The translations under genes were made by a program, and so were the position numbers. Under the pieces are notes generated by a model. It did no database searches. It was not told the origin of the DNA and saw nothing but the letters and a program-made list of their open reading frames with translations. A stretch of DNA of 64,000 bases from Acidobacteriota bacterium (GTDB lineage: Bacteria > Acidobacteriota > UBA890 > WLXD01). Location of the stretch: assembly GCA_965205505.1 (NCBI GenBank), contig CBDBHB010000008.1, positions 1,248,001-1,312,000 of the forward strand. Direction: 5' to 3'. Every line of letters starts with the position of its first letter. Position 1 is the stretch's first letter. Of this stretch, positions 1-64,000 are shown piece by piece.

Positions 1-274
1 GCTCCTGATCATAAGTACGGTGACGTTTGCAGGAGCGAGATGCGGGCGAGATCAAGGAAGGGTGAGGAAGGCGATGCCTTAGCCATCCTCGACGAGCCCT
101 GACGCCGAGATCGCCCGCATATCGCTCCTGCCCTCCGGGTGGCCGCGGGACCGGCCACCTTGGGCGTCGCGGCGCCTCGACGATACACCCAGCATCGCCC
201 TCGTCGCCGCTCCTACAATTCGCCCCGCTCGCGCGCGCCACAAACGTCACCGTACTTATGATCAGGAGCACTAG
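1..274. repeat. MITE-like element, family B (left end cut by window edge)
   Basis: 1-29 gctcctgatcataagtacggtgacgtttg is the reverse complement of 241-269; element ends in CTAG (271-274), which is also the stop of the permease. Confidence 0.8.
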
Positions 275-1767
275 GGGCGCAGTCCACGTGGCACGACCAA
301 CCGTTCCATGAGATCGAACGCGCCCTGCACGAGCAACGCGAGCACCGCCGCCGGTATTGCCCCTTCGAGAATGAGCGACGTGTCGTTGAGCCGTATGCCG
401 GCAAGAATCGGTTGACCGTAGCCGCCGGCACCGATCAGCGCGCCGAGGGTCGCGGTGCCGACGTTGATCACCGCGGCGGTCTTTATCCCGGCAAGTATCG
501 GTCGCGACGCGAGGGGTAGCTCGACCCGCCACAGGCGTGCACGACGAGGTAGCCCGAGGGCGTCGGCCGACTCGAGCAGGCCCTGCGGAATCGACGTCAG
601 CCCGGTGGCGGTGTTGCGCACGATCGGCAGCAGACTGTAGAGGAACAGCGCCACGATGGCAGGCGGGGCACCGATACCGAGCGGAGGTATCAAGAACACG
701 AGCAAAGCCAACGAAGGGATCGTCTGCAGGATCCCGGTGGCGCTGAGGACGAACCGACCCAGCCGCGGCCGACGCGACGCGAGCGTCCCGAGAGGCAACG
801 CCACCAGGATCGCGGCAGTGAGCGAGACAATCACCAAGCCGAGGTGATCCAGAGTGTTGTCCCAAAGCCGATCTCCGAAGCCAGAGGCGACGCGATCGGC
901 GGTGACCCCGAGTTGGCGCCGCAAAAAGCCCATGGCAACGTCGGTCTCGGGTTGGCGCTCGATCTGCGACGCCGCGTTCATTTCGATCATCGAGGCGGTA
1001 TCGATGCTGCCCTGCAACCGCTCGATTGCACCGACCAGAGCCGGCGACGACTCGAGCTCCGCCCGATAGAGGATGACGGCGCGGTAGTCGGGAAAGTAGT
1101 CGCGGTCGTCGGTCAGGATGCGCAGGTCGTAATGGCGAATCTCGGCGTCGGTGGAGTACAGGTCGGTCACCTCGAGCTCTCCAGCTTCGAGGGCGCGATA
1201 GGCAAGATCGTGGTTGAGGCCGCGCACGTTGCGGTGCGGAAGGGAATAGCGCGCGCGCAGGCCGGGCCAAGCGTCCTGCCGCTGCATGAACCCTTCCGAG
1301 AATCCGAGCTGTAGCTCCGGGTGGCTTGCCAGGTCGCTGATGGTCTCGATACCCAGCGAATCGGCCACCTGCCGCGACATGCCGATCGCGTACGTGTTTG
1401 CGAATCCCAACGGAGCGCTGATCCGCAGTCCCTCGGCGGTTACCGCTTCGCGGAGCGCGGCGAGGTCGGTCGACACCCGGCCGCCGAAGATCTCCTCGCC
1501 GAGCGTGCCCGTGTACTCAACATAGGCGTCGATCTCGTCAGCCAGTAGGGCGCTCCAAAGCACACGGCTACCGCCGAGCTGACGACGGTGTTCGACCCGC
1601 GCCCCGGTAGACACGAACACCCCCGCCATGACCTCACCCAGGATGACGCTCTCGGTGAAGGCCTTCGAGCCTACGACCACCGGAGCCGCAGCTGCCGAAT
1701 CGCCACTCGCGCACGCCGAGCTCAACAACATCAACGTGAGCGCGCCGCGACCGAATCTGGCGCTCAT
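271..1767 (-). CDS. Fused substrate-binding/permease subunit of glycine betaine/osmoprotectant ABC transporter
   Basis: Signal/lipobox-like N-terminus, VGSKAFTES and YVEYTGT OpuBC/OsmF-type motifs, C-terminal permease with QTIPSLALL and EAA-like ESADALG. Confidence 0.9.
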   Translation of the reverse strand: MSARFGRGALTLMLLSSACASGDSAAAAPVVVGSKAFTESVILGEVMAGVFVSTGARVEHRRQLGGSRVLWSALLADEIDAYVEYTGTLGEEIFGGRVSTDLAALREAVTAEGLRISAPLGFANTYAIGMSRQVADSLGIETISDLASHPELQLGFSEGFMQRQDAWPGLRARYSLPHRNVRGLNHDLAYRALEAGELEVTDLYSTDAEIRHYDLRILTDDRDYFPDYRAVILYRAELESSPALVGAIERLQGSIDTASMIEMNAASQIERQPETDVAMGFLRRQLGVTADRVASGFGDRLWDNTLDHLGLVIVSLTAAILVALPLGTLASRRPRLGRFVLSATGILQTIPSLALLVFLIPPLGIGAPPAIVALFLYSLLPIVRNTATGLTSIPQGLLESADALGLPRRARLWRVELPLASRPILAGIKTAAVINVGTATLGALIGAGGYGQPILAGIRLNDTSLILEGAIPAAVLALLVQGAFDLMERLVVPRGLRP

Positions 1768-2510
1768 ACACAGTCCTCGACGCTCTGAAGATACCGTTGG
1801 GCGCGCACGAACTGTCGTACGAAGTCGTTTGCCGGGGCCGACATGAGGTCGCTTCCGGCGGCCACCTGCTCGATCTGCCCGGCTCGCATCAAGACGATGC
1901 TGTCGGCAAGGTAGACAGCCTCCGCGAGATCGTGGGTTACCAGCACGACCGTAGTCTCGAGACGACGAAAGATGGCGCGTAGATCCTCTTGTAGGTCTGA
2001 GCGAATCATCGGATCGAGCGACGCCATGGGCTCGTCGAGCAGTAGCACTTCGGGCTCCAGCATGAGCGCCCGCATGAGCGAGATGCGTTGCGCCTGACCG
2101 CCCGAGAGCTCGGCGGGGAAGCGCTCGAGCAGCCCCGGCCTCAAACGAGTGAGCTGTGCCAACTCGTCCAGCCGCTGGTCAATGCGCGCCGACTCCCACC
2201 CGAGGAAGCGGGCCATCAGCGTGATGTTCTCCGCTGCGGTCAGGTGCGGGAACAGGCCGCCGTCCTGGATCACGTAGCCCATCCGACGTCGCAGAGCCTG
2301 CACATTCGACGCGGTCATGCGCTCGCCGTCGAAATAGACCTCACCGGTATCGGGGAACAGGAGCCCGTTCAACAACCGCAGCAAGGTTGACTTGCCGCAC
2401 CCACTGGGTCCGATGAGCGCCGTGATCTGGCCCTGCGGTAATCTCAGCTCAGTTGCGTGCAGCGCGACGGTGCCACCAAAACGCTTGCTTGCGCCCTTCA
2501 GTTCCAGCAT
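1764..2510 (-). CDS. Osmoprotectant ABC transporter ATP-binding protein
   Basis: Walker A GPSGCGKS, LSGGQ signature, LLLDEP, VTHD; 4-bp overlap with permease. Confidence 0.92.
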   Translation of the reverse strand: MLELKGASKRFGGTVALHATELRLPQGQITALIGPSGCGKSTLLRLLNGLLFPDTGEVYFDGERMTASNVQALRRRMGYVIQDGGLFPHLTAAENITLMARFLGWESARIDQRLDELAQLTRLRPGLLERFPAELSGGQAQRISLMRALMLEPEVLLLDEPMASLDPMIRSDLQEDLRAIFRRLETTVVLVTHDLAEAVYLADSIVLMRAGQIEQVAAGSDLMSAPANDFVRQFVRAQRYLQSVEDCV

Positions 2511-2527
2511 CCTCCAGACTCACTAGA

Positions 2528-2662
2528 TCAGTCGTCGCGCACCCAATCGAAACTCGTACAGCATGCGACACAGTAGTACTGCGCCACCATCATGTGGCAA
2601 CCGTAGATCGAGACCGGCTCGGTATCCGCGCTGCCGCAAAAGACACATGCCACCGTCGGCAT
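2528..2662 (-). CDS. Small PaaD-like zinc-ribbon protein
   Basis: MPTVACVFCGSADTE...YGC...QYYCVACCTSFDWVR resembles the C-terminal CxxC...CxxC ribbon of PaaD; adjacent to a PaaA-like gene. Confidence 0.6.
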   Translation of the reverse strand: MPTVACVFCGSADTEPVSIYGCHMMVAQYYCVACCTSFDWVRDD

Positions 2663-2745
2663 GGCGGCGCGCGGAACTACCGGCTGGCGGCGGCGTCCGC
2701 TCCTGTTCGGCAACCCGATCAACCTGCCGCTGCGGCCTGCGCCCA

Positions 2746-3267
2746 TTAGTCGGCGATGCCCACTGAACGCGCGTGAGCTCCAGTGATCCTGGCGAAAGAC
2801 TCCGGGTCGAAGGCCGGGACCCCGACGCGCCGGGTGCTCTGATTCCAGCTACTCCAGTCGACCTGGCAATCGACCACCCAGGCGCCGTTCTTGGCAACAC
2901 AAACCTCTACCCACGAATCGAGCGGCACGTCGAGGGCGTACGGGTAACGGAATTCGTGCGGCCGACGCTCGTACATCAGCCAGTCGCGATCGACGCCCAG
3001 CTCCTCGAGCACCCGGTAGGCGATGTGCGCGTGGGCGAGCTCATCCTGGATGATCGCCATCGCCGAGATCATGCTGTTGACCGACGGCGCCTTGCGAGCC
3101 GCGTAGTAGTAGGCGGGCGCGCTCAGCAGCTCTGTATCGCCCGACACGGTGACAATGTGGCGCAGCTCGCGCTGGTACTCCTCGGTCATCTCACTGACCG
3201 ACTCGATCAGGCCGCCTTCCTGAACCGTCTGTCGAAGAAGCGCATCGGCGCGCGTGCTCAAAGACAT
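2746..3267 (-). pseudogene. Ring-CoA epoxidase (PaaA/PaaC-like, ferritin-like di-iron) fragment, apparently internally deleted
   Basis: GDTE and QDELAHAH (first ExxH ligand set) present; second ExxH absent; only 173 aa. Confidence 0.6.
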
Positions 3268-3313
3268 CTCCGGCCGAGGGTATGGGGTAGCCGAGGAAGC
3301 GCTGAAATAGCCC

Positions 3314-3591
3314 CTAGTGGCCTGTAACAGATGATCGTTGCATATCGCAGATGGGATTTACGGGTGAGATCAAGGCGCGGCGAGGAAGGCGATGCAATGG
3401 GCATCGTCGACGAGGCGCAACGCCGATATCGCCCGCAACTGCCCATCTGTCCGCAGGATGGCGGCGAAATCGGCCCGTCTGCGGCGTTGCTCCTCCTCCA
3501 AGATGGGCAAACATCGTCTCGTCGTCGCGCCTGGCATCCGGACCCATTTCGCCACCACGATATGCAACGATCATCTGTTACAAGCCCCTAG
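3314..3591. repeat. MITE-like element, family A
   Basis: Terminal inverted repeats ctagtggcctgtaacagatgatcgttgcatatcg / cgatatgcaacgatcatctgttacaagcccctag; related copies at 18762, 36672, 62065. Confidence 0.88.
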
Positions 3592-3686
3592 AACCTACCT
3601 TAGAGGGCACCGCAGAGGCGGGCAAGCTGTATGGGGGCCACGGCGATACGCCACCGGCCGCGTGGTCCTGCCGAGCTAGCCGCGCC

Positions 3687-3905
3687 TCAGCGAGCCGCCT
3701 TGTGACGCGTTGGCGACGGTCCCGTTGCTCCCTGACGCAGACGCTCTTCGAGCCGCATCCCGCACGTTTCGCAGACGAGGCAATGCGCCAGAATAGCCAC
3801 TGCGTGGCCACTGGCCAACGTCCCGCGCACGTAGTGTCGGAGCTCGATCTCGGCCGGGTGTATTTCGCTCCTGGCAGTGCCGGGGCTGCCTCGGGTGCTC
3901 GTCAA
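3687..3905 (-). CDS. Stand-alone zf-HC2 (ZAS-like) microprotein 2
   Basis: HPAEIELRHYVRGTL...HCLVCETC (H...HxxxCxxC); TTGA overlap with upstream ORF. Confidence 0.7.
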   Translation of the reverse strand: MTSTRGSPGTARSEIHPAEIELRHYVRGTLASGHAVAILAHCLVCETCGMRLEERLRQGATGPSPTRHKAAR

Positions 3906-4126
3906 TGCGTCGCTCTTGAAATTGCGTACGCCTCACCAAGACCAAGACGGACGCTAGACCCGCCCTGGCCAGCGGCCGCTCGCAACCACAAGAGCCCACG
4001 AGCCTGATTGCCGCAGGTGTCGCAAACGAGGCAGTGGCAATGCAATCGGTGCGCTTCATCAGGGGCGAGCGCCCCGTTGACAAAGTCCACGATCTCCAAT
4101 GCATCGGGATGGATCGTGCGATTCAT
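3902..4126 (-). CDS. Stand-alone zf-HC2 (ZAS-like) microprotein 1
   Basis: HPDALEIVDFVNGAL...HCLVCDTC; colinear with the N-terminus of the 5307-6152 anti-sigma. Confidence 0.75.
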   Translation of the reverse strand: MNRTIHPDALEIVDFVNGALAPDEAHRLHCHCLVCDTCGNQARGLLWLRAAAGQGGSSVRLGLGEAYAISRATH

Positions 4127-4159
4127 TGATGATGCCCTGTCGATCCAGGAGCTCGTTCA

Positions 4160-4855
4160 CTACGCTGTCTCGGACCCGGGATCGCGTGCGAAGCCGAACG
4201 GCGACTCCGCACGCGAGTGGGTCCCCATGCGCCGTGCCCTATGGCCGGTCCAGCGCAGCGTCGGTCGTGAGCATCGCTGAGCTAGCGCCCGGGGGGTCAT
4301 CGCAGAGCGAGCCCATGTGTGCACGACGGCCTGATCGGCGATGTTCAATACACCGCTCCAAGCGGCAATGCCGCGGGTCACCGGATCGATGCCCAGGGTG
4401 CTCGGGTACCCGGACAACCCGAGGAGCGGCAGCACCGCCGGATCGACCAGCCGCACCGGCAGGTCGAGCTCGTGCATTGCGAGGAAGTCCCGCGTCTCGC
4501 GGGCCGCGCTGACCGACAGCACATAGATCTCCGGCGCTCGCGGACCGAGCTCGTCGATCCGTGCTGCCAGGCTCCGCCATTCCGACATGTTCTGCTCGCA
4601 GAACGGGCAGGTCGTGCTCAGCACGAACAGCATCAGCGGCGCCTCGCGGCCGCTTACCTGGAGCACCGCATCGACCCCGCCGAGCGTCCGGGCGGGAATG
4701 TCGACCGGCGCGGTAACCGGACCCGCGCTGCCCGACGACTCCGCATGCGTCACGTAGTTGTGCTGCACCAGCTGGCCTAGCCAGGCGGTCCCGGCAATCA
4801 GCGCCAGGATGGTGGTCACCTCAGCGATCTTGGCGAGTCGGGGCATCGACGTCAT
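4160..4855 (-). CDS. Membrane-anchored thioredoxin-fold protein (TlpA/ResA-like, CPFC)
   Basis: N-terminal TM helix, LFVLSTTCPFC active site, GYPST cis-Pro loop; starts 3 bp after the peptide stop. Confidence 0.75.
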   Translation of the reverse strand: MTSMPRLAKIAEVTTILALIAGTAWLGQLVQHNYVTHAESSGSAGPVTAPVDIPARTLGGVDAVLQVSGREAPLMLFVLSTTCPFCEQNMSEWRSLAARIDELGPRAPEIYVLSVSAARETRDFLAMHELDLPVRLVDPAVLPLLGLSGYPSTLGIDPVTRGIAAWSGVLNIADQAVVHTWARSAMTPRALAQRCSRPTLRWTGHRARRMGTHSRAESPFGFARDPGSETA

Positions 4856-4858
4856 CTC

Positions 4859-5086
4859 CTAGAGCAATGCGCAGGTGCTCGAGCCGCCGCCGCCCTCCTC
4901 ACATCTCCAAAAGCACTTGCAGCCCCATTGGTGGTACACGGCGCAATCCTCACAGTTGGCAGCGCACTCGTCGGCACATGGGCCATGCAGGGCCTCGGCT
5001 TGCGAGGCCTGAAACGACAGGCCGAACGTCAAGAGAATGGCCCAGCTAATGAGCAGGACCTTTTTCCAGTTGATCGAACGTTGTAC
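4859..5086 (-). CDS. Small secreted cysteine-rich peptide (8 Cys)
   Basis: Sec-type signal KKVLLISWAILLTFGLSFQASQAEA then LHGPCADECAANCEDCAVYHQWGCKCFWRCEEGGGGSSTCALL; strong RBS AAAGGAGG 6 nt before an in-frame GTA at 5086 (ORF track starts at TTG 5128). Confidence 0.75.
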   Translation of the reverse strand, partial: VQRSINWKKVLLISWAILLTFGLSFQASQAEALHGPCADECAANCEDCAVYHQWGCKCFWRCEEGGGGSSTCALL

Positions 5087-5130
5087 GGTGTTCCTCCTTT
5101 GCCAGGTGGCGGGTACCTGCTCAGACAAGG

Positions 5131-5147
5131 AGCAAGGCGAATGCCGA
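5131..5147 (-). promoter_or_regulatory. Putative sigma54 (-24/-12) promoter for the peptide operon
   Basis: Minus strand TCGGCATTCGCCTTGCT = GG-N10-GC with TTGC, about 30 nt upstream of the RBS; a sigma54 activator is encoded 1.8 kb away. Confidence 0.7.
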
Positions 5148-5306
5148 ACCGCGCCACGGCCGGGCAGGAGGAGACAAACCCCGACTTACAAACAACTTAC
5201 GGAAAGGTCTCGGGCCGCTGGCCGGCTCCGCCTCAACCGTGAAATAAGGGCGGGCGGCTATCCAGCGTGGCTCAGGCGCTGGCCGGCGGGCAGCCGGCCG
5301 GGGCGG

Positions 5307-6152
5307 CTAATGCAGCTCGAGTAGAAGCTGTTTGACAGCTTCCTGCAGTCGATCCGGATCGGATCCCGGATCCGGCACGATTCGGCGAAGCAACTCGCGC
5401 GCCGTGTGGTCATGGCCAGCCTGCAGGTAGAGTCGCGCTAGGTAGTAGGCGGCCGCGTGCCCGTTGGAACTATCGGTGAGCTCGAGATCGTCCAGTACCG
5501 TCACATGAGCCTCCAGCGCCTGACGTGCCGCCGGTAGGTCGCTCCCGTCGAAGAACAACGCCAAGCCGAGCAGAGGCGTTCCGAGGGGATGATAGGAGCT
5601 GGCGAACCCACCCAGGGCTCGCGCCGCGTCGCCGTACTCACCATCGGCCAGGGCACGAACGCCCGCCTGCAGGGCAGTGATCACCTCCGCAGCGCCTACG
5701 TTGACATTCGTAGCGGGATTCTCAGCGCCGACGATCATGCTGCCGAGATCGGCGACCTTCTCGATGATGCCAATGTCGGCCAGCGTAATCTCGGTGAAGA
5801 CTCGCACGCCAGTTGGCGAACCACTCGCTCCGTCCGGCGACGCGGCCACTATCGCCTCGACATCGATCGGGCCCCGCGTCGCCGGTGCAGCGCCGCGCCC
5901 CGCAACCCAGGCCGCCGCGCCGACAAGCACGATCACCGCCGCGGCGGCGGCGGCGATCGATCGACGAGCGTACCAGGGTACGGACGATCGCAGCGGAGCG
6001 GCGCCGCGTAGGAGAATGATGGCGGCCAACTGATCGCCGCAATCGCGGCAGGCGAAGCAATGTTTCCGCACTTCCTCGGCGCGCTCTTCGCTCAGACAAC
6101 CACGAACGTAGGTCACCATGTCCAGCGGATCCGCGTGCACAACCAACGTCAT
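5307..6152 (-). CDS. Membrane-spanning zinc-binding anti-sigma factor (zf-HC2 + TM + TPR-like extracytoplasmic region)
   Basis: H...HCFACRDC motif, hydrophobic segment IAAAAAAVIVLVGAAAWVAG, TPR-like AAYYLARLYLQAG; ATGA overlap with ECF gene. Confidence 0.8.
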   Translation of the reverse strand: MTLVVHADPLDMVTYVRGCLSEERAEEVRKHCFACRDCGDQLAAIILLRGAAPLRSSVPWYARRSIAAAAAAVIVLVGAAAWVAGRGAAPATRGPIDVEAIVAASPDGASGSPTGVRVFTEITLADIGIIEKVADLGSMIVGAENPATNVNVGAAEVITALQAGVRALADGEYGDAARALGGFASSYHPLGTPLLGLALFFDGSDLPAARQALEAHVTVLDDLELTDSSNGHAAAYYLARLYLQAGHDHTARELLRRIVPDPGSDPDRLQEAVKQLLLELH

Positions 6153-6709
6153 ATCTCCCAGTCCTCGCCGGATTCCGATTCCATGCGACGCCCGACCTGC
6201 AGCAATGCTGCTTGTAGCCGACTGTGCACCGTGCTGATCGGAGCTGCTTGGATCGCCGCTACCTCGCCCAGCTTCATCGGCGGGTCACGCAATACCAACA
6301 ACTCGAGCACCTCGCGGTGAACCGGCGCCAGGTCGCCTATCAGTCGCAGCGCCACCTCGACAAGATGCCGCCGGGTGCGAGATTTCTCCTCACGGAGCAA
6401 CATGCGCAATGGATCGGAGGAGATTTCCTCGCCCGGCACCGGCGGCGGTACTTCGTCGAGCGGTAGCAGCCGCCGCCGTTGCTGGAACATCTGCAGAGCC
6501 GCCGTACGAACCGCAGTAAGCACGTAGTTGTGCGCGTCTTGTTCGCTGCCGAACTTCGGCCGCGCGCGAACCGTGCGAGCTACGGCTTCCTGAACTACCT
6601 CCTCGGCGTCCGTCACATTACCCATGAGGGACAACGCGTACCCTCTCCAACGCTGAAACCGGGAGAACCACGCTTTTTCGATGTAGCCGTAGGAAGCTGG
6701 TTGAGACAC
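6149..6709 (-). CDS. ECF RNA polymerase sigma factor
   Basis: Region 2 DAEEVVQEA and region 4 EVAAIQAAPISTVHSRL; likely GTG start at 6709 after AGGAGG. Confidence 0.85.
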   Translation of the reverse strand: MSQPASYGYIEKAWFSRFQRWRGYALSLMGNVTDAEEVVQEAVARTVRARPKFGSEQDAHNYVLTAVRTAALQMFQQRRRLLPLDEVPPPVPGEEISSDPLRMLLREEKSRTRRHLVEVALRLIGDLAPVHREVLELLVLRDPPMKLGEVAAIQAAPISTVHSRLQAALLQVGRRMESESGEDWEI

Positions 6710-6924
6710 AGGCTTGCAATCCTCCTGGCACTCGCCGGCACCGGCAAGGTGACCATCCTGGTATGGCAGTCGCAACGGCGTCAATGGGTGAGTCGGAAAA
6801 CCGCGGACGCTCGAGGGCCGTTGCAAAAAACTTCCACAACTACGGGACCCGACAGCGGTACACCTGGTGATTCGACGGGCTCCGCCAGGTACGATCCGTA
6901 CGGGGGCAGAACTTCGGACGGCTA

Positions 6925-7932
6925 GTGCGACGTACCACAGGTCACCCTCGGCCGGCTCGGCGCAGCGACATTCGCTTGCTCGGTGGCAGCGATACGATGT
7001 GTCAGGTCCGCGATCAAATCGAGGTCGCTGCCCGATATACGGAGCCGGCGCTCGTGCTTGGTGAGACGGGCGTTGGCAAGGAGCTGGTGGCGCGGCAAAT
7101 TCACAGTCACAGCTCGAGATCGCGTGCCCAGCTCGAGATCGTGAATTGCGCCGGGCTAAGCCCGGATTTACTCGCCTCTGAGCTGTTCGGTCACCGCCGG
7201 GGCGCCTTCACCGGCGCGGATCACGACCGCGCCGGCCGCATCAGGGCCGCCGATGGCTCGACCCTGATCCTGGATGAAATCAGCGAAGCGCCCCGGTCGC
7301 TCCAGGCCACCGTGTTGCGTGCGGTGGAATACGGCGAGGTCCAGCCAGTCGGATCCGATTCCGTCTTCCAAGTCGACGTACGATTCGTGGCCACCAGCAA
7401 CAAGACACTGCACGAGCTCAGCCAGGGCAGCGCTTTCCGCATCGACTTGTTGCACCGTCTCGCTGCCTTCGTCATCCGCATCCCGCCGTTGGCCGAACGA
7501 CTGGAGGACCTGGAAGAGATCGCAACCGCGTACCTCGCAACGCTCGCCGCTCAGTATGGGTGCTTACGCCACCTAAGCCCCGGACGGCTAGCACTTCTTG
7601 GCGACCAGGCCTTTCCCGGAAACGTACGCGAGCTACGCCAGATCCTTCTCCGCGCCTATGCAGCTTCGCGCGATGAGGTCATCGCCCCCGCCGCGGTCGC
7701 GGCGGCGATCTTGCCCATTGACCGGCAGCCGACCGCCGCCATGTCCGACACCACACCGACTTCGCTCGCACTCGAGCAGGTGGTACGGCGACATATCCGC
7801 CAGGCGATCGCTATGGCGGACGGCAACCTGAGCCAGGCCGCGCGCTTGCTCGAGATTCCGCGCAGCACGCTGCAGCACTACCTGATCAAGTACCGGATAC
7901 AACCGCCAGCTCGCGGACGCGCCGCCCGCTAG
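6925..7932 (+). CDS. Sigma54-dependent activator (bEBP) lacking an N-terminal sensory domain
   Basis: GETGVGKE, ELFGHRRGAFTGA, LILDEI, FPGNVREL, C-terminal Fis HTH GNLSQAARLLEIPRSTL; only about 20 aa precede the AAA+ domain. Confidence 0.92.
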   Translation: MRRTTGHPRPARRSDIRLLGGSDTMCQVRDQIEVAARYTEPALVLGETGVGKELVARQIHSHSSRSRAQLEIVNCAGLSPDLLASELFGHRRGAFTGADHDRAGRIRAADGSTLILDEISEAPRSLQATVLRAVEYGEVQPVGSDSVFQVDVRFVATSNKTLHELSQGSAFRIDLLHRLAAFVIRIPPLAERLEDLEEIATAYLATLAAQYGCLRHLSPGRLALLGDQAFPGNVRELRQILLRAYAASRDEVIAPAAVAAAILPIDRQPTAAMSDTTPTSLALEQVVRRHIRQAIAMADGNLSQAARLLEIPRSTLQHYLIKYRIQPPARGRAAR

Positions 7933-8104
7933 CAGGCCGGGTGGAAGTGCGGCGGGCCAGGGGCGTTCGCCTCGCCGGCGAAGGGATCCATCAAGAGGAT
8001 CTCGGAAAAACCGCAGCACCGAGCTTCCTCCTAGCGAGAACCGTTTCTTACACGGGTGGTCCTCTGTCGAGCGAAGCATCCAAACTGCAACGAGCGGAGC
8101 AATC

Positions 8105-8600
8105 ATGCAGGCCTCGTCAGAGGGTGTACGACCGTCGGGACGCGAGGTGGCAGAGCTTGCGCGTGCACATATAGAGTGCCACTACGCATCGGCTGTCGGA
8201 TGTGGCACCACCAGCATCGCGACGCTACTGGGAGTCTCCTCATCGCTGCTGTGTCACCGATATCGCGCTACCTACGGGGTGACGATCGGTCAGCACGTCC
8301 GTAGGCTGCGCATCGGCAAGGCGCGTAGGCGAGCTCAGCTCGCGACCCCGTCAGCTGATCAAGGAAGTCGCAGCAGACGTGGGCTACTGTCGGCAGTCAT
8401 ACCGCACATTCCTCAACGCCTTCCGGGCCGAAACCGGTATGCCACCGAGCCGTTACCAGCGCCAGGTGCTCGCCCCGATTCAGGCCACACCGATCAAGGT
8501 AAAGGTGCCGCACCGGCGCCCGGATCAAGCTCGCCGTCGCAAGTCTGATGCGCTGCCCCAGACAGGCACCGACGTCTCGGTTCAGGCAGGAACGACCTGA
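8105..8600 (+). pseudogene. AraC-family HTH-only regulator, frameshift near 8330
   Basis: IATLLGVSSSLLCHRY...YGVTIGQHVRRLRIGKAR continues in another frame as QLIKEVAADVGY..SYRTFLNAFRAETGMPPSRY. Confidence 0.75.
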
Positions 8601-8611
8601 CGGAAGGCCCG

Positions 8612-8992
8612 TCAGTCAAGAATCTCGCCGATCAGAGCGATGTTGGACACCGCCAGGACGAACGCGGCGGCACCATCAGTACGATTGCTCACCGAGTACG
8701 AGTGCTCGATGTTGATCCCAGCCTCGCCGAGCTCCTGCGCGATCTCTGCCAGGTTGCCGGGCTCGTCGGGAACCACGAGCCGCAGCACATCGACTAGCTC
8801 GACAGCGAACCCCGCCTCGGTCAAGAGCTCAGCGGCTCGCTCCGGGTCGCTCGTGAGGACGTGGGCAGTAGGTTCCCACACGGCGAAGCCGACGATGTTG
8901 ATTCCGCTGGCGCCGAGCGTCTCGGAAATCCTTCCCAATACGCCGGGCTCGTCGGCCACCCGGATCCTCAGCTCGCGCGCAGCCGCCATCAT
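8612..8992 (-). CDS. Tandem ACT-domain protein
   Basis: Two DEPGxL...LGxxGINI ACT motifs. Confidence 0.85.
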   Translation of the reverse strand: MMAAARELRIRVADEPGVLGRISETLGASGINIVGFAVWEPTAHVLTSDPERAAELLTEAGFAVELVDVLRLVVPDEPGNLAEIAQELGEAGINIEHSYSVSNRTDGAAAFVLAVSNIALIGEILD

Positions 8993-9178
8993 CCCTCCAC
9001 GGTGAGCCCCACCGGGGCACATCGTAGCAGCCGCCCGCAGGACACAGTAGAGGATGGGCCGTGGCCAGCAGTGGCGCATGCAGGTGGCATGGCGTCAGCA
9101 CGGCATGCCGTCGTGATGACAACGATGGCCTATCGTAGCGGCTCGAGTGGCCTTGCTACGCAACAGCAGGTGGTGACG

Positions 9179-9397
9179 ATGAGGTTCCGCGTCAAAGTGA
9201 ACGCAAGCTCCAAGTCAGAGGGGGTGCGCCTGCTCGAGGAAGGCTTCTACCAGATACGTACGCACGCCCCGGCTGAAGGGGGCAAGGCCAACCGACGTGT
9301 GCTGGAGCTTCTGGCGCGCGAGCTCGGATGCAGCTGCGATCGCCTGCGCATCGTGGCCGGATCCAGCAGCTCGCTGAAGCAGGTGGAATGGGTCTGA
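9179..9397 (+). CDS. DUF167 (YggU/UPF0235) family protein
   Basis: APAEGGKAN...IVAGSSSSLK motifs. Confidence 0.85.
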   Translation: MRFRVKVNASSKSEGVRLLEEGFYQIRTHAPAEGGKANRRVLELLARELGCSCDRLRIVAGSSSSLKQVEWV

Positions 9398-9417
9398 GCC
9401 CCGCAACGTTGCCCGCG

Positions 9418-10068
9418 TCAGACGAGCACGGGTCCGCGCGCAACGCGGCGCGCTAGCATCAGACCCCACGGCCCCCAGAGTACGTACGCCATGCGGACGG
9501 GCGCCGCGCCGACCGGCACCTCCAGCATCAAGTGGGCCCCCACGGCAGCGATCGACAACACCGCGAAGACACTCGACAGATACCCGAAGGCGCGTCCGGA
9601 CGCGCGTGCGCCGAGCGCCGTGCCATTCGTCCTGCCTAGCACGTGCCATCCGATCATCGCCCACCAGGCCCCAACGGCCAGGACAGCCATCACCTCGCTC
9701 AATACGATCGGCCAGTCGGCAAGATCAGCGAGCAGTCCTACACCCGACACCAGAAAGCCCGCAGCCCCGAGGAGAGCCCACGAGCGCAGCTGCCTAGCCC
9801 TTCGAGGCAACACTGGCCTGGCGCCAAGTGCCACCGACGCGGCGGCCAGTGCCACGGCGGCCAATGCGAACCCCCAGCCCACTACGAGCCCGGATCGGCC
9901 TGCAAGATGGGAGAACAGCGCTACCGTAGACACGAGCGCGAGCGTACCGCCCGCGAGTGCGGAGCGCGCCACCGGAAGCTGCCAGCCAAACGCGGGATCG
10001 TCGTTGTTCGCGGCGACCTGCGGATCCGCGCCAGCGTTTTCTATCGAGCCTTCGTCGCTGGGTTCCAT
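9418..10068 (-). CDS. Hypothetical integral membrane protein
   Basis: About 6 hydrophobic segments; no family recognised. Confidence 0.55.
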   Translation of the reverse strand: MEPSDEGSIENAGADPQVAANNDDPAFGWQLPVARSALAGGTLALVSTVALFSHLAGRSGLVVGWGFALAAVALAAASVALGARPVLPRRARQLRSWALLGAAGFLVSGVGLLADLADWPIVLSEVMAVLAVGAWWAMIGWHVLGRTNGTALGARASGRAFGYLSSVFAVLSIAAVGAHLMLEVPVGAAPVRMAYVLWGPWGLMLARRVARGPVLV

Positions 10069-10179
10069 CGGTCACCGGTTACGGGGCCGAGATCCTCCAA
10101 GAATACCAGCTTGTGTCCTGTAACAGGACACTAAGGGCGCAGGGCAACCGAGAGCCGGCAATGAGCCGGCGCCACGTTC

Positions 10180-10706
10180 TCAGGTGAGCAGCACGAAAGC
10201 CGCCGCTGAGGCGGCAACTTGGATCGTGAAGTTATCGAGGCCGTGGTTGCTAACCGCCTCAACAAGCGCACCGAAGACGCCGCACGCAACGCCGGCGGCC
10301 ACCGCCATCCCGGCGGAGAGCCCGAACAAGCAGAGCCCCGCTGCTGCAGCAATCGCATCGCCCCAACCGCAGACCAAGTAGCCCACGAACGCGAACTGGG
10401 GAAAGAACAGATTGCTAGCCAGCCCGCCAGCAGCCGTCGTAGCCAACGGTACGAGGATAAACAGCGATCTGCGGGGCCGATCGGTGTCGCGTACCATCGC
10501 CTCGTAGATCGGATAGCCGTCGCCGCGCCATACCGAGTAGTGCACGATCGAGGCGACCAAGCTGCCGAATAGCGACACTGCCGGGAGACCTGGAACCCCT
10601 CGCGGTTCAGAAGAAACTCGAACACGTAGGCCATGTCGATGTCGTCCTCGGCTACCATCAGACGAGGAATGTGCAATCGGCTCACCGGCTCGGCTCCTAG
10701 AATCAT
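10180..10706 (-). pseudogene. Chimeric remnant: response-regulator N-terminus joined to a phytol/dolichol-kinase-like fragment
   Basis: RLMVAEDD...FLLNREGFQV (REC start) abuts GYLVCGWGDA...VEAVSNHGLDNF (CTP-transferase-like kinase motifs); segments expected between them are missing. Confidence 0.55.
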
Positions 10707-10870
10707 CTCTAACGTCGTTCGCCCTGGGCGGGTGACCGCGTTGATACGCAGGGTGTCAACAGCGATGCTAACAACGTGCGTTGAACACCAGAAGCTAAGT
10801 TTTATTATTATTATTTTTTATTGGTTATTATTAGATAAACTTAGACATTAAAAGATGTCTGAGGACGGCC

Positions 10871-11698
10871 ATGGACGCCGATCTTAGCGGCCTGCTCGAA
10901 TTCGCTGTCTCTATGGCGCACCAGGCTGGTCGCACAACGCTGCGCTATTTCGACGCCGCCATGCACATCGAGCTCAAGGCGGATTCCACACCGGTGACAC
11001 AGGCCGATCGTGAGGCCGAACAACTGTGTCGAGTGCTGATAGAGGCTCGCTTCCCCGACGATGGCATCGTCGGCGAGGAGTTCGGTGCCTGCCGCGTCGA
11101 CGCGGCGCGCCGATGGATCATCGACCCGATCGACGGCACCAAGAGCTTCATCCGAGGCGTGCCCCTGTACGGCGTGCTGATCGCGCTCGAGCAGGCGGGC
11201 CGACCGGTGCTCGGCGTGGTCCATTTCCCGGCCCTTTCGGAGACGGTGGCGGCAGCCCGTGGAAGCGGTTGCTACTGGAACGGACGCCGCGCTCGGGTAT
11301 CAGAGGTTGGCACTCTCAAGGACGCGCTAGTGCTGAGCACCGATGCCGAGTCGTTCGCCGAGGAGGGTCGTGGGTCGGAATGGGACCGGTTAACGACCTG
11401 CGCCGCGATGGCGCGAACGTGGGGAGATTGCTACGGCCACGCGCTCGTCGCCACAGGTCGCGCTGAAGCGATGCTCGACCCGGTTCTGGCGCTGTGGGAC
11501 TCTGCCGCGCTGCTCCCCATCGTCGAGGAAGCTGGCGGTGTATTCACCGATTGGGCAGGCCGGCCGATACATGATGGGGGTTCCGGAATCGCCACCAACG
11601 CAGCGCTGGCACAGGAGATTCGAGGGCTGCTCGGCGTCGGCGACTCGGTTTCCTCCAGGGGTCACGGTAGTTGCGCGGACGACCCGGTGGCACAATAG
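10871..11698 (+). CDS. hisN: Histidinol-phosphatase, inositol monophosphatase family
   Basis: KADSTPVTQADR, GEEFG, WIIDPIDGTKSF, WGDCYG, WDSAAL. Confidence 0.8.
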   Translation: MDADLSGLLEFAVSMAHQAGRTTLRYFDAAMHIELKADSTPVTQADREAEQLCRVLIEARFPDDGIVGEEFGACRVDAARRWIIDPIDGTKSFIRGVPLYGVLIALEQAGRPVLGVVHFPALSETVAAARGSGCYWNGRRARVSEVGTLKDALVLSTDAESFAEEGRGSEWDRLTTCAAMARTWGDCYGHALVATGRAEAMLDPVLALWDSAALLPIVEEAGGVFTDWAGRPIHDGGSGIATNAALAQEIRGLLGVGDSVSSRGHGSCADDPVAQ

Positions 11699-11704
11699 GC
11701 ATCC

Positions 11705-12865
11705 ATGGACCAGGAGCTCGAGGAACTAGTACGCCCACGCATCGAGGACAGCTACCTCCGCATCCTCGTGGTTGAAGAGGATCCCGAGCTCCGATCCCTG
11801 GTGGTTTCCACGCTTGCCCACTTCGGGTTCGGTTGCCAGGAGGCCACCGATGCCGGTGATGCGCTACGCGTCCTGCGCGAGGCTGCTGCCGGTCGCGACG
11901 ATAGTCCGCTACAGGCCGAGGGGGGCACGCTCACACCGATCGGCGGACGTTACGCCAGCCTGACGTGCGAGTTCGGGATGGTGATCTGTGACGTGCGGAT
12001 GCCCGACCGCGACGGACTCTGGTTTCTCGACCAGGTGCTCACCACGTACCCGGACGTGTCGGTCATCATGCTGACGTCCGTGGATCGCAGCCGTCTGGCA
12101 GTCGAGTGCCTGCGCCGCGGGGCCACTGACTACCTGGTCAAACCCATCGACATGGACGATCTGCTGATCTCCGTCCATCAAGGGCTGGAACGACGGCGCC
12201 TGGTGATCGAGAACCAGCTCTATCAGACGAAGCTCGAACGCATGGTTCAGGATCGGACGTTCGAACTACGACGTGCCCTCGACAAGCTGCGCGACAGCTA
12301 CAACGAGACGCTCACAGCCCTGGCGGCCGCGCTGGACGCACGCGAGCAGGAGACTGCCAACCACTCGGTGCGTGTTTCCGAGGGCTGCACCCGGCTGCTC
12401 CGTCGGCTCGGCATAGACGATGACGAAACGCTACAGGTGATCGAGGCCGGCGCGTTGCTGCACGACATCGGCAAGATCGGCATCCCCGACTCGATCTTGC
12501 TCAAGGAGGGCCCGTTGGACGTAAGCGAGCGCGCCGTGATGAAGCGCCATCCGCAGATCGGCTACGACATGCTGCGCGGCATCCGCTTCCTCGATCCGTC
12601 GTTGGAGCTCGTCCTCTACCACCAAGAGCGCTACGACGGCACTGGGTATCCGCATGGCTTGGCCGGAGAGCACATTCCCCTGGCGGCGCGCGCCTTCGCC
12701 GTCGTCGACGCCTGGGATGCGATGACCAACACCCGCCCTTACCGTCAGGCAATGACGGCGAAGCTGGCGGCAGAGGAGCTGCGCTCGTGCGCTGGCGCGC
12801 ACTTTGACCCGGTGGTCGTCGAGGCGTTCCTCGATATGAAACGTTCCGAAGGGGCCCTCATCTGA
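11705..12865 (+). CDS. Response regulator with HD-GYP phosphodiesterase domain (RpfG-like)
   Basis: REC domain (CDVRMP, DYLVKP), HDIGKIG, ERYDGTGYP. Confidence 0.9.
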   Translation: MDQELEELVRPRIEDSYLRILVVEEDPELRSLVVSTLAHFGFGCQEATDAGDALRVLREAAAGRDDSPLQAEGGTLTPIGGRYASLTCEFGMVICDVRMPDRDGLWFLDQVLTTYPDVSVIMLTSVDRSRLAVECLRRGATDYLVKPIDMDDLLISVHQGLERRRLVIENQLYQTKLERMVQDRTFELRRALDKLRDSYNETLTALAAALDAREQETANHSVRVSEGCTRLLRRLGIDDDETLQVIEAGALLHDIGKIGIPDSILLKEGPLDVSERAVMKRHPQIGYDMLRGIRFLDPSLELVLYHQERYDGTGYPHGLAGEHIPLAARAFAVVDAWDAMTNTRPYRQAMTAKLAAEELRSCAGAHFDPVVVEAFLDMKRSEGALI

Positions 12866-14151
12866 GCCCACCCAGCGAGCGAGCGCCGCGCAGAGAGCTG
12901 TTTGCCTGGTGCACGTTCGACTTCGCGAACTCCGGATACACCACCGTCATCATCACGGCCGTCTACAGCGTCTACTTCGTCAGCGTAGTGGCCGAGAATC
13001 GCCCCGAGGCGACCCTCGTCTGGACGCTGGCGCTCTCGGTCTCCTACCTGCTGGTGCTCATCACCGCGCCGCTGCTGGGTGCCATCGCCGACCACTCGGC
13101 CAGCAAGAAGCGGCTGCTCGTGTGGACCACCAGCTTGTGCGTGCTCGCCACGGCTGCGCTGGTAACAACCGGGCGCGGTGATATCTGGCTCGCCTGCGGC
13201 TTGATCATCGTGTCCAACACCTTCTATGCGGCGGGCGAGAACCTGATCGCCGCCTTCTTGCCCGACCTGGCGCCGCCCGAAGACATAGGGAAGCTGTCTG
13301 GATACGGCTGGGCCTGGGGTTACATCGGCGGGCTGGTGGCGCTTGCACTGTGCTTGGTTTATCTACGAACGGCCGTCGCCGGCGGCGCGGTGGAGGCAGA
13401 GGTCGTCCCGAACACCGCATTGATCGTCGCAGGCCTTTTCGCAGTGGCCGTAGTGCCGTCCTTCCTATGGCTTCGTGAGCCCCGCGCCAGCGGTCAGCTG
13501 AACAGCTTTTCGGAGTATGTGGGGGTCGGCTTCTCGCGCCTTCGGACAACGCTACGAGAAGCGCGTCGATTCGGCGACCTGTTCCGATTGTTGCTCTGCA
13601 TCGGCGCGTACAGCGCCGGGGTGACGGTCGTGACCACGGTCGCGGGAGTGTACGCACAACAAGTGCTTCAACTCAGCCAGGTCGAGACGATATCTCTACT
13701 GGTAGTGGTCAACCTGAGCGCCGCAGCCGGCGCCTTCGCCTTCGGCTACATACAGGACCGATTCGGCTCCAAGCGGACGATCGCCATCACGCTGCTGCTG
13801 TGGATCGCAACTACGTTGGGTGCGGCATTCATCGACACCACCATGCAGCTGTTCGTCATCGGAAATATGGCCGGCGTGGCCATCGGATCGAGCCAGTCGG
13901 CCGGCCGCGCGATGGTGGCGCTGTTCTCGCCTGGTGCCAAGGCAGCGGAGTTCTTCGGTCTCTGGGGGATGGCTGTGAAGGCCGCATCAATCGTCGGCCC
14001 GCTGACCTACGGGATAACCAACTACGCCACCGGCTCACACCGCATCGCCCTGGCGATCACCACCGTGTTCTTTCTCGCCGGCCTGGCGTTGTTGTGGCAG
14101 ATTGACGAGGAGCGTGGACGCCGAGTAGCCGAAGCCTACGTCGAAGGCTGA
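12862..14151 (+). CDS. MFS transporter, UMF1/ATG22-like family
   Basis: AWCTFDFANSGYTT family N-terminal motif lies upstream of the track start (12988); frame is open from a CTG at 12862 that overlaps the previous TGA. Confidence 0.85.
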   Translation: MSPPSERAPRRELFAWCTFDFANSGYTTVIITAVYSVYFVSVVAENRPEATLVWTLALSVSYLLVLITAPLLGAIADHSASKKRLLVWTTSLCVLATAALVTTGRGDIWLACGLIIVSNTFYAAGENLIAAFLPDLAPPEDIGKLSGYGWAWGYIGGLVALALCLVYLRTAVAGGAVEAEVVPNTALIVAGLFAVAVVPSFLWLREPRASGQLNSFSEYVGVGFSRLRTTLREARRFGDLFRLLLCIGAYSAGVTVVTTVAGVYAQQVLQLSQVETISLLVVVNLSAAAGAFAFGYIQDRFGSKRTIAITLLLWIATTLGAAFIDTTMQLFVIGNMAGVAIGSSQSAGRAMVALFSPGAKAAEFFGLWGMAVKAASIVGPLTYGITNYATGSHRIALAITTVFFLAGLALLWQIDEERGRRVAEAYVEG

Positions 14152-17018
14152 GGCGGTATGGCCGCAACGACGCGGTTTCGCCCGCCCGATTTGGCCCGAT
14201 ACATCGCCTCATCGGCACGCTTGAGCAAATCCTCCGCGATCGCGTCGTCGTAGCGCGACGGCGAGGAAATCGTCGCCACACCCACCGAGATCGTGACGGT
14301 CAGGTCGTGGCCGTCGAATCGGAGCCGCTCACCCTCCACTTCGGAGCGCAGCTTCTCGGCCAGGAACCGGGCGCCTTCGGCTCCGGTGTTCGGCAGCAGG
14401 ATGGCGAACTCCTCGCCGCCGAATCGCGCTGGAAGATCGGTGGCACGCACGGTCTGCGCGAGCCCTCGCGCCACCAGTCGCAACACCTCGTCGCCGGCGG
14501 CGTGGCCAAAGCGATCGTTGACCGTCTTGAATCGGTCGAGGTCGAGCACCAGCAGCGACAGATGCTGGTCGGTCGGGACACGCGTCAGCTTGCGTAACTC
14601 GCGTTCCAAGCTGTCGAGGAAGAACCGCCGGTTCGGTAGGCCTGTCAGCTCGTCGGTAGTCGCCATACGCTCGAGCTGGGCGTTTTTCTCGACCAGTTCG
14701 CGTGTGCGGACGTCGACCTTGCGACGCAGTCGGCGGCGATCGTCCTCGATGTGCCGCAACCTGCCTCTGAACAACACGCCGACAAGGAGCAGCGAGAGAA
14801 CCGCCAAGGCGACGCGAAACCAGATCGTCTCCCACACCGCTGGCCGTACCACAAAGCGCACGCGGGCAGGCTCCCTACTCCACAAGCCACTCTCGTTGAT
14901 CGCCTGCAACTCGAAGGTGTACTCGCGCGGGGCAAGGTCCACGAACGTAACGCTGCGCTCCTCCGTGGGGCGTGACCAGACGTCCGACTGTCCGATCAGT
15001 CGGTACTGGAAACGACTGCTCGATTCATCTCGATACGACAGCGCGCTGTACGCGATGGTTACGTCGTTGTGCTCAGGAGGAAGGTCGGCAAGCACGGACT
15101 GGGTTGCCGGCTCGCCGTCGACGAGCACGTGGCGAATCACCACCGCCGGCGGCACCGTCGGCGCAACGCGAACACCGGGGCGAAAGACCGTCAGCCCTGC
15201 GGGGGTACCGAACCAGAGGCGTCCGTCATCGCCCGCAACGGCGGCGCCAGGGTTGCCGGCTGCGGCAACCAGCCCATCTCCGAGATCGTAGTGCGACACA
15301 CCCAGCGACGGATCCCAGCGATCGAGGCCACGGTTGGTGTACAGCCAAACGCGCCCACGGCGATCAACCACTACTTGATGTACGAAATCACTGGCCAGCC
15401 CGTTGCCGTCACGTGTGAGCGCCGAAGTACTGCCGTCTGGCAGGAACCGGATGGCGCCGTGGCCGTTCGTCGCCACCCACACACTGCCGTCGGGCGCCGG
15501 TGCCAGGGACCAAACTGGCGACCGTTGCCAGCCCTCGTCCTTGTCGGGCCGTACGAACCCGCCGTCGATTTGCAGCCATACGCCGCGATCTCGGGTTCCG
15601 ACCCACAGGCGCCCTCGACTGTCGTTTGCGAGGGCGGTCACCGGTGCGTCGGCCAGGCGCGGGCCGGCCGGCGCTGGCATGATGCGATCGCCGATCACAC
15701 GATGCAGGCCGCTGTCGGTCCCCACCCAAACGGTGTCCCCGTGACGATGCAGCGCTCGCACCGCCGGACCGCGTATGAGGCGCGGGCTCCTGCCACGCGG
15801 AGCCCGCAGCAGGCCACGTGTCGTGCCGACGATCAACTCCTCCGTCGTGGCTACAAGCGCCGTGATCTGCCCGGCAGCATCAGCATTCACGTCGAGCGCA
15901 AGGCTCGGTTCCTCACTCCCTCGGAACGAAACGATCCCATCTCGGGTGGCGGCCCACACGGTTCCTGTCGCATCGGTATCGAGCGCTACCACGAAGTCGC
16001 CCCGCATGCCGTGAGCGATCATATAGGTCACAAAGCTCGAAGCCACCAGCTTGGCAGCGCCGCCATCCGTCCCGAACCAGACGTTGCCTTCATGGTCTAC
16101 CAGCACCGCGTTGACGCGGTCATCACCCAGCCCGGCGCGGACGTCGTATACCTCGACAGCCGGTGGGCGCCAGTGGACCGCGCCGCGATCGGTGCCGAAC
16201 CACAGGTCGCCTTCCGGCGAGCGCGCCGCACCAAGCATGTGCGTGCCCTTCGCCTCAGGCACTGGGTCGAGCCGACCACCAACCAGCCGGTACAGTCCGC
16301 GGTCGGTTCCGACCCACAGCAAGCCGCCACTGTCGACGATCAGCACCGTGACCGCGGCGCCGGCAGGCAAGCCGACATCCTCGCGTAGCAGCCGGTCACG
16401 GTGCAGGCGATACAGTCCACCAGGGCCGCCGACCCACGTCCGAGACGACGGGTCCACGACCACCGCCGTACAGCATCCTGGCGGAACTTCAGACTCGGGT
16501 ACGACGCGCCGTGGACCTTCCGGCGTAGTTGCTACCAGGCCGCGTGCTGTCGCGAACCAGAGCGAGCCACTGGGATCCGGGTAAATGGAGCGCACCACGG
16601 CACCATCGAGACCATCACCCAGCAGAACGCGAACGACGCCGTCCTCGATGACCCCCACCCCACCTTCACGCGCGGCAAACACGACGCTGCCATCCGCAGC
16701 TTCAGCCAACGCCACGATGGTGCTACCGATCAGACCACCGGCGACGGTGAAGAGGCTGAACTCAGACCCGTCGTACCGCGTCAGACCGCCGCTAGTACCG
16801 AACCAAAGGTAGCCGCGCCGATCCTGCAAGACGCTGTGCACTCGACTCGCCGGTAACCCGGTGGCGACCGTATAGCGAGTGAAGTTGAACTGTTGCGCAG
16901 CGGCGGTCAACGGCCAGGATGCGGCCGACGCGGCGAGTGCCAGGCACACAGGTACAAACACGCTCACACGGCGCGGGCGAGTTCGAACCTGTGGCAAGAA
17001 AGGCACCGTCGTAGCCAT
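14136..17018 (-). CDS. Diguanylate cyclase with extracytoplasmic beta-propeller (Reg_prop) and Y_Y_Y sensor domains
   Basis: Signal peptide, repeated D..G.LWFGT..GL, FQYRL/YTFELQA, TM helix, DLDRFK...RFGGEEF. Confidence 0.92.
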   Translation of the reverse strand: MATTVPFLPQVRTRPRRVSVFVPVCLALAASAASWPLTAAAQQFNFTRYTVATGLPASRVHSVLQDRRGYLWFGTSGGLTRYDGSEFSLFTVAGGLIGSTIVALAEAADGSVVFAAREGGVGVIEDGVVRVLLGDGLDGAVVRSIYPDPSGSLWFATARGLVATTPEGPRRVVPESEVPPGCCTAVVVDPSSRTWVGGPGGLYRLHRDRLLREDVGLPAGAAVTVLIVDSGGLLWVGTDRGLYRLVGGRLDPVPEAKGTHMLGAARSPEGDLWFGTDRGAVHWRPPAVEVYDVRAGLGDDRVNAVLVDHEGNVWFGTDGGAAKLVASSFVTYMIAHGMRGDFVVALDTDATGTVWAATRDGIVSFRGSEEPSLALDVNADAAGQITALVATTEELIVGTTRGLLRAPRGRSPRLIRGPAVRALHRHGDTVWVGTDSGLHRVIGDRIMPAPAGPRLADAPVTALANDSRGRLWVGTRDRGVWLQIDGGFVRPDKDEGWQRSPVWSLAPAPDGSVWVATNGHGAIRFLPDGSTSALTRDGNGLASDFVHQVVVDRRGRVWLYTNRGLDRWDPSLGVSHYDLGDGLVAAAGNPGAAVAGDDGRLWFGTPAGLTVFRPGVRVAPTVPPAVVIRHVLVDGEPATQSVLADLPPEHNDVTIAYSALSYRDESSSRFQYRLIGQSDVWSRPTEERSVTFVDLAPREYTFELQAINESGLWSREPARVRFVVRPAVWETIWFRVALAVLSLLLVGVLFRGRLRHIEDDRRRLRRKVDVRTRELVEKNAQLERMATTDELTGLPNRRFFLDSLERELRKLTRVPTDQHLSLLVLDLDRFKTVNDRFGHAAGDEVLRLVARGLAQTVRATDLPARFGGEEFAILLPNTGAEGARFLAEKLRSEVEGERLRFDGHDLTVTISVGVATISSPSRYDDAIAEDLLKRADEAMYRAKSGGRNRVVAAIPPQPST

Positions 17019-17279
17019 CAGTTTCAGGAATGCCGTCCATGAGTTAGCAATACTGACTAATAATGATTAAATAACTGTAACTCTGATTCAACAGAATCAT
17101 GAATATCCTTTTCTTTTCATTTACAATCATTGATGATTTCAAATAGCTGTGGGGACCGGTCACGAGACCGACTCGGCCCGGTCCGCCTGTCGGTGCGCGC
17201 CATCGGCGATTGGCTTCTGTAGAATCGATGTGAGGCTGGCTCCTTGGAGCCGCCGTCAAGCCCGCTGGGCGAGGAAACG

Positions 17280-17522
17280 ATGCAGAGTCCGCAGCTGCTG
17301 GCACCCGATGAGCTTCAGCGCATCATCGAGACCGCGATCCCGAACGCCACTGTGCTGGTCACCGATCTCACCGGCACGCGCGATCACTATCGAGTGGAGG
17401 TGGTGGCAGAGGAGTTCGAGGGCAAGACGCGGCTACAGCAACACCAGCTCGTATACAAGGCCGTCGGCGACCATATGACGCAGGCAGTCCATGCGCTACA
17501 AATCCGCACGAGAACACCCTAG
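17280..17522 (+). CDS. bolA: BolA family protein
   Basis: DHYRVEVV, FEGKTRLQQHQLVY, VHALQI. Confidence 0.88.
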   Translation: MQSPQLLAPDELQRIIETAIPNATVLVTDLTGTRDHYRVEVVAEEFEGKTRLQQHQLVYKAVGDHMTQAVHALQIRTRTP

Positions 17523-17534
17523 GAGCAGCGTCAA

Positions 17535-17876
17535 ATGAGCGAAGAACTGCGTAGTAGCATCGATGCCGCCGTCGCCAATAGCCCCGTTCACGTCTTCATG
17601 AAGGGAACGCCGGACGCGCCCCAGTGTGGATTTTCCAAGGCGTCCTGCGATGTCTTCCGAGCGCTCGGGGTGGAGTTCACAGCGACCAACGTGCTCGAGA
17701 ACCTGGACGCGTATCGTACCGAGTTGGGGCAGATAACCCAGTGGCCTACGATCCCGCAGATCTTTGTTAACGGAGAGTTCATCGGCGGCTGCGATATCCT
17801 CATCGAGATGTACAACCAGGGCGAGTTGCGCAAGCTGCTGGTGGCCGAGACAGCGGTCGTCCAGGACGGCGAATAG
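17535..17876 (+). CDS. grxD: Monothiol glutaredoxin Grx4
   Basis: FMKGTP..PQCGFS, WPTIPQIFVNGEFIGGCDI. Confidence 0.92.
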   Translation: MSEELRSSIDAAVANSPVHVFMKGTPDAPQCGFSKASCDVFRALGVEFTATNVLENLDAYRTELGQITQWPTIPQIFVNGEFIGGCDILIEMYNQGELRKLLVAETAVVQDGE

Positions 17877-17913
17877 CGCCCCGCACAGTTACCAACGATC
17901 CACCGGGTTCCCC

Positions 17914-18765
17914 GTGAACCTATACCGGCTGCTGGCCGCATTCACACGCGCCCTCGGACGCGCTGGCCACCAGTTCTGGTTCAACAACGGCTTCAACGAC
18001 TGCGCGGCAATCTCGTACTACGCGTTGCTGTCGATCGTACCGTTGGTGGGGCTGGTTATCGGGGTTCTCAGCCTGTTCGTAGGGGTAACCTCGGAGGAGA
18101 TTGAGCAGATCCTCCGCGAAGGCGGCTGGATCGCTCCGGAGTTCGGCGCGGTGATCAACGCCGCAGTCACCGAGCTGCTCCGACACGGCACCAGCATCGG
18201 CCTTGTGTCGCTGGTGACCACGGTGTGGTTCGCGAGCCTGGTGTTCGGCTCCATTCAGACGGCGTTCGACCGAATCTTCCAGACGTTCCATCCGCCACTG
18301 TGGGGGTTGATGAAACCGCGCCTGGTCGCCCTCGCCGCCGCCATTCTGCTGATGCTGAGCTTCGTGTTCAACATCCTGATGACGGTAGTGAGGAGCGTGG
18401 AGGCACCGCTGGCCGCACGCGTGATCGACTTCGTGGAGCGCTCGGCTTTCTTGAACTTCGCCAGCTCCGTTGTGCTCGACATCCTGGTGTTCATGCTCAT
18501 TCTTTACACCCTGCCTCCGCGCCGCCTGCACGATTGGCGAATGGTCATTCCGGCCGCTTTGGTCGGCGCGGTCGGATGGCGCGTCGCCCGCGCCGGCTTC
18601 GGCATCTACCTGAACTACGCCACGACGAGCCTGACCTTCACGGGCTCGGCCGGCGCCGCCGTTATCTTCATGCTCTGGATCTACTACGCAGCGCTCGTGC
18701 TGCTATACAGCGCGGAGCTACTGGTGGCGCTTGATCAGGCCCGCCGGGACAGCCAGGTCGGCTAG
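17914..18765 (+). CDS. YihY/virulence factor BrkB family membrane protein
   Basis: AAISYYALLSIVP and MLWIYYAALVLLYSAEL motifs; GTG start inferred. Confidence 0.85.
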   Translation: MNLYRLLAAFTRALGRAGHQFWFNNGFNDCAAISYYALLSIVPLVGLVIGVLSLFVGVTSEEIEQILREGGWIAPEFGAVINAAVTELLRHGTSIGLVSLVTTVWFASLVFGSIQTAFDRIFQTFHPPLWGLMKPRLVALAAAILLMLSFVFNILMTVVRSVEAPLAARVIDFVERSAFLNFASSVVLDILVFMLILYTLPPRRLHDWRMVIPAALVGAVGWRVARAGFGIYLNYATTSLTFTGSAGAAVIFMLWIYYAALVLLYSAELLVALDQARRDSQVG

Positions 18766-18880
18766 TGGTCTGTAACAGATGATCGTTGCATATCGCAGAT
18801 GGGATTTGCGGGTGAGATCAAGGCGCGGCGAGGAAGGCGATGCAATGGGCATCGTCGACGAGGCGGTGGAAGTGTGGAAG
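18762..18880. repeat. Partial family A MITE with a family C fragment
   Basis: Near-identical to 3314-3417; its CTAG supplies the YihY stop. Confidence 0.8.
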
Positions 18881-18883
18881 GCC

Positions 18884-19405
18884 TCAGTGCTCGAGCTCGA
18901 GGATGGCCGGCTTCCATGCCATCGGGTCGGACGCCACACCGTGTGCCGGGCTCACTACCTCGAGTCGATGAGGGACGAAACGCACCAGGACGTAGTCGTC
19001 GCCGCGGTTGCCTTCGACGTAGAACTCGTCCCACTCCGGCTTCCATCGCCGTGCCTTTTCGTCGCCATCGGTGATCACCCGCGCCACCCCGGTCAGGGTC
19101 GCGTAGGCGCCGCCCTGCGCGTCGAGGTAGTAGAGCGTGGCGCGCGGATCGTTGGCCAGCTCGCGTACCTTTCGGGTCGATTTGTTGGTCGCCATCCACA
19201 CGGTGAAGTCGTCGTCAGCTGGAAAGGGCTCCATGGTTCGTGCCTGCGGCGCGCCGTCGGCATCGAGGGTGATCAGGGCGCAGTACCGTGCCGCCGCCAT
19301 CACGGCGCGCGCCGCCTCGACGATGCGGTCGAGTTCTGGATCAGGCTGCTGCAAGCCGGCCCCCAGAAACACCGACGCCACAGCCACCGCGAGAGCGCGC
19401 ATCAC
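18884..19405 (-). CDS. Pyridoxamine 5'-phosphate oxidase-like FMN-binding protein with signal peptide
   Basis: LITLDADGAPQARTM, WMATNKSTRKVRELANDPRATL. Confidence 0.8.
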   Translation of the reverse strand: MMRALAVAVASVFLGAGLQQPDPELDRIVEAARAVMAAARYCALITLDADGAPQARTMEPFPADDDFTVWMATNKSTRKVRELANDPRATLYYLDAQGGAYATLTGVARVITDGDEKARRWKPEWDEFYVEGNRGDDYVLVRFVPHRLEVVSPAHGVASDPMAWKPAILELEH

Positions 19406-20895
19406 TCAGCTCCACCCCCCGTCGCCCGGACCTCGCCGATCGCTGCGCGAATGTCCTCCAGCGCCATACGCAGGCGATCCGCGTGAGCCCTGAGCGGCAA
19501 CACGCAAATACGAATCACGAAACGGGCATCGAGCCGCGTGCCGGTTAGATAGACGCGCTTGCGGGAGTTGATCCGCGCCATCAAGCGCTGGTTGAGCGCG
19601 TCGAGCTCTTGGTCGGACAGTCCCGGTACCTTCAAGCGCCAGGCAAGTATGGTCAGCTGGGGTTCGGCGACGATCTCGACGTCGTCGATCTCGCGCAGGC
19701 GAGCCGTTATCCAGTCCGTGAGCTCGAACTTCTCCTGCAGGGCGTCCCGATACGGCGCGATGCCGTGACGCTTCAACGGCAGCCATACCTTGAGACCACG
19801 AAACTCGCGCGAGAGCTCCGGTGAGATCTCACAGAAATCGACAAGATCGGGTTCGGCTTGGAGCGGTGGCAAGTAGTCTGCGCTGGCTGAGTGCGCTCGC
19901 CGCAACGCTTCGCCGTCGCGCACCAGCAGGCTGCCGACGCCGTATGGCACGAACAAGCTCTTGTGCGGATCCAGCACTACCGAGTCGGCGCGGCCAAGGC
20001 CCTGCAGAACCTGCCTACCGCGCTCTGTAAGCGCAAAGAACCCGCCATACGAGGCATCGACGTGAAGCCAAAGGCGCTCCGCCTCGCACAGGTCCGCGAC
20101 CTCGTCGAGCGGATCCACTGCGCCGGAGTTCGTGGTTCCCGCACTCGCCGCGACAAGAAACGGTGTGCGTCCGGCGTCGCGATCCGCGCGGACGGCGCGG
20201 CGCAGCGTGTCTGGACGCATTCGATAGCGTTCGTCGGTCGGCAGGGAGCGCACCGATTCGGCCGGAAAGCCCGCCAGCAAAGCCGCCTTGAGCACGCTGT
20301 GATGTACCTGATCGGACGTGTAGATGACGCCGTTCAGGAAGTGCGCCGGCAGCCGCTCTCGGCGCGCCGTGACTAACGCGCTGAAGTTCGCCAACGAGCC
20401 GCCGCTGGTGAGAAACCCACCGGCCTCGGGCGGATAGCCGATGATCTGCGCGAACCACTCAACGACGTTGGCCTCGATCTTCGCCATCACCGGCCCGCCT
20501 GCGAAGACGCCCATGTAGCGGTTGACCGAGTCGTTGATGAACGAGGCGAGGGCCGACTCGAAGACGGCGTTGCCGTTGACATAGGCGAAGTAGCCCGGGG
20601 ACGCGGTGTTCAGCGATCGGGGGATCGCCTCATCGAACAGCAGGTCGAGCAGCTCGTCGAAAGGCGTGCCTTCCAGCGGGAGCGGTTCGTCGAGCGTACG
20701 AGCGAACTCGGTGGCGCCTTCTGTATTGGAGGCGGGCTGCTCGGCAAACGACATTACGTGCGGCACGACTCGCGCCACCGTAGCGTCGATGAGGGCCCGT
20801 ATCTCGGCCTCGTCGGGCTCGAGAGGCCAGGATTTTCCTGCCGCCGACGTTCGCGGGGCTGTACCTCGAATGTCGTCGTCGTGTGCTTCGGACAC
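19402..20895 (-). CDS. Group II PLP-dependent (aromatic amino acid-type) decarboxylase
   Basis: TSGGSLAN, GTTNSGAVD, WLHVDASYGG, DPHK PLP lysine. Confidence 0.9.
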   Translation of the reverse strand: MSEAHDDDIRGTAPRTSAAGKSWPLEPDEAEIRALIDATVARVVPHVMSFAEQPASNTEGATEFARTLDEPLPLEGTPFDELLDLLFDEAIPRSLNTASPGYFAYVNGNAVFESALASFINDSVNRYMGVFAGGPVMAKIEANVVEWFAQIIGYPPEAGGFLTSGGSLANFSALVTARRERLPAHFLNGVIYTSDQVHHSVLKAALLAGFPAESVRSLPTDERYRMRPDTLRRAVRADRDAGRTPFLVAASAGTTNSGAVDPLDEVADLCEAERLWLHVDASYGGFFALTERGRQVLQGLGRADSVVLDPHKSLFVPYGVGSLLVRDGEALRRAHSASADYLPPLQAEPDLVDFCEISPELSREFRGLKVWLPLKRHGIAPYRDALQEKFELTDWITARLREIDDVEIVAEPQLTILAWRLKVPGLSDQELDALNQRLMARINSRKRVYLTGTRLDARFVIRICVLPLRAHADRLRMALEDIRAAIGEVRATGGGAE

Positions 20896-21107
20896 CGCCG
20901 CTCCGTCTACAAAGCAACGGCCGCCGAACCGCCGGCGACCTCACTACGGACCCAAGATGATCGGATGCTACCACGGCGCTCGGTATCGGCCGGCGCGGTA
21001 CCTGCTGAGCGTTCCCTGCGTAAGCAGGCGGGTGAAGTCGGCGGCGCTCGACAACCTCTCACTAGAGGACCCGGCAGGATGCGGGGCTTGGCGTCGCTTC
21101 CGCCCGA

Positions 21108-21623
21108 TCAGTTTTCCTCTATTGCCATCGGAGTGGGGGGACCATCGGCGTTGAACATGTCGGCATCGACCAGCCAGGCTCCGTCGGCATGTTTTCTCCA
21201 GATCGTGATGTACTTGCCGTCGATCTGCACCAGCTCACCGTCCGGGCCTTCCAGCTGCATCTGGTATGTGCCTAGGGTGTAGCCGAGATCGCCGCTGCTT
21301 CCCACCTGTGCGAACGTCGGGGACCACCGGATCGAGAAGCCCGGGGTGGCCTCGAGCCCGGCAATGGCGGAACGGATCGCAGCCTTACCAATCGCCTGGG
21401 GCGCACCCGGCGGGAGGAGATACGCGCCGTCGGCAACCATATCCACAAACACGTCGGGCGGGCTGTCGCTCGTCGAGTAGGCCGCGGACCAGCCGCGGTC
21501 GGCCCTCATCAACGATTCTCGCTCCGCCTCCAGGTCCAGTTCAGGTGCCGGTACCAAACCTGGGGCAGCGCAACCCCACGCCAACATCAAGAGGTCCGAG
21601 GTCATGGAAAAAAGCAGCCGCAT
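21108..21623 (-). CDS. DUF4440/SnoaL-like (NTF2-fold) putative lipoprotein
   Basis: SGDLGYTLGTY, GKYITIWRKHADGAW; lipobox-like AWGC. Confidence 0.75.
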   Translation of the reverse strand: MRLLFSMTSDLLMLAWGCAAPGLVPAPELDLEAERESLMRADRGWSAAYSTSDSPPDVFVDMVADGAYLLPPGAPQAIGKAAIRSAIAGLEATPGFSIRWSPTFAQVGSSGDLGYTLGTYQMQLEGPDGELVQIDGKYITIWRKHADGAWLVDADMFNADGPPTPMAIEEN

Positions 21624-21805
21624 GAAACACCTTCCCCGGGGGGGGGGGGCTCCGGATTCGTGCCGTAAAGCCTGCACCTCGCAAGTTTCTATTGTGAGTA
21701 CGTTTCGGGTTGTGCCGTGCCAATCGTCACTTGTCACGAGGTTGATTCTCCGCGGCGGGGGCTGTTGGGCTGGGCCCCGGGGCACTTCTCCTACCGTTCG
21801 AGCCC

Positions 21806-22234
21806 ATGCCTGAGCGCAGATTCTTCGTCGATCCTCGTAGCCCGTATGGCGGCCCTGCCACGTTCGAGGTCGAGGATGACGGCGAGGTCGTCTGGCGCCT
21901 GTTCGAGTGCAACAGAGTCTTTCTGGCAGAGCATCCCGAGGCCGCGCCTGCCGAAGTGGGCGAGGCCCCGCCAGGCACCACACTCTGCGATGCGAGCACC
22001 ATCGACGGTAACGGCATCCGGATCAGATGCGCTTCAGACTGGCTGGACCAAGACCGGCCCCGGCCATCCTTGCCAACGCTTCGAGCCGGTCAGCAGGTTG
22101 TGCTGCTCTTGGACCGACAGCAGATCAACCGAGTTGATTTTGTGGTCCGCGAGGCCAACGCGAAGACCGTGTTGCTCCGCCCCATCAATCTCGAAAATGG
22201 GGAACCGGCGGAGGTAGAGAACCGGGTGGAGTAG
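21806..22234 (+). CDS. Hypothetical protein
   Basis: 142-aa ORF with plausible composition filling the gap; no motif recognised. Confidence 0.45.
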   Translation: MPERRFFVDPRSPYGGPATFEVEDDGEVVWRLFECNRVFLAEHPEAAPAEVGEAPPGTTLCDASTIDGNGIRIRCASDWLDQDRPRPSLPTLRAGQQVVLLLDRQQINRVDFVVREANAKTVLLRPINLENGEPAEVENRVE

Positions 22235-22407
22235 CCGGGCCGGCGGCGGGGTCAAACCGGAGGGCGATTGCTCACGCCGCCACCCCCGAAGTCGAGATGC
22301 GGATGCCATCGAGGTGGACGATCTGCGTGTCGAGCGTAGGCGTCATGCACCGGCGGGTAGCACCTACACCACCTCCGCGTGGAGCCACGCTGGGTCTGGT
22401 GGGTAGC

Positions 22408-23646
22408 TCAGGGCTGAGCGAGAAACGGATCCGATTCGTCTGGGCACTCTGGTGCCATCACGACGAGCTGCGGCCTGAGCGTGTGAAGCACCTCGACGGT
22501 CGGGCCTTGGGCTTCGAGAACATCGGGCAGCCGTCGGTAGGCAAGCGGCGATTCGTCAAGGTCACCGCCGAACACGAACACGTCGCGCTCTCGGATCCAC
22601 GCCTTCACCTCATCGAGGTCGATGGCCGGCGACCGCATCTGCTTACCACGCCGATTTCGACCCGTGGCCGCTCCCCGCGACATCACGCGCCCGGCGCCGT
22701 GAACCGTCGAGAACATCGCAGCTTCCATCTCTCGATAAACGGTGTCGTCCTCCTGACCGGCAGCGCTCCCCTTCAGGATCACGGCGTCATCCCCCATGCT
22801 GCCGCCGACGAACCCTCGCTGACCTGGGTAGGCGGGCGTCGCACCCTTGCGGACCACCACTAGCTCCCCCTCCTCCTCGATTTGAGTTTCCCGCCAAGCG
22901 AAGTTGTGGTTGTTATGGACCACGTCCAGAACCTCGGCGCTGAGCATCTTCGCCACGGCCCGACAGACCCACTCCCGACCGGCGTGTGCATACTCGCCCG
23001 CGAGCTGCATCAGATCCCAATAATCTTGACCCGCTCGCGTGTCGAGCGACAGAAGCGCCGTACCTTCTTCGCCACGTTCGCCCCAGCCTTTGCCGTCAGC
23101 AAGCGCCAAGCCGGCCATCGCGATGTGGTAACCGAAGCCACGCGACCCGAAGTGGACCCCGACCCAGACATCCCCGTCCTCGTCCACGAACAGGTCCACG
23201 TAGTGATTGCCTGAGCCGACCGTGCCGAGCTGTCGACGCGCCCGGGCTCGCAGCTCTTCGCGGGTCCAGGTGCGCTTCCGCGTCTTGACCTTCTCGGGGA
23301 CGATGTCCCAGCGGTCGTCGGAGAAGATCGGGTGATCGACAGGCGCGTCGGGATGATCGTTTCGCCCGCCCACACCGAAGCAAATCGTTCGGTTGATCTC
23401 CTCTCCCAAGTTGAACAACCCCTGTCGGATCGGCAGGTCGACGTCGAGCCTCATAGCGCAGTTGCCGCACGCGATGTCGTAGCCGACCCCCGCCGGACTC
23501 ACCTGATTGCGGAACGCAGCGACCCCTCCCACCGGCATGCCATAGCCCAAGTGGCCGTCCGCCATGATGGCGGTGCGCTCGGCGATTGCATTGAACGTCT
23601 CGAGTTGACCCAGAGTGGCCTTCTCGTGCTCTCCGAATATCTTCAT
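22408..23646 (-). CDS. rtcB: RtcB family RNA ligase
   Basis: VGYDIACG, GSGNHY, HFGSRG, HNFA, RKGAT, HGAGR motifs. Confidence 0.92.
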   Translation of the reverse strand: MKIFGEHEKATLGQLETFNAIAERTAIMADGHLGYGMPVGGVAAFRNQVSPAGVGYDIACGNCAMRLDVDLPIRQGLFNLGEEINRTICFGVGGRNDHPDAPVDHPIFSDDRWDIVPEKVKTRKRTWTREELRARARRQLGTVGSGNHYVDLFVDEDGDVWVGVHFGSRGFGYHIAMAGLALADGKGWGERGEEGTALLSLDTRAGQDYWDLMQLAGEYAHAGREWVCRAVAKMLSAEVLDVVHNNHNFAWRETQIEEEGELVVVRKGATPAYPGQRGFVGGSMGDDAVILKGSAAGQEDDTVYREMEAAMFSTVHGAGRVMSRGAATGRNRRGKQMRSPAIDLDEVKAWIRERDVFVFGGDLDESPLAYRRLPDVLEAQGPTVEVLHTLRPQLVVMAPECPDESDPFLAQP

Positions 23647-23841
23647 CGCTCCACCCTATCGTTCAAGAACCCTCCCCATCGGGCCACGTTGGGTTCTGTC
23701 GTGCTGCGGGCTCCGGTGAAGACAGCGCCCTGGCCTGAACCCCGAAATCGGCGAATACCAAACAAATACCAACTTCGGTGGTTTTAGGGGTGTTTTGATA
23801 CCCTTGGAATCCCCCAAACGACGCTGGATTCATTGGATCGT

Positions 23842-24540
23842 ATGTGCGGACGCTTCACGCTTCGGACCCCGGCCAACATCGTCAAGGACGTGTTCGGCCT
23901 CGAGCCATTGCCTGGACTCCGACCACGCTACAACATCGCACCGACGCAGCCGATTGCCGTCGTTCGTGCGGAGGGCGCGAAGCGCCGTTTGCATATGCTG
24001 CGGTGGGGCCTCGTCCCGTGGTGGGCCAAGGACATCTCCATCGGTAACCGCTTGATCAACGCCCGCGCCGAGACCATTGCCACCAAGCCCGCATATCGTG
24101 AGCCGTTCGAGCAACGACGCTGCCTGATTCCCGCCGATGGATTCTACGAGTGGCAGCGCCTCGGCAATGGCCGCAAGCAGCCCTTCCACGTCGATCTTTC
24201 CACCGGGGACCCTTTCGGATTCGCCGGTGTCTGGGATCGTTGGCGCGATCCGGCCAGCGGTGCTGTCACCGAGTCGTGTGCTCTCATCACCATCGAGGCG
24301 AACTCGGTGGTGGCGCCAATCCATCACCGTATGCCAGTAATGCTGACGCCAGCGAGCTTTGCCGCTTGGCTCGAGCGCGATGCGGAACCGGAGAGATTGC
24401 AAGAGCTGCTGTGCCCGATCGCCGGAGAGCGGGTGCGCGTCACGCCAGTGAGCGTCTTGGTCAACCGTCCCGACAACGACGACCCGCGCTGCCTCGACCC
24501 GGTCGTTGCACCGTCGCCGCAGCCCACCTTGTTTGGCTGA
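23842..24540 (+). CDS. SOS response-associated peptidase (SRAP/YedK/HMCES)
   Basis: MCGRF N-terminal Cys, RYNIAPTQ, INARAET, GFYEW, HHRMPV. Confidence 0.92.
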   Translation: MCGRFTLRTPANIVKDVFGLEPLPGLRPRYNIAPTQPIAVVRAEGAKRRLHMLRWGLVPWWAKDISIGNRLINARAETIATKPAYREPFEQRRCLIPADGFYEWQRLGNGRKQPFHVDLSTGDPFGFAGVWDRWRDPASGAVTESCALITIEANSVVAPIHHRMPVMLTPASFAAWLERDAEPERLQELLCPIAGERVRVTPVSVLVNRPDNDDPRCLDPVVAPSPQPTLFG

Positions 24541-24678
24541 GCGTACACGCGGCGCGACATCAAGAACGCGGCTGGCCTCACCCGACCACCGTACTCTCCG
24601 TGAGAGCAGTTCGGGATTGTCCCACCGGCTGGAACCCCCCTATCCTGCGGGCTGTCTCACCTGTTCCCGGAGTCATCA

Positions 24679-25680
24679 ATGGCCGCAGCGCGCCCGAGCA
24701 TCTACACCACCTGCCCCGAGTTCAACCGCGACCGGCCGCGGTCAATCGTCGAGCGCGTCATCGAGACCGCCGAATGGTGTGAGGATCACGGCCATGCCGG
24801 GATGTTGATCCGCTCGAACAATCGCCTCGTAGACCCCTGGACGATCGCCCAACTTCTGCTCCACGAGACCGAATCCCTGCGACCGGTGGTCACCGTCCAG
24901 CCGCTGTACATGCATCCCTACATGGTGGCCAAAAAGGTGGCCACGCTAGCCAGAGTGTACGGCCGCAGCGCGGATCTGTATCTGGTGGCGGACGGCTCGA
25001 CGGCCGATCTCCTGGCGTTGGATGACCGAGTGACACACGACCACCGATATCGCCGCTTGACCGAGTACGCCGAAGTGATCACCGCCCTGCTCACCGCGCA
25101 ACGCCCCGTTACCCACGTTGGCGAATGCTATCGAGTCTACAAACCCGCGACGCTGGCTCCCCTGGCCGACGAGCAAAGGCCTCGCTTCTTCATAGCGGCG
25201 AGCAGGGGCGCGGGGCGACTGGCCGCGCAGGAGCTCGGAGCACGGTCGGTGTCGTCATTGGGTCTCGGCGACGGCGACGACTGCCTCTTGTTGGGACTGG
25301 TGGTTCGCGCCAGTAGTGAAGAAGCTTGGGAAGTAGCCCGAGCGCGCTTCCCCACCGATGCGGCGGGCCGGTTGGCGCACGGCTTGGACATGGCGTGGAG
25401 CGACTCGATCTGGAACGAGCGCCTACGCGGACTGGCCGACTCGAACAGAATCGACAGCGAGGGATTGTGGCTCGGGCCGTTCCAGAATCGCCAGGCGCAC
25501 AGCCCCTATCTCGTCGGCGATACCCGAACCGCGGCGCGTAGGCTACAAAAGGCCCTCGACGCCGGAGCCCGGACCTTCTTCCTCGAACCGCCACATTGTC
25601 GCGCCGATGTCGAGCAGGCCAGCGAGGCGTTCGAGCGCGCCTGGACGCGCTTTCAGTCACCGCTCACACTGACTGCCTGA
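24679..25680 (+). CDS. Luciferase-like (LLM) flavin-dependent monooxygenase
   Basis: VDPWTIAQ, VQPLYMHPYMVAK, RLTEYA, PYLVG; SsuD-like TIM barrel. Confidence 0.78.
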   Translation: MAAARPSIYTTCPEFNRDRPRSIVERVIETAEWCEDHGHAGMLIRSNNRLVDPWTIAQLLLHETESLRPVVTVQPLYMHPYMVAKKVATLARVYGRSADLYLVADGSTADLLALDDRVTHDHRYRRLTEYAEVITALLTAQRPVTHVGECYRVYKPATLAPLADEQRPRFFIAASRGAGRLAAQELGARSVSSLGLGDGDDCLLLGLVVRASSEEAWEVARARFPTDAAGRLAHGLDMAWSDSIWNERLRGLADSNRIDSEGLWLGPFQNRQAHSPYLVGDTRTAARRLQKALDAGARTFFLEPPHCRADVEQASEAFERAWTRFQSPLTLTA

Positions 25681-25701
25681 GCGACGCTGCGACCCGCTAC
25701 G

Positions 25702-26145
25702 TCAGACGCGCGCCTCGATAGCGCCAGTGAGCCGGCTGAGCCCTTGCTTGGTAAGCATACGCGCGGTCATGTCGAGCAGGCGCTGCCCGAGTCCGGCGAG
25801 GCGGCCGCCGACCTGGATGTCGAGCTCATACTCGAGCACGGTGTGTTCACCGTCGTCGTGCAGCCGGATGACCCCACCGCCCTCGATGAACCCAGGACCA
25901 CCGCGTCCTTCCAAGCGCATCGAGCACGACTCCGGGGGACACAGGTCGTCGAGCTTCACACGACCTTCGAAGCTGCCCTGAACAGGGCCGACGCCGAGCG
26001 CCAACGCACCGGCGAACTCGTTCTCCCCCACCCGCTCGAGACGACGAAAGCCTGGCAACGTGTCGGCGAGAACTTCCGGGTCCAGTAGTGATTCCCACAC
26101 GATCTGCCGTGGGGCCGCTATTTTCTGTTTGCCCGACACCTTCAT
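25702..26145 (-). CDS. CoxG-like SRPBCC protein
   Basis: VWESLLDPEVLADTLPG, VGGRLAGLGQRLLD. Confidence 0.85.
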   Translation of the reverse strand: MKVSGKQKIAAPRQIVWESLLDPEVLADTLPGFRRLERVGENEFAGALALGVGPVQGSFEGRVKLDDLCPPESCSMRLEGRGGPGFIEGGGVIRLHDDGEHTVLEYELDIQVGGRLAGLGQRLLDMTARMLTKQGLSRLTGAIEARV

Positions 26146-26207
26146 GACACCTCCATTCTACGTCCCCCGCAGTTCGGGTAGACTGCGCCGGGCGAGGAAG
26201 GAACCCG

Positions 26208-27530
26208 ATGGCCGAGCTGGTGTACAGCATCGATGAGCAGCCGCACCATTGGTGGGAGACGCTACTCTACGGCTGGCAGCATACTCTCGTCGACATCTCC
26301 CCATTCGTTCTTCCGCTGGCGGTGGCCACAGCCATCGGGCTGGATGATGGTGCGCGGGCCGCGCTGATCAACTACTCGCTCATCGCCATGGGGTTGGCGA
26401 CGCTGATTCAAACCACTGTTGGCAACCGACTGCCGATTATTCAGGGACCGTCGGCCACACTCACCGGCACGCTCGCCCCGGTAGGCGCCCAGCTCGGACC
26501 GGCGGCGATGTGGGGCGCAGCGTTCGTCGGCGCGGCGGTCGAGGCGCTCATCGGCAGTACCGGGGCGCTCGGCGCGCTGCGACGTTTCTTCCCGCCCGTA
26601 GTCTCGGGCGTCGTCGTTGTGACCATCGGGTTGTCGCTAGGACAACTCGCGGTGCGGCTGAGCGTTGGCGACGGCAGCGCCAGCAACCTCGGGCTCGCGG
26701 TGGCGACCATCCTGCTTGTGGTGGTGCTGCAGGTGGCTGGCCGTCGTGTCGCCGGGGGTCTGCTGTCGCGCGCCGCCATATTCGTGGCGATCTGGGTCGT
26801 GGGGCTCGGCGGAGGCAGCCTGTTGAACCGCGTCGACTGGAATCTGGTGGCCACGAAGCCCTGGTTTCAAGCACCCCAAGCGTTTCCATTCGGCGGGCCG
26901 GGATTCGGATGGGAGTTTGGCGCCGCAGCGATCGTCGCGGTACTGGCCGGCTACTTCGGATCCATGGTGGAATCGATCGGCGACTATATCGCTACTTGCT
27001 CGGTAATCGACGAGCCGTTTACCAAGCGTCACGTCGACCGCGGCATCGCCGCCGAGGGAGTGGGGTGCCTGCTGGCGCTATCGGTGGGCGGGTTGCCGTG
27101 CACCAGCTATACCCAGAACATCGGCATCATCAAAGTCACCGGTGTCGGCAGCCGGGTCGTCGTTCGTGTAGCTGCGGTAATTCTGCTGCTGTATGGACTG
27201 TGCCCGAAGTTCGGCGCCCTGCTGGTGGCGCTGCCGCGACCGGTGCTCGGTGGCGTATTCGTGATCGTTTGCGGCCTAATCGCGACCACCGGCATCGCCA
27301 TGCTGGCGAGCGCGCGCCAGCACGATGGCGCAATGTTGATCGCCGGCATCACGCTGGTGGTGGCGTTGGGACTGCCAACCTATGCCCAGTCGGTGCTCGG
27401 CCCCGCCTGGCTCGAGTCGCTGCCGCAGCTGGCCGGGCTCCTGGTGACCAACCCGGTTGTGCTGTCGGTGCTGCTGGCGGTAACCCTCAACAGCGCCTTG
27501 CGCGGAAACCCGAACGCTCCCGAAGCGTGA
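26208..27530 (+). CDS. Nucleobase:cation symporter-2 (uracil/xanthine permease)
   Basis: QH motif in TM1, RLPIIQGPS, ESIGD, signature TSYTQNIGIIKVTGVGSR. Confidence 0.9.
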   Translation: MAELVYSIDEQPHHWWETLLYGWQHTLVDISPFVLPLAVATAIGLDDGARAALINYSLIAMGLATLIQTTVGNRLPIIQGPSATLTGTLAPVGAQLGPAAMWGAAFVGAAVEALIGSTGALGALRRFFPPVVSGVVVVTIGLSLGQLAVRLSVGDGSASNLGLAVATILLVVVLQVAGRRVAGGLLSRAAIFVAIWVVGLGGGSLLNRVDWNLVATKPWFQAPQAFPFGGPGFGWEFGAAAIVAVLAGYFGSMVESIGDYIATCSVIDEPFTKRHVDRGIAAEGVGCLLALSVGGLPCTSYTQNIGIIKVTGVGSRVVVRVAAVILLLYGLCPKFGALLVALPRPVLGGVFVIVCGLIATTGIAMLASARQHDGAMLIAGITLVVALGLPTYAQSVLGPAWLESLPQLAGLLVTNPVVLSVLLAVTLNSALRGNPNAPEA

Positions 27531-27541
27531 CCACAAGCACA

Positions 27542-28060
27542 CTAGGGAATCCGTAGATCGACGGCGCTACAGCTGACCGCGTAGCCGAGGGCGCGCTTGG
27601 TTGTCGGAAAGACGCGCGCCGCAGCGATTCCCATTGCGAGCTCGACCAAGCCGGGTTCTCCGTACCGCTCGCGCAATCGCTCGCGATGTGGACCCTCGGC
27701 TCCACTACCAGCGACGACCGCTGTGGCAAAGGCATAGGCGTCGCCCCCGCCATCGGGCAGGTCACCAGGGCGTCCCTCGAGAACCGCCCGAACCGTATCG
27801 GCCGACACTCCGTTCTGAAGCGCCAGGTTCACTTCGATCTGGACGCAGCTACCACAGTCTTCGGTCTGCGCTGCGACCAGCCGCGCCACCCAATAGGGCA
27901 TGGCTGGAAGTTGCTTGCGATGCTCGGCCATCGGCATGAACAACCCGAACTTGAGCGCCGCCGGTATCGATGCGCGAATCATGTGGCGAACGTACTCGAG
28001 CGATTCCCCGAGCTTGCGCTCCTGGCGGTCCACGCTGCGCAACATGAGCCGACGGATCAT
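27542..28060 (-). CDS. AhpD/carboxymuconolactone decarboxylase-like protein
   Basis: EDCGSCVQ CxxC helix motif; ATGA overlap with amidase. Confidence 0.6.
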   Translation of the reverse strand: MIRRLMLRSVDRQERKLGESLEYVRHMIRASIPAALKFGLFMPMAEHRKQLPAMPYWVARLVAAQTEDCGSCVQIEVNLALQNGVSADTVRAVLEGRPGDLPDGGGDAYAFATAVVAGSGAEGPHRERLRERYGEPGLVELAMGIAAARVFPTTKRALGYAVSCSAVDLRIP

Positions 28061-29469
28061 GGTTCGAGCAGTGCGGGAACCCCGATCGGCCGCAGCGCTT
28101 GTACCGCGGCCGCTGCCGACAGGGCGTGGCCCTCGCCTCCCGGACCAGCGACAATCTGCAACCCCACCGGTAAACCGCTGGCGTCGAGGCCTGCCGGAAC
28201 CGACGCCACGGGCAATCCCGCCAGGCTCAGCAGGAATGTCGGGGCGAGCCAGTCGATGTAGGTCTCCATCGGCTTGCCGGCAATGGTCTCCGGGTAGTTC
28301 TGCTCGACCGCGAAGGGGGATATTGCCATCGTTGGGGTGAGCAGGTGATCGAAGTGACGAAACAGTTGACGGAACTGCTCCCACACGCGCCCACGGACCT
28401 GCTCTGCGGACGCGAAGTCCATCACCGCGGTCGCCAGGCCGGCCTCGACGTTGTTGCGTAGGTTGTCGCCGAACTCGGCGCGGCGCTCGAGACGGGCATA
28501 CTGTTGCGCCACCATCCAGTAGCCGCGTAGCGCCAAGAACGCCGGACGTGCGTACGAGAGATCGAGATCGATCTCTTCAACGGTTGCTCCGGCGGCGGCC
28601 AGGGCATCGATCGCTCCGCGGCACACACGGTCTACCTCGGGGTCGATGCCGATCGAGGCAACATCGCCGCAGTATGCCAGCCGCATCCCCTTCACCGGGC
28701 GGCTCTGGACCAGTTCCACGAAGTCGCGATAGTCGATCGACTCGCCGATGGGCACGAACGGGCTCGGCCCCGCCACTGCCTGCAATGCCATTGCCAGGTC
28801 CTCGGCAGTGCGCGCCATGAGACCGGTGACTTGCAGCGTGTCCCAGGGATAGTCGGATGGCCATGTCGGCACCAAACCGGGGGTTGGTCGGATGCCGACA
28901 ACGCCACAAAACGACGCCGGAATGCGCAGCGAGCCGCCCAGATCGGTCCCCTCGGCCATATCGATCATGCCGGTCGCCAGCGCTGCTGCCCCACCCCCGG
29001 TCGATCCGCCGGCCGACAGTTCCGGATTCCACGGATTACGGGTAGCACCAAACACCTCGTTGAACGTATTGCCGCCGGTAGCGAACTCCGGCGTGTTGGT
29101 CTTGCCGAGGACGATGGCACCGGCGTCGCGAAGCCGCTGCACGACGACCGCATCGACCTCGGCGATATTGTCGGCGTAGAGCGGGCTGCCGTAAGTATGG
29201 CGTAGGCCGCGTACGGGGGTAACATCTTTGATCCCCACCGGCAAGCCGCAGAGCGGGCCGGCCTCCTCCCCGCTGGCCAGCCGTGCCTCGAGGTCGCGGG
29301 CCTGATCCATTGCGGTATCCGACAGGGTCACCAGAGCGTTGAGGGCCGGACTCAACGCCTCGACACGGCGCAACGCGGTCTCGATCACCTCTACCGGAGA
29401 TTGCTCGCCGGCGGCGATCCGTCGAACGGTCTCACACGCACTCGGTAGCGAGGGTCCGTCCGAGCTCAT
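28057..29469 (-). CDS. Amidase (amidase-signature family)
   Basis: PVGIKD, GKTNTPEF, GGSTGG, GTDLGGSLRIPA. Confidence 0.92.
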   Translation of the reverse strand: MSSDGPSLPSACETVRRIAAGEQSPVEVIETALRRVEALSPALNALVTLSDTAMDQARDLEARLASGEEAGPLCGLPVGIKDVTPVRGLRHTYGSPLYADNIAEVDAVVVQRLRDAGAIVLGKTNTPEFATGGNTFNEVFGATRNPWNPELSAGGSTGGGAAALATGMIDMAEGTDLGGSLRIPASFCGVVGIRPTPGLVPTWPSDYPWDTLQVTGLMARTAEDLAMALQAVAGPSPFVPIGESIDYRDFVELVQSRPVKGMRLAYCGDVASIGIDPEVDRVCRGAIDALAAAGATVEEIDLDLSYARPAFLALRGYWMVAQQYARLERRAEFGDNLRNNVEAGLATAVMDFASAEQVRGRVWEQFRQLFRHFDHLLTPTMAISPFAVEQNYPETIAGKPMETYIDWLAPTFLLSLAGLPVASVPAGLDASGLPVGLQIVAGPGGEGHALSAAAAVQALRPIGVPALLEP

Positions 29470-29523
29470 GCCGATCCTCTCCCGTGCTGGTGTCTGCTCC
29501 TAGCAGCGTGCTGAAGCACCCTG

Positions 29524-30306
29524 CTAGACGAAAGCCACGACGCGGCAGAATGCCGCCTCGCCTCCCCGAAACTTCCAAGGGAAACAGCCCAACGTCAGCC
29601 GGCGGTCATGTAGCTCGGGGTTGGCAATGTCGGCACCGAGGTTCTCGATGTGCATGCAGTTCGACGGAAACAACTCATTGTGCGTGAGCTGGTAGTCGGA
29701 CTCGGGGAACAGCTCTGCGACTCCTTCTGGACCACCGAACTTGTCCTCGCAGGCTTTCCGCACACGGTCGCAATGATTGAACATCCCCTTACCCAGGAAG
29801 CGCCCTATGGGGAGGTTCATGGGGTGATCGGTTGAGATCGCGTCGACACCCCAAATGTGGATCTTCTTGTCCAACAGCCAGGGAACGAGGTCGGGATGGG
29901 CGCCTGGGTGACGATGGATGTACTTCTCCTCGTCAGGCTCGGAACCGAACTGCGCGTGCTTTTCCCAGCCGGTATGCAGCAGCAGCATGTCGCCCTCACG
30001 CACCTCCACGTGCGACTCGATCATCTCGGGCGTGTACACGGCAAACTCATCGAGCTCGTCGGCCAGGTTAACGATCACCCCAGGCCCGTACAGCCAGTCC
30101 ATCGGGATCTCGTCGATCGTCATACCGCCGGTCACGAAGTGCCGCGGGGCGTCCAGGTGGGTCCCCATGTGGTTCGAGGTCTGGATGTACTGCGCGTTCA
30201 CACCATGCTCGGCCTTACGCTTGATGTACTTGACCTCGAACGGAGGGTAGTAAGGCCAGAAGGAAACCTCCTGGTTGAGCGGCTGCGAAAGATCGTAGGG
30301 CTTCAT
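29524..30306 (-). CDS. Cyclase family metal-dependent hydrolase (KynB-like)
   Basis: HMGTHLDAP motif, GVDAISTD, HIENL. Confidence 0.88.
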   Translation of the reverse strand: MKPYDLSQPLNQEVSFWPYYPPFEVKYIKRKAEHGVNAQYIQTSNHMGTHLDAPRHFVTGGMTIDEIPMDWLYGPGVIVNLADELDEFAVYTPEMIESHVEVREGDMLLLHTGWEKHAQFGSEPDEEKYIHRHPGAHPDLVPWLLDKKIHIWGVDAISTDHPMNLPIGRFLGKGMFNHCDRVRKACEDKFGGPEGVAELFPESDYQLTHNELFPSNCMHIENLGADIANPELHDRRLTLGCFPWKFRGGEAAFCRVVAFV

Positions 30307-30363
30307 CGTTACTCCGGTTCCTACTCCGCTTCCGTTATTTCCCGGCGAGGATCGTACCAGGAG

Positions 30364-31875
30364 CTACTGACGTTCGTTCCCATGTGGCTCGACTGCCTGA
30401 GAGCTCAGCAGCGACCGCATCAGCGCCCAGTAGACGACAGCGCTGACTGTGGCGGCGGAAAACCAGGCGGCATCGAAGAGAAACGAAGCTGCCGGGAGGA
30501 GCTTGCCCAGCAGCGCCGTGCCGATCCCGGCCGCCAGCGCCACCATGGCGCGGCCGTTGATCCCGTTGCCATACGTGTACTCGCCGCGTTCGGCGTAAAG
30601 ATCCTCCACTCGCAGCCGCAGCCCGCGCAGCAGGTAGTCGCACGCAATCACGCCGCCCACCGCTCCCAGCAGCCCGGAGTAGCTGATGAGCCACCCTTGA
30701 TATCGGTCGAGCAGCTGCCACGGCATGCTGACAACTGCGAGCAGCCCGGCAATCAAGCCGCCGGTGCGAAAGCTGATCCGCCGTGGCGCCAGTGCCGAGA
30801 AACTATTGGCGGGGGCCACGACGTTGGCGGCGATGTTGGTGCTCAATGTGGCGAGCATCAGCGCTCCCATCGCCAGCAAGCCCGATAGCGGGCTCTGATA
30901 CTCGTTCGTCAGCCGTGCCAGCAAGTCGACGGGGTTCCAGATTGCCTCGCCGTACAGAATCACCGTGGCGCTGGTCACCGCCACGCCAATGAAGGCAAAC
31001 AGCGGCATCGTGGTCAACAGGCCGATTGCCTGGCCCGAGATCTGATCGCGCTGGCTGCGCGCGTAGCGCGTGAAGTCGGGAATGTTGAGCGACAAGGTGG
31101 CCCAGTAGCCCACCATCGCGGTGAGCCACGGCATGAAGAAACCGAAGAACCAGCGCAACGGTGGCAGCGGCTCGGCATCGGATACCAGCGAGTCTGTACG
31201 CGCCAGGATGGCTCCGATGCCGCCGACCCGCGCTGCCGCCCAGTAAAGGAGGGCCACGCCGACAACGATCAGGAACGGTGCGGTCACCGTTTCGAGCCAG
31301 CGAATCGACTCTGTTCCGGCGTAGACGAAGTACATGTTGAGCGCCCAGAAGAGCAGGAACGAGACATATTCGGGCGCGCCGTATCCCATGAACGCGAAGC
31401 CGGCGCCAAGCTTCGCCCAGCCGTCCCAGAGAATCGACAGGATGGCATTGATGGCGGTGCCGCCGATCCACGTCTGGATGCCAAACCAACCGCAGGCGAC
31501 CACAGCGCGAAGCAAGGAGGGCACGTGCGCGCCCCGAATCCCGAACGCGGCGCGCGCGAAAGCCGGGAACGGGATTCCGTAACGGGTGCCGGCGTGACCG
31601 TTGAGCGCCAGCGGCACCAGCACGATGGCGTTTCCAAGCAGGATGGTGAGCAGTGCCAGGCGCCAACCCATACCGGCTTGCACCATGCTGGATGCCAGCA
31701 TGTAGGTAGGGATACAAACGCTCATCCCGACCCACAGCGCCGCCAGGTTCCAGCGGCTCCAGGTACGAGCGGATAGGGGCGTTGGGGCGATATCGGCGTT
31801 GAGCAGCTCGGAGGTCGGAAGCGGCGCCGCCAGCTCCACCGGCGGGTCGTCGAGTAGTGCGCGTAGCCAATTCAC
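30364..31875 (-). CDS. NCS1 nucleobase:cation symporter-1
   Basis: GTRYGIPFP, WFGIQTW, LNIPDFTRY, NIAANVV. Confidence 0.92.
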   Translation of the reverse strand: MNWLRALLDDPPVELAAPLPTSELLNADIAPTPLSARTWSRWNLAALWVGMSVCIPTYMLASSMVQAGMGWRLALLTILLGNAIVLVPLALNGHAGTRYGIPFPAFARAAFGIRGAHVPSLLRAVVACGWFGIQTWIGGTAINAILSILWDGWAKLGAGFAFMGYGAPEYVSFLLFWALNMYFVYAGTESIRWLETVTAPFLIVVGVALLYWAAARVGGIGAILARTDSLVSDAEPLPPLRWFFGFFMPWLTAMVGYWATLSLNIPDFTRYARSQRDQISGQAIGLLTTMPLFAFIGVAVTSATVILYGEAIWNPVDLLARLTNEYQSPLSGLLAMGALMLATLSTNIAANVVAPANSFSALAPRRISFRTGGLIAGLLAVVSMPWQLLDRYQGWLISYSGLLGAVGGVIACDYLLRGLRLRVEDLYAERGEYTYGNGINGRAMVALAAGIGTALLGKLLPAASFLFDAAWFSAATVSAVVYWALMRSLLSSQAVEPHGNERQ

Positions 31876-32765
31876 CCCGCCGCGCCGCCGGCCAACGCCC
31901 GAGCGCCGGCGCTGTGAACGACACGCCGTACCAGCACGCGTACCAGATGGCGCCGGAACTCGGCGCTGGCATGCAGATCCGCGGGCGGGTCGATGTCGGC
32001 TTCCGCGGCGAGCTCCGCCGCCTCGACCACCAGCGCCTCGGACAGCTCCTCGCCGATCAGCACGCCAGCGGCGGCCTCGGCCAGGACCGGGCCCTCGCCC
32101 ACCGACAGAAGGCCGATCCGCGCGTCGGTACAGCGCCCATCGTCGGCCAGGGTCACCCCGACGGCAACACCGACCAGTGCATAGTCACCATGCCGCCGGG
32201 CCATCTCGTCGAACGCCCAGCCCGTGCGGCACGCCGGGGTGGGCAGGATGATCTCTGTCAGCACCTCGCCGGGCTCCAGGGCGGTGGTCAGCAGGCCGAA
32301 GAAGAAATCTCCGGCCGCGATGGTGCGCTCACCGCCGTCGCGGCTGCGAGCGCGAAGTGTGGCGTCGAGTACCAAGGCCACCGTAGGCAACTCGCCGGCC
32401 GGATCGGCATGAGCGATGCTCCCGCCAAAGGTGCCCCGATTGCGGATCTGCGGATGGGCAATGTGCGGCATGGTCTCGTGCAGTAACGGTGCGCGTTCGG
32501 CAACCAGCGCATCGCTCTCCACCACCGCCTGACGAGTCATCGCGCCGATGCGGAGCCCTCCGTCGTCGGTCGCCTCCACGTAGGCGAGCTCGGAGAGCCT
32601 GTTCAGATCCACCAGGATCGTCGGTTGTGCCAAGCGGAAGTTCATCGCCGGGATCAAGCTCTGGCCACCCGCCAGTATCTTCGCCTCCCATGGATCCTCG
32701 GCAAGGATGTCGAGCGCCTCGTCGAGCGTCTCGGGCGCGTGGTAGCGGAAGGGGGCGGGCTTCAT
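31872..32765 (-). CDS. Molybdenum hydroxylase FAD subunit (CoxM/XdhB-like)
   Basis: MKPAPFRY, AGGQSL, IRNRGTFGGSIAHADP. Confidence 0.9.
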   Translation of the reverse strand: MKPAPFRYHAPETLDEALDILAEDPWEAKILAGGQSLIPAMNFRLAQPTILVDLNRLSELAYVEATDDGGLRIGAMTRQAVVESDALVAERAPLLHETMPHIAHPQIRNRGTFGGSIAHADPAGELPTVALVLDATLRARSRDGGERTIAAGDFFFGLLTTALEPGEVLTEIILPTPACRTGWAFDEMARRHGDYALVGVAVGVTLADDGRCTDARIGLLSVGEGPVLAEAAAGVLIGEELSEALVVEAAELAAEADIDPPADLHASAEFRRHLVRVLVRRVVHSAGARALAGGAAG

Positions 32766-32796
32766 CGCGATCCGCCTGGGCTCACCGTTGCCTGGG

Positions 32797-35142
32797 TCAT
32801 GACTCGCCACCGCGGGCGTCACGCACCAGCTCGAACAATCGATTGGGGCTGAGCGGGATCTCGCGAATTTCCAGCCCGTCGATTCCCAAGGCGTCCTCCA
32901 CCGCTTGCGCAAACGCCGCCGCCGTCGGTATGCAGCCCGCCTCACCAGCCCCCTTCACGCCCAGCGGCGTGTCGGTGGCCGGTGTTTCGATGTGATCGAT
33001 GCGAACCTTGGGCACGTCGGTGGCGGTGGGAAGTAAGTAATCCATGAGCGACGCGTTCAGCAGCTGCCCGTTAACGTCGACCACCAACTGCTCGTAGAAG
33101 GCATTGCCGATTCCCTGCGCCACGCCGCCCTGGATCTGACCATCGAGAATCATCGGGTTGATGACGCGCCCGCAGTCGTGGACCACGACGTAGTCGATGA
33201 CATCGACGTCAAACGTCTCGGGATCGACCTTCACTCGCATGGCGTGGACTCCACTTGCGGTCGTTCCGCGGTTTGGCCCGAAGTACGCGGTCGCCTCCAG
33301 CCCCGGCTCGGTGCCCGGCGCGACCGCGCCGCGCAACGGATTCGACGCCAGCGCCAGATCACCAAGTGAGATACGGTGCTTCGGGTCGCCCTCGACGCGA
33401 ACCTCGCCGCCCTCGAGCACGAGGCGCTCTTCGGGGGCTTCAAGCAACTCGGCAGCGAGCCGCAGGATCTTGGCGCGCACCTGCTGAGCCGCCGCATGAC
33501 AGGCGTTGCCGGCAACCACCGCTCCGCGACTGGCGAAGGTCCCGGTCCCCCAGTTGAACTCGCGCGTGTCACCGGTAACCACACTGATGTCGACCACGTC
33601 GGCGCCAACCTGATCGGCGACGATCTGCGCCAGCGAGGTGTAATGACCCTGCCCCTGCGTGCCGACACCGGTAGCCACATGCACCTTCCCACTCGACTCG
33701 ACCGACACACGGGCACCCTCGTAGGGGCCTATGCCGGTGCCCTCTACGTAGGAGACGACGCCGATACCGACATGCCGTCCCGACTGACGTAGCCTGTGTT
33801 GTTCGGCCTCGAATTCCTGGTAGCCGATCAATTCGACGGCGCGATCGAGGGCCGGCTCGTAGTTGCCGCTGTCGTAGGTCAGCGAAGAGAAGTCCTGGTA
33901 AACGAGACCGTGGTCGTGCGGGAAGTCGTCTGGCCCCAGGTAGTTGAGTCGCCGGATCTCGACACGATCGATTCCGAGCTCACCGGCCGCTATGTCGAGC
34001 AGGCGCTCCATCACGAACACACCGTGCTGCCGGCCGGCGCCGCGCACCGGCGTCACGATGGGGCGGTTGGTGAACACGACACGAAATTCGGAGTGGTAGT
34101 TGGGTACGTCGTAGCACCCCAACAACGTGCATTGGCTGTTTATGGGAATGGTCAGTCCGTACGGATCGTAGGCGCCGGTGTCGTGCAGGAACTCGTCGCG
34201 AATACCGAGGATACGCCCGTCGGAGGCGAGCGCCATTTCCGCCTCGTGAACTTGCGCACGCTCCTGTGTGGTGGCGTAGAAGTTCTCGCTACGATCCTCG
34301 ATCCACTTCACCGGACGACCGAGCTGCATCGAGATCCATGGGATCAGCACCTCCTCCGGGTAAAACATCATGATCTTCGGACCAAACGCTCCACCAATGA
34401 ACGGCGCCACCACGTCGACCTCACGCTCCGCCAACCCCAGCCATCGGGCGAGTCCGTTGCGCACCGGAATCGGCGCCTGTGTGGTATCCCAGATCATCAT
34501 CTTGTGAGCCCGTGCGTCCCAGCTCGCCACCACGCCGCGGTTCTCGATGGCGGCAGCGGCCCCGCGGTCGTAGTCGAAGCGGCGGCGTATGACGAGATCC
34601 GCGGACTCGCAGGCCGCTGCGTAGTCGCCTTTCGTCTGCACGCAGTGTGCCGCGAGGTTCGACCCGAGGTCCTCGTGCACAATGGCCGGCTCGCCACGCA
34701 ACGACGCCTCGAGGTCGACGACCGCCGGTAGCGGATCCAGATCGACGGCGATGTCCGCCAGCGCGTCTTCCGCCAGATAGCGGCTGTCGGCCACCACCAG
34801 GGCGATCGGCTCGCCCGCGTGCAGCACCTTGTCGCGCACCAGGGGCACCTGGGTACGCTCGTGGAAGACCAGGCCGTCGATCGGCGGCGGCCCCACCAGC
34901 AGCGGGCCATGCTGCCAGTAGTCTCCCAGGTCGACGGCAGCGTATGCCGCCACCACCCCCGGACGACGACGAACGCGTGACAGATCCACGTTATTGAGGC
35001 GAGCGTGCGCATAGTCGCTGCGGACAAAGGCAACGTGCAGCGTACCCGCGAGATCGATGTCGTCGATGAACTGCGCTGCGCCCGTGAGAAGGCTGGCGTC
35101 CTCGTTGCGCGGCAGCCGCCGCCCGAAGAAACGACCGCTCAC
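32797..35142 (-). CDS. Molybdenum hydroxylase large (Moco) subunit (CoxL/XdhA-like)
   Basis: GGAFG, VRGAGR active-site loop, GQGH, GTFASR, GQIQGG, KGAGE; GTG start inferred. Confidence 0.9.
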   Translation of the reverse strand: MSGRFFGRRLPRNEDASLLTGAAQFIDDIDLAGTLHVAFVRSDYAHARLNNVDLSRVRRRPGVVAAYAAVDLGDYWQHGPLLVGPPPIDGLVFHERTQVPLVRDKVLHAGEPIALVVADSRYLAEDALADIAVDLDPLPAVVDLEASLRGEPAIVHEDLGSNLAAHCVQTKGDYAAACESADLVIRRRFDYDRGAAAAIENRGVVASWDARAHKMMIWDTTQAPIPVRNGLARWLGLAEREVDVVAPFIGGAFGPKIMMFYPEEVLIPWISMQLGRPVKWIEDRSENFYATTQERAQVHEAEMALASDGRILGIRDEFLHDTGAYDPYGLTIPINSQCTLLGCYDVPNYHSEFRVVFTNRPIVTPVRGAGRQHGVFVMERLLDIAAGELGIDRVEIRRLNYLGPDDFPHDHGLVYQDFSSLTYDSGNYEPALDRAVELIGYQEFEAEQHRLRQSGRHVGIGVVSYVEGTGIGPYEGARVSVESSGKVHVATGVGTQGQGHYTSLAQIVADQVGADVVDISVVTGDTREFNWGTGTFASRGAVVAGNACHAAAQQVRAKILRLAAELLEAPEERLVLEGGEVRVEGDPKHRISLGDLALASNPLRGAVAPGTEPGLEATAYFGPNRGTTASGVHAMRVKVDPETFDVDVIDYVVVHDCGRVINPMILDGQIQGGVAQGIGNAFYEQLVVDVNGQLLNASLMDYLLPTATDVPKVRIDHIETPATDTPLGVKGAGEAGCIPTAAAFAQAVEDALGIDGLEIREIPLSPNRLFELVRDARGGES

Positions 35143-35660
35143 ACCTCCAACTCCCCATCGTCGGCGTGCATGCGGCGGGCCGCCAACGCCACCGCGTCGA
35201 CGATGTGCTGGTAGCCGGTGCAGCGGCAGAGGTTGCCCGACAGCGCGGCGCGGATGGCTTCCTCGGAAGGCTGCGCGTTGGCCTCGACGAACGGCAGCAG
35301 GGTCATCAGGAACCCTGGCGTGCAGAACCCACACTGCAGCGCGTGGGTGTCCCTGAACGCGGCCTGAAGTGGATGCAGCTCCTCGGCACCGGCGGGTGCG
35401 AGCGCTTCGACGGTTCTGAGCTCGAGGCCATCGGCCTGCACTGCGAACATCAGGCAGGAACGCACCGGAGCGCCGTCGACCAACACGGTGCAAGCGCCGC
35501 ACACGCCGTGCTCACATCCGACGTGGGTGCCCGTAAGGCACAGGTCGCCGCGAATAAAGTCCGATAGCAACAGCCGCGGCTCCACTACCCCGGTCACCTC
35601 GCGGCCATTTACCCGCAGCCGGACGTCCACTGTCTGGGGACTGGATCCTGCTTCGCTCAC
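35139..35660 (-). CDS. Molybdenum hydroxylase 2Fe-2S subunit (CoxS-like)
   Basis: GCEHGVCGACT, QCGFCTPG, NLCRCTGY. Confidence 0.93.
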   Translation of the reverse strand: MSEAGSSPQTVDVRLRVNGREVTGVVEPRLLLSDFIRGDLCLTGTHVGCEHGVCGACTVLVDGAPVRSCLMFAVQADGLELRTVEALAPAGAEELHPLQAAFRDTHALQCGFCTPGFLMTLLPFVEANAQPSEEAIRAALSGNLCRCTGYQHIVDAVALAARRMHADDGELEV

Positions 35661-35669
35661 GACCGCTAA

Positions 35670-36644
35670 CTATGCCTCCAGGCTGGGCGTTGATCGAGGC
35701 AAGCTGTGGCGATCGTGTGGCGCCTCGAAATCGAGGGTCGGCCCCCTCGGTACGATCCCCGTCGGATTGATCGAATCGTGCGTGACGTAGTAGTGGCGCT
35801 TGATGTGGTCGAAGTTGACCGTCTCGGCGACGCCATCGAACTGGTAGAGCTCGCGGACGTAGGGCCAGAGGTGTGGGTAGTCCACCAACGCCCGCAGGTT
35901 GCACTTGAGATGCCCCACGTAAACAGCGTCGAAGCGAACGCATGTGGTGAACAGCCTCCAATCGGCCTCGGTGATGCGGTCGCCGCAGAGATAACGCTGA
36001 TGGGAGAGTCGCTCGTCGAGCCAGTCGAGGGAGTCGAACAGCACCGCCACGGCCTCGTCGTAGGCGGCCTGGAAGGTGGCGAATCCGGCACGGTAGACGC
36101 CGTTGTTGACGCACCGACAAACGTGCTCGTTGACGGCGTCGATCTGCGCTCGTAGCTCCGCCGGATAGAAGTCGACGCTGGCGTCGCCGAACGCATCGAA
36201 CTCCGAGTTGAGCATGCGAATGATCTCGGACGACTCGTTGTTGACGATGACGCCGGCCTCCTTGTCCCACAGTACCGGAACGGTGACCCGACCATCGAAG
36301 TCGCTATCCGTACGCCGGTACGCCTCCGACAGGAACCCGAACCCGTTGATCGGGTCGGGCCCACAGCCCTCGGCGTCGCTGAACGTCCAGCCACGATGGT
36401 CGCGAATCGGGTCGACGACGGTCATGCCGATGGCGTCCTCGAGTCGCTTCAACTTGCGGAAGATGATCGTGCGGTGGGCCCAGGGGCAGGCCGCCGAAAC
36501 GTAGAGGTGGTAGCGCCCGGCGGCGGCCGCGAAGCCGGAGGATCCATCGGCGGTTACATGGCCTCGGAAGGCGCTCGCCTGGCGCACGAACTCGCCGTGA
36601 GCGGCGGTTTCTCGTGGGACCTGAGCATTCGCTCGTTCGTTCAA
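35670..36644 (-). CDS. Glutathionyl-hydroquinone reductase (GST Xi/YqjG family)
   Basis: CPWAHR, TVPVLWD, NNESSEI, NNGVYRAGFA, HIKRHYY. Confidence 0.9.
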   Translation of the reverse strand: MNERANAQVPRETAAHGEFVRQASAFRGHVTADGSSGFAAAAGRYHLYVSAACPWAHRTIIFRKLKRLEDAIGMTVVDPIRDHRGWTFSDAEGCGPDPINGFGFLSEAYRRTDSDFDGRVTVPVLWDKEAGVIVNNESSEIIRMLNSEFDAFGDASVDFYPAELRAQIDAVNEHVCRCVNNGVYRAGFATFQAAYDEAVAVLFDSLDWLDERLSHQRYLCGDRITEADWRLFTTCVRFDAVYVGHLKCNLRALVDYPHLWPYVRELYQFDGVAETVNFDHIKRHYYVTHDSINPTGIVPRGPTLDFEAPHDRHSLPRSTPSLEA

Positions 36645-36671
36645 CGGGCTCTTCCCATGCTGTTTTCTCGG

Positions 36672-37129
36672 CTAGTGGCCTGTAACAGATGATCGTTGCA
36701 TATCGTGGTGGCGAAATGGGTCCGGATGCCAGGCGCGACGACGAGACGATGTTTGCCCATCTTGGAGGAGGAGCAACGCCGCAGACGGGCCGATTTCGCC
36801 GCCATCCTCCGGACAGATGGGCAGTTGCGGGCGATATCGGCGTTGCGCCTCGTCGACGATGCCCCAGCAGGTCGTGGTGGAAGTGTGATGGGTCTGGTTA
36901 CGCCGCCAAGGGCGCAGATCCAAGGCGCCGCGTCGCCGGCGATGCCCGTGCGCATCGTCTAGGAGCGGCAACGCCGGAGACGCGCCCTTGGCGGCGTAAC
37001 CCGTAGGGTAAGTGCCAGACCCACCACACTTCCATCACGGCCTGCTAGCATCGCCTTCCTCGCCGCGCCTTGATCTCACCCGCAAATCCCATCTGCGATA
37101 TGCAACGATCATCTGTTACAGGCCACTAG
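36672..37129. repeat. Family A MITE carrying a nested family C element
   Basis: Family A TIRs at both ends, inverted relative to 3314; internal segment ~36866-37048 bounded by family C ends. Confidence 0.85.
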
Positions 37130-37331
37130 TGCAATTGCTCTGGCAACGAAGGCTTCCGTATCCGTTACGTCCAAGCCAACTGCGGACGGGCTTGCCGTCC
37201 GCTATCGAGCATCACGACTCTGGCCTTGTCGCAGTTTGCCCCACAACGGCCTGGGAATCCTCCTTCACGATCAAGACCGGCTTGAGGCGGCCGAGCAGCA
37301 TTTCTTACGAGCCCAGACGCTTCAGCGCTAA
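37130..37331 (+). pseudogene. TPR-protein remnant
   Basis: One frame reads HNGLGILLHDQDRLEAAEQHFLRAQTLQR*, a TPR-like helix pair; 5' part lost at the MITE. Confidence 0.4.
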
Positions 37332-37557
37332 TATGGACAAGGGTGAGACCGCATTGCCGTAGCGCGGCGAACGGGCGCATCGACATGAAGCCCAGGCGGC
37401 CAGGCGCAAGCTGAAGCGAGCTGCGGGGAAGACGCTTCGAAAGAGCGGCGTGAACAAGGACGCTGAGAGCAGTTGAGGCGATGAGGAGCCGACGCGGCGC
37501 TGCCGACTTCGCCCGACAGAAGGCCGTCAATCACCAACCCCCTACGGAGGTAGCAAC

Positions 37558-37686
37558 ATGGACATGCCGATGATGGCTGCGATGGGACTGTTCCCGCTGG
37601 TGTTCGGGCTGATTCTGGCTCGGCCTGATCATCTACCTAATTGGCCTTGCAACGCGCCTCGTCAGCGCCGTCGAACGGATAGCTGA
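37558..37686 (+). pseudogene. Small membrane protein, probably frameshifted near 37621
   Basis: GGAGG RBS then MDMPMMAAMGLFPLVFGLIL; hydrophobic helix continues in +1 frame as GLIIYLIGLATRLVSAVERIAD. Confidence 0.4.
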
Positions 37687-37777
37687 CAACGTTTCGCGGA
37701 CAGACCGGCCTGTAGGTTACCGATCCGTTTCCGGTCGGCGCGCTGAGGTAGATGTGATGCGAATACCGTTTCGTAAT

Positions 37778-38431
37778 TCACGAAACACCCCGCAACCGCA
37801 GTCCGGACCGCGCGAAAGGAAGCACGCCGGCCGTCAGGCCGACGGCGAACATCCCCGCCGGGAAGCTCTGTGGAGTCGTTCCCTCGGCGACGACGCGCCA
37901 GTTCCAGCAGAAGGCGACGATGATGGTCAGCGCTCCGGCGCAGGCGACGGCCCACTCGGCGCGCATCAGGCCCACTGTATCTCCTCGCGCGCGGATACGC
38001 TCGTGCACTCCGAACCCGGTGATGAGGAACACTGACACCAGCATCGGGTAGATGACCGGCCCGAGCCACGGCACCGGAATCAAGAACAGCACGTCCCAGG
38101 TGAACAGCGACGGCGGCCAGCCGAGGAGGAGCCACAGGCCCAGGTAGTAGACGATATCCCAGACGCCGAACAGGAAGGCAAAGACGAAGAAACGATCCAG
38201 GCGGTCGCGGCCGGCAACGATAGCGACGGCGAACAGCATCAGCAGGGTGGTGAGCTCGCGCAGCATCTCGACCGCCAAGATGTGGTCGGGAATGACGACG
38301 ATCGGGAAGCGGAAGCCGTCGGGGTAGTAAAGCTCGCGCAGATACACCACCACCGCAGCCTCGAGAAAGCCGAAGGCTCCGCCAAACAGAGTCAGCCAGG
38401 CGGCGCGGCGCAGCGTGAAACATGCCGACAC
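37778..38431 (-). CDS. Conserved-looking hypothetical membrane protein
   Basis: FGFLEAAVVVYLRELYYP, FGVWDIVYY, WDVLFLIPVPW; GTG start after GGAG. Confidence 0.7.
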   Translation of the reverse strand: MSACFTLRRAAWLTLFGGAFGFLEAAVVVYLRELYYPDGFRFPIVVIPDHILAVEMLRELTTLLMLFAVAIVAGRDRLDRFFVFAFLFGVWDIVYYLGLWLLLGWPPSLFTWDVLFLIPVPWLGPVIYPMLVSVFLITGFGVHERIRARGDTVGLMRAEWAVACAGALTIIVAFCWNWRVVAEGTTPQSFPAGMFAVGLTAGVLPFARSGLRLRGVS

Positions 38432-38519
38432 CGCTCCCGCCGTCCGCGCAACGATCACCGCGGTTCTGCATCGGACCACCTCCGACTGGTTACTTCTTGA
38501 TGATAACCGCAGGTACCCC

Positions 38520-38688
38520 CTAGCAGGCCGTGGTGAAGGTGTGGTGGATCTGGTTACAGCGAGTTGGGGCCAGATGCAAGGCGCCCTGACACATGCGATG
38601 GCGTAACCATCGCCTCCTCCTCTCTCCTTGCCTCCACTTCGCAAGACCCTGTCGCCAGACCCACCACACTTCCACCACGGCCTGCCAG
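38520..38688. repeat. MITE-like element, family C
   Basis: TIRs ctagcaggccgtggtgaaggtgtggtggatctgg / ccagacccaccacacttccaccacggcctgccag. Confidence 0.8.
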
Positions 38689-38693
38689 ACCTT

Positions 38694-39983
38694 TCAAGTA
38701 GTCTCGATCTGGTGCTGCGCCGCGTCGCGCAGAGGGATTCGCTCGCTGAGCTGGGAGGCAACGGTTTGCCAGCTCCAGCGCCGCACGGCCACATCTCGGG
38801 CAGCCTGCCGCAGCTCACGCTGCCGCGCCGCGGAGAGCCCCAGCACCGATGCGAGCGTCCTTACCAGATCGACCGCGTTGTCGTTTTCGAACGCGGTCAT
38901 CGACGCGGCCCAGTCCGGGTACGCGACCTCCAGCGACTCCGCGACGCTCGCCAGACCCGAGTGCCGCGCAACGATGGACGGCACGCCGCTCGCGGCCGCC
39001 TCGGCGGCAACCATCCCGAACGCTTCCGGGAAGATCGACGGGACGACCCCGACGTCGCAGAGCGGCCACAGCCTCGCAATGTGGCGATGCTCGAGCGCGC
39101 CAGTGAAGAGGACGTCGAGGCCTGCAGCCTGCTCTTCGAGCGCGGCCCGCGAATCGCCGAACCCGACGATCACCGCTCGCGCGTCGAGCTCCCGCAGGGC
39201 ATCGAGCAGCACGTGGACGCCTTTTTCCGAGCTGAGCTTGCCGACGTAGCCGATCGTCGGTTTCTCCTCGGCGAAGAACGCACGAAACCGCTCGGCGTTG
39301 CCCGGATCGGGCAGGCGCTCCGGATCGGCGCCGGTCGGAGCCGCCTCCTGCTCCGACTCGGAAACCAGCTCCGACAGAGCCTCGTCCCGTCGCCGAGGAC
39401 GGAAGAGCTCGACGTCGACACCTGGCGGGACCTCTCGCACGCCGCCGAGGTACGGACCGGGACCAAGCGTCTCGACGAGCGCCCGACGCACGTGCTCGCT
39501 ACCGACATAGACCTCGCGAGCTCCGGCCAGCGATATCCTGGCCCAGCGCTGCAGTTCCGCATTGCCGCGAATCGCGTACTCGAGCTCGCTCCCGTGCACC
39601 TTGACCGCGAATGGCTCGCCGAATTCCGCGCCGACCGCCGCGCCGAGCAGCACGTGATTGGTCAGGGTGTAATCAACCGGTAGGAACTCGCGCATGGCGG
39701 TGGCGTTGGCCTGGACGACCCTCTGGCGCTCAGCCCAGGTCGTCTCACCGAGCAGCTTGACCTCGAACCCCTCGTAGTTGTCGCGTACGAAGACCGGCAG
39801 CACCGGGCCGATGTCCGCACGGATGACCCGTGCGGTCCCGACATCGTGCTCTTCTGGCCTCGGGTCCTGGCATACGACGACAACGTCGTGGCCGAGGCCC
39901 GACCAAGTGCGGGCGAGGGACCGCGTGTAGACGTTGGAGCCCGTCCCGCCGAGGAGGTAGCCGTGCCAGATGAGGATGCGCAT
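38694..39983 (-). CDS. GT4-family glycosyltransferase
   Basis: HGYLLGGTGSNVY, YVGKLSSEKG, PSIFPEAFGMVAAEAAASG. Confidence 0.88.
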   Translation of the reverse strand: MRILIWHGYLLGGTGSNVYTRSLARTWSGLGHDVVVVCQDPRPEEHDVGTARVIRADIGPVLPVFVRDNYEGFEVKLLGETTWAERQRVVQANATAMREFLPVDYTLTNHVLLGAAVGAEFGEPFAVKVHGSELEYAIRGNAELQRWARISLAGAREVYVGSEHVRRALVETLGPGPYLGGVREVPPGVDVELFRPRRRDEALSELVSESEQEAAPTGADPERLPDPGNAERFRAFFAEEKPTIGYVGKLSSEKGVHVLLDALRELDARAVIVGFGDSRAALEEQAAGLDVLFTGALEHRHIARLWPLCDVGVVPSIFPEAFGMVAAEAAASGVPSIVARHSGLASVAESLEVAYPDWAASMTAFENDNAVDLVRTLASVLGLSAARQRELRQAARDVAVRRWSWQTVASQLSERIPLRDAAQHQIETT

Positions 39984-40041
39984 CAGGATATCCTGCCGCC
40001 ACTGTAGTGCGGACCAAACTATTTGGGATCGGAGCATCACG

Positions 40042-40497
40042 ATGCCGGCAAAGACCTTCCGACTGCTCCTGGTACTCACCGCGGGCGCCTTCGTCCCGCC
40101 CCGGGGCGCCCCAGTGGGAATCACCCTCACGCACGCTTCGAGCGGCGTCAACCGGAGCTTTGACCAGCGCATCAAGTCCAAGGATTACGGTCCGTTCGCC
40201 CTGACCTGGAGAGTCGTTGGATCGTTCCCTGCCGGCAGCAATCGCTCGATTCAGTGCACCGTCAAGGTCACGCTGAACGGCGAGATCGTCGATGAGTCGG
40301 AGGATACGCTGCAGGTACTCCCCAAGAAGAGCGGAACGACGGGCACGGAGGGCGAAGTCGCGATCGAGTATCCGCTGGGCGGCTTCGAGAACTTCTTTGT
40401 CTACGTCGACGGCAGCCTCAAGAAGAAGAAGATCACCACGGGGCTCGTGTCGTGTGTCGTCACGTCGGGCGGTGGAGCGGCCGCCTGCGGCTCGTAG
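40042..40497 (+). CDS. Hypothetical secreted beta-rich protein
   Basis: GGAG RBS, signal-like N-terminus, beta-strand pattern. Confidence 0.5.
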   Translation: MPAKTFRLLLVLTAGAFVPPRGAPVGITLTHASSGVNRSFDQRIKSKDYGPFALTWRVVGSFPAGSNRSIQCTVKVTLNGEIVDESEDTLQVLPKKSGTTGTEGEVAIEYPLGGFENFFVYVDGSLKKKKITTGLVSCVVTSGGGAAACGS

Positions 40498-40592
40498 CCT
40501 GGTACTGGCTGCAGGCGCTGACGTTGGCATGGCACTACTCCATGCGCGTCTCACCGCACGGAATCCCCCTCAACGACAAGGGGCTCGAGCCG

Positions 40593-41501
40593 ATGACATC
40601 GCTGCTGTCCGACCTGCGCTACGGCGTCCGCATGCTCCTGAAGACGCCGCTCGTGTCGGTGATCGCAACCCTGACGATCGCCATGGGAATAACTCTTACG
40701 GTGCACACCTTCAGCATCGTCTATGGCACCGTCATGCGCGGTCTGCCGCTGCCGAATGACGATCGCTTGATGCAGATCCTGCAGAACAACACCGAGGCGG
40801 GCTTCCAAGGAATGTCGCTGGGGATTCACGACTACCTCGATTCCCGTGATCAGAGCGACACGTTCGAGGAGCTCGGAACGTACTACCGGGGGACGGTGAA
40901 TCTGGACGGCGACGATCAGCCGCCGGAGCGGTACGAGGGCGCGTTCGTCTCGGCGAATGCTCTGTCGTTGCTGGGGGTTCCTCCGTTGTTAGGCCGTACG
41001 TTCGTCGCCGGCGAGGACTCTTCGGACGCCGAGGCGTCGATCGTGATCGGCTACGCAGTTTGGCGCAATCGCTTCGGCGGCGACCCGAATATCGTCGGAC
41101 GAACGCTGAGAATCAACGGCGAGACGGGCGCCGTACTCGGCGTCATGCCGGAGGGTTTTCGCTTCCCCTTCAATCAAGAGGTCTGGATACCGCACCGGGC
41201 GGAAGTAGACGAGGAAGTAAACCGTGGCGGCGGACGCTTCGAGACGTTCGGCCGCCTGCGCACCGACGTGAGCGTCGAGGCGGCCGCCGCCGAGATCAGT
41301 GCGATCACCGAGCGGATCAAGACGGTGTTTCCGGAGGAGATGGCGGGTATCGAATCGTACATTTCCCCGTTCGAGCACCGCTACATGCCGCCGCAGATCA
41401 CCGCTGCTATGTGGGTACAGCTGGCCGCAGTGTTCGGGGTGCTGCTGATCGCGTGCGCCAACGTCGCCAACCTGTTGCTGGCGCGCGCCTCGGTGCGCGG
41501 A
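40593..41501 (+). pseudogene. ADOP-type (MacB/FtsX duplicated) ABC permease, 3'-truncated
   Basis: DLRYGVRMLLKTP, LGRTF, GVMPEGFRFP, LLIACANVANLLLARA; homology ends at about one third of normal length, next to a family C repeat remnant (~41534). Confidence 0.85.
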
Positions 41502-41561
41502 CGATGCCCTGCGAATCGAGTAACGTCCCTTTCGGGCCGTGGTGGAAGTGGTGGCTTGCGA

Positions 41562-42665
<1,104 letters not shown>

Positions 42666-42707
42666 TCGTGTTTCCTGTTCGCGTCGCCTGAGGTGTTGCA
42701 GGCCGGG

Positions 42708-43493
42708 TTACGGCGAGTTGAGGCCAGATACGGAAGCATATTCGAGATGATGGCGAATGGCGTCTATGACGATGGCCGGATGCTCGCGGTGGGGCGCGTG
42801 GCCTCCCGTCACCAACGTGATCTCGAGCTTCGCGCGGCAGCGGGCACGAATGGAGTCGATCTGGGCCAGTGTGCCGTATTCGTCCTCGGTGCCCTGAATA
42901 ACGGTGGTCGGGCAGCCGATCCGAGCTACCGACGACTCGATGTTCCAGTGGCGGAACTCGGGTCGCAGCCAGGTTTGATTCCATCCCTCGAAGGCGCTTG
43001 CCGGGTCGTCATGATGCCGCGCCAGGCGAGCGCGGAGCCCCCCTTTCTCGTACTCGACGCGCGCCTGGCGGGCGCCCTGGATAGTGCGCTCTTCCACGAA
43101 GACATGCGGGGCAAGCAGCACCAGCCCCTCGGGCTCCTCCACCGGGTCGGAGGCTGCGTTCAGGATGGCAATCGACGCCCCATCGTTATGACCTACCAGC
43201 AGAGGCCGACGCACTCCCAGTGCCTCTATCAGCTCCGGTAGCTCCTGCGACGCCGCCTGGTGCATGAAGTCGACAGGCCACGGAAACGAGCTAGACGGCG
43301 TCGAGCGCCCATATCCGAAACGGCTGTAGGCGAGCACGCTGGCGCCGGTCGCTGCGGCGACGGCGGATGGAAAGCCTCGCCAGGAAGATACCGATCCCAA
43401 GCCATGGTGCAGCAGCACAATGGTCGGTGCGCGGCCCGGCGGCGGCCCCAGCCACTCGTACTCGACTCGCCTTGCCAGCTCGAGGAACGGCAC
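42708..43493 (-). CDS. Alpha/beta hydrolase with nucleophile Ser replaced by Asn
   Basis: LLHHGLGS, YSRFGYGRS, GHNDG at the GxSxG position, QGTEDEYG, GHAPH. Confidence 0.8.
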   Translation of the reverse strand: MPFLELARRVEYEWLGPPPGRAPTIVLLHHGLGSVSSWRGFPSAVAAATGASVLAYSRFGYGRSTPSSSFPWPVDFMHQAASQELPELIEALGVRRPLLVGHNDGASIAILNAASDPVEEPEGLVLLAPHVFVEERTIQGARQARVEYEKGGLRARLARHHDDPASAFEGWNQTWLRPEFRHWNIESSVARIGCPTTVIQGTEDEYGTLAQIDSIRARCRAKLEITLVTGGHAPHREHPAIVIDAIRHHLEYASVSGLNSP

Positions 43494-43510
43494 CGGCTCA
43501 GCGACCGTGG

Positions 43511-43812
43511 CTATCCATCGTCAGTTGGCCGCAGCTTCTGGGCACGCTCGCCGATCAACTCGACTTGCACCATGTCCCCCGCGTCCCCTCCAGCAGCGCG
43601 ACGCAGCTCGTCGTGTAGGAACGGTCGAAACCCGCCGTCGCCGCGTCGCATCAGCGTTGTAGCGCGCTCCCGCTCGCCGACGGTAGCAACCACCGGCGCG
43701 GATACTGCCAATCGTCGAGCACGGTAGCCACCTTCTGCGGAACGTCGACACAGCGCAGGATCCCTGGCCGGCACACGCGCGCCTTGAACGCCCAGGTAGC
43801 AGCACCGGGCAC
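43511..43812 (-). pseudogene. DUF1905-like protein, frameshift near 43700
   Basis: FKARV..GILRCVDVP in one frame continues as PVVATV...TTLM..GDGG...RRAAGGDAGDMVQVEL in another. Confidence 0.55.
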
Positions 43813-43815
43813 CGG

Positions 43816-44988
43816 TCAGTGGCTGCCCTCGTGGGCATGATCAAAGCGCTCGTGATGCTGTCGCAGAAGGTCCTTGCCGTAGTCGTTTCCGTTCGGGGTG
43901 CGCACCACGGCGTGCACGTGGTTGCGGGACGGGGCGTCGCCTTCGAGCGCTATCGGTCGCTGATGATCAAACTCGATCAGGATGACGGGACTGTGCACGC
44001 GGTAATAGAACACCGCGTCATCGTCGGTCGCCCCCGCCCAACCGAACCAGGTGTCGTCGAGGTGCACGCGCGCCTCCACCATGCGTACCGCGGCGTGCTC
44101 GTCTCGCATGTCGCCCACGTACTCGGCGATCAGCTCGATCAACAGGCCTCGCTGTCGTTCGTCGAGGGCGCTGGCGCGGAGCCCCTCGTAGCGCATCTCG
44201 AAGTTATCGCGAAACGCGGCCGTGAAAACGTTACGCGGTAACTCGTCGGCGATCATCGCCACCGCCTGTTGTGCCGCGTTCAGCGATTGCATGAGTGCCA
44301 GGCCGCGCGCTTCTTCATCTTCGAACACGCGCGTGCCAGCGTACTTGCCACCCGCAGCGTACGTCGGCTCGGAGCCCAGGAACGTAGGGGTCATGACCAC
44401 CTGGTCGCCAAGCACGAAGTAGTTGATCACCAGATGATGTCCGTCGAGCTGCCAGCCCCACGGCTCCGCTGCAGACGGCGCCCCCATCACCGTGAAGAAG
44501 TACAGCCCCTCGCCGTACTCCTCGAAATTGTTCACCAACTCAGCGATTGTGGTGTTCAGGCGCATGATGTCGCGCGCTTTCCGCAGCCCCTTCGCCGAAA
44601 GGCTGGCACCCAGAAGCTCGTAAGCGGCGTTGCGTTGGGGCTCCGACATATCGCCGAAGCTCATACCGCGACGGTCGTACCGATGGACGTTGTTCCAGCG
44701 CCTCCACTCGATGTCGTCGACGGCAAAGGTCGTTTCGCTCCGTTGCTCCGCGTCGAGCGTGTCCAGAAAAGCCGCCGCGGCGGTCACCACCGATGCAGTG
44801 GAAACACCGGTGGCGCGCAAAGGAAAGAGATCAGCAACGACTTCACCGTCCGCCGTAATGCCGCGGAACGCCTCTGCAAGCGCAGTTGCCTCCCCGCCCC
44901 CCTGGACCGCGGGCGAGCGGGCCAGCGCATATGCACCTAACGACGCTGCAATTCCGACGACTGCGAACAACCCCAACAAACTTCTCAT
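43816..44988 (-). CDS. DUF3500 family secreted protein
   Basis: WGWQLDGHHLVIN, TPTFLG, YYRVHSPVILIEFDHQ, HVHAVVRTPNGNDYG. Confidence 0.85.
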   Translation of the reverse strand: MRSLLGLFAVVGIAASLGAYALARSPAVQGGGEATALAEAFRGITADGEVVADLFPLRATGVSTASVVTAAAAFLDTLDAEQRSETTFAVDDIEWRRWNNVHRYDRRGMSFGDMSEPQRNAAYELLGASLSAKGLRKARDIMRLNTTIAELVNNFEEYGEGLYFFTVMGAPSAAEPWGWQLDGHHLVINYFVLGDQVVMTPTFLGSEPTYAAGGKYAGTRVFEDEEARGLALMQSLNAAQQAVAMIADELPRNVFTAAFRDNFEMRYEGLRASALDERQRGLLIELIAEYVGDMRDEHAAVRMVEARVHLDDTWFGWAGATDDDAVFYYRVHSPVILIEFDHQRPIALEGDAPSRNHVHAVVRTPNGNDYGKDLLRQHHERFDHAHEGSH

Positions 44989-45035
44989 ACTTGGCTCCTT
45001 CTCCGACCCCGACCATCGGAACGTCCGTACGCCGC

Positions 45036-46159
45036 TCAGCAGTCTAGCAAGCCGCTGCCACGAAGCTCGTGGAGCGTGTCGGCCAGGTGCCGTAGGTCGT
45101 CTTCATCGTTGTAAAGGTGAACCGACGCGCGGATGCCGTCGCCGCGAGCCGATACCAGCACGTCGTGTTCGCCGAGCGCATCCTGGAGGCCCACCGCGTC
45201 GGCGCAATGCGCCAGACGAAGTTGCGCCTGGCCGGTCCGAGGTGGGGACCGGCAACCCGGCGTCGATCAGCACTTTGCGCAGCAGGCCGCTCAGCTGCAG
45301 CACCCGCGACTCGATGACGGCGGCGCCGAGCTCGTGCTGGAGCCCCAGCGCAGCGCCGAGAGTGAACACGTTCGGGAAAGGCGGATGCCCGGCTTCCATC
45401 GCGCGGGCATCGGGCGTGAGGTCCAGCTCGTCCGACACTAGCGCGTAGGGGTCGCGGGCGCTGCGCCAGCCTACCGCCGGGTGGTTGCCGGCGTGGCGCT
45501 CGTTAACGTAAAAAAAAAACCGATACCGTAGCCGGAGTTGAGCCACTTGTAGCCGCTGCAGGCGAGAAAATCGACGGCACCGCCGGACACATCGATCGCC
45601 AGAGCTCCGAGGCTCTGCGTTGCATCGACCACGAGCACCATCTCGTGTTCTCGACAAAGCTCACCGAGAGCATCGAGGTCGTGTCGAAAGCCGGTCCGGT
45701 AATGCACGAGACCGAGGGTGAGGATTCGAGTATGCGGTTGGAGCGCCGCCGCGATGGCTTCGACCGTCACGCCACCGTCGTCGTCCGTGTCCAGGAAATC
45801 CACCTCGTAACCCAGCTGCAGCCACGGCCAGGTAACGGAAGGGAAATCGCCGCGGAGGGCAACTACAGAGCCCGTTCCCAGGAGTTTCCGAGCCGCGAAA
45901 TTGAGAGCTGAGGAGGCGTTGCTGGTGAACGCGACTCGTTGCTGTGTGCGTGGATCAGACGCGCCACAGAGCCGCGTACGTCCTCGACGCGGTCGAGCCA
46001 GGCGTCCCAGTGCACGTCGCCATCCCGGGCCGTGGCCTCATAGTAAGAGCACCCCGCCGCCGCCGCTGCCGTGGACATGGGCCCTCCGGCCGCGGTGTTC
46101 AGGTAGCAGCAGGTAGCAGCCGCCGGAAACGAAGCACGCACGGCAGACCAGTCGGTCAT
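45036..46159 (-). pseudogene. Class V PLP aminotransferase (cysteine desulfurase-like), several frameshifts
   Basis: YLNTAAGGP, VVDATQSLG, SGYKW and IRASVHLYN fall in different frames; A9 homopolymer at one break. Confidence 0.8.
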
Positions 46160-46247
46160 CTGTGCTCCGCCCCGTACACCGGGTCAGTTTCCAGCGCGCC
46201 TTCAGGCCCGATTTGGGTGCTTCCTCCCTCCAAGAGAAACGTCGCTA

Positions 46248-47375
46248 TCATCGCACGACACTCCGATAGATCTGCTCGTCGGTGGCGCCCTCGGTGGAGA
46301 TCAACAACACGGTGGCAGCCGCATCGAGCCGCAGCCGCTCACGAATCAAGGCATGCTCAGAATCGACGCACACGGCGTCGACGAGCCCGGTGGTTACCGC
46401 ACCGGACTCGCCAGACACCACCATCGCATCGCCGGCAACCGGACGGGCCAGTCGGCGCATGCCCGACCTGGCAACTTCATCGCCACAGGTTACCCAGCCA
46501 TCGACGTGTCGCCGCAGGATCGTCCAAGCCGTGGTGCTCAATTGTCCGCACGACAGGCCCGCCATGAATGTATGCGGAGCATCAGCGAGTCGCGGGGGCA
46601 ACAGCTCGTCTCTCTCCATTGCCACCATCCCGCACCCGGCCCCCTCGGGCTCGACCACGAAGACCGCCGGCCTTTCGGCGCCGAAGCGCTCCACGAGATA
46701 CGCGGTGATGGATGCGGCAAACGAGCCCACGCCGCATTGCAGGAAGACATGTGTCGGAAGCTCCTCCCCGAGTTGGTCCATAGCCTCGTGAATCAGCGTG
46801 AGATATCCCTGCATTACCCAGCGCGGGATTTGCTCGTACGCCGGCCACGCCATGTCTTGAAGCAACACCCAGCCATTGGCGTCGGCGTCGGCGCGTGCCC
46901 GTTCGACGGCCTCGTCGAACGTCCCCTCCACACGGCTCGCCCGAGCTCCGAGCTTGACGATCGCCGCGAGGCGCGCGTCGCTCGCCTCGCGGGGCAGGTA
47001 CACGACGGCGGCATGGCCGAGGCGCGCCGCCGCCCAGGCCACGGCACGCCCGTGGTTGCCGTCGGTTGCAGTAACAAACGTCAACACGGGTTCGGCGTTT
47101 CGCTCGACCACCCTCGAGATCGCCCAGCTCGCCCCGAGGGCCTTGAACGCCTCGAGCCCGAAGCGGTGCGATTCATCCTTCAGGCGCATGCCCCCGACAC
47201 CCAGCTCGGCAGCAAGCCCCGGTAGGGGCACCAACGGCGTTGGCGCATAGTCCGCCAACGAGCTGTGAAACGCCTGCACCCGTGCGGCAGCGACTGATCC
47301 GAAAGGTTTGGTTGCATCGTCGCCGGTGCGTCCCGCGGCATCGACATTCATCAGCACCCGTATCGACAGCGTCAC
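46248..47375 (-). CDS. Diaminopropionate ammonia-lyase family (fold type II PLP)
   Basis: KDESHRFGLEAFKALG, ATDGNHGR, WVMQGY, GVGSFA, MAGLSCG, SGESGA. Confidence 0.88.
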   Translation of the reverse strand: MTLSIRVLMNVDAAGRTGDDATKPFGSVAAARVQAFHSSLADYAPTPLVPLPGLAAELGVGGMRLKDESHRFGLEAFKALGASWAISRVVERNAEPVLTFVTATDGNHGRAVAWAAARLGHAAVVYLPREASDARLAAIVKLGARASRVEGTFDEAVERARADADANGWVLLQDMAWPAYEQIPRWVMQGYLTLIHEAMDQLGEELPTHVFLQCGVGSFAASITAYLVERFGAERPAVFVVEPEGAGCGMVAMERDELLPPRLADAPHTFMAGLSCGQLSTTAWTILRRHVDGWVTCGDEVARSGMRRLARPVAGDAMVVSGESGAVTTGLVDAVCVDSEHALIRERLRLDAAATVLLISTEGATDEQIYRSVVR

Positions 47376-47741
47376 CCAACCGCGCCCGCGGCCGCCTCCC
47401 CGGCATCGTGTCGTCGCCAGATCTCCGACAGCACGCGCACCAAGCTACCTCCCAAGATCCCGATCATCTGGTCGGAGTTCGCTCGACGTTGGGCCGTCAT
47501 CCCGTGTTCTCCTGTATAGGCAACAGCAACAGACGATCAGCACTGCGCCGCGCTACGGCGCACTGGCCCGGTCCGATGTCACGGATGTCATCGTCGGCAC
47601 AGTCGCGACGTGCCGGATACGGCTAGAATCTGATGGTCGGACCCTACCAGGTAGCCGAGTCGACGGACTGCTGACTGAACCCGTTTTTTTTGGCGGAGCC
47701 CGAGCGTCCCTTTCGCCGTGCTTCGCCGCTGGAGGCACTCG

Positions 47742-49484
47742 ATGCGCCGAATCGTCATGATGCTGGCCGTGCTGCTAGGCGTGGCTCCCGGCGCGCTGGC
47801 GCAGCAAGTGAAACCGATTGTCCACGTGCTCGACAACGGAATGACTGTCCTGCTGGTTCCGCGAACGGGCGACCCCAACATCTCTGCCGGTTGGATCGCC
47901 AAGGTGGGTTCGGTGAACGAGCACCCTGGCATTACGGGCGTGGCGCACCTTTTCGAGCACATGATGTTCAAGGGCACCGACACCATCGGCACGATCGACG
48001 CCGCCGAGGACCGGCGAGTGATCGAGCACCTGGACGGGCTCCGCGCCGAGATCCGCAAGCACGAGCAGGAGCTGCTGCGGCAACAGCGGGTCGGCGAGAT
48101 CGACGACTGGCGCAACCGGGAGCACCGCTCGCAAGCCCACCAAGAACTCCTGGAGGAGTTTGAGAGCGCGCTGGGGGAACAGCGCGGGCTCATCATCAAG
48201 GACGATTTCGATCGCATCTACACGGGCGAAGGCGGTTCCGGCATGAACGCCGGAACCGACCACGACTTCACCGTCTACTTCATCAACGTGCCGGCAAACA
48301 AGCTGGAGCTATGGTTCTGGATGGAGTCCGATCGCCTGATGAACCCCGTCTTTCGCGAGTTTTATAGCGAGCGGGACGTTGTGCACGAGGAGCGCAGGCT
48401 ACGGACCGACAGCACCCCAACTGGGTTGCTCGACGAACAGTTCGAGGCGACGTTCTGGGAGTCGTCGCCCTATTCGTGGCCAGTGGTCGGATGGCCCAGC
48501 GATCTGTACGGGCTGACGCGCGAAGAAGCGCTCGAGTTCTTCGACGTCAACTACGCACCCAACAACATCAGTGCGGCGCTGGTAGGAGGGTTCGATCCCG
48601 AAGAGGCGATCGCCCTCGCTGAGCGCTACTTTGGTCGTATTCCGCGCGGCGAGCGTGAGCCCGAGCCCGTTCGCACCTGGGAGGTGAAACAGCAGGGCGA
48701 GAAGCGCATGATCGGCTACGCCGATACGAACCCGCAGGTGAGAATCCGCTACCACGGTGTCGCCGACGGCCATGTCGACGAGCCAGCCCTGCTGGTCCTG
48801 GGGCAGTTGCTCTCCGGACGCTCGGGCCGGCTCTTCAAGTCGCTGGTCGAGGAGCAGGGAATCGCCACGTCTGTATCGGGCGCACAGAACGGCCGCAAAT
48901 GGGACGGTTACTTCGAGATTCACGGCACCGCCAAACAAGGGCATACACCGGAGGAGGTCGAGGCCGGGATCTACGCTGAGCTCGAGCGGTTGAAGACCGA
49001 GCCTGTCCCCGATCGCGAGCTTCAGAAGGTAAAGAACCAGAACGCCGCGGCCGAGTTCCGACGGTTGCAGAGCAGCTTCGGCCTGCTGCTACAGTTGCTG
49101 GTCGCCGAGGGTTATCGAGGATGGGAGACCATCAATACTACCGGCCCAAAGCTCCAGGCGGTCAGCGCCGAAGACATCCAGCGCGTGGCCAATACTTACT
49201 TCGAGCCCGAAGCCCGCGCCGTCGCGATCTACTACCGCAGCCAGGGCTCCGAACCCGAGGATCCACGCCTGGCCGGGCTGGATGATCAGGAGCGGCAACA
49301 GATCAACATGGTCCGGCAGCAGCTCGCCCAAGCTGCGCCTGACCAGCTCGACCAAATGCGCCAGCAGCTCGCCCAGACGACCGCGATGGCGGCGCAAGTC
49401 CCCGAGGAAAACCAAGACATGTTCCAACTCATGTTGGAGCTGATCAGCGAGCGTATCGAAGAGCTCGAGGGAGAGCAGGAATGA
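47742..49484 (+). CDS. M16 (pitrilysin) zinc peptidase, catalytic subunit
   Basis: Signal peptide, HLFEHMMFKGT inverzincin motif, ESDRL, ERDVVHEERR. Confidence 0.92.
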   Translation: MRRIVMMLAVLLGVAPGALAQQVKPIVHVLDNGMTVLLVPRTGDPNISAGWIAKVGSVNEHPGITGVAHLFEHMMFKGTDTIGTIDAAEDRRVIEHLDGLRAEIRKHEQELLRQQRVGEIDDWRNREHRSQAHQELLEEFESALGEQRGLIIKDDFDRIYTGEGGSGMNAGTDHDFTVYFINVPANKLELWFWMESDRLMNPVFREFYSERDVVHEERRLRTDSTPTGLLDEQFEATFWESSPYSWPVVGWPSDLYGLTREEALEFFDVNYAPNNISAALVGGFDPEEAIALAERYFGRIPRGEREPEPVRTWEVKQQGEKRMIGYADTNPQVRIRYHGVADGHVDEPALLVLGQLLSGRSGRLFKSLVEEQGIATSVSGAQNGRKWDGYFEIHGTAKQGHTPEEVEAGIYAELERLKTEPVPDRELQKVKNQNAAAEFRRLQSSFGLLLQLLVAEGYRGWETINTTGPKLQAVSAEDIQRVANTYFEPEARAVAIYYRSQGSEPEDPRLAGLDDQERQQINMVRQQLAQAAPDQLDQMRQQLAQTTAMAAQVPEENQDMFQLMLELISERIEELEGEQE

Positions 49485-50986
49485 AGACCGTCAGCGGCCT
49501 TCGCCCGCCAACGCTCGCGATGATTGGGCTATTGGCGATGGCGACGGGCGTCATTGCGCAACAGGAGATCGTCTCGCATCCACTCGAGATCTCCTTTCCG
49601 GAGCTCGACTTCCAGCCTCCGGACGGAGCGGCGCTGCGCCATAAGCTCAGTACGGGGACCGTCGCCTACGTGGTAGAGGATCACGCGCTGCCGCTCGTCA
49701 GTATCGCAATCTTGATTCGCAGCGGCGAGTACACCGCCCCGGCGATGCTGAAGCCGGCAGTCGCAAACCTCGCCGGGAGCCAGATGCGCGCCGGCGGCGC
49801 AGCCTCGTTGTCGCCGTCCGAGCTCGACGAGGAGCTCGATTTCCTCGCCGCGCAGATCGGCACAGGCATCGGCTCGACAAGAGGTAGCGCGAGCATGAAC
49901 TGCCTGGCCAAGGACCTCGATCGCTGTCTCGATAGGTTCTTCGAGATCCTGCGCCAGCCTCGTTACGATCAGGAGCGGATCGACCTGGCTAAGAGCCAGC
50001 GGTTGCAGCGGATGGAGCAACGCAACGACGATACTGGAGGAATCGAGCGGCGCGAGTGGAGCCGGTTACTCTATGGCGACAGCCATTTCAGCACCCACGC
50101 CACGACCGAGGCCGAGCTGAACGCGATCACACGCGAGGACTTGCTCGCGTTCCACGCTTATGCCGTCCATCCGGGCAACTTCATCTTCGCGATATCGGGC
50201 GACGTCGAAACTGAAGAGATCCTCGGCCAGATCGAGGTGCGGCTGTCCGACTGGCCCCGCGCGGAGGCACCTGGTGACGTGCCGAAGCCGGGATTCGAGC
50301 CGCAGCCCGGCCTGTACTTGGTACACAAGGAGGACGTGAACCAGGGCCGCGTATCGATCGGGCACCTGAGCACGGTTATCAGTAACCCCGATCGCTTCGC
50401 CCTGCAGATCATGAACAACATCCTCGGGGGAGGCGGTTTTACGTCGCGCATCCTGTCACGCGTGCGATCTGATGAGGGGCTCGCTTACAGCGCCGGATCG
50501 GCATTCGGGCTCGGCACGCACTATGACGGCAGCTTCCGCGCCTTCTTCCAGTCACGGAGTGAGGCGGTCGCGCGGGCTACCAGCATCGTCATCGACGAGA
50601 TCGCTCGCATTCGTACCGAGAAAGTGAGTGACGAGGAGCTGATCAACGCGAAGGCCTCGTTCATCGACACGTTCAGCCGCAACTTCGCCAGCGCCGGACA
50701 GATCGCCGGACTGTTCGCCAACCTCGAGTTACAGGGACGCGATATCGGCCTCGTGTCGAGCTACCGCGACGACATGACAGCGGTAACCGCCACCGACGTG
50801 CTTCGAGTGGCGCAGGAGTACCTACATCCCGACCGGCTCGTAATCCTCGCCGTGGGCAATGTCGACAACATTCTCGCAGGCGATATGGACAATCCGGAGT
50901 TCTCGCTCGAGGCGATGGCGAGCGGCGGCAGCATCACCCGCATCGCGTTGCCGGATCCGATGACAATGGAATACGCAGGGCGGTAG
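49481..50986 (+). CDS. M16 peptidase, non-catalytic partner subunit
   Basis: No HxxEH; LGGGGFTSRI..VRSDEGLAY R/Y pair; ATGA coupling. Confidence 0.88.
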   Translation: MKTVSGLRPPTLAMIGLLAMATGVIAQQEIVSHPLEISFPELDFQPPDGAALRHKLSTGTVAYVVEDHALPLVSIAILIRSGEYTAPAMLKPAVANLAGSQMRAGGAASLSPSELDEELDFLAAQIGTGIGSTRGSASMNCLAKDLDRCLDRFFEILRQPRYDQERIDLAKSQRLQRMEQRNDDTGGIERREWSRLLYGDSHFSTHATTEAELNAITREDLLAFHAYAVHPGNFIFAISGDVETEEILGQIEVRLSDWPRAEAPGDVPKPGFEPQPGLYLVHKEDVNQGRVSIGHLSTVISNPDRFALQIMNNILGGGGFTSRILSRVRSDEGLAYSAGSAFGLGTHYDGSFRAFFQSRSEAVARATSIVIDEIARIRTEKVSDEELINAKASFIDTFSRNFASAGQIAGLFANLELQGRDIGLVSSYRDDMTAVTATDVLRVAQEYLHPDRLVILAVGNVDNILAGDMDNPEFSLEAMASGGSITRIALPDPMTMEYAGR

Positions 50987-50998
50987 CGCCTTGAGTCG

Positions 50999-52435
50999 AT
51001 GACGGGCGCGCAGCGCACGATCGCTATCCTGGGTGGCGGCTCAGCGGGCTTCACGGCAGCTCAAACAGCAGCCAAGCTCGGCGCCCGCGTGCTCTTTTTC
51101 ATGGGCGACAACGCCGATATGGCGTCGCTGTGCGTCAACCGTGGCTGTATGCCGTCCAAGGCGATGTTCGAGCCGATCGACGCCATGCATCACGCCCGTC
51201 GTCAGGGCCTGCTGCGCGTCGAGCCATTCCGGCCTGAGGCCCATCTCGGACAGATCGTTGCCTGGAAGGACCGCGAGATCGCCCGCTTCCGCGCCTATCG
51301 GCAGAAGGCGATCGCGGCTTTCGAGAGCGATGAGTTCGTCATCGTACGGGCCAACGCGCGATTCATGGATGCGCACACGCTCAGCGCCGAAGGTCGAACG
51401 TATCCGTTCGACGCCGCCATCATCGCCACCGGTTCTGTAGCGGAACGACCGGCGATTGACGGGCTGTCCGAGCTGGGCGACGAGATCTGGACCAACGACG
51501 ACATTCTCGCGAACACGGCGTTGCCAGAGTCGCTCGTGCTTATCGGTGCCGGTGCTATCGGACTCGAGTTCGGGTTGCGCTACGCGCGACTGGGCAGCGT
51601 CGTGACTATCATCGCGCGATCGCGACCCTTGTCGCAGTATCCAGAGCGCTTCGGCCAACGGCTGGCACAGATCTACGAGCGCGAGGGCGTGCGTATGCTG
51701 CAGGCAACATCGGCGCAGCGGGTACGGCGCGACCGCGAGGGCATGTACGTCGTCGAGACCGAGGGGGCGCACGGGTTCGAGCCCGTCACGGCGGCACGCG
51801 CAATGCTGGCGGCCGGCCGCAGGCCGGCCGTCGACACGCTCGACCTCCACCTGGCCGGGATAGAGCTGGCCAGCGGAAGGATGACGGTGAGTGAGGACCT
51901 GCGCCTGGATGGCACCGACAACCTATTCGCCGCCGGCGACGTGATCGGTAGGCGCATGGTGGTGCATCAGGCACATATCGAGGCGGGCATCGCCGCGCAG
52001 AACGCCGTTACCGATGGCACCCGCATCTGGGATCGGCGCTCCGACATCCAGGTCGTATTCTCTGATCCCGAGTTCGCCTACGCTGGCGTGACACCCGAGG
52101 CAGCAACAGCGATGGGGCACCAGCTGCTATACGGCTCCAAGGACTCGCGGCTCGTCGGCAAGCTGCACCTGGGCGGCGACGACCACGGCTTCGGCGAGTT
52201 CATCGCCGACGCTGAAACCCACAGCCTCCTGGGCGCCGGGCTCCTCTGCGACGACGCCAGCAACCTGATCCACCTTCCGGCATACCTGATCGACCACCGT
52301 CATACGGTTCATGACGGTGCTGCCGCCGAGTACTACCACCCGACGCGGATGGAGATCGTCTCGTCGATCCTCGACGGCATGTCCGGAGGCCTCGGCGGCA
52401 CACCGCCGACGCGTCCCGACGAGCGTAGCGGCTGA
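50999..52435 (+). CDS. Pyridine nucleotide-disulfide oxidoreductase (dihydrolipoamide dehydrogenase-like)
   Basis: GGGSAG, CVNRGCMPSK redox pair, GAGAIGLE, AAGD, YHPT. Confidence 0.85.
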   Translation: MTGAQRTIAILGGGSAGFTAAQTAAKLGARVLFFMGDNADMASLCVNRGCMPSKAMFEPIDAMHHARRQGLLRVEPFRPEAHLGQIVAWKDREIARFRAYRQKAIAAFESDEFVIVRANARFMDAHTLSAEGRTYPFDAAIIATGSVAERPAIDGLSELGDEIWTNDDILANTALPESLVLIGAGAIGLEFGLRYARLGSVVTIIARSRPLSQYPERFGQRLAQIYEREGVRMLQATSAQRVRRDREGMYVVETEGAHGFEPVTAARAMLAAGRRPAVDTLDLHLAGIELASGRMTVSEDLRLDGTDNLFAAGDVIGRRMVVHQAHIEAGIAAQNAVTDGTRIWDRRSDIQVVFSDPEFAYAGVTPEAATAMGHQLLYGSKDSRLVGKLHLGGDDHGFGEFIADAETHSLLGAGLLCDDASNLIHLPAYLIDHRHTVHDGAAAEYYHPTRMEIVSSILDGMSGGLGGTPPTRPDERSG

Positions 52436-52437
52436 CG

Positions 52438-52686
52438 ATGGCGGCTGACGATTTCGACCCGCGTCTCGGACCGCCGATCGACGGATCAAGATACCCGCCG
52501 ACGTTTCAGCACCCGCCGTGGACGGTGGGGGTCGTGCTGGTGCTCGCCGTGGTCGCCCTGCTGTTCGGCATCCTGGTCCGCCCAATCTGGCTGCTCGTTG
52601 GCTCTCCCTTCATCCTCACCTTGTTCGTGTGGCTAGGAGTGCGGTTCACCCAGTGGCGACGTCGGCGCCGGGGGCCAACCACGTAG
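52438..52686 (+). CDS. Small two-TM membrane protein
   Basis: Two hydrophobic helices and Arg-rich tail; starts 2 bp after previous gene. Confidence 0.55.
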   Translation: MAADDFDPRLGPPIDGSRYPPTFQHPPWTVGVVLVLAVVALLFGILVRPIWLLVGSPFILTLFVWLGVRFTQWRRRRRGPTT

Positions 52687-52820
52687 ATGGACCCACACGC
52701 CGGACCCACCAGAGCTTCGAAGCACCCTGCTAGACTGTCTTAGGGGCGACGCTACCTAGTCAGCAAGGGGGACACCGGCAGTCTCGATAGGGCTGCCGGA
52801 GGTTCCGCAAGGGGATTCTG

Positions 52821-53432
52821 ATGCAAGCCACACGCATGATCGCTGTTCTCTGTGCGCTGTCGATCGCCGCGGTACCCGTGCTCGCCACCCAGGCGAGCGC
52901 CGATACGCACATTCCCTCGGGTACACGCGCCACCGTCGCGCTGCGAGGCTGGCTCAGCTCGGCTGATGCCAACGTCGGCGACACGTTCGAGGCCGCGCTG
53001 GTGAACGACATACTGGTGGAAGGCCAGCTGGTGGTTCCTGCCGGCTCGACGCTCGTCGGTCGCGTCGCCGACGTCGAGCGCGCCCGCGGCATGAGCCGCG
53101 GCGGCAAGCTCACGCTCGTCATCGATAGGCTCGTTAGCGGCGACGGAGATTCGACGCCAGCGCTGGCCACCGTTACCGGGGTCGCCGAAGGCGGCGAGCT
53201 CGAAGGCAAGGACGACAAAGGCAAGAGCGCAGGAATCGGTGGTGCGATCGGTGGCGCCCTGGGCGCCATCATCGGCGGCGCTGCGGGGCTGCTCGTCGGC
53301 CTCGTGGTCGGCGCCGGCGGCGCGATCGCCGGCGGCCGCGGCAAGGACGTCGAGCTCCCTGAGGACACCTATCTGTTGGTGAAGTTCGACCAGCAGGTCG
53401 ATGTCACATGGACCTGGCAACCGCAGAGCTGA
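52821..53432 (+). CDS. Secreted TrbI/VirB10-like beta-domain protein with glycine zipper
   Basis: Signal peptide, IPSGT, VPAGSTLVGRV, GGAIGGALGAIIGG, GKDVELP. Confidence 0.65.
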   Translation: MQATRMIAVLCALSIAAVPVLATQASADTHIPSGTRATVALRGWLSSADANVGDTFEAALVNDILVEGQLVVPAGSTLVGRVADVERARGMSRGGKLTLVIDRLVSGDGDSTPALATVTGVAEGGELEGKDDKGKSAGIGGAIGGALGAIIGGAAGLLVGLVVGAGGAIAGGRGKDVELPEDTYLLVKFDQQVDVTWTWQPQS

Positions 53433-53493
53433 AGCTTCCGTCCCGGCTACGACTTGACCGCAGCGGGCGCCATCGGTGGCCGCTGGCGAAGTC

Positions 53494-54483
53494 TTACTGC
53501 TGCCCGATCTGCGCTTTGAGCGCCAAGATCATCTGCTCGATGTTGTCGCGGTCCGGGGCGTCCGGCGCCTGCTCCAGGTATCCCTCGAGCATCGTGATCG
53601 ACTTGTCGTACTCCTGCGTCTGCAAGTACGCATAGCCGAGGTTCTTGCGAGCCACCGGGAATTCATCCCGCAAGGCCAGCGCACGCTCCATGTGCTCGAT
53701 GCCCTCTTCTATGTGCTGCAGCTGCAGCATGACGGCACCGGCGTTGTACTGCAGCTCGGGGTTGTCGAGCGACTGGGCCGCCGCTATTCGGAGGTGGGGC
53801 AGCGCCCCCTCGAAGTCCTGCTTGGCGGTGTAAACCTGTCCCGCCAGCTGGTGGGCCGAGCGGCTGTTCGGTCTCACCTTCAACATCTCGTCGGTCGCAG
53901 CCAGCGTGGCGTCGTGGTCGCCCTGCTCGAAGCTACCCAGCGCCAGGATCTCGTGGGCGCTCACCCGCATCGTATCTACGTCTTCGCCGCTGACCCCTCG
54001 CATGCCCTCCAGCAACTCGTCGATTGAGGATTCCATGGTGGCCCAGTCCTTTGCCTCGTAGGCGGCAAAGCCTTCCTCATAGAGCTTGTTGAGGGCATCG
54101 TAGTCCACCAGATCCGCAGGCACTCCCAGCGCCAGTGTGGCATCGTAGTTGTTGGGCCCGTGGCTGAACCGAACACCGTTGTTGTACACAGTGTCGTAGC
54201 CATCTGCCTCGACGCGCACGTTGTAGTCCAAGGTGGCGTAGAAGCCACGGCCCTGGAACTCGCCGTTCTCGTCCGCGGTCAGGGTGCGCTCACGCCCGTA
54301 CTCGGGGTCGGTGATCATCACCCGCGCCCCGGGAATTGGTTCCCCGTAGGTGTCTTGGATCCTGCCGCCGACGCTGCAGTCGGCGATCCCCTGAGCCCGG
54401 GCCGGCGGCGCGGTCGTCAGCACGAGGCCAGCGGCTAAGACGGAGGTCAACATTGTCGAGAAGCGTTGTGTCGGTGAGAGCAT
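53494..54483 (-). CDS. Secreted protein with carboxypeptidase-regulatory-like domain and TPR repeats
   Basis: GRIQDTYGEPIPGARV; several TPR motifs (YNAGAV, ARKNLGYAY). Confidence 0.82.
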   Translation of the reverse strand: MLSPTQRFSTMLTSVLAAGLVLTTAPPARAQGIADCSVGGRIQDTYGEPIPGARVMITDPEYGRERTLTADENGEFQGRGFYATLDYNVRVEADGYDTVYNNGVRFSHGPNNYDATLALGVPADLVDYDALNKLYEEGFAAYEAKDWATMESSIDELLEGMRGVSGEDVDTMRVSAHEILALGSFEQGDHDATLAATDEMLKVRPNSRSAHQLAGQVYTAKQDFEGALPHLRIAAAQSLDNPELQYNAGAVMLQLQHIEEGIEHMERALALRDEFPVARKNLGYAYLQTQEYDKSITMLEGYLEQAPDAPDRDNIEQMILALKAQIGQQ

Positions 54484-54619
54484 GCAAGCCTCCTGTCGGC
54501 CTGACCCTGTGTGTCCAGAAACGATGTAATTGTACCTTAGCGCACTCGTCACGATGCTCAAGGTCTCCAGCGAGGAGCCTGCTCTTAAAAGCTGTCTTCA
54601 GCAGCGTACGAGACCACCG

Positions 54620-55555
54620 CTATGATCTTGGCACCGGCGTGCCTTCGAGCGCTAGGGCGACGGTAGCGCAGTGAATATCGACGATATCCGCCATTTCGGT
54701 CGAGTATCCGCCGGCCATCACGACCGCCACCGGAACGCCGCGATCGCGACACCAGTCGAGCACATAGCGATCGCGCCTTGCCAGACCTTCCTTCGACAGC
54801 GCCAAGCGCCCGAGTCGATCACCGGCGAACGGGTCCGCCCCCGAAACGTATACGGCCAGGTCCGCCGCATGGTGCGCCGGCCCGTCGGCCAGGGCGCGTT
54901 CGAGCGCGTCCAAGTACTCGACATCGGCCACGGCGTCGTCGAGCGCGACGTCGAGGTCGCCTGCCTCTTTGCGGAAGGGGAAATTGCGTCGCCCGTGCAT
55001 GGAGAACGTAAACACGCTTGGATCGCCGCGGAAGATCGCCGCAGTTCCGTTACCCTGATGTACGTCACAGTCCACCACCACCACCCGTTGGGCTCGCTGC
55101 TCGCGTTGGTGCACGCGAATCGCCACCGCGACATCATTGAAGACGCAATAGCCCTCACCACGATCGGTAAACGCGTGGTGCGTGCCACCAGCGAGGTTCA
55201 CCCCTACGCCATAGTCAAGCGCTGCTGCGCACGCGGCGATCGTCGCGCCGACGGACCGACGCGACCGCTCGACGAGCTGTGGTGACCACGGAAAGCCGAT
55301 GCGGCGGATCTCGCTCGACGTCAGCAGCCCCTCGGTCACACGCTGGATGTACTCGTCTGTATGAGCCAGCCGGAGCTGGTCGTCCGTGGCGGCGGCGGGC
55401 ACCTCGAGATCGGTGTGCGAAACTACACCGCTGTCGAGCAAGCGCTCGCGCAACTGACGGTACTTCGCCATCGGGAAGCGATGTCCGGAGGGCAACGGCA
55501 GCACGAACTCGTCGCTGTAGAAGAGGCGCCCGCGGTGGCTAGTGCTCCTGATCAT
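54620..55555 (-). CDS. Histone deacetylase family (Zn-dependent) protein
   Basis: HRFPMAKY, GGTHHA, GYCVFND, DCDVHQGNGT, GADP, GGY; start uncertain (ATG lies inside a repeat). Confidence 0.88.
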   Translation of the reverse strand: MIRSTSHRGRLFYSDEFVLPLPSGHRFPMAKYRQLRERLLDSGVVSHTDLEVPAAATDDQLRLAHTDEYIQRVTEGLLTSSEIRRIGFPWSPQLVERSRRSVGATIAACAAALDYGVGVNLAGGTHHAFTDRGEGYCVFNDVAVAIRVHQREQRAQRVVVVDCDVHQGNGTAAIFRGDPSVFTFSMHGRRNFPFRKEAGDLDVALDDAVADVEYLDALERALADGPAHHAADLAVYVSGADPFAGDRLGRLALSKEGLARRDRYVLDWCRDRGVPVAVVMAGGYSTEMADIVDIHCATVALALEGTPVPRS

Positions 55556-55574
55556 AAGTACGGTGACGCACTAG
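55539..55574. repeat. Collapsed 36-bp family B MITE remnant
   Basis: ctagtgctcctgatcataagtacggtgacgcactag matches the TIR at 245-274. Confidence 0.75.
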
Positions 55575-55612
55575 CTAACTTCGCAACCAGATGTGCTCAG
55601 CAACCCCCGCCG

Positions 55613-56564
55613 TCACTGCGCTAGTAGGGTCGGACGGAATACCGACACCTGCTTCAGCATGCGATCCTTCTGTCCACCCGTAAACCGCACCATGCACTGA
55701 TCGTCGGCGTAATCCATGAAGTTGGTCGTCGGGTCGCGCCGCGGCAGGTCCGGACACGAGTCCTTTTTCGTCGGACATCCCTCTGTCGGCACTCCTTCGG
55801 CAGGGGTATCGTCCACGCGGTCCCCCAACCCTACACAGCCACCCTGAAAGGTGTGATAGAGGCCCAGATAGTGGCCCACCTCATGCGTCAGGGTGTCGCC
55901 TTCGTTGAAGCGGGCGAAGGCACCGCCGGGCATCGATGCGTAGTGGATAACGACCCCATGCATCGGATCAGCCTCTCCTCCCCAGTCGTTGGGAAACCAC
56001 GCGTAGCCGAGAATCGAGTTGGTCGGTCGGCATGTGTAGACGTTGAGGGTGGTTGCGGGATCGACGGCGTGCCTTCTCTTGAAGCTCCGTTCGACGCCGA
56101 AGTCCAAGCACTTGGTGGCGAATCGATTGTCGTCGTGGCGGATGATCTCTCTGAGCTTGAACTTGAACCCCTTGCTGCTGAAGGAGTCGCTGAGAACGGC
56201 CATCTGGTCGTCAACCTGTTGATCAGTTGACATCGAAGGTGCCGTTCTTCTTCCGCACGATGTGGAAGGTCACCGGAATGGTGATCTTCCCCGCTAGTGC
56301 CGCTGCGTCACGTTGCGGCAGCTGGCTGGCAACCACCATTTCCACCAGGTCCTTCTCGGCCTCGCCAACGGGCCTCGTGGCGCAGCGAAGAGGGGCGGTA
56401 GCCTCGTCGAGCGCCCCCGCCGTCGAGCTTCGAATCAGCTGTGAGCGATCCCAGCCGTTAGGGGGCTCACGGAGCGCCTCGCGGGCGGTTCGCTGTTGCG
56501 CGGATGCCGTCGCGAATGCCATAAGCACGCACGAAACACCAATGGCTACCACGGGCTTGTGCAT
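55613..56564 (-). pseudogene. M43 (pappalysin/ulilysin-like) zinc metalloprotease, +1 frameshift near 56226
   Basis: Signal and prodomain (RCAT, IPVTFHIV) in one frame; HEVGHYLGLYH and NFMDY Met-turn in the next; removing one A restores FDVTDQQV. Confidence 0.85.
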
Positions 56565-56935
56565 CAGAGAGCGGCCTCCTGAGGCCATCCGGAAGGGGTA
56601 ACCAATAGCTTACAGGTGCAAGCGGCCGCCGGCACGGTGAGTGGCGTGGCTGATGTGAGCTAGTGCTGCATCGCCAACAACTCCGGCACGGTGACCAACC
56701 TGAACCCTCGCCGAGAGAGGTTGGCGACCATCCACCGCGTCGCGGTGACCACATGGTCCCGCGCGCCGCCTCCGTCGTGGAGCAGGACGATCGAGCCCGG
56801 GCGAACCTGAGTAAGGGTGCGCAGCGCCACGCGCTGAGCCGACCGTGTGCTCCAATCCCTTGCCTGCACTGACCTGACCCCCCAAAACGGATCCAGAGGT
56901 AATCTCACGATCTGGGTCGAAAAGGGGAGGTCAGA

Positions 56936-57214
56936 ATGCCGACGAAGAGGCACAGCGCCGAGCAGATCGTACGCAAGCTCCGGGAGGCTGAAGTGGAGCA
57001 GGCGCAAGGCGGGACGGTCAAGGATGCCTGCCGCAAGCTAGCGATCACCGAGCACACCTACTATCGGTGGCGGCGGGAGTACGGGGGGCTGAAGGTCAAC
57101 CAGGCCAGAAGGCTCAAGCAGCTGGAGAAAGAAAACGCCCGGCTCAAGAAACTGGTGGCGGAGAAAGAGCTCGACCTGTCGATCCTGAAGGAAGTCGCGG
57201 AGGGAAACTTCTGA
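56936..57214 (+). CDS. IS3 transposase OrfA
   Basis: HTH plus leucine zipper [16 protein letters not shown]. Confidence 0.9.
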
Positions 57215-58095
57215 GCCCAGCTCGACGGCGCGAGGCGGTGGCGCATGTACGGGGGCGGCTGGGCGTCTCCGAGAGGCGGGCGTGCCGGGTACTGAAACAA
57301 CCACGCACGACACACAGGTACATGCCAAGAGAACCGGGCGATGAGCAGATGTTGACGGAGCGGATCGTGGATCTAGCCCGACAATACGGGCGCTACGGGT
57401 ATCGGCGAGTGACGGCGTTGTTGCGTATGGAGGGCTGGTGGGTGAACCACAAACGAGTGCAGCGTATCTGGAGGCGTGAGGGGCTGAAAGTACCGACAAA
57501 GCAGCCCAAACGAGCCCGGCTGTGGCTCAGCGATGGCTCGTGCATCCGGCTGCGACCACAGCGCAAAGATCACGTCTGGGCGTATGACTTCGTTCATCAC
57601 CGGACGCACGAGGGTCGGGCTATGAGGCTGCTGACGATCGTCGATGAGTACACACGAGAAAGCCTGGCGATCGACGTGGCACGGAAGCTCAACTGTGAGG
57701 ACGTGCTCGAGCGGCTCGGGTGGTTGTTCGTGCACCGGGGCATACCTGAGCACATCCGGTCCGATAACGGACCGGAGTTCACCGCCGAGGCGGTTCGCGA
57801 CTGGCTCGGTAGGCTCGGTGTGGGCACGCTGTTCATCGAGCCGGGCTCGCCGTGGGAGAACGGCTACGTGGAGAGCTTCAACGGCAAGCTCCGAGACGAG
57901 CTGCTCAACGGCGAGATCTTCTACACGCTCAAGGAGGCAAAGGTTCTGATCGAGAGATGGAGGCAGCAGTACAACCGCATGCGACCGCACAGCTCGTTGG
58001 GCTACCGACCACCGGCCCCGGAGGCGCTGTTGTTGAAGCCGGCTACGCTCCGCTTCGCCGGCCTCAACAACCCCTTGTCAGCACCGAGTTACTGA
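57211..58095 (+). CDS. IS3 transposase OrfB (DDE), -1 frame
   Basis: [37 protein letters not shown]. Confidence 0.92.
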
Positions 58096-58761
58096 GATAA
58101 GACGTGGTACTAACCGTGGGGTCAGGTCAGGACCTCGCAGCCGTGAGTCCATGGTTCCGTAGGGCGGCCGCAGTAGCCACGGGCGCAGTCCCGTCGCTCT
58201 ACGGATCGCCTCGGCGGCGCGTTCAATCTCGGCGCGGATCTGTGCGTCTGCCAGCGTCGGCAGCGATCGATGCGTGAACGAGTGATTGCCTATGGCATGC
58301 CCCTCGCGCACGATCCGTCTGGCCAGCCCCGGGTGACGCGCCACGTTCTCGCCGATCAGGAAGAACGTCGCGACCACGCCATGATCCCGCAGGACGTCGA
58401 GGATCTGGGCAGTGTCAGGATCGCGCGGGCCGTCGTCGAAGGTCAGGGCGACGACGGACTCGGAAACGTCGACACTGGAGACGACCTGATCCGATTGCGC
58501 CAAGCTGACGACGCGCTCGAAGGGGGTCGCACGGGCGACCGTACCACTCGCGGCGAGCCCAACTACCAGGGCCACGGAAAACCGTCGCATCATCTCTTGC
58601 TCATGGTCCCAGGCCGGTGCCCGAGTAAACCGCAGGCGTGCTTGCCTGGCCGGTCGGCCGATATCTTTACGAGCTTTGTATGCCGGCTCCGGCCAGAAAC
58701 GGCTCGGTCGGCGGCTAGCAGGCCGAAGGGTTTCGGCCGGCAACGCTCCCACCTCGGTCCG

Positions 58762-59830
58762 CTAGCCGCTTCGGACGTAGATCGTTATGGCGGGTCCGAA
58801 CAGAGCCACGAACGCCGGGTTCTCGGCGCTGACCATCTCGATGATGTTCAGGTCGGGCAGCAAGTTCAGCCGCCGGCGGATCGGGACGGCCGTCTTGAGG
58901 TGCTTTTCCAGGTCGCTCTCCGCCTGGCGCTGCTGAGCCGGCTGCGCCAGACCACGGTAGATCACCATGAACGAGAATTCTCGGTGCGCCTTGGTGGACC
59001 GCAGTCCGGAGCCGTAGAGATAGAGCGCCTCCAGCCACGCGAAATCGTCCCAGGTGCCGTCGAGCGAGGCCAGCGAGACTGCCGCCTCCTGCACGGTCAT
59101 CTTCGTGATCCGACGACGCCTCGGCTTAGGGCGCGCCGCCTCCTGTGTCGTCGCGGATGGGCCGACTACCTTGATGGCAGCTTTCTTCACCGCGGTCTTC
59201 TTCTTCACCGCGGTCTTCTTCTTCACCGCGGTCTTCTTCTTCACCGCGGTCTTCTTCTTCACCGCGGTCTTCTTCTTCACCGCGGTCTTCTTCTTCACCG
59301 CGGCTTCTTCTTCACTGCAGGCTTCTTCTTCACTGCAGGCTTCTTCTTCACTGCAGGCTTCTTCTTCACTGCAGGCTTCTTCTTCACTGCAGGCTTCTTC
59401 TTCACTGCAGGCTTCTTCTTCACTGCAGGCTTCTTCTTCACTGCAGGCTTCTTCTTCACTGCAGGCTTCTTCTTCACTGCAGGCTTCTTCTTCACTGCAG
59501 GCTTCTTCTTCACTGCAGGCTTCTTCTTCACTGCAGGCTTCTTCTTCACTGCAGGCTTCTTCTTCACTGCAGGCTTCTTCTTCCGCAGGCTTCTTCTTCA
59601 CCGCAGGCTTCTTCTTCACCGCAGGCTTCTTCTTCACCGCAGGCTTCTTCTTCACCGCAGGCTTCTTCTTCACCGCAGGCCTTCTTCTTCACCGCGGCCT
59701 TCTTCTTCACCGCGGCCTTCTTCTTCACCGCGGCCTTCTTCTTCACCGCGGCCTTCTTCTTCACCGCGGCCTTCTTCTTCACCGCGGCCTTCTTCTTCGC
59801 CACTTTCTTCTCGGCCCTTTTCCTGGCCAT
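58762..59830 (-). CDS. Histone H1-like lysine-rich repeat protein fused to an NTase-like C-terminal domain (three indels in the repeat as assembled)
   Basis: MARKRAEKKVA then about 34 KKK[A/P/T]AV units, then a globular ~110-aa domain with LEALYLYGS. Confidence 0.7.
59182..59798. repeat. 18-bp tandem repeat, about 34 units in four sequence blocks
   Basis: Blocks ttcttcttcaccgcggtc, ttcttcttcactgcaggc, ttcttcttcaccgcaggc, ttcttcttcaccgcggcc; 17-, 16- and 19-bp units at the block junctions. Confidence 0.95.
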
Positions 59831-60668
59831 GAGATACCTCTCGTCACTCACGAACCTGCCACCAACCGCACCCGGCAAGAAATCCTGAAACATCGCCGGG
59901 TAACTTCGCTTGATGTTCGTCTTACGGCGAATATAGTACGCATACGAGTTCGTTTTTCGCGCCTCTCGGATCCTCTTATGGACCGGGGCACGTCTTGCGT
60001 CAATGGGCCGACGCGCCGTTGGACGATTCCATCGACGGCACCCGCTCGGCGCGCAGGCTACGCTGACGACGTGAGCCTACGAGAGCGAGCGAGGTTCTGG
60101 CGACAGTTCCGGCGGCAATCCGCCACGACTGGGGCACTGACGCCATCCTCCAGATACCTGGCCACGGCCATGGTCCGCCCACTGCGACGGCACCGAAGAA
60201 CTACCTCAGCGGAACCGGTTCAGATTGTCGAGATGGGCCCGGGTACGGGCGCCATCACGCGTGAGATCGCTCGCCTCCTACGGCCCGGCGACATGCTCGA
60301 TTGCTACGAGATCGATGACGGATTCGCGAGCTATCTGCAGCAACGGGTGGCCACCGACGAGCTATTCGAAGCGGTGCGCGATGGCGTGCGCGTGCACGTG
60401 ATGCCGGCACAGGCAGCAAGCCTGGACAGCGCCGCTCAGTTCGTCATCTGCAGCCTGCCGCTGAACAACCTGGCGCCCGAAGCTGTACACGACATCTTCC
60501 GTACGGGTGCGCGACTCCTCGACGGACGGGGGTGGTTCACGTATTTCGAGTACATCGCGTTGCCAGCGCTCAAGCGGCGCTTCACGGGGATTGACCTGAC
60601 CCCACGGTTAGTACCACGTCTTATCTCAGTAACTCGGTGCTGTGACCCCACCCCGAAATCAGTACCAG

Positions 60669-61523
60669 TCAGAGGTTTAGGATTCGGTGTTCCGAAGCCT
60701 CCGGTTGCCAGCCCCTGGCGAACTCCGTAGGAGTTCGATCGTTCAGTGAGCTGTGTGGTCTGTGGGTATTGTAATCAAGCCTCCAAGCCTCCAGTTTTCG
60801 GCGCGCGTCATCGATCGAGAAGAACAGGTTGGCGTTGAGGCATTCGTCGCGAAGCCGTCCGTTGAAACTCTCGATGAACGCATTCTCCACGGGCTTTCCC
60901 GGCCGAATGAACTCCAACTGCACGCCTCTTCGGTACGCCCAGGAGTCCATCGCCTGGGAGTAGAATTCTGAGCCATTGTCGACGGTGATGACCCGTGGCA
61001 ACGGCCCGGCAAACGACAGCCGCTCGAGTGCTCCAGCCACCGCCTTGCCGGTCATCGACACGCCCGGCTCAAGTAACGGACATTCACGGCTAAACTGATC
61101 GACCACCGTCAGCACCCGAAACGGCCGGCCACTCTCGAGCCGATCGGTCACGAAGTCCATGCTCCAGCGCTCGTTGGGCCGCTCTGCGGGCGGCAGCACA
61201 AGCCGTATGTGACTCGCCCGCTTGCGCCGTCGCTTTTTGGTCCGTACCTCCAGCCCCTCCTCTCGATAGATCCGATACACGCGCTTCTGGTTCACTACCC
61301 ATCCCTCGCGGCGTAGCAACACGCACAACCTCCGATACCCGAACCGCGGACGCGCCGCGGCGAGCTCGCCAAGACGACGCCGCAGCACGGGGTCGTCCGT
61401 CCTTGTGCTCTGATACCGATGGCTGGTGCGCGACAACTCGATCAGCCGACACGCTCGACGCTCACTGACACGGAACCCGTCCTGCAGGTACCGCACCACC
61501 TCGCGCTTGCGCGCCGGCTTCAC
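60669..61523 (-). CDS. IS3 transposase OrfB (DDE)
   Basis: [35 protein letters not shown]. Confidence 0.92.
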
Positions 61524-61786
61524 ACCTTTTTTGACAGCACCTCCTGGAGCATGTGCTTGTCCAAGCTCAGATCTGCCACCAGCTGCTTCAACTTCCGGTT
61601 CTCATGGCGGAGTTGTCGTAGCTCCCGAAGTTCGGCCACGCCCATCCCGGCGAACTTGCGGCGCCACGTGTACAACGTCTGCTCGCTGACGCCCAGCTTG
61701 CGACACACCTCCTTGATCGGCGTGCCCGCCTCAGCCTGCCGCAGCGCGTAGGCGATCTGCTCGTCCGTGTACCTCTTCCGCTTCAT
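61520..61786 (-). CDS. IS3 transposase OrfA
   Basis: YTDEQI HTH; ends in AAAAAAG slippery site. Confidence 0.9.
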
Positions 61787-61990
61787 CTGTCCTCCTGCTT
61801 GGAGGACGACGGTACACCGATTTCCTAAACATCAACCTGGCACCGTTTTCGGGGTTTGGGTCAGGATCACCGAGCGTCAACGCATCGACGAAGTACGGCG
61901 AGTCAAGCGCAGGCATGGCGCACATGGTGCGGAGACACAGGTGGTCTGGGCCAACCTGCCGCCGGCACGGGCAGTACATCGACGCCTCGA

Positions 61991-62686
61991 CTAGCAGGCC
62001 GTGGTGAAAGTGTGGTGGGACCCCAGTGTTCTGTAACAGAGGTTCGTTGAAACTTGTGGCGCGGCTAGTGGCCTGTAACAGATGATCGTTGCGTATCGCA
62101 GATGGGATTTGCGGGTGAGATCAAGGCGCGGCGAGGAAGGCGATGCTAGCAGGCCGTGATGGAAGTGTGGTGGGTCTGGCAAGTGGGACTCACGGGCTAG
62201 CAGGCCGTGGTGAAAGTGTGGTGGGTCTGGCAAGTGGGACTCACGGGCTAGCAGGCCGTGGTGAAAGTGTGGTGGGTCCGGCAAGTGGGACTCACGGGCT
62301 AGCAGGCCGTGGTGAAAGTGTGGTGGGTCCGGTTACGGCGAGTTGGGGCCAGATGCAAGGCGGCCTGACACTGGCGATGCCCTAGCCATCGTCGAGGAAG
62401 GCCAACGCCGCAAATGGCCCCAACTCGCCGTAACCCTTCGGGCGACAGGGGGTTGCGCGCGTATTCTGCGTCGTTCCTCGTCAACGATGGGGTTACCATC
62501 GCCCGTGACTCCCACTTGCCCTACGGGTTACGCCGCCAACGGCGCGTCTCCGGCGTCGCCGCTCCTAGACGATGCGCACGGGCATCGCCGGCGACGCGGC
62601 GCCTTGGATCTGCGCCCTTGGCGGCGTAACCAGACCCATCACACTTCCACCACGATATGCAACGATCATCTGTTACAGGCCACTAG
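61991..62686. repeat. Composite family A/C MITE cluster with 51-bp tandem array
   Basis: Family A TIRs at 62065 and 62686; units ctagcaggccgtggtgaaagtgtggtgggtctggcaagtgggactcacggg start at 62146, 62197, 62248 and (partial) 62299. Confidence 0.88.
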
Positions 62687-63801
62687 CAGCCGCTCAGCGT
62701 TGTGAGGAAAACGTCGATGTCGCCGACGGTATTCCAAATGCCCGGCGACACCCGCAGGCCTCCTTCGCGCAGGCTCACCCCCACGTTCGCCTCCCGAAGC
62801 CTTGCGTGAGCCTCGAGCGTCGCCTCGGTGGTTTGCCCAACGAGGCTCAGGATTGTGGAGCGCTGTTCGGGAATCAGCGAGCTGTCGACGCGAAAGCTGG
62901 CCGGGAGCCCATCTACCAATCGATCGAGAAGCGCCATAGCGTGGGCGGCTACCGCGTCGATACCCGTTTCGACCAAGAACTCGAGCGACTCTGCCATCGC
63001 GGCACCATGGATAAACGCTGCCGTTTCCGGTACGTCGAAGCGGATCGCTCCGGGGCGGTGTCGTGGCTCCAGGTCCACCAGTCGGTTGAAGTCGTCGGCA
63101 CCGACGATCGTCGCCCAGTTGAATGTCGGAAGCCGGAGCCGCTCGACCCATGTCGGATGCACATAGGTGACGCCAGTGCCGTAGGGCGACATGAGCCACT
63201 TGTACCCCGCGATCGCCACCACAGACGCCTTGCATCGAGCGACATCGAACGGGATCGCGCCAACCGACTGCGAGGCGTCAACGAGAAAAAGTGCGCCGTG
63301 CTGCTCGCAAGCTGCGCCAATGGCATCGAGGTCGAGGCGCCGTCCATTCGCGAAGTTCACGTGGCCGACGCTCACGACCCGGGTGCGCGGGCAGATTGCC
63401 GCCACCACGTCGTCGGGGTCCACGAACTCCACCTTCACGCCAAGTGCTCGCAGCCCCCGCCAAGGGAGGTTGTTGGCGGGAAACTCCCCGGTCGGTACGA
63501 CGACGCGATCGTCAGCTCTCCATTCGAGACCACAGGCTACAAGGCTGACCCCATGCGACGCCCCGGTGGCCACGGCAATGTCGTGTGGACAGCAACCGAG
63601 CAGCTCCGACGCCGCTCCGCGAATGCGATCGGGAAGGGCGAAGTAGACTCCATCATCGAGCCCGAACGGGTCACGTTTCCAATCCAGAGCGCGCTCGGCG
63701 GCGGCAATCGCTCGGCGTGCCATCGGCCCTTGGTTTGCCCCATCGAGGTAGACGCGCCCGCGTAGATCGAACTCGCAGCTCAGATCGAGCGCGGCTGTCA
63801 A
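62683..63801 (-). CDS. Class V PLP aminotransferase (cysteine desulfurase-like)
   Basis: YLDGANQGP, GEFPAN, VDASQSVG, AGYKW, LRVSPGIWN; TTG start overlapping upstream stop. Confidence 0.88.
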   Translation of the reverse strand: MTAALDLSCEFDLRGRVYLDGANQGPMARRAIAAAERALDWKRDPFGLDDGVYFALPDRIRGAASELLGCCPHDIAVATGASHGVSLVACGLEWRADDRVVVPTGEFPANNLPWRGLRALGVKVEFVDPDDVVAAICPRTRVVSVGHVNFANGRRLDLDAIGAACEQHGALFLVDASQSVGAIPFDVARCKASVVAIAGYKWLMSPYGTGVTYVHPTWVERLRLPTFNWATIVGADDFNRLVDLEPRHRPGAIRFDVPETAAFIHGAAMAESLEFLVETGIDAVAAHAMALLDRLVDGLPASFRVDSSLIPEQRSTILSLVGQTTEATLEAHARLREANVGVSLREGGLRVSPGIWNTVGDIDVFLTTLSGC

Positions 63802-64000
63802 AAGGGCGAGTCTTCGGTTGCCGGGCGTGACTCGTAGAAGTGGTCGATCGCTTCCCATGCTTGAGCAGCTGTGTCAGCCCAGCTGATCAACTCCAGGTCT
63901 GTCGAACTGATCGTCCCGGCGGCAGCCAGAGCCTCGAGGTTCACCACCTGCGACCACCAGGCCCGGCCGAAGATCACCACCGGGATCCGCCGCATCTTGC
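63798..64000 (-). CDS. LOG/TIGR00730 family protein, C-terminal part only
   Basis: KMRRIPVVIFG..WW..VVN...GTIS..DL..I.WADTA matches the LOG C-terminus; runs off the window. Confidence 0.7.
   Translation of the reverse strand, partial: KMRRIPVVIFGRAWWSQVVNLEALAAAGTISSTDLELISWADTAAQAWEAIDHFYESRPATEDSPF

What the first reader, a model, noticed from the sequence alone, without database searches (positions are those of the whole stretch)
3687..8600. Candidate new peptide signalling/effector module: sigma54-driven Cys-rich peptide with thioredoxin, ZAS microproteins, ECF/anti-sigma and a sensor-less bEBP
Seen: a minus-strand run of ECF sigma, TM anti-sigma (zf-HC2), a GG-N10-GC promoter, a secreted 8-Cys peptide, a CPFC thioredoxin and two zf-HC2-only ORFs, divergent from a GAFTGA bEBP with no sensor domain and an AraC HTH. 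Known: bEBPs activate -24/-12 promoters, ZAS domains bind ECF sigmas, and TlpA-like proteins handle extracytoplasmic disulfides. Inferred: a self-contained circuit in which the bEBP drives the peptide, the thioredoxin matures it, and the anti-sigma TPR-like region may sense it, with feedback through the microproteins. I do not recognise this architecture as a described system.
Basis: partly seen in the sequence, partly recalled or inferred. Interest (0 to 1): 0.85.

Follow-up and report, generated by a model that had tools for sequence, protein, structure and literature searches.

The report
ECF-to-sigma54 relay driving secreted peptide
In one class of uncultured Acidobacteriota, a membrane stress sensor and its sigma factor appear to switch on, through a relay of activators, a second sigma factor system that makes an unnamed secreted cysteine-rich mini-protein plus small inhibitors that probably switch the circuit off again; the wiring is conserved but untested, and this strain's copy is damaged.

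Summary
All nine genes are real and evolve under purifying selection. Across the 26 genomes of this class (Acidobacteriota), 26 of 27 peptide loci lie downstream of the same ZAS-TM-TPR anti-sigma gene. A -24/-12 promoter precedes the peptide in 16 loci, 15 of which carry a related bEBP; none of the 11 loci without it does. A shared palindromic enhancer sits upstream.

This implies a relay: ECF -> (AraC) -> bEBP -> sigma54 -> peptide, thioredoxin and ZAS microproteins, which probably inhibit the ECF.

The acidic 8-Cys peptide is an unnamed, class-restricted family. That it binds the anti-sigma TPR is not shown. In this strain the peptide start codon is GTA and AraC is frameshifted. The scan noted analogous ECF/Cys-peptide operons on other DNA, but not this family or relay. 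Verdict: new variant of ECF/anti-sigma signalling.

The parts
3687..3905 (-). ZAS-only microprotein z2 (72 aa, HxxxCxxC); start overlaps the z1 stop
   Evidence: ChrR anti-sigma model E 1e-4; found in 9 of 10 other genomes of the family; dN/dS 0.25
3902..4126 (-). ZAS-only microprotein z1 (74 aa)
   Evidence: 37% identical over 52 aa to the anti-sigma ZAS, E 1e-11; dN/dS 0.16
4160..4846 (-). Membrane-anchored TlpA/ResA-like thioredoxin (CPFC); N-terminal anchor WLGxxxxHN; tail lengthened by a homopolymer difference at 4290 in this strain
   Evidence: CxxC kept in 11 of 11 thioredoxin rows; family profile hits ResA E 4e-10, StoA, CcmG, TlpA
4859..5086 (-). Sec-signal 8-Cys peptide (75 aa; mature part 43 aa after AEA); start codon GTA in this strain, GTG in others
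   Evidence: 53 family representatives; AlphaFold helix plus three strands, pLDDT 87
5131..5146 (-). sigma54 -24/-12 promoter CGGCATTCGCCTTGCT
   Evidence: rpoN present in the genome
5187..5199 (.). IHF-like site (weak in this strain; consensus recalled)
   Evidence: 10 type A loci: 19 mismatches vs 32.6 +/- 2.2 in shuffles, 0 of 300; not enriched in types B or A'; 4 IHF/HU genes
5245..5260 (-). Candidate bEBP enhancer, palindrome TGMCG-N6-CGKYA (degenerate here, 3 mismatches)
   Evidence: Derived on type A, recovered out of sample in type B (0 of 300 shuffles) and A' (2 of 300); runs X4 and X5 carry the consensus letter at 5248
5307..6152 (-). Anti-sigma factor: ZAS (1-52), TM (66-84), linker, about three TPR units (150-281)
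   Evidence: Pfam zf-HC2 and TPR, below cut-off; alignment; AlphaFold model and TPR matches Z 11-13
6149..6709 (-). ECF sigma factor (186 aa, GTG start behind GGAGGA); stop overlaps the anti-sigma start
   Evidence: dN/dS 0.14
6650..6682 (-). Candidate ECF-type promoter inside the 5' part of the ECF gene, facing the anti-sigma gene
   Evidence: Rank 1 of about 12 million strand positions for a matrix trained on 5 intergenic sites of the other family; present in 12 of 12 type A ECF genes with rare codons
6755..6784 (-). sigma70-like promoter of the ECF operon (TTGACG-18-CAGGAT)
   Evidence: Conserved in the alignment of type A intergenic regions; not picked by the consensus scan
6823..6895 (+). 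Conserved element GCAAAAAACTTCC plus sigma70-like promoter (GTGATT-17-TACGAT) of the bEBP gene; candidate AraC site
   Evidence: Both present in 7 of 7 loci with an AraC gene or remnant, 0 of 7 without; confounded with descent
6925..7932 (+). bEBP without regulatory domain (AAA+, GAFTGA, Fis-type HTH)
   Evidence: Sigma54_activat E 2e-52 from residue 19, HTH_8; own clade, support 99; dN/dS 0.13
8001..8033 (+). Candidate ECF-type promoter about 100 nt before the AraC gene
   Evidence: 5 of 5 AraC genes with both independently trained matrices (p <= 0.004; p 0.001-0.015)
8105..8600 (+). Small AraC-type activator (DNA-binding domain only), frameshifted near 8325-8335 in this species
   Evidence: HTH_18 pieces in two frames; intact at 140-160 aa in 4 of 4 relatives compared; same frameshift in 4 of 4 runs

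Best explanation
This is an ECF-triggered, multi-step relay whose output is a secreted disulfide-rich mini-protein and whose last step turns the trigger off.

(1) The membrane anti-sigma holds the ECF through its zinc domain. An unknown outside signal acting on its TPR part frees it, probably by RseP-type proteolysis (inferred from family knowledge).
(2) Free ECF transcribes more anti-sigma and, in this locus type, a small AraC activator; in most AraC-less loci it transcribes the bEBP gene directly (motif conservation shown, assignment to the ECF inferred).
(3) AraC activates the bEBP gene (weakest step, inferred from a 7/7 vs 0/7 correlation).
(4) The bEBP needs no sensor because its amount is controlled. 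It binds TGMCG-N6-CGKYA and opens the sigma54 promoter (co-occurrence and motifs shown, activity inferred).
(5) The operon makes the Sec-exported peptide, the periplasm-facing thioredoxin that sets its disulfides, and two soluble ZAS proteins that sequester the ECF, giving delayed negative feedback (inferred).

Most likely role of the peptide (about 0.4): a periplasmic partner of the anti-sigma TPR that feeds back on the sensor, as RseB does on RseA. In this strain the relay is probably broken at AraC and at the peptide start codon.
For: 26 of 27 peptide loci lie downstream of this anti-sigma family, in six gene orders. The sigma54 motif and a bEBP co-occur in 15 of 16 loci vs 0 of 11. The enhancer palindrome is recovered out of sample, and the module bEBPs share the HTH helix (I/V/L)PR(S/T)TL(Q/R).

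ECF-type motif: a matrix from 5 sister-family sites finds 5 of 5 AraC promoters and ranks the site inside this ECF gene first in the genome. A second matrix from 8 type B anti-sigma sites, ending in CGTTA, finds 7 of 7 type B bEBP promoters at p 0.0007 and 5 of 5 AraC promoters. The motif is absent before the peptides (0 of 30 at p<0.02). The ECF pair is the only regulator common to all locus types; autoregulated bipartite motifs are the standard ECF signature (PMC7826278, passages).

All genes have dN/dS under 0.35. rpoN, IHF/HU and RseP are present. In type C loci the peptide start overlaps the anti-sigma stop.
Against: There are no expression or biochemical data.

The window's bEBP gene has no ECF-type site (p 0.15-0.17), so the link here depends on AraC, whose site is only inferred and is confounded with descent. 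Among AraC-less loci, L021 and L141 score weakly (p 0.04 and 0.03) and L021 and L028 fail with the second matrix (p 0.25 and 0.07). The type A/C motif is partly palindromic and scores on both strands, so it could be an operator.

The loci are kin: about three lineages with and three without the sigma54 step, so counts overstate. Several contigs without a bEBP are under 5 kb. Some anti-sigma paralogues have no peptide behind them (L077, L171, ECF-anti-sigma fusions). Five of six close genomes examined carry lesions in the module.
Confidence: 0.62

Rival explanations
1. Same transcriptional relay, but the peptide is an end effector rather than a feedback ligand: an acidic cysteine-rich metal or thiol buffer in the envelope, or the partner of the beta-propeller proteins that often follow it.
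For: Mature peptides are acidic (mean charge -3.3; 47 of 66 at -2 or lower) with 8 Cys. The usual neighbours are thioredoxins, a DsbA-like protein and DUF5128/NHL propellers. Bufferins are Sec-exported Cys peptides under an ECF pair and buffer copper (PMC11626156, passages). A strong sigma54 promoter suits bulk output.
Against: No MNIO maturase found in this 96% complete genome. Residues between the cysteines vary strongly (53% identity within the genus vs 86% for the signal peptide), more like a recognition surface. The type A locus has no propeller.
Confidence: 0.33
2. The bEBP is constitutive and controlled in trans by z1/z2, as PspA controls PspF or HrpV controls HrpS; the ECF pair is a parallel arm.
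For: Known bEBPs without a regulatory domain are held by a trans inhibitor (PMC3105312, passages). z2 occurs in 9 of 10 family genomes, the same family that has the sensor-less bEBP.
Against: z1/z2 are paralogues of the sigma-binding ZAS domain including its third helix. Sensor-less bEBP loci L028 and L029 show no microprotein in the DNA fetched. ECF-type motifs precede many bEBP genes.
Confidence: 0.15
3. The peptide is a defensin-like or bacteriocin-like antagonist, the thioredoxin its maturase, and the ECF pair an immunity or danger sensor.
For: Helix plus three-stranded sheet with CxxxC and GCxC motifs; hypervariable mature part; frequent loss-of-function lesions, as expected of a costly product.
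Against: Only 2 of 66 mature peptides have a charge of +2 or more. The first Cys of GCxC is lost together with the last Cys in 5 sequences, which is not the defensin pairing as recalled. No dedicated exporter appears in the locus maps.
Confidence: 0.1
4. The genes are neighbours by descent and the locus is decaying; no working circuit exists.
For: Type A loci share one chromosomal place. Lesions occur in G000, G002, G003, G004 and G007.
Against: The same parts recur in other orders and places with a different bEBP clade. Cis-elements are conserved across families. dN/dS is 0.13-0.33. G001 appears intact.
Confidence: 0.07

Closest known systems
DdvS-DdvA of Myxococcus xanthus (PMC11506125; abstract and first part of Discussion read)
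   Same: ECF held by a single-pass anti-sigma with a zinc-bound N-terminal domain and periplasmic TPRs; RseP-type release proposed. Distant relatives of this anti-sigma elsewhere in the phylum sit beside TPR-CHAT proteins (9 of 9 large neighbours scanned).
   Different: No CHAT domain in the 281-aa protein or its locus. The output is a peptide operon reached through a bEBP, not CBASS/CRISPR.
HrpRS-HrpV-HrpL of Pseudomonas syringae and PspF-PspA (PMC3105312, passages; PMC8103513, passages)
   Same: bEBP with only AAA+ and HTH, a sigma54 promoter with enhancer and IHF, and an ECF in the same cascade.
   Different: The order is reversed: there the bEBP makes the ECF, here the ECF appears to make the bEBP. 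No PspA or HrpV relative was recognised in the locus.
Bufferins BufA1/A2 with SigF-NrsF (PMC11626156, passages)
   Same: Sec-exported Cys-rich mini-protein under an adjacent ECF/anti-sigma pair.
   Different: No MNIO enzyme found, a different peptide family, a ZAS-TM-TPR anti-sigma, and a sigma54 step.
RpoE-RseA-RseB (PMC8103513, passages)
   Same: In type C loci an exported small protein is encoded directly behind the anti-sigma in the ECF operon.
   Different: The partner is a 43-residue disulfide mini-protein, binding is untested, and in other loci it is moved under sigma54.
CsfB (Gin) feedback on sigmaG in Bacillus subtilis (PMC3174212, abstract only)
   Same: A small anti-sigma made downstream of the sigma factor it inhibits.
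   Different: Unrelated sequence and sigma class; here the inhibitors are ZAS paralogues at the end of a longer relay.

Membership tests
ECF sigma with ZAS transmembrane anti-sigma | ECF with sigma2 and sigma4 only | tested here: met
   Sigma70_r2 over cut-off, E 3e-8; ECF models cover both halves but stay under their cut-offs
ECF sigma with ZAS transmembrane anti-sigma | Adjacent anti-sigma with H...HxxxCxxC and one TM helix | tested here: met
   H6, H31, C35, C38 conserved in at least 90% of 32 rows; TM 66-84
ECF sigma with ZAS transmembrane anti-sigma | Autoregulated bipartite promoter | tested here: met
   Motif found out of sample; its use by the ECF is inferred
ECF sigma with ZAS transmembrane anti-sigma | Direct binding and signal-dependent release | not testable with these tools
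   Needs experiment
bEBP without regulatory domain (PspF/HrpRS type) | AAA+ with GAFTGA and C-terminal HTH, no N-terminal domain | tested here: met
   Domain starts at residue 19; short N-terminus in the 7 frames printed
bEBP without regulatory domain (PspF/HrpRS type) | Dedicated trans inhibitor | tested here: inconclusive
   No Pfam or NCBIfam hit to one among the 9 module ORFs; z1/z2 untested
DdvA-type anti-sigma | Periplasmic TPR-CHAT domain | tested here: not met
   TPR only; the genome's single CHAT match lies about 830 kb away
Bufferin/oxazolin RiPP | Sec-signal Cys-rich precursor near an ECF pair | tested here: met
Bufferin/oxazolin RiPP | MNIO (PF05114) maturase | tested here: not met
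   0 matches in G000, 96% complete; control rang in Caulobacter
CS-alpha-beta defensin / actifensin | Cysteine-stabilised alpha-beta fold | tested here: inconclusive
   Best Z 3.5, no Foldseek hit at E<=0.001 for a 43-residue model
CS-alpha-beta defensin / actifensin | Cationic mature peptide (feature recalled) | tested here: not met
   2 of 66 at +2 or more
TlpA/ResA thiol-disulfide oxidoreductase | N-terminal anchor, CxxC, cis-Pro loop, thioredoxin fold | tested here: met
Radical-SAM Cys-repeat RiPP (TIGR04117) | Precursor over the model cut-off | tested here: not met
   13 of 66 match weakly, best E 7e-5; the window peptide scores 17.8 bits vs cut-off 50
MarA/SoxS-like small AraC activator (names recalled) | DNA-binding domain only, about 100-160 aa | tested here: met
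   Intact relatives of 140-160 aa hit only HTH_18/HTH_AraC; broken in this species

The most novel reading that the evidence does not exclude
A peptide-sensing pulse generator or cell-to-cell signalling circuit. Each lineage has a matched pair of TPR receptor and disulfide mini-protein. The ligand is made only after a relay through three sigma classes (sigma70, ECF, sigma54) and two sensor-less activators, together with soluble ZAS inhibitors, so the response is delayed, amplified and self-terminating. The many broken upstream genes would then be cheaters.
Probability: 0.25. Interest if true: 0.87.

Novelty: new variant of a known kind. Interest (0 to 1): 0.72.

Why it matters
Known cascades put the bEBP and sigma54 upstream of the ECF; the evidence here points the other way and explains how a bEBP can do without a sensor. 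The locus gives an unnamed family of bacterial disulfide mini-proteins, a candidate ligand for the otherwise orphan TPR-type anti-sigma factors of Acidobacteriota, and a candidate job for ZAS-only microproteins. All cis-elements (ECF promoter, enhancer, -24/-12 site) are predicted to the base, so the whole circuit can be rebuilt in a laboratory strain.

Tried and rejected
Complex prediction of the anti-sigma periplasmic part (110-281) with the mature peptide gave no answer (score 0.01); it is no evidence either way.

Mirror test of peptide vs TPR distances: partial r 0.59 on 23 loci (ZAS 0.14, linker 0.44), falling to 0.33 against controls up to 0.24 on 14 less redundant loci, and to 0.21 against up to 0.29 with more covariates. 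Inconclusive.

Fold searches of the peptide model found nothing clear. Atlas look-alikes scored only 0.82-0.85, leads only. No Pfam family for the peptide.

No RNA holder was listed. The genome-contig scan used a generic ECF pattern and returned only distant ECFs. The consensus sigma70 and terminator scan found nothing above shuffles. The fixed-spacer type C matrix missed the type B bEBP promoters (0 of 7 at p<0.02) until a type B matrix with a variable spacer was used. The IHF-like site was not enriched in types B and A'.

Rejected: the 89-aa TTG start of the peptide (it lies upstream of the expected transcript start; relatives start at the 5086 position). Rejected: sequencing error as the cause of the AraC frameshift (same in 4 of 4 runs). 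Rejected: 5' AT bias as the cause of the ECF-internal site (GAA 0.33, AAA 0.15, TTT 0.14 in codons 8-20 of genes on contig C7). The one peptide hit outside the class (G040, E 4e-4) holds three stops and was discarded.

Earlier-finding look-ups by place and by sequence were empty. The supplement of PMC7826278 with ECF group descriptions was not read and may name this ECF group or its promoter.

Full report
OBSERVATION. The window holds, on the minus strand, an ECF sigma gene (6149-6709), an anti-sigma gene overlapping its stop (5307-6152), a sigma54 promoter (5131-5146), a secreted 8-Cys peptide (4859-5086), a CPFC thioredoxin (4160-4846) and two ZAS-only ORFs (3902-4126, 3687-3905). Divergent from them lie a bEBP without N-terminal domain (6925-7932) and a small AraC gene (8105-8600). 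The anti-sigma model has a three-helix zinc domain, one TM helix and a TPR domain (pLDDT 81; Z 11-13 to peptide-binding TPRs and YbgF, a level common for helical repeats). The thioredoxin family profile matches ResA, StoA, CcmG and TlpA. rpoN, four IHF/HU genes and RseP are in the genome; MNIO was not found. A family peptide identical to that of G022 (same order) is named as from an Acidobacteriota bacterium, which gives the phylum.

STATE OF THIS COPY. Run X1, probably the source, agrees with the window letter for letter. Contigs of three other studies read GTG instead of GTA at the peptide start and have a longer homopolymer at 4290; two of them carry the consensus letter of the enhancer at 5248; all four share the AraC frameshift. 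Relatives carry other lesions: a stop in the G002 ECF, an ECF frameshift and a bEBP-AraC deletion in G003, a bEBP deletion and thioredoxin frameshift in G004, and loss of the AraC 5' half in G007. G001 looks intact. Some frameshifts in these assemblies may be errors. Within the genus all genes are under purifying selection (dN/dS: ECF 0.14, bEBP 0.13, z1 0.16, z2 0.25, thioredoxin 0.25, peptide 0.29, anti-sigma 0.33; two control genes 0.14-0.16). The mature peptide (53% identity) and the TPR part (57%) diverge faster than the signal peptide (86%) and the ZAS (78%).

DISTRIBUTION. The anti-sigma matched 20 of 61 genomes: all 10 others of the family, 9 of 15 of the sister family, none of the 35 further ones with that single query. 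The peptide profile matched 16 of 26 class genomes and, among 401 phylum genomes, 12 of the class and one spurious outside hit. It finds 53 representatives among 1.84 billion proteins. None of those tested has a Pfam family and only weak TIGR04117/04118 matches exist (13 and 1 of 66). The mature part is predicted as one helix and three strands (pLDDT 87), is acidic, and loses Cys24 and Cys40 together in 5 of 66 sequences. A wider anti-sigma profile reaches 23 genomes outside the class. In 16 such loci examined no peptide of this family was seen, and the 9 large neighbours scanned are all CHAT proteins, 8 with TPR hits. The class therefore seems to have paired an old Acidobacteriota sensor type with a new partner.

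LOCUS TYPES. One search lists 27 peptide loci from genomes; 26 lie downstream of the anti-sigma gene and the 27th contig ends. Type A (this one, 8 with peptide): bEBP divergent from ECF-anti-sigma-P54-peptide-thioredoxin-ZAS, AraC in some genera. Type A' (G011): the same parts rearranged. Type B (6; a seventh): ECF-anti-sigma-P54-NHL propeller-peptide-thioredoxin, with a convergent bEBP of another clade that has an N-terminal domain. Types C, D and E (11): ECF-anti-sigma-peptide without P54, followed in C and E by a propeller, a glutamine cyclotransferase or a thioredoxin. P54 precedes the peptide in 16 loci, 15 with a bEBP; 0 of 11 without P54 have one in the DNA fetched, several on short contigs. 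z2 is in 9 of 10 other family genomes. These loci are kin, so the counts are descriptive.

SIGMA54 ARM. A palindrome read by eye from type A (TRACG-N6-CGTYA) is enriched 90-145 nt upstream of P54 in type B (7 mismatches vs 16.5 +/- 1.6; 0 of 300 shuffles) and A' (2 of 300), which were not used to derive it. An IHF-like site is enriched in type A only. The module bEBPs form two supported clades and share an HTH helix that the genome's other bEBPs lack, one coming close.

ECF ARM. A matrix built on five intergenic sites before type C operons finds a site about 100 nt before all 5 AraC genes (p <= 0.004), before the bEBP in 6 of 8 AraC-less loci at p <= 0.01 (two of them near-identical; the other two at 0.03-0.04), and before 5 type D and E ECF genes. 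It finds none at p<0.02 before 30 peptides or in the 250 nt before 13 type A ECF genes; before the bEBP of AraC-bearing loci it scores p<0.02 in 1 of 7. Its best site in the whole genome is window 6650-6682, inside the ECF gene and facing the anti-sigma. All 12 type A ECF genes listed have this site, written with GAA (8 of 8 Glu), AAA and TTT (9 of 12 Phe) against genome use of 0.19, 0.14 and 0.14, which 5' codon bias does not explain. A second matrix from the 8 of 8 type B anti-sigma upstream regions (TCG(G/T)AA ... CGTTA, not palindromic) finds 7 of 7 type B bEBP promoters at the floor p of 0.0007, the L029 bEBP, two of three genus-g3 bEBPs and 5 of 5 AraC promoters, but not the window's bEBP (p 0.17) or that of L028 (p 0.07). 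The only regulators common to all types are the ECF and its anti-sigma, so the motif is best read as the ECF promoter, the usual inference for this family (PMC7826278, passages). Where AraC exists, the bEBP gene instead has a sigma70-like promoter and a conserved upstream element (7 of 7 vs 0 of 7).

MECHANISM. Shown by computation: genes, co-occurrence, cis-elements, selection. Inferred: signal -> anti-sigma cleavage -> ECF -> more anti-sigma and AraC -> bEBP -> sigma54 -> peptide, thioredoxin, z1, z2. z1 and z2 are paralogues of the sigma-binding domain and most simply bind the ECF, closing a delayed negative loop like CsfB on sigmaG (PMC3174212, abstract). In every type the peptide is an ECF output, directly or through the relay. 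Its target is open: feedback ligand of the TPR about 0.4, metal/thiol buffer or propeller partner about 0.33, antagonist about 0.1.

COMPARISON. It works like an ECF/ZAS anti-sigma stress circuit and is a member of that kind. It is not DdvA (no CHAT; PMC11506125, abstract and part of the Discussion), not a bufferin cluster (no MNIO found; PMC11626156, passages), and it reverses the HrpRS -> sigma54 -> HrpL order (PMC3105312 and PMC8103513, passages). Eight full-text searches (listings and abstract starts only, apart from the papers named) gave no description of this peptide family or relay. Subscription journals are not covered and the ECF group supplement of PMC7826278 was not read. Earlier notes of this scan describe analogous ECF/Cys-peptide/propeller or CHAT operons in other genomes; none matched this sequence.

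VERDICT. A real, conserved and apparently undescribed wiring of known parts with a new peptide family; new variant of a known kind; interest 0.72. The strain in the window probably carries a disabled copy.

Noticed in passing
window 3314-3591: MITE-like element with 34-nt terminal inverted repeats (94% complementary); 59 blastn matches of 200 nt or more in the genome.
   Followed up: partly
window 2528-3267: The phenylacetate epoxidase (paa) operon beside the module is largely deleted here (PaaA-like 173 aa vs about 313 aa in relatives) and in G004, complete in G002, G003, G006, G007.
   Followed up: partly
window 4750-4846; L023:1913-2212, L059:6995-7294, L026:3560-3700: The gene after the peptide starts with the same membrane anchor (WLGxxxxHN) whether it carries a thioredoxin, a six-bladed propeller or a glutamine cyclotransferase domain. 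Unexplained; it may dock on the sensor.
   Followed up: partly
L017:7739-8716: In G003 a deletion fuses the bEBP AAA+ domain in frame to the second HTH of AraC.
   Followed up: no
L070:6387-7706, L071, L072, L073, L075: Five ECF-anti-sigma fusions (ECF, ZAS, TM, TPR in one chain) in the sister family, without a peptide.
   Followed up: no
L134, L135, L136, L137, L066, L067, L173, 130-170 nt upstream of the bEBP gene: Conserved TGGTGCA(C/G)TG and CGCAG(C/T)C elements upstream of all 7 type B bEBP genes; binding factor unknown. These bEBPs have an N-terminal domain of about 120 aa with no Pfam match and a long low-complexity insert before the HTH.
   Followed up: no
L063:7922-8215, L064:8100-8393: A peptide subgroup with a pro-region after the signal peptide and a ninth cysteine in a C-terminal tail (also P0045-P0048, P0050, P0052).
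   Followed up: no
L136:8156-8765: Tandem duplication of the peptide gene with identical mature sequences.
   Followed up: no
L064:10078-12853, L068:3812-4144: G011 holds several module copies and further unrelated Cys-rich secreted peptides beside thioredoxin and propeller genes, one behind another sigma54-like motif.
   Followed up: no
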